Shown here piece by piece: positions 1 through 11,743 of a stretch of 11,743 nt of DNA (position 1 is the first letter of the stretch; every line of letters begins with the position of its first letter). The notes beneath the pieces are model-generated. The model searched no databases, was not told where the DNA came from, and worked only from the letters and a program-made list of their open reading frames with translations. Made by a program: the position numbers and the translations under genes. The stretch comes from an uncultured archaeon (GTDB lineage: Archaea > Asgardarchaeota > Lokiarchaeia > Sigyniarchaeales > SOKP01), in NCBI GenBank assembly GCA_964447495.1, contig CAYUTF010000094.1, positions 1-11,743 on the forward strand. The letters are read 5' to 3'.

Positions 1-732
1 AGCACTGCCGTAGATATGACTGGTACTAGTACATTATTCGTAATTCATAAGGATAAACCTATTATCGATCCATCTATCCAAAATTTAAGGCATGTCATTA
101 GTGGATGGGTTCCATTCACCATGCTTGATTGTGGAGGGTTGGCTATGAAATGGTGCAAGGATTTATTAGGTTCTTTGGGAAACCAAGAGATTTCATATGA
201 ACAAATGATCGAGATGGCGGAAAAGGTTCCTGTCGGAAGTGATGGTCTTCTGTTTTATCCATATTTCCTTGGAGAAAGGCGTCAAGATAACATTAACGCA
301 CACGGGTGCTTTTATGGGTTGAAATTAAATCATTCCGCTTCACATATGGCACGTTCTATAATGGAAGGGGTGGCATTAGCAATTGGAAAAGACGTTCTGA
401 ACTTTAAAAGAACTGGAGTTAACATTAAGCGTGTATTTTGTTTGGGGGGAGCTACTCGTAATAAGTTATTATATAAAATAAAAGCAAATACTATGCAACT
501 AACTCAAATCCTCACAAATCAGCCAGAAGCTAGCTTACAAGGATGTGGTTTATTAGCAGCTTATGGTCTAGGAGTAATTAAGGATTTTAATGCACTCAAA
601 GACCTAAAAGATAGAAATCTTGAGATAATCACTCCTAATGAAGAATTAGCCAAAAAATATTATACTTTACAACAAGATTTTATTCGAATGTATAATCATC
701 TAATTGGCTATTGGAATAAAGAAACTCTCTAA
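1..732 (+). CDS. FGGY-family carbohydrate kinase (xylulokinase-like), C-terminal part; 5' truncated by the window edge
   Basis: Frame is open from base 1 (STAVD-MTGTS). FGGY motifs present: TGTS, GLLFYPYFLGER, GCFYGL, ARSIMEGVA, LGGATRN, EASLQG. Substrate cannot be determined from the sequence. Confidence 0.9.
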   Translation, partial: STAVDMTGTSTLFVIHKDKPIIDPSIQNLRHVISGWVPFTMLDCGGLAMKWCKDLLGSLGNQEISYEQMIEMAEKVPVGSDGLLFYPYFLGERRQDNINAHGCFYGLKLNHSASHMARSIMEGVALAIGKDVLNFKRTGVNIKRVFCLGGATRNKLLYKIKANTMQLTQILTNQPEASLQGCGLLAAYGLGVIKDFNALKDLKDRNLEIITPNEELAKKYYTLQQDFIRMYNHLIGYWNKETL

Positions 733-743
733 ATGTGAACCAT

Positions 744-1172
744 ATGATGGGCAATAGTTTCTATATGGATATAGATGATATTCAGCCAAGTCAACTTTAT
801 CTTAATATCCGGAAAATTGAAGATGTTAAGAAAGAATACCCAACTATACGTCCAGAGACAATTGATGCCGTTCCAATAAAAATTTTAAATAATCAAATTA
901 TCTTTACAGATGGACATACCAGAGCATATGTTTTATGGACCCATGGATATAAAAAGATAAAAGTGATATGGGAGGATGAAGAATTAGATTGGCAAGCATA
1001 CCAAATATGCGTAGATTGGTGTAAGGAAGCAGGTATTACTACCATATCGGATCTCAAAACTAGAATCATTGATAATGAATCGTATCAAATTAAATGGATT
1101 AAGCGTTGCCAAGATATGTTCTTAGAATTAGAGAAAAAAAAAATTGAAAAACAAAGAAAAGAAAATAACTAA
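744..1172 (+). CDS. Small ParB/sulfiredoxin N-terminal-like domain protein
   Basis: IDDIQPSQLYL, then VPIK, then IIFTDGHTRA matches the ParB/Srx DGHxR signature. Start is uncertain (GTG 735, ATG 744 or ATG 747). Directly follows the kinase stop at 732. Confidence 0.7.
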   Translation: MMGNSFYMDIDDIQPSQLYLNIRKIEDVKKEYPTIRPETIDAVPIKILNNQIIFTDGHTRAYVLWTHGYKKIKVIWEDEELDWQAYQICVDWCKEAGITTISDLKTRIIDNESYQIKWIKRCQDMFLELEKKKIEKQRKENN

Positions 1173-1175
1173 TTT

Positions 1176-2651
1176 TTACAATGGAGGATCGCTATTAAAA
1201 CTTAATGTAGCAGCAACCCCCATATTATCGTTCATCAGCGGATTCTGGACAATGGATAACGGTGCCTGATTGAAGGGAATAAAATTAAATGCGGTATTAA
1301 ATGCAGAATTTATCGTTTCATTTTCATCAAGTTTGTCCCAGAATACATGGAAAAACCATGATCCTGCCCATCCATCTCCATTAGCGTTATTTATCCAATA
1401 CCATGAGGGTCTATTCGAAGAAGCAGTGACCATAATACAGTTTGGGATATTATACCAGCTACTTCCTACATTTGGGTCACTATTTAGGAAATTCCCGCTG
1501 AAACAACAATCAATATTGATCATCATTCGCTTACATTCTATCTCCTTCACTAAATTATAAAACTCTAGTTCAGTGATAAAACTATTGTCTGCTTCAAAAT
1601 GAAAGGTAGCACTGCCATCGGGAAACTTCTTATTTGAACCGTGATCGCACATATAGATAATCAGGTAATCATTCTCATTTATCAAATCCGCAAATGAACC
1701 CGCTATAGAGACATTTAATTCTTGTTTGAAACGCGAAGCATTCACATCATCATCAAGTACATCGATGACCGCACCAACCATATCGTCAAGGATTCCATCA
1801 TTACGATAAATATTGACTATACCATCAATATCATTCTTCCAATACAACATAAAAAAGATATTTTCATCGGTATATCCATGATTTTTTAAAACCCAATAAA
1901 CTTGTAGTGATTGGGCGGGAAACCCATCTGAATTAATGCCACCCGGACTTGGAGGAGGCTCCATCGGGTTTGTTACGTTTACACTGATCCATTTATCAAT
2001 TTTGATATTATCGAAATACACAGCTTTATTCATTAAATCTGGAAAGGCAGCTTCCACACTTAACACTAAGTTCAAATCAGTAATTTCATTATTTGTTTCA
2101 TTATTACACACTCCAGTAAGATTTAAAGAAAACCAACTGTTGATAATATTATTAACCCCATCAGTCCAATCAATTCTTACTGTTTGACCAGTAGAATTTA
2201 GCCACTGAAGCCCTATTTTAGTACCGTTTCCTACAAGTGGCACAGGACTTTGGATAAAGATATCTACTGTAATATTATATAATGCATATTCAAGAAGATC
2301 GTAATTTTCGGAATAGTCTAATGAAAAATTGCCTACCACCGGTAAATCAGTGCCTGAGAATATAGTTAATGAACCATATGGATTTCCAAACACCGAATAC
2401 TCACCAAAACAAGCAGTCCCATCAAAAGTCCAGTTTCCCAGACCTAAATCAATGCTAGAGTCGCCACCGTCATTAAAATCATAATCCGGTTCGCTTTCAT
2501 AAAAATCATTCGCGCTTCCTACGATTAATGCTTTTCTCTCGCTAGGTATTACTATAGGAGGAGTGGTTGGTAACGTTAAAATTATTACAGAAATAATTAA
2601 TGCTCCTATAACTGCGAGCACAACTATCGGAATAACTACTTTTTTTTTCAT
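1176..2651 (-). CDS. Membrane-anchored or secreted clan CD cysteine peptidase (C13 legumain/Gpi8-like) with an inserted beta-sandwich-like domain
   Basis: N-terminal MKKK plus hydrophobic helix. Legumain-like motifs in order: KALIVG, VYWVLKNHGYTDENIFFM, YLIIYMCDHG (His337), MINIDCCFSG (Cys383), MVTASS. Preceded by RBS AGGTGA. Confidence 0.8.
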   Translation of the reverse strand: MKKKVVIPIVVLAVIGALIISVIILTLPTTPPIVIPSERKALIVGSANDFYESEPDYDFNDGGDSSIDLGLGNWTFDGTACFGEYSVFGNPYGSLTIFSGTDLPVVGNFSLDYSENYDLLEYALYNITVDIFIQSPVPLVGNGTKIGLQWLNSTGQTVRIDWTDGVNNIINSWFSLNLTGVCNNETNNEITDLNLVLSVEAAFPDLMNKAVYFDNIKIDKWISVNVTNPMEPPPSPGGINSDGFPAQSLQVYWVLKNHGYTDENIFFMLYWKNDIDGIVNIYRNDGILDDMVGAVIDVLDDDVNASRFKQELNVSIAGSFADLINENDYLIIYMCDHGSNKKFPDGSATFHFEADNSFITELEFYNLVKEIECKRMMINIDCCFSGNFLNSDPNVGSSWYNIPNCIMVTASSNRPSWYWINNANGDGWAGSWFFHVFWDKLDENETINSAFNTAFNFIPFNQAPLSIVQNPLMNDNMGVAATLSFNSDPPL

Positions 2652-2657
2652 TAAATT

Positions 2658-2663
2658 TCACCT
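2658..2663 (-). promoter_or_regulatory. Shine-Dalgarno site of the C13 peptidase gene
   Basis: AGGTGA 6 nt upstream of the ATG at 2651. Confidence 0.7.
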
Positions 2664-2670
2664 ATTATTA

Positions 2671-2721
2671 GAAAATCATCTCAACATTGAATGATTCTTA
2701 ACCTTAAATAAGATGATTTTC
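2671..2721. repeat. Perfect 11-bp inverted repeat GAAAATCATCT-N29-AGATGATTTTC
   Basis: Arms at 2671-2681 and 2711-2721 are exact reverse complements, located between a TATA-like element and the peptidase RBS. Confidence 0.6.
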
Positions 2722-2723
2722 CA

Positions 2724-2740
2724 ATTTAAATATTTTTACC
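2724..2740 (-). promoter_or_regulatory. Candidate archaeal BRE/TATA promoter for the peptidase gene
   Basis: Minus strand reads GGTAAAAATATTTAAAT: a purine-rich run followed by a TTTAAA box. Weak evidence given the AT-rich background. Confidence 0.35.
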
Positions 2741-2749
2741 AAAACTCCG

Positions 2750-2774
2750 ATAAAAAAGAAAATAAAAAAAAGAA
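2750..2774 (-). terminator. Oligo-T tract, archaeal-type terminator of the oxidoreductase pair
   Basis: Minus strand reads TTCTTTTTTTTATTTTCTTTTTTA, starting about 13 nt after the stop at 2788. Confidence 0.55.
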
Positions 2775-2787
2775 TAGATGAGTTATA

Positions 2788-4287
2788 TTAAAATTCGGGT
2801 TTTTCGATAATATCTAACAAATCATATTTCGAGATCATTTCGAGAACGCCCATAACCTTCATACCATGTTCGTACATCTCATTTGCATCATATAAGTTCC
2901 GCCAGCAAAATGGGCATTCCGTTGTCAGAAAATCTGCTCCTATAGCATTTGCTTCGTCGCACCGTAAACTTGCGGTTCTGATTGAGAAATCAGGATAACC
3001 AGCTCTTACTCCGCCTCCCGCTCCACAACACATTGAATTCATCTTAATTCTGTACATTTCGGTAAATTTAATGCCTACGTCCTCTTCGAGTTTTCGGAGT
3101 ATGATACGTGGTATATCGAACCAATCCTCAATCATTTTGTCTATTTTACGCATATCAAACATTAGATTTTCTGATTTCTTGATCATATTTTGCTCCATGT
3201 CAATAGCAAAATGCCTGCCGGTATGGCAAGGATCATGATAGGTCACCACTTTTCCCTTTAACTCTTTATTCGGTTTGAATTTGATTTCTCCCTTGAAATC
3301 TTTAATTCTCTCATATTCTGCTTCAAGTCCTTTTAACTCCGCCTCTAATCTCTTATCCGGCTTCGCTTTTAATTTCTTCTTGATTTCATCGATCTTTCCA
3401 GGCAATTCTTTTTTCTTTTTGGGGACTGAAATTAAATCCGAGATTAATTCAAACGCATGTTGGGTCTTAAAAGGGAGTTCTTCTCCTTCTGGCATCCATT
3501 TTGGATAATCAATCGTGAATGTTCTATAACATCCTGCACAAGAGAAATAAAGTTTATCTAAATGTTTAAAATTTTCGAGATTGGTATTCATTAGTTCTTG
3601 GGCAGTATCTACAGCGCCTATTCTAAAGAAGGGGCTTCCGCAACATACCTCATCATCAAGTAAGGTAAAATTCATTCCAAGCAGATCAAACAACTTTGCA
3701 GTTGCGATGGCAACCTCTACTTGACGATAACTTGCAGTACAACCGACATAATAGCCGATTTTCGCATCTTTGTTATTTATATATTTACTTAAACCCGCAT
3801 CTTTAGCCCATTTCATTCGTTCGTCTTTGGCTCCGCCATATGGATTATTTAATTCTTTGACTAAGCGATTAACTAACTGATGCTTTTCAATCATAGGAAC
3901 GCCCGATTCTATTAATGCCGCTCTTAATGACTCAATAATATCTACTGTGGGTATTTTATTTTCGCATTGTGCAGAACACTGTCCACACGTTATACAAGGC
4001 ATTAAAACATCACGGACCTCTTCCGAAAATTCTAGATCGCCATTTAAAATAGAACGCGCAATCCAAATTTTTCCGGCATTCCAAAATGCTTCCCAACCAT
4101 ACTCTATCCCCGCAGGGCAGGAGTCCACCATTCCCTCATAAAGAACGGTACCTTGTTTCCCGGTAAATTCGCCTATTCCCTTTCGATCAGGCTCTCCAGA
4201 ATACGCGAAACGGCATGCTTTACAATGAATACAACGAAATACATCTTTTTTTAATTCTTGTAATCTTTCCATTCCAGTTTTTGCCAT
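2788..4287 (-). CDS. Fe-S oxidoreductase, HdrD/GlcF/GlpC-like (two 4Fe-4S motifs plus two CCG domains)
   Basis: Ferredoxin-type motifs CIHCKAC...SCP and CITCGQCSAQC. CCG domain 1: YYVGCT...CCGSP...SCAGC. CCG domain 2: YHDPCHTGR...CCGAGGG...ECPFC. Start moved to ATG 4287 because the GTG at 4299 lies inside the RBS GAGGTGA (4296-4302). Confidence 0.9.
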   Translation of the reverse strand: MAKTGMERLQELKKDVFRCIHCKACRFAYSGEPDRKGIGEFTGKQGTVLYEGMVDSCPAGIEYGWEAFWNAGKIWIARSILNGDLEFSEEVRDVLMPCITCGQCSAQCENKIPTVDIIESLRAALIESGVPMIEKHQLVNRLVKELNNPYGGAKDERMKWAKDAGLSKYINNKDAKIGYYVGCTASYRQVEVAIATAKLFDLLGMNFTLLDDEVCCGSPFFRIGAVDTAQELMNTNLENFKHLDKLYFSCAGCYRTFTIDYPKWMPEGEELPFKTQHAFELISDLISVPKKKKELPGKIDEIKKKLKAKPDKRLEAELKGLEAEYERIKDFKGEIKFKPNKELKGKVVTYHDPCHTGRHFAIDMEQNMIKKSENLMFDMRKIDKMIEDWFDIPRIILRKLEEDVGIKFTEMYRIKMNSMCCGAGGGVRAGYPDFSIRTASLRCDEANAIGADFLTTECPFCWRNLYDANEMYEHGMKVMGVLEMISKYDLLDIIEKPEF

Positions 4288-4295
4288 TTTTCTTA

Positions 4296-4302
4296 TCACC
4301 TC
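4296..4302 (-). promoter_or_regulatory. Shine-Dalgarno site of the Fe-S oxidoreductase gene
   Basis: GAGGTGA 8 nt upstream of ATG 4287, just after the flavoprotein stop. Confidence 0.75.
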
Positions 4303-4308
4303 GTTAAA

Positions 4309-5793
4309 TTACGGGAGTGCAAGCCTCCCAGGATGCATGATCATATTCGGATCTACTAGCTTCTTAAATGCTCGTAAATATTTCCAATACATAGAAGCTT
4401 TATAATAAGCTTCGATATGGATAAAAGGATCAGGTCGATAATTTAACCATCCTTGCTTTAGTCCATATTCCGTAGTTTCTCGATTCATTTCTTGAACTTT
4501 TTCGAGATCGGACTGTTTTGTTGAATCAAAGCAAACGATGGGCATACAAATCGCTTGTCGACAACGTTCGATGCTTGCTATCCACATCACGGGAGGGAAC
4601 CCATATTTCTCCATAGCTTTACAATACATATCTGCGAATTGTGCACAATCGTTCCAAGGAGTATACCATGTAATAAATAAGTAACCCGCTTCCCAGAATG
4701 CATAGGGGATCGCAATTTTATTTGGTTTCTTCATTCTACTTGCAATTTGTTTGGGATGTAATTCCCACGGTTTCATGGCATCAGGGTCCTTAGCTCTATT
4801 TTTCTTATAATCTTCAGCCATACTATTAATTCTGTTAACCACATAATCTAATTCCTCCTGGGTTTGTGCCCAACATTCCCAATTCATCCACCACCTACTT
4901 ACACCAATCTTCTCGAAGAATTCATAGTTGTGAGGGATTTTATCCTTCGGCCAACGAGTCATTACAAGGGGGTAATTTCCTCCTTGAACCATAACTGTGT
5001 TATGACTAATACCGAATTCTTGTTTACCAACCTCAAGAGTTAAGTCTTGCATATCATGAGGATTACTCATACCCCACGCAACAACGGTTTTAAATTTAGG
5101 GTGAGGATAGATTTTCACAGCAACTTTAGTCACGACACCCATAGCGCCTTGACTCCCCATTAAGAAGGACCACATATCCGGTCCTAAACCATATTTGTAA
5201 AATGGTTTAGCAAACGGAAGAGCCCACGATCCTGTTCGAATAACATCGCCATTTGGAAATACTATTTCCGCACACATAAAGTTATCTCCTTGTGGACCTA
5301 CAGAACTTGTATACAGCGAAAAGCCACGATCAATAGCATCTCCCATTACAGTAGCTGCAGGAGGTGCGCCATCTGCAATTGGTGGCGCCCAATCTGGATA
5401 GTTTTTAGCCATATAAGCCCAAAGTTGTCCGTTTGTGACACCAGGCTCTACTACGACATAGCGATTATCTTCATCGATTTCGATGATTCTATCCATTCTA
5501 CTTAAATCAAGAAGTACGCCTCCTGGTTTAATAGTAGGACATGCAAACCCTCCTGATAATCCTGCTGAAACAGGACTGACAGCTATTTTCTCTGCAGAGC
5601 AGTAAAGTAGGATTTTGCGGATTTCTTCAGGGTATTTTGGGCGAACTACAATATCAGGGATTTGGGATTCTAAACCCATGACCGATTTGGCAAGATACGA
5701 AGCAGTGATTGCCTTATTATTAGTAGCATAATTCTTGCCTACAATACCAATCATGGCTTCTAAATCTTTCTCATCTGGAAGTTTATAGCTCAT
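4309..5793 (-). CDS. FAD-linked oxidoreductase of the VAO/PCMH fold (FAD_binding_4 plus FAD-oxidase C-terminal domain)
   Basis: PDIVVRP, GGVLLDLSRMDRIIEID, VVVEPGVT, EIVFPNGDVIRTG, GSQGAMGVVTK and the C-terminal KKLVDPNMIMHPG. Confidence 0.9.
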   Translation of the reverse strand: MSYKLPDEKDLEAMIGIVGKNYATNNKAITASYLAKSVMGLESQIPDIVVRPKYPEEIRKILLYCSAEKIAVSPVSAGLSGGFACPTIKPGGVLLDLSRMDRIIEIDEDNRYVVVEPGVTNGQLWAYMAKNYPDWAPPIADGAPPAATVMGDAIDRGFSLYTSSVGPQGDNFMCAEIVFPNGDVIRTGSWALPFAKPFYKYGLGPDMWSFLMGSQGAMGVVTKVAVKIYPHPKFKTVVAWGMSNPHDMQDLTLEVGKQEFGISHNTVMVQGGNYPLVMTRWPKDKIPHNYEFFEKIGVSRWWMNWECWAQTQEELDYVVNRINSMAEDYKKNRAKDPDAMKPWELHPKQIASRMKKPNKIAIPYAFWEAGYLFITWYTPWNDCAQFADMYCKAMEKYGFPPVMWIASIERCRQAICMPIVCFDSTKQSDLEKVQEMNRETTEYGLKQGWLNYRPDPFIHIEAYYKASMYWKYLRAFKKLVDPNMIMHPGRLALP

Positions 5794-6019
5794 AATTATT
5801 AACCTTTTACTCTATCTTCATATTTTTTGATTTTTTTAATAATATAGAATACTAGTTTGGAAAATTCACTACCAAATTTTAAATTTCGTAATATACATTT
5901 CCAATAAAAATAGGAAATCCTCTTATAACAATAATCTATATCGCTTAAAAAGATAACAATGGTGCTAAAATTTGTATTTTATAACGAAAAATTGTTACAT
6001 GCCATTTATAGAGGGCACA

Positions 6020-6391
6020 TTAAAACTGAGATATATTATAAACACGTTTAATTTCCTTATGTAATGCGGTTATGGTGAACGGTTTTTCGATAAATGAGGT
6101 GACACCAACTGATAAAGCTTTATGCTCTACGGATTTGTCTGCGCTGGTGAAAATAATTTTAGTATGAGAGTTCATTTTCAAAATTTCGATTGAGGCATCA
6201 ATTCCATTTTTAAGGGGCATTCGGTGGTCCATCAAAATTATATCTGGTTTTGATTGCATAGTATTAAATAAATCAACAGCCTCCTTTCCGTTACTTGCTT
6301 TTCCAACCACCTCAAAACCGAATGTCGTCAACATTAACTCATACAGTCGCTGTAAAGATAGATCATCTTCGACGATGAGGATTTTAATTAT
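6020..6391 (-). CDS. Single-domain response regulator (REC, CheY-like)
   Basis: KILIVEDD lies in frame upstream of the track's ATG at 6334. Also PDIILMDHRMPLKNG (phosphoacceptor Asp), IIFTSA and FIEKPF. An in-frame TAG at 6395-6397 limits extension, so the start is placed at ATA 6391 (or ATT 6388); the exact start is uncertain. Confidence 0.85.
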   Translation of the reverse strand: MIKILIVEDDLSLQRLYELMLTTFGFEVVGKASNGKEAVDLFNTMQSKPDIILMDHRMPLKNGIDASIEILKMNSHTKIIFTSADKSVEHKALSVGVTSFIEKPFTITALHKEIKRVYNISQF

Positions 6392-8270
6392 TACCTACCA
6401 CCTCCGGTAATAAAATAACGAAATTACTTCCCTCAGAATAATCCCCTGGGATTTTATCTTCGACCCAAACTTGACCATTATATAAATTAAGGATTTTTTT
6501 CACAAGTGTAAGTCCAATACCTAAGCCACTTACGAATTCTTTGGCGCTATATCCTCTCTGAAAGATTTTTTCTTTCATAATATCAGGGATACCAATTCCG
6601 TTATCGATAAATTCGAATTTTACATAAGGGATATTTTCTTTCTTCTCTTTTGAGATGTTGATTTGGATCTTAATATATGTATTTCGATTATATCGAATTG
6701 CATTAATCAATATATTTTCAAATAAGTCAGAAAGTAATTGATTTGCATAGATGGTGATTTCATTATAGGGAGAATTAATTATGATTTCCACCTTTTTTTC
6801 ATGAAAACTCCTTATCAGAAAATCTCTTACTTCATTTAAAACCTTAAGAGCGTTAACTTCTTCTATTGAGAAAGTTAAGTCTTCAACATCGGATAATGTA
6901 CGAACGTTTGAAACTAAATTTGATCCTCTATTCACCTGATCGTTAATGATACTTAAAAGTTCTCGGCTCTCTTCAGGGAGCATTTTATTTTGAAGTTTAA
7001 TATTCAATAAATCAATTGCGGAAAGAATATTTTGAAGAATGTTATTGATATCATGTGCAAACAAATCTTTATAGAAGTTAGAACGGTTAAAAGATTCCCT
7101 GTATTTTAGTTCAGAATCCTTTAATTTTTCTTCGGTTATTTTCTTTTCTGTGATATCTTTTAGAATAAATTGGACTAGAGTTTCATCAATAATTTTAACC
7201 AAGGATACAGAGGCACTAACCCATATTGTTTTTCCTAAAGTTTGAGCTATAGGAAATGTGAAATCTTTAACTTGTTCTCCACTTATTATTTGTTGAATAA
7301 TTTTTTCAAATCGAGGTATAAGATGGATATTTCCTTCGAATAGAGATAATGCCTCCTTAAAATGAATACCAATAAGATCCTTAATAGTGTGAACAGAAAG
7401 TATATTGTTCGTAGATGAGTTACAATCAAGTATAATTCCGTTCATATCAATTAGAAAAATCGAATAGGGTGAGCTTTCAAATAATTCTCGATACTTTAAT
7501 TGAGTTTTTTTTAGTGATTCTTCTGCTTTTTTTATTTGGGTAATTTCTTTTGTAATCTCTACTGCAGCAACCACTTTACCTTTCTCATTAAAAACAGGAT
7601 CACCTTTAACTAGCCAAATCCTTCCATCAGGTGTAATTATCTCACCTGAAGTAGATTTAGCACTTTTAGTTGTTTTAATAACAGGGCAACCCTCACAAGG
7701 AGAATCTCTACGTGGCCAAATTTCATAACATTTTTTGCCAATCAAATTATGAATTTTCAAACCTACTGACTCAGCAGCAGCTTTGTTTGTCCATAAAATT
7801 TTATTATCTAAATCTTGATAAACTAAATGTTCACTAATGCTTTCTAATATTATTGTTTTTTCTTGCTCTGCTTTTCTGAGTGATTTTTCAATTTGTTTTT
7901 GCCTTGTAAGATCTTCTGTAAAAACAACTACAAAATGAGATGGTATAAATATATATGTCGCTAGAAAGGTTTTCTTTTTGGGTGGTTTTCCTACTTCAAA
8001 TTCAATCTCTTTACAATAATTAAAATTATTATTATAACAATTACGAATATCTATTGCCATCATCGAGTTATTCTCAAACAATAGAGACAATTTTTTTCCA
8101 AGATAATTATTTATCTCACCATCAGTCAGTATTTCTAATGATTTATTAAATTTAATTAATAAGAAATCATCTTCCTTTTTTTCCCAGATATAGACTGGTA
8201 TGGGAATAGAGATAAAAATTGATTTATAGTCCGTATTAGTTGAACTTATTTGCTCCTTAAAATCATTCAT
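6384..8270 (-). CDS. Cytoplasmic multi-PAS sensor histidine kinase
   Basis: Three PAS/PAC-like repeats ending EDLT, KEIT and KDIT. H-box FAHDINNIL, N-box FENILINAIRY, G1 DNGIGI, F-box IFQRG, G2 GLGIGL. No hydrophobic TM segment seen. Confidence 0.93.
   Translation of the reverse strand: MNDFKEQISSTNTDYKSIFISIPIPVYIWEKKEDDFLLIKFNKSLEILTDGEINNYLGKKLSLLFENNSMMAIDIRNCYNNNFNYCKEIEFEVGKPPKKKTFLATYIFIPSHFVVVFTEDLTRQKQIEKSLRKAEQEKTIILESISEHLVYQDLDNKILWTNKAAAESVGLKIHNLIGKKCYEIWPRRDSPCEGCPVIKTTKSAKSTSGEIITPDGRIWLVKGDPVFNEKGKVVAAVEITKEITQIKKAEESLKKTQLKYRELFESSPYSIFLIDMNGIILDCNSSTNNILSVHTIKDLIGIHFKEALSLFEGNIHLIPRFEKIIQQIISGEQVKDFTFPIAQTLGKTIWVSASVSLVKIIDETLVQFILKDITEKKITEEKLKDSELKYRESFNRSNFYKDLFAHDINNILQNILSAIDLLNIKLQNKMLPEESRELLSIINDQVNRGSNLVSNVRTLSDVEDLTFSIEEVNALKVLNEVRDFLIRSFHEKKVEIIINSPYNEITIYANQLLSDLFENILINAIRYNRNTYIKIQINISKEKKENIPYVKFEFIDNGIGIPDIMKEKIFQRGYSAKEFVSGLGIGLTLVKKILNLYNGQVWVEDKIPGDYSEGSNFVILLPEVVGNN
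6399..6405 (-). promoter_or_regulatory. Shine-Dalgarno site for the response regulator, embedded in the kinase 3' end
   Basis: GGAGGTG 7 nt upstream of ATA 6391. Confidence 0.65.
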
Positions 8271-8428
8271 AAGAAACTCATCGATTATATCTTATAAAAA
8301 ATGATACCTAATAGCCTTTTTCTCTTGAATTAAATAGTAAAAGAAGAATTATTTAATCATTCGCATTTTCTAAAGCGTCAATTTAAAAAGAATAATAATA
8401 AAATCATAATAGAAATAGAAATATAAGA

Positions 8429-9229
8429 TTATTTTAAGAATCTTTTCGAAGATAAACGGGTTCCGAGAAACATAAAAAACAATGAAAAGATTAAAGTCAA
8501 AGGTAATTGCCCTAAGACGATGTAAACAAAATTGGGCTCTGCAGACACGGAATATAATACTATTGAAAGAGTAAAATGAATAAGAGAATTTATCAAAGCT
8601 ATTTTCCAATTAGGGGATAAATAACCCAGAATTAAGTTTGGAAGTAAAAATGATAAAATAATATTAGCTGTTGATAATAATATCAAAGCTGGCATGAATC
8701 TTGTAAATAATTGTTCTGGAGTAAGCAGACGATTCAAATCCAAAGTTTCATATATAAAAACGGTTGCATAGATACTCAAAAATATAAGGAATGGAGTGAT
8801 GGGACCTACTATTATCCAAGATAAAAATAATCTTCTAAAAGGAGAAGTTAATGTCTTCCCTTTTAGATTATTATTTATTACTTTTTCTATGTCTTCTTGA
8901 ATAACTTTTTCGGGATCATAATCTGGTGCGTAAAGGTTCACAAATTCTAGCATTATCTCTTTCAAAATAGATGAGACAAGTTCATTATTGTCATTAGAAT
9001 TTACTATAGCCGCTCCAAGTAAATTTTCTTCCACATTGGGATATAAAATTAATTTGTTATTCTCACCTAGATCAACATTCTTTACAATGCTATTTAAAGC
9101 TTCTCGGCTGAAATTAGCAATAGAAGTAAAAAATCCAATAAGTATATTATCATCGTATTGCTTTTTCATGAAATTTTTAGAAAAGAGCAAGAAACCCTGC
9201 TCATCCATAATATATATACTTTTTAACAT
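8429..9229 (-). CDS. Longin-like domain fused to four predicted C-terminal transmembrane helices
   Basis: Residues 1-125 follow the longin beta-beta-alpha-beta-beta-beta-alpha-alpha pattern (MLKSIYIMDEQGFLLFSKNF; ILIGFFTSIANFSRE; LLGAAIV; SILKEIMLEFVNLY). Four hydrophobic stretches follow. RBS-like GAGTGA at 9235-9240. Confidence 0.7.
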   Translation of the reverse strand: MLKSIYIMDEQGFLLFSKNFMKKQYDDNILIGFFTSIANFSREALNSIVKNVDLGENNKLILYPNVEENLLGAAIVNSNDNNELVSSILKEIMLEFVNLYAPDYDPEKVIQEDIEKVINNNLKGKTLTSPFRRLFLSWIIVGPITPFLIFLSIYATVFIYETLDLNRLLTPEQLFTRFMPALILLSTANIILSFLLPNLILGYLSPNWKIALINSLIHFTLSIVLYSVSAEPNFVYIVLGQLPLTLIFSLFFMFLGTRLSSKRFLK

Positions 9230-9249
9230 TTAGTTCACTCACTTTTATC

Positions 9250-10974
9250 TCAATTATGTTGTTCTATTTCTTTCTTATCGATAAATTCAATATATTCACT
9301 TAAAGATGCTTTTACTTTTTTAAAGCTGAACAAACTTGGTCCAAATAGTTCGGTTAATCGCACAATTATACTATTAGGGTTTTCTTTCACAAAAATTTTA
9401 AATTTTTCCATTTTTCGTTCTTCAATTATTAAATCTACTTCTTTTAAAGCATACATTTGTCTAATTACATCATCTCGAGGGTTATTTAGTTCAATATTAA
9501 TAATTTCGCCATTATATGGTAATTCTTCAATTAATTCATCATATGTCCCAATATTGGCTTCCCTTTTAGTTATTGTTAAAATTTGATTACAATTACACAC
9601 AACTCCTTCAGGGGCATGAAAAATGAGAACAATATGAAAATCTTCTTTTATTTTTGCCATGTAATTATTGAATTTCTCGAACTCTAATCGTCCTAACATT
9701 CCAAAAGGTAAAGAAAACATAATAATTGAAGGAGTTTGAAGCAGAGCGCGTCCTATTGAGAAGAGAAGAAATTCTAATGATGTAAATTCTGAAAATTTTT
9801 TATTTTTTTTATTTAGTAATCCTGTTACTTCTAGGGCGTGTTTAATATATTCTTTCTTCTTGCTTATTCTCAATGGAACTCCTGCAATTCTATCACCCAT
9901 GATCTCATCGAATCTAGGACTTATACCAGCGCTTTTTAAAGTTTGATCTAACTCTTGTTTTCTTTTTTTTAAAATTTCATCGATGTTAATCTCATAATGA
10001 ATTGCTTTTTTAATTTTCATTTTTACAATTTTTGAATCATATGCTTCCGGTAAAATAAAAATTCTTTTTTTATCCTTTTCGGAGAGAAGCTGAACAAATC
10101 GACCAAAAATTTCAATTGTTCCTGAAAAATCAGTAAAATTTCCCTTAATTGCTTCAAACAAATCTAATAATTCAATTCTATGATCAGCATTTCTTAAGAT
10201 TTCTTCATCGAATATAATTCCCAGCGATTTTCCTCTATGAATATTAAAGGAAATATCTTTAATTTGATCATGGATGCTCAAATTTCTAACAATTAAATGT
10301 TGTGAATTTTTCTTCAACGGATCCATATTTATTCGATTAGCGATAATTCTGCACAACTCATCTACTATTTCGTAAATGTGAACTGGTTTAGCTTCATTCC
10401 AATTCTTAATTACGTCTTGCTCGAAAAATTTTTTCTCACTGATAATTCTAGATAATGTTTTTGAAAATGAAATATTAGGTAATAAAGGGTGCTTTTCAAA
10501 ATTAATATTTAATGAAATCACAAAATTAGGAAAGAAGACCCGGATTTCTCTATAATAGGGTATATTATCTATGGGATAACTTTCATACTTTTGATCAATG
10601 TATTTTACTTCTTCATCTAAAATTTGTAAATGTTTTCGAAATTCTCTCCGAATTAACTTTCTCATTCGATAGATAATTCTTCTAGGACTTATAAGGCCAT
10701 CATCATCAAAATCGGGTTCAAATAGTATTTCATTAAAATCTAATTCATCTTCGACCGGGGTATATATTTTTAGTAATGGCGTTCCTTTTTCTAAAACCTC
10801 TTTATTTGTAAAAAAAAGAACTTCAAAAAAGGATTTTTTATATATTAAATTAATGATGGAGGCTATTCCAAATGTATTTTCCCGATAAGTCATCCAAAAC
10901 TTTTTAGAAAACCTTATTGCATCCAATATCTTCAGTCTAAGGCGCTCTTTTTCGGAACTATTAGAGTTCTTCAA
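9250..10974 (-). CDS. Degenerate ABC ATPase-like protein with a ~225-aa N-terminal extension (possible UEV/RWD E2-like fold)
   Basis: ABC scaffold is recognisable (LIVRNLS, IKDISFNIHRGKSLGI, FSGTIEIFG, ALEVTGL, IGRALLQTPSIIM), but Walker A, signature and Walker B are replaced. TTG start with GGAGGTG (10982-10988) 7 nt upstream; overlaps the upstream gene by 14 nt. Confidence 0.75.
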   Translation of the reverse strand: MKNSNSSEKERLRLKILDAIRFSKKFWMTYRENTFGIASIINLIYKKSFFEVLFFTNKEVLEKGTPLLKIYTPVEDELDFNEILFEPDFDDDGLISPRRIIYRMRKLIRREFRKHLQILDEEVKYIDQKYESYPIDNIPYYREIRVFFPNFVISLNINFEKHPLLPNISFSKTLSRIISEKKFFEQDVIKNWNEAKPVHIYEIVDELCRIIANRINMDPLKKNSQHLIVRNLSIHDQIKDISFNIHRGKSLGIIFDEEILRNADHRIELLDLFEAIKGNFTDFSGTIEIFGRFVQLLSEKDKKRIFILPEAYDSKIVKMKIKKAIHYEINIDEILKKRKQELDQTLKSAGISPRFDEIMGDRIAGVPLRISKKKEYIKHALEVTGLLNKKNKKFSEFTSLEFLLFSIGRALLQTPSIIMFSLPFGMLGRLEFEKFNNYMAKIKEDFHIVLIFHAPEGVVCNCNQILTITKREANIGTYDELIEELPYNGEIINIELNNPRDDVIRQMYALKEVDLIIEERKMEKFKIFVKENPNSIIVRLTELFGPSLFSFKKVKASLSEYIEFIDKKEIEQHN

Positions 10975-11743
10975 TCTTTGGCACCTCCATTGCTTTATAT
11001 CTAAAGTACTGTTCCATTTTGGAATCAGTTTGCTTTATATTCAAAATTGAATTTTCTCCCATCTCTAATTCAATAATTTGGTGAAGATCAACCATATTTA
11101 GATTGGTAAATAATGAAAAATCGGTTCCAGCTTTATTTTCTAAGACTTTTTCAATTCCTTGTAGGGATTCAAGTCTAGTTATTACATTCTCTTTTATATC
11201 ATTAAAACTAATTTCTATGGATCTACCTTTACCTGGAAGTTGAGTCAGTAAATCTTTAGGTTTTCCAAAATCCAACATCCCACGATTTCTTCCAAATATC
11301 GCAACTTTAGTACAAAATCGTGATTCTTCAGGATAGTGAGTAATGACTATTAATGTTGTTTTAAACTGCTCATTTATTTTTGTGAGAGTTAACCATAAAT
11401 TTTCACGAATGATTGGATCCAATCCTGAAGTAGGCTCATCCAAAATTAAAAAGATTGGATCATGAATTAGCCCTATTGCAATACTAACTCTCCGTTTCTG
11501 GCCTCCTGAAAGATTTCTTACTAATTCATTCATTTTATCTTCAATTTCAAGACTTCGTAGAATCCTTCTTGCTTTTCTAATAATTTCTTTTTCAGATAAA
11601 CCATACTGATTTCCAAAATATAAAATGTTTTCTAAGGTTGTGAAATCTTGGTAAATTTTACCCAAATCTTGTGGAACATACCCATATATCGGTCGAATAC
11701 GCTTAGAATTTCTTTTATTTATGGGTAAACCATATATTTCACA
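10961..11743 (-). CDS. ABC ATP-binding protein (DrrA/ABC-2/ABCA-like), 5' truncated by the window edge
   Basis: Frame is open to base 11743 (CEIYG...IYGYVPQDLGKIY). Q-loop GYVPQ, signature LSGGQ, Walker B/D-loop LILDEPTSGLDP, H-loop IVITH, plus a C-terminal accessory domain. Walker A lies outside the window. Confidence 0.93.
   Translation of the reverse strand, partial: CEIYGLPINKRNSKRIRPIYGYVPQDLGKIYQDFTTLENILYFGNQYGLSEKEIIRKARRILRSLEIEDKMNELVRNLSGGQKRRVSIAIGLIHDPIFLILDEPTSGLDPIIRENLWLTLTKINEQFKTTLIVITHYPEESRFCTKVAIFGRNRGMLDFGKPKDLLTQLPGKGRSIEISFNDIKENVITRLESLQGIEKVLENKAGTDFSLFTNLNMVDLHQIIELEMGENSILNIKQTDSKMEQYFRYKAMEVPKIEEL
10982..10988 (-). promoter_or_regulatory. Shine-Dalgarno site for the pseudo-ATPase, embedded in the upstream ATPase 3' end
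   Basis: GGAGGTG 7 nt upstream of TTG 10974. Confidence 0.7.

Follow-up and report, generated by a model that had tools for sequence, protein, structure and literature searches.

Results

Organization of the locus

We analyzed the whole of contig CAYUTF010000094.1 (11,743 nt, hereafter the window), which carries three tightly packed minus-strand ORFs, denoted genes A, B, and C. The last 55 bases of the window are identical to positions 1-55 of contig C22, an overlap that occurs nowhere else in the genome. Across the window/C22 join, gene A continues without a break as a single frame of ~1058 codons, and its orthologs are likewise single open frames (1064-1070 aa). The join is also backed by an independent sample, X2, in which a 628-nt contig extends 527 nt beyond the start of C22. 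The features, all on the minus strand, are as follows.

6020-6334, minus strand: receiver-only response regulator, downstream of gene C
6384-8270, minus strand: PAS histidine kinase, directly downstream of gene C
8429..9229, minus strand: gene C, 266 aa, ATG start
8441..8842, minus strand: gene C residues 130-263, four predicted TM helices with short loops (AF2 model and hydropathy)
8852..9229, minus strand: gene C residues 1-126, predicted cytosolic longin-fold domain (AF2 model)
9250..10974, minus strand: gene B, 574 aa, TTG start
9250..10308, minus strand: gene B residues 223-574 and stop, degenerate ABC NBD followed by an A-like C-terminal regulatory domain
10309..10974, minus strand: gene B residues 1-222, two predicted N-terminal alpha/beta domains of no recognized family (AF2 model)
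10961..11743, minus strand: gene A, 3' part (260 codons), 5' open at the contig end
10988-10982, minus strand: GGAGGTG, Shine-Dalgarno-like, in the 3' end of gene A, 7 nt before the TTG of gene B
Contig C22, L003 2..2449, minus strand: remainder of gene A (TM1, double toroid ectodomain, TM2, Walker A)

The TAA stop of gene A (10963-10961) falls within gene B, giving an A/B overlap of 14 nt, and 20 nt (9230-9249) separate B from C; in one relative, G023, B and C overlap by 4 nt. These coordinates confirm the sequence-only reading of three co-directional, packed genes with a 14-nt overlap, a GGAGGTG, and a 20-nt gap.

Gene A joins a predicted toroid ectodomain to a competent NBD

The order within gene A is TM1, a ~660-aa double prenyltransferase-beta-like toroid, TM2, and a competent ABCA/ABC-2-type NBD, with hydropathy placing TM1 at residues 14-32 and TM2 at 693-711. 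The part in the window starts in the NBD just past Walker A and ends with the C-terminal regulatory domain. All motifs of an ABC ATPase (PF00005) are present: Walker A (GESGAGKST) is encoded on C22, and the window supplies the Q-loop (YVPQD), the LSGGQ signature (LSGGQKRR), Walker B with its catalytic Glu (LILDEPTSGLD), and the H-loop (ITHY). Pfam ABC_tran matches the window piece at 4.5e-13, the C22 piece at 6.1e-8, and the intact G021 ortholog at 1.3e-25; the nearest relatives of the NBD are ABCA3, ABCA4, and ABCA1 (E = 2.5e-51). The gene had been read as a canonical ABC ATPase, which is right for the motifs, but this ATPase is only the tail of a long membrane protein with a large ectodomain.

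The ectodomain matches Pfam Prenyltrans (PF00432) at 3.3e-35, and also at 5.3e-37, and two separate stretches of it match prenyltransferase beta subunits (RabGGTase beta, E = 4e-11; FTase beta, E = 2e-8). It has the alpha-alpha toroid repeats of prenyltransferase beta and terpene cyclase; the name of the domain is that of an enzyme family. Judged only by hydropathy and charge, the toroid probably lies outside the cell, and this placement argues against its membership in the prenyltransferase or terpene cyclase enzymes.

Gene B encodes a pseudo-NBD

The AF2 model of protein B (pLDDT 85) has an NBD fold over residues 221-569 (VIA; CbiO1, Z = 20.1, rmsd 3.7 Å, 227 aligned; TM_1403, Z = 19.5), Foldseek against NBDs returned E = 2.6e-12, and a profile search of PDB sequences matched ABC NBDs (E = 6e-7). 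In the whole-model fold searches the matches were taken up by NBD chains. By hhalign, B is paralogous to the NBD of A (98%, E = 1.6e-13), and against ATPase1, the second ATPase of the operon, it gives 86.8% (E = 4.3e-6). Relative to A, Walker A changes from GESGAGKST to DEEILRNAD, Q to E, LSGGQ to FTSLEF, and ILDEP to IMFSLP; the H-loop His is kept, with H453 invariant in 26 sequences. The replacements are conserved among the 26 aligned homologs, which share 63 invariant positions, and the homologs are intact proteins of 565-647 aa among the best 120 of 162 matches at E <= 0.001. Because the catalytic motifs are replaced, the replacements are conserved, and Pfam gives no match to gene B (ABC_tran included), B is a predicted pseudo-ATPase. 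No TM segment was found in B by hydropathy, and B is a soluble pseudo-NBD from the lineage of A's NBD. The degenerate paralog with a large N-terminal extension, here of 222 aa, is thus borne out.

Pfam assigned the N-terminal residues 1-222 to no family, and their best ESM Atlas score was 0.78, below any useful level. Compared by hhalign with A, ATPase1, the permease Perm1, and the N-termini of the ~600-aa A-like proteins described below, this region gave probabilities of 0.1-0.4%. Residues 97-214, with a long helix, four strands, further helices, and a conserved (Y/H)PLLP motif, resemble UBC/RWD; the hhalign probability against 30 Asgard UQ_con (E2) proteins was 0.2%, and a PF00179 search of the genome returned only its two true E2 genes.

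Gene C encodes a longin-fold domain with four TM helices

The AF2 model of protein C (pLDDT 82) shows b-b-a-b-b-b-a-a over residues 1-122 (DSSP), including a sheet of five strands. Four TM helices come next, a number that the hydropathy scan gives as well. Longin structures top both fold searches: all top Foldseek matches are longin-type (E = 1.6e-4 and weaker), and Z scores run from 14.1 to 12 for CPLANE Fuzzy, VAMP7 (13.8; rmsd 2.4 Å, 113 aligned), TRAPP (13.7), AP-3, and Sec22, with roadblocks at 9-10.8. Residues 1-126 are therefore, in the model, a longin-domain fold, and the longin-like membrane protein of the sequence-only reading stands. Sequence searches gave no match of C to a curated longin model, with Pfam at E <= 1 returning only a chance DUF6852, and the C profile had only chance matches among PDB sequences (E >= 0.16). 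Longin paralogs of C in the same genome give weak, sub-cut-off matches to Fuz_longin_1, Sybindin, and Longin. There are ~15 further longin paralogs in the genome, one fused to an Arf-like GTPase, and C is the only one of the 16 longin-profile matches with a C-terminal 4-TM tail. Helix 1 of the longin domain bears a conserved GFF.S..NFSREAL motif.

The basic C-terminal tail suggests that both ends of the membrane part of C face the cytoplasm. In the model the TM1-TM2 loop has ~16 residues. The TM2-TM3 loop has only ~3, so C would have no ABC-type coupling helix on which an NBD dimer could dock; this speaks against the earlier proposal of an NBD heterodimer docked on the longin-4TM protein. Comparison by hhalign revealed no resemblance between the TM part of C and any of Perm1, Perm2, and A (probabilities of 0.1-0.2%). 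Divergent longin-TM relatives of C in G031 and G037 do not adjoin ABC genes, and the ABC link is therefore limited to C orthologs.

Permeases and a second ATPase lie upstream

Upstream of gene A, contig C22 encodes a second ABC ATPase (ATPase1) and two ABC-2 permeases, Perm1 and Perm2; matches to PF12698, PF01061, and PF12679 fall on L003 6294-7523 and 7528-8682. The ABC-2 permease genes thus share an operon with the ATPases, as in an ABC-2 (type V) exporter, and the catalytic motifs are complete in both ATPase1 and the NBD of A. The statement that no ABC-2 permease is in the visible part was literally correct, but only because the contig ends there, with two permeases on the adjoining contig C22. 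RNA run X11 yielded five short contigs, which fall only on L003 4592-5819 (DrrA-like ATPase).

In 6 of the 42 genomes of the genus, ATPase1 contains a candidate bulge-helix-bulge intron of 31 nt. The element is single-copy in the genome, and we rejected it as a repeated mobile element. If spliced, this candidate mRNA intron would mean that pre-mRNA splicing in archaea is not confined to the crenarchaeal cbf5 case.

The operon is conserved among relatives

The operon order is a small Zn-ribbon-like ORF, Perm1, Perm2, ATPase1, A, B, and C. Perm1-Perm2-ATPase1-A-B-C is complete on one contig in six relatives (G007, G021, G020, G005, G016, and G011) and is interrupted solely by contig ends in two more (G013 and G002). 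In 16 of the 40 relatives searched, B and C are neighbors (14 of 24 same-genus genomes, G037, and G033), with adjacency persisting at 35-41% identity in G037. A, B, and C are co-present or co-absent, eight genus genomes having neither a full-length A nor strong matches to B and C, and Perm1 orthologs show a presence pattern nearly identical to that of the trio; all six genes are co-inherited. The predicted conservation of the trio's synteny across Asgard relatives is thereby upheld, and a permease-less ABC motor is refuted by a condition set beforehand: extending the contig reveals Perm1, Perm2, and ATPase1 directly upstream, and they travel with the trio.

Other arrangements occur. G018 has Perm1-Perm2 and ATPase1-A-B-C on two separate contigs, each set accompanied by other genes, so the trio and ATPase1 can be transcribed apart from the permeases. 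In G033, C adjoins a truncated B-like ORF, and A is absent; in G015, Perm1-Perm2-ATPase1 stand at a contig end, and searches of the genome yielded none of A, B, and C. In sister families, an ATPase and one or two permeases are followed by a ~600-aa protein whose NBD is competent and resembles that of A. In Lokiarchaeia-type Asgard archaea, genes A, B, and C form the conserved 3' end of a larger operon for an ABC-2 exporter.

Downstream of C, a homolog of the response regulator is found in the loci of 4 of 10 relatives (G021, G020, G016, and G023), and the G021 locus also has a full PAS histidine kinase. The stretch examined in G018 ends, after C, in a kinase fragment; G007, G011, G005, and G003 have neither gene behind C. 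The two-component genes are possibly an inconstant regulatory neighbor of the operon. The 15 neighborhoods tabulated contain no small-GTPase, ESCRT, or ubiquitin-system gene. Since such genes are missing there and the comparisons above do not demonstrate an E2-like fold for the N-terminus of B, the trafficking or ubiquitin link advanced from the sequence has fold names as its only basis.

Discussion

Comparison with known systems

Like type V exporters (DrrAB-like, NosDFY, and the eukaryotic ABCA lipid exporters), the operon has ABC-2 permeases in which TM1 is followed by a large loop (PF12698), and the top fold matches of B include TM_1403, NosF, and ABCA chains, which have the C-terminal regulatory domain. 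It departs from them in three respects: the double toroid ectodomain of A is joined via a single TM helix straight to an NBD, the operon encodes three proteins of NBD type including a dead one, and there is an additional longin-4TM subunit. Heterodimeric exporters such as TM287/288 are asymmetric ABC pairs in which one of the nucleotide sites is degenerate, and the adjoining of a competent NBD (A) and a diverged paralog (B) is similar. Known degenerate sites, however, usually retain Walker A and still bind ATP, whereas B lacks Walker A, Q, signature, and Walker B, and carries its N-terminal extension besides.

In MacB, FtsX, and LolCE (type VII mechanotransmission), an outside domain lies between TM1 and TM2 of a 4-TM protein. 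The present operon likewise combines a 4-TM subunit with a domain outside the cytoplasm that could be moved by ATP turnover on the inside, but C has only short loops, and the outside domain belongs to A, where it separates the two TM helices. C lacks the large extracytoplasmic domain that a MacB/FtsX-type 4-TM domain has between TM1 and TM2.

Longin R-SNAREs have a SNARE heptad motif of ~60 residues, preceded by the longin domain and followed by one C-terminal TM anchor. This identity was rejected for C, in which helix 3 ends at 122 and TM1 starts at 130, ~8 residues later, with no SNARE motif and with four TM helices instead of one. C shares fold and strand order with eukaryotic longins (VAMP7/Sec22/Ykt6, AP sigma/mu, TRAPP Bet5/Trs23, Mon1-Ccz1, and SRX) and with Asgard longin/roadblock proteins; unlike known longin proteins, it is encoded within an ABC transporter operon. 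Asgard genomes have dozens of longin domains in numerous fusions, according to two accounts (PMC10933270; bioRxiv 10.1101/2020.10.19.343400). The former also describes longin domains as platforms for GTPases, and the partners of Asgard longin/roadblock domains as almost all unknown because such genes are rarely in operons (PMC10933270).

Proposed working of the operon and alternatives

We propose, at about even odds, that A-B-C are the last genes of a conserved operon encoding an elaborated type V (ABC-2/ABCA-like) exporter that works as follows. Perm1 and Perm2 would form the translocation pathway, powered by a heterodimer of ATPase1 and the NBD of A, a pairing suggested by the same two-NBD plan in the simpler sister-family operons. 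The toroid of A would sit outside the cell over the permeases and bind or pass on a hydrophobic, possibly isoprenoid, cargo. Analogies for such a role are the ectodomains of ABCA and NosD in NosDFY, which are large ectodomains working with a permease. B, predicted to be unable to hydrolyze ATP, would most likely be a noncatalytic partner that binds either a catalytic NBD or the regulatory domains, and the longin domain of C may tether B to the membrane as a docking or regulatory platform.

In a strong form of the sequence-only reading, A, B, and C would instead be a self-contained mechanotransmitting machine beside Perm1/Perm2/ATPase1, in which an asymmetric dimer of the A NBD and the B pseudo-NBD, on the two TM helices of A and the four of C, moves the toroid by cytoplasmic ATP turnover. 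We regard this as unlikely, although no paralog of A's NBD is closer than B, which has the C-terminal regulatory domain in common with it, A, B, and C are translationally packed, and their two and four TM helices add up to six, as in one ABC-2 TMD. The G018 split, with ATPase1-A-B-C apart from the permeases, also fits A-B-C as its own machine, and in G033 a B-like ORF stays with C. An A/B dimer would, however, have no complete ATP site, since B has neither Walker A nor signature; no cytoplasmic loop of C is long enough for a coupling helix, its TM part is unlike Perm1, Perm2, and A, and Perm1/Perm2 co-occur with the trio. That the three genes are mere neighbors of unrelated function, or that B is a decaying ATPase pseudogene, is hardly credible: all catalytic motifs of B except the H-loop His are gone, but the protein is intact in length among those best matches, its invariant positions are many, and the replaced motifs are themselves conserved, while B-C adjacency holds at the low identity seen in G037.

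B and C could also be a sensor/regulator pair that signals the activity of the transporter to the two-component system next to it, or else to a small GTPase, much as Bce-type transporters signal to their kinase. The regulator after C in four relatives, the full kinase in G021, as in G000, and the kinase fragment in G018 favor such a role, as do the other longin paralogs of the genome, with their Arf-like GTPase fusion, and the description of longins as GTPase platforms in parts of PMC10933270. Four relatives nevertheless have neither kinase nor regulator after C, and the operon has no GTPase gene, which makes this pairing quite improbable in our judgment. Bolder, and very improbable, is the idea that B and C are a new interface linking an ABC exporter of lipid type to the longins and small GTPases of Asgard archaea: B would read the nucleotide state of the NBDs and pass it to the membrane-anchored longin platform, which would recruit a GTPase or a longin/roadblock partner, coupling export of an isoprenoid membrane or envelope component to local membrane remodeling.

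Significance

Neither the pair of pseudo-NBD and longin-4TM protein nor the toroid-TM-NBD architecture was found described in the literature searched, in keeping with the sequence-only reading, which recognized the arrangement from no characterized system. The operon is thus an ABC architecture that we have not found described, with an NBD-TM helix-outside double toroid and a fully dead NBD paralog. It contains a longin domain that is fixed to the membrane and whose partners, being defined by the conserved operon, are directly testable. If the interface of B and C with a GTPase were true, it would represent a prokaryotic precursor of the modules that use longins to set membrane identity. Should the cargo be an isoprenoid lipid or an envelope component, the operon would bear on how membranes are built and reshaped in Asgard archaea.

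Gene order and contig joins

We re-read the ORFs of the window, which is the complete contig C94 of genome G000, and found three minus-strand genes, all within its right-hand 3.3 kb:

10961..11743, minus strand: gene A, ABC ATPase, ORF open at its 5' end
9250..10974, minus strand: gene B, pseudo-ATPase, 574 aa, TTG start
8429..9229, minus strand: gene C, longin-4TM protein, 266 aa

A and B overlap, the TAA stop of A being located 14 nt into B; GGAGGTG (10988-10982) stands 7 nt ahead of the TTG of B, and B and C are spaced by 20 nt; strand, overlap, GGAGGTG and gap match the sequence-only reading exactly.

The first 55 bases of C22, another contig of the same genome (locus L003), are the last 55 of the window, a k-mer overlap found nowhere else in the genome. 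The frame of A continues stop-free on C22 to give 1058 codons counted from the preceding stop. The orthologs of A in relatives are single open frames (1064-1070 aa, one contig each), and a 628-nt contig from an independent sample extends 527 nt past the C22 start. On these four grounds we joined C94 to C22. At the opposite end, the last 55 bases of C141 (6132-6186) equal window 1-55; given these end identities, C141, C94 and C22 are probably one chromosome stretch split by the assembler. At 1176-2651 on the minus strand the window also encodes a protein of 491 aa. It has an N-terminal TM helix, and to judge from the sequence its His/Cys motifs (CDHGS, DCCFSGNF) resemble those of cysteine peptidases of the legumain or caspase type.

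A conserved operon with ABC-2 permeases

The sequence-only reading saw no ordinary ABC-2 permease in the visible part, which is correct; past 11743, however, C22 carries upstream of A:

Perm1: ABC-2 permease, 384 aa
Perm2: ABC-2 permease, 409 aa
ATPase1: canonical ABC ATPase, split into two ORFs in G000

C22 also carries an extra DrrA-like ATPase with a small ABC-2 permease, a pair not seen at any other tabulated locus. The order Perm1-Perm2-ATPase1-A-B-C is whole on one contig in six relatives (G007, G021, G020, G005, G016 and G011), where the A-B-C synteny proposed for checking across Asgard genomes is kept; in G013 and G002 nothing but contig ends interrupts it. Of 24 same-genus genomes, 14 have B next to C. 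The same adjacency occurs in G037, which belongs to another family (35-41% identity), and in G033, where the B-like ORF is truncated; at contig edges, G008 carries C and G013 carries B. The other eight genus genomes returned no full-length match to A and no strong match to B or C. Perm1 orthologs have nearly the same distribution as A, B and C: in G015 a contig end carries Perm1-Perm2-ATPase1, with A, B and C not found, and G001 has Perm1 as a 120-residue fragment only, with no strong match to A, B or C. In G018, Perm1-Perm2 and ATPase1-A-B-C lie on separate contigs with different neighbours. All public-record names of the homologs are Asgard (Promethearchaeota, Lokiarchaeota/Lokiarchaeia, and a few Heimdall-, Hod- or Hermodarchaeota MAGs).

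In 10 loci (G000 and nine relatives; L003 8736-9233, minus strand, in G000) a small Zn-ribbon-like ORF immediately precedes Perm1 and shares its strand. Its orthologs have 115-189 aa (decayed in G021), with an N-terminal CPVC...C.HHFQ motif, a C-terminal IYEEFWEFI motif and no Pfam match; the protein could belong to the operon as its seventh member, or could regulate it.

Gene A: a toroid-bearing ABC ATPase

The ABC ATPase recognized in the visible part of A is one end of a longer protein, which has complete NBD motifs and the following order:

basic N-terminus, then TM1 (residues 14-32)
prenyltransferase-beta repeats in two stretches (about 660 aa between TM1 and TM2)
TM2 (residues 693-711)
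complete NBD (GESGAGKST, YVPQD, LSGGQKRR, LILDEPTSGLD, ITHY), then a C-terminal regulatory domain

The 660-aa region matches PF00432 (Pfam, 3e-35), with residues 487-632 matching RabGGTase beta (E 4e-11) and residues 212-308 FTase beta (E 2e-8). The nearest solved relatives of the NBD are ABCA3, ABCA4 and ABCA1 (E 2.5e-51 to 5e-41). Since the NBD is cytoplasmic, hydropathy and charge would place the toroid outside the cell.

L003 2360-2452 (minus strand), like the same region of L016, L021-L025 and L028, codes in frame for the conserved basic stretch and TM1. In 8 of 11 orthologs the basic stretch or TM1 precedes the first ATG, GTG or TTG, so that gene callers would cut the protein short. The upstream frame of six of these eight opens directly after an in-frame TGA overlapping the ATPase1 end, with ATA or ATC 1 to 4 codons past it; in G011 and G002 it is stop-free throughout the 150 nt read upstream. 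This pattern suggests non-canonical initiation or termination-reinitiation.

A candidate intron in ATPase1

ATPase1 (L003 2446-3502) is split directly after Walker B (LDEPTT|GVDA) in G000 and G018 (L020). A 31-nt insertion lies within it at L003 2930-2960, minus strand, and at the same site in L074-L077; it is absent from ATPase1 of G021 and G007. It was found in 6 of 42 genus genomes, always at this site (control matches: 0), is single-copy in G000, and stands unchanged in a DNA contig of the independent sample. The element fits the canonical hBHBh' motif, with outer and central helices of 3 and 4 bp, an inner hairpin of 9 bp and, on each strand, one bulge of 3 nt. Over the six sequences, pairing is seen in 96.9% of cells (25-53% when partners were slid), and in two of the six both sides of one pair differ, AU replacing GC, a compensatory change. 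By the rule stated for cbf5 introns in PMC2738675, in which the cut falls after the second of the three bulge residues, removal restores the frame exactly (...LDEPTTGVDA...). The 31-nt element is a candidate intron in the pre-mRNA of an Asgard protein-coding gene.

Gene B: a degenerate NBD

B has no match in Pfam and no TM segment. Searched against the PDB, its profile (26 homologs) matched ABC NBDs (E 6e-7), and residues 221-569 of its AF2 model (pLDDT 85, pTM 0.80) are NBD-like (VIA, CbiO1: Z 20.1, rmsd 3.7 A, 227 aligned; TM_1403: Z 19.5, rmsd 3.2 A, 259 aligned; Foldseek against NBDs: E 2.6e-12). In profile-profile comparison B matched the NBD of A (98%, E 1.6e-13, 268 columns) and, more weakly, ATPase1 (86.8%, E 4.3e-6). 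The fold is kept and most motifs are replaced:

Motifs of the NBDs of A and B
Walker A: GESGAGKST in A, DEEILRNAD in B
Q-loop: Q in A, E in B
Signature: LSGGQ in A, FTSLEF in B
Walker B: ILDEP in A, IMFSLP in B
H-loop: His in A, kept in B (H453, invariant)

By its motifs B is thus a pseudo-ATPase, and it stands closer to the NBD of A than to ATPase1, in line with its earlier description as a catalytically degenerate paralog. The N-terminal 222 residues make up two alpha/beta domains that belong to no recognised family. In residues 97-214 a long helix is followed by four strands and further helices, and a (Y/H)PLLP motif is conserved; this recalls UBC/RWD folds, a likeness that the searches did not confirm. 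Hhalign of this N-terminus against 30 Asgard E2 proteins gave a probability of 0.2%, and the Pfam UQ_con model matches only the two true E2 genes of the genome. An atlas search with the N-terminus returned nothing useful, and fold searches with the B model were saturated by the NBD.

Gene C and its longin relatives

The AF2 model of C (pLDDT 82) has its elements in longin order:

strands: residues 2-9, 14-19, 51-55, 58-65, 70-77
helices: residues 27-45, 82-100, 111-122
four TM helices: residues 130-263 (four also by hydropathy)

The best Foldseek matches are all longin-type (AP sigma/mu, TRAPP Bet5/Trs23, COPI zeta, Mon1-Ccz1, SRX; E 1.6e-4 onwards), and VIA ranked Fuzzy (Z 14.1), VAMP7 longin (Z 13.8, rmsd 2.4 A, 113 aligned), TRAPP (Z 13.7) and Sec22 (Z 13.1) above roadblocks (9-10.8), in agreement with the proposed longin-like membrane protein. 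The model has no space for a SNARE motif. TM2 and TM3 are joined by a turn of about 3 residues, so C offers no ABC-type coupling helix.

The longin profile of C has 16 matches in the genome, and the C-terminal 4-TM tail occurs on C only. Two paralogs of about 440 aa on G000:C13 (41711-43024 and 50093-51415, plus strand) have six predicted TM helices before the longin-profile match (E = 0.003 and 0.009), the reverse domain order. A 298-aa soluble protein (L034, G000:C157, 1056-1952, minus strand) fuses an Arf-like GTPase (residues 7-166, Pfam 1.5e-33) to a longin-profile domain (183-292); such fusions are mentioned for Asgard archaea in a passage of PMC10933270. When 1.84 billion representatives were scanned, 251 clusters reached E <= 0.001, and many of these are full-length longin-TM proteins (250-335 aa). 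Five of 10 clusters checked had organism names, all Asgard; distant relatives bear Helarchaeota labels in public records, and neither of two divergent relatives inspected adjoins ABC genes.

No description of this arrangement was found in published work on Asgard longin, TM and ABC proteins, Lokiarchaeota longin/roadblock proteins, or prenyltransferase toroids with ABC. Passages of PMC10933270, bioRxiv 10.1101/2020.10.19.343400 and PMC7997004 discuss longin domains without ABC or TM context; the families may stand in supplementary tables under asCOG numbers.

A proposed mechanism and its rivals

We give an even chance to a type-V pathway formed by Perm1 and Perm2, powered by ATPase1 and the NBD of A, with the toroid for cargo and B and C as partners. 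The stand-alone A/B/C machine of the sequence-only reading, an ABC motor on the longin-4TM protein, is weakened because an A/B dimer would have no complete ATP site, and we consider it rather unlikely. Its trafficking or ubiquitin link is unsupported beyond the fold names, as the tabulated neighbourhoods contain no GTPase, ESCRT or ubiquitin genes. B and C could instead serve as a sensor tied to a kinase and regulator downstream of C: among 10 relatives' loci where the next gene is visible, a regulator homolog follows C in four, one with a full kinase, and a kinase fragment follows it in one further locus. We regard this role as improbable.

In the type-V pathway, Perm1 and Perm2 would form a heterodimer driven by the two competent NBDs of ATPase1 and A. 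The outside toroid of A would take up or present hydrophobic cargo, B would act as a non-catalytic partner of the NBDs, and the longin domain of C would keep B at the membrane as a docking platform or regulator.

Sister families carry a simpler operon, consisting of an ATPase, one or two ABC-2 permeases and a soluble protein of about 600 aa that joins an unrecognised N-terminal domain of about 270 aa to a competent A-like NBD (39-46% identity):

L037 (G030:C16): 3932-9070
L036 (G033): 4301-8138
L038 (G027): 3999-8032

These operons suggest that the ancestral system used two unlike NBDs, and the A/B lineage may descend from the protein of about 600 aa.
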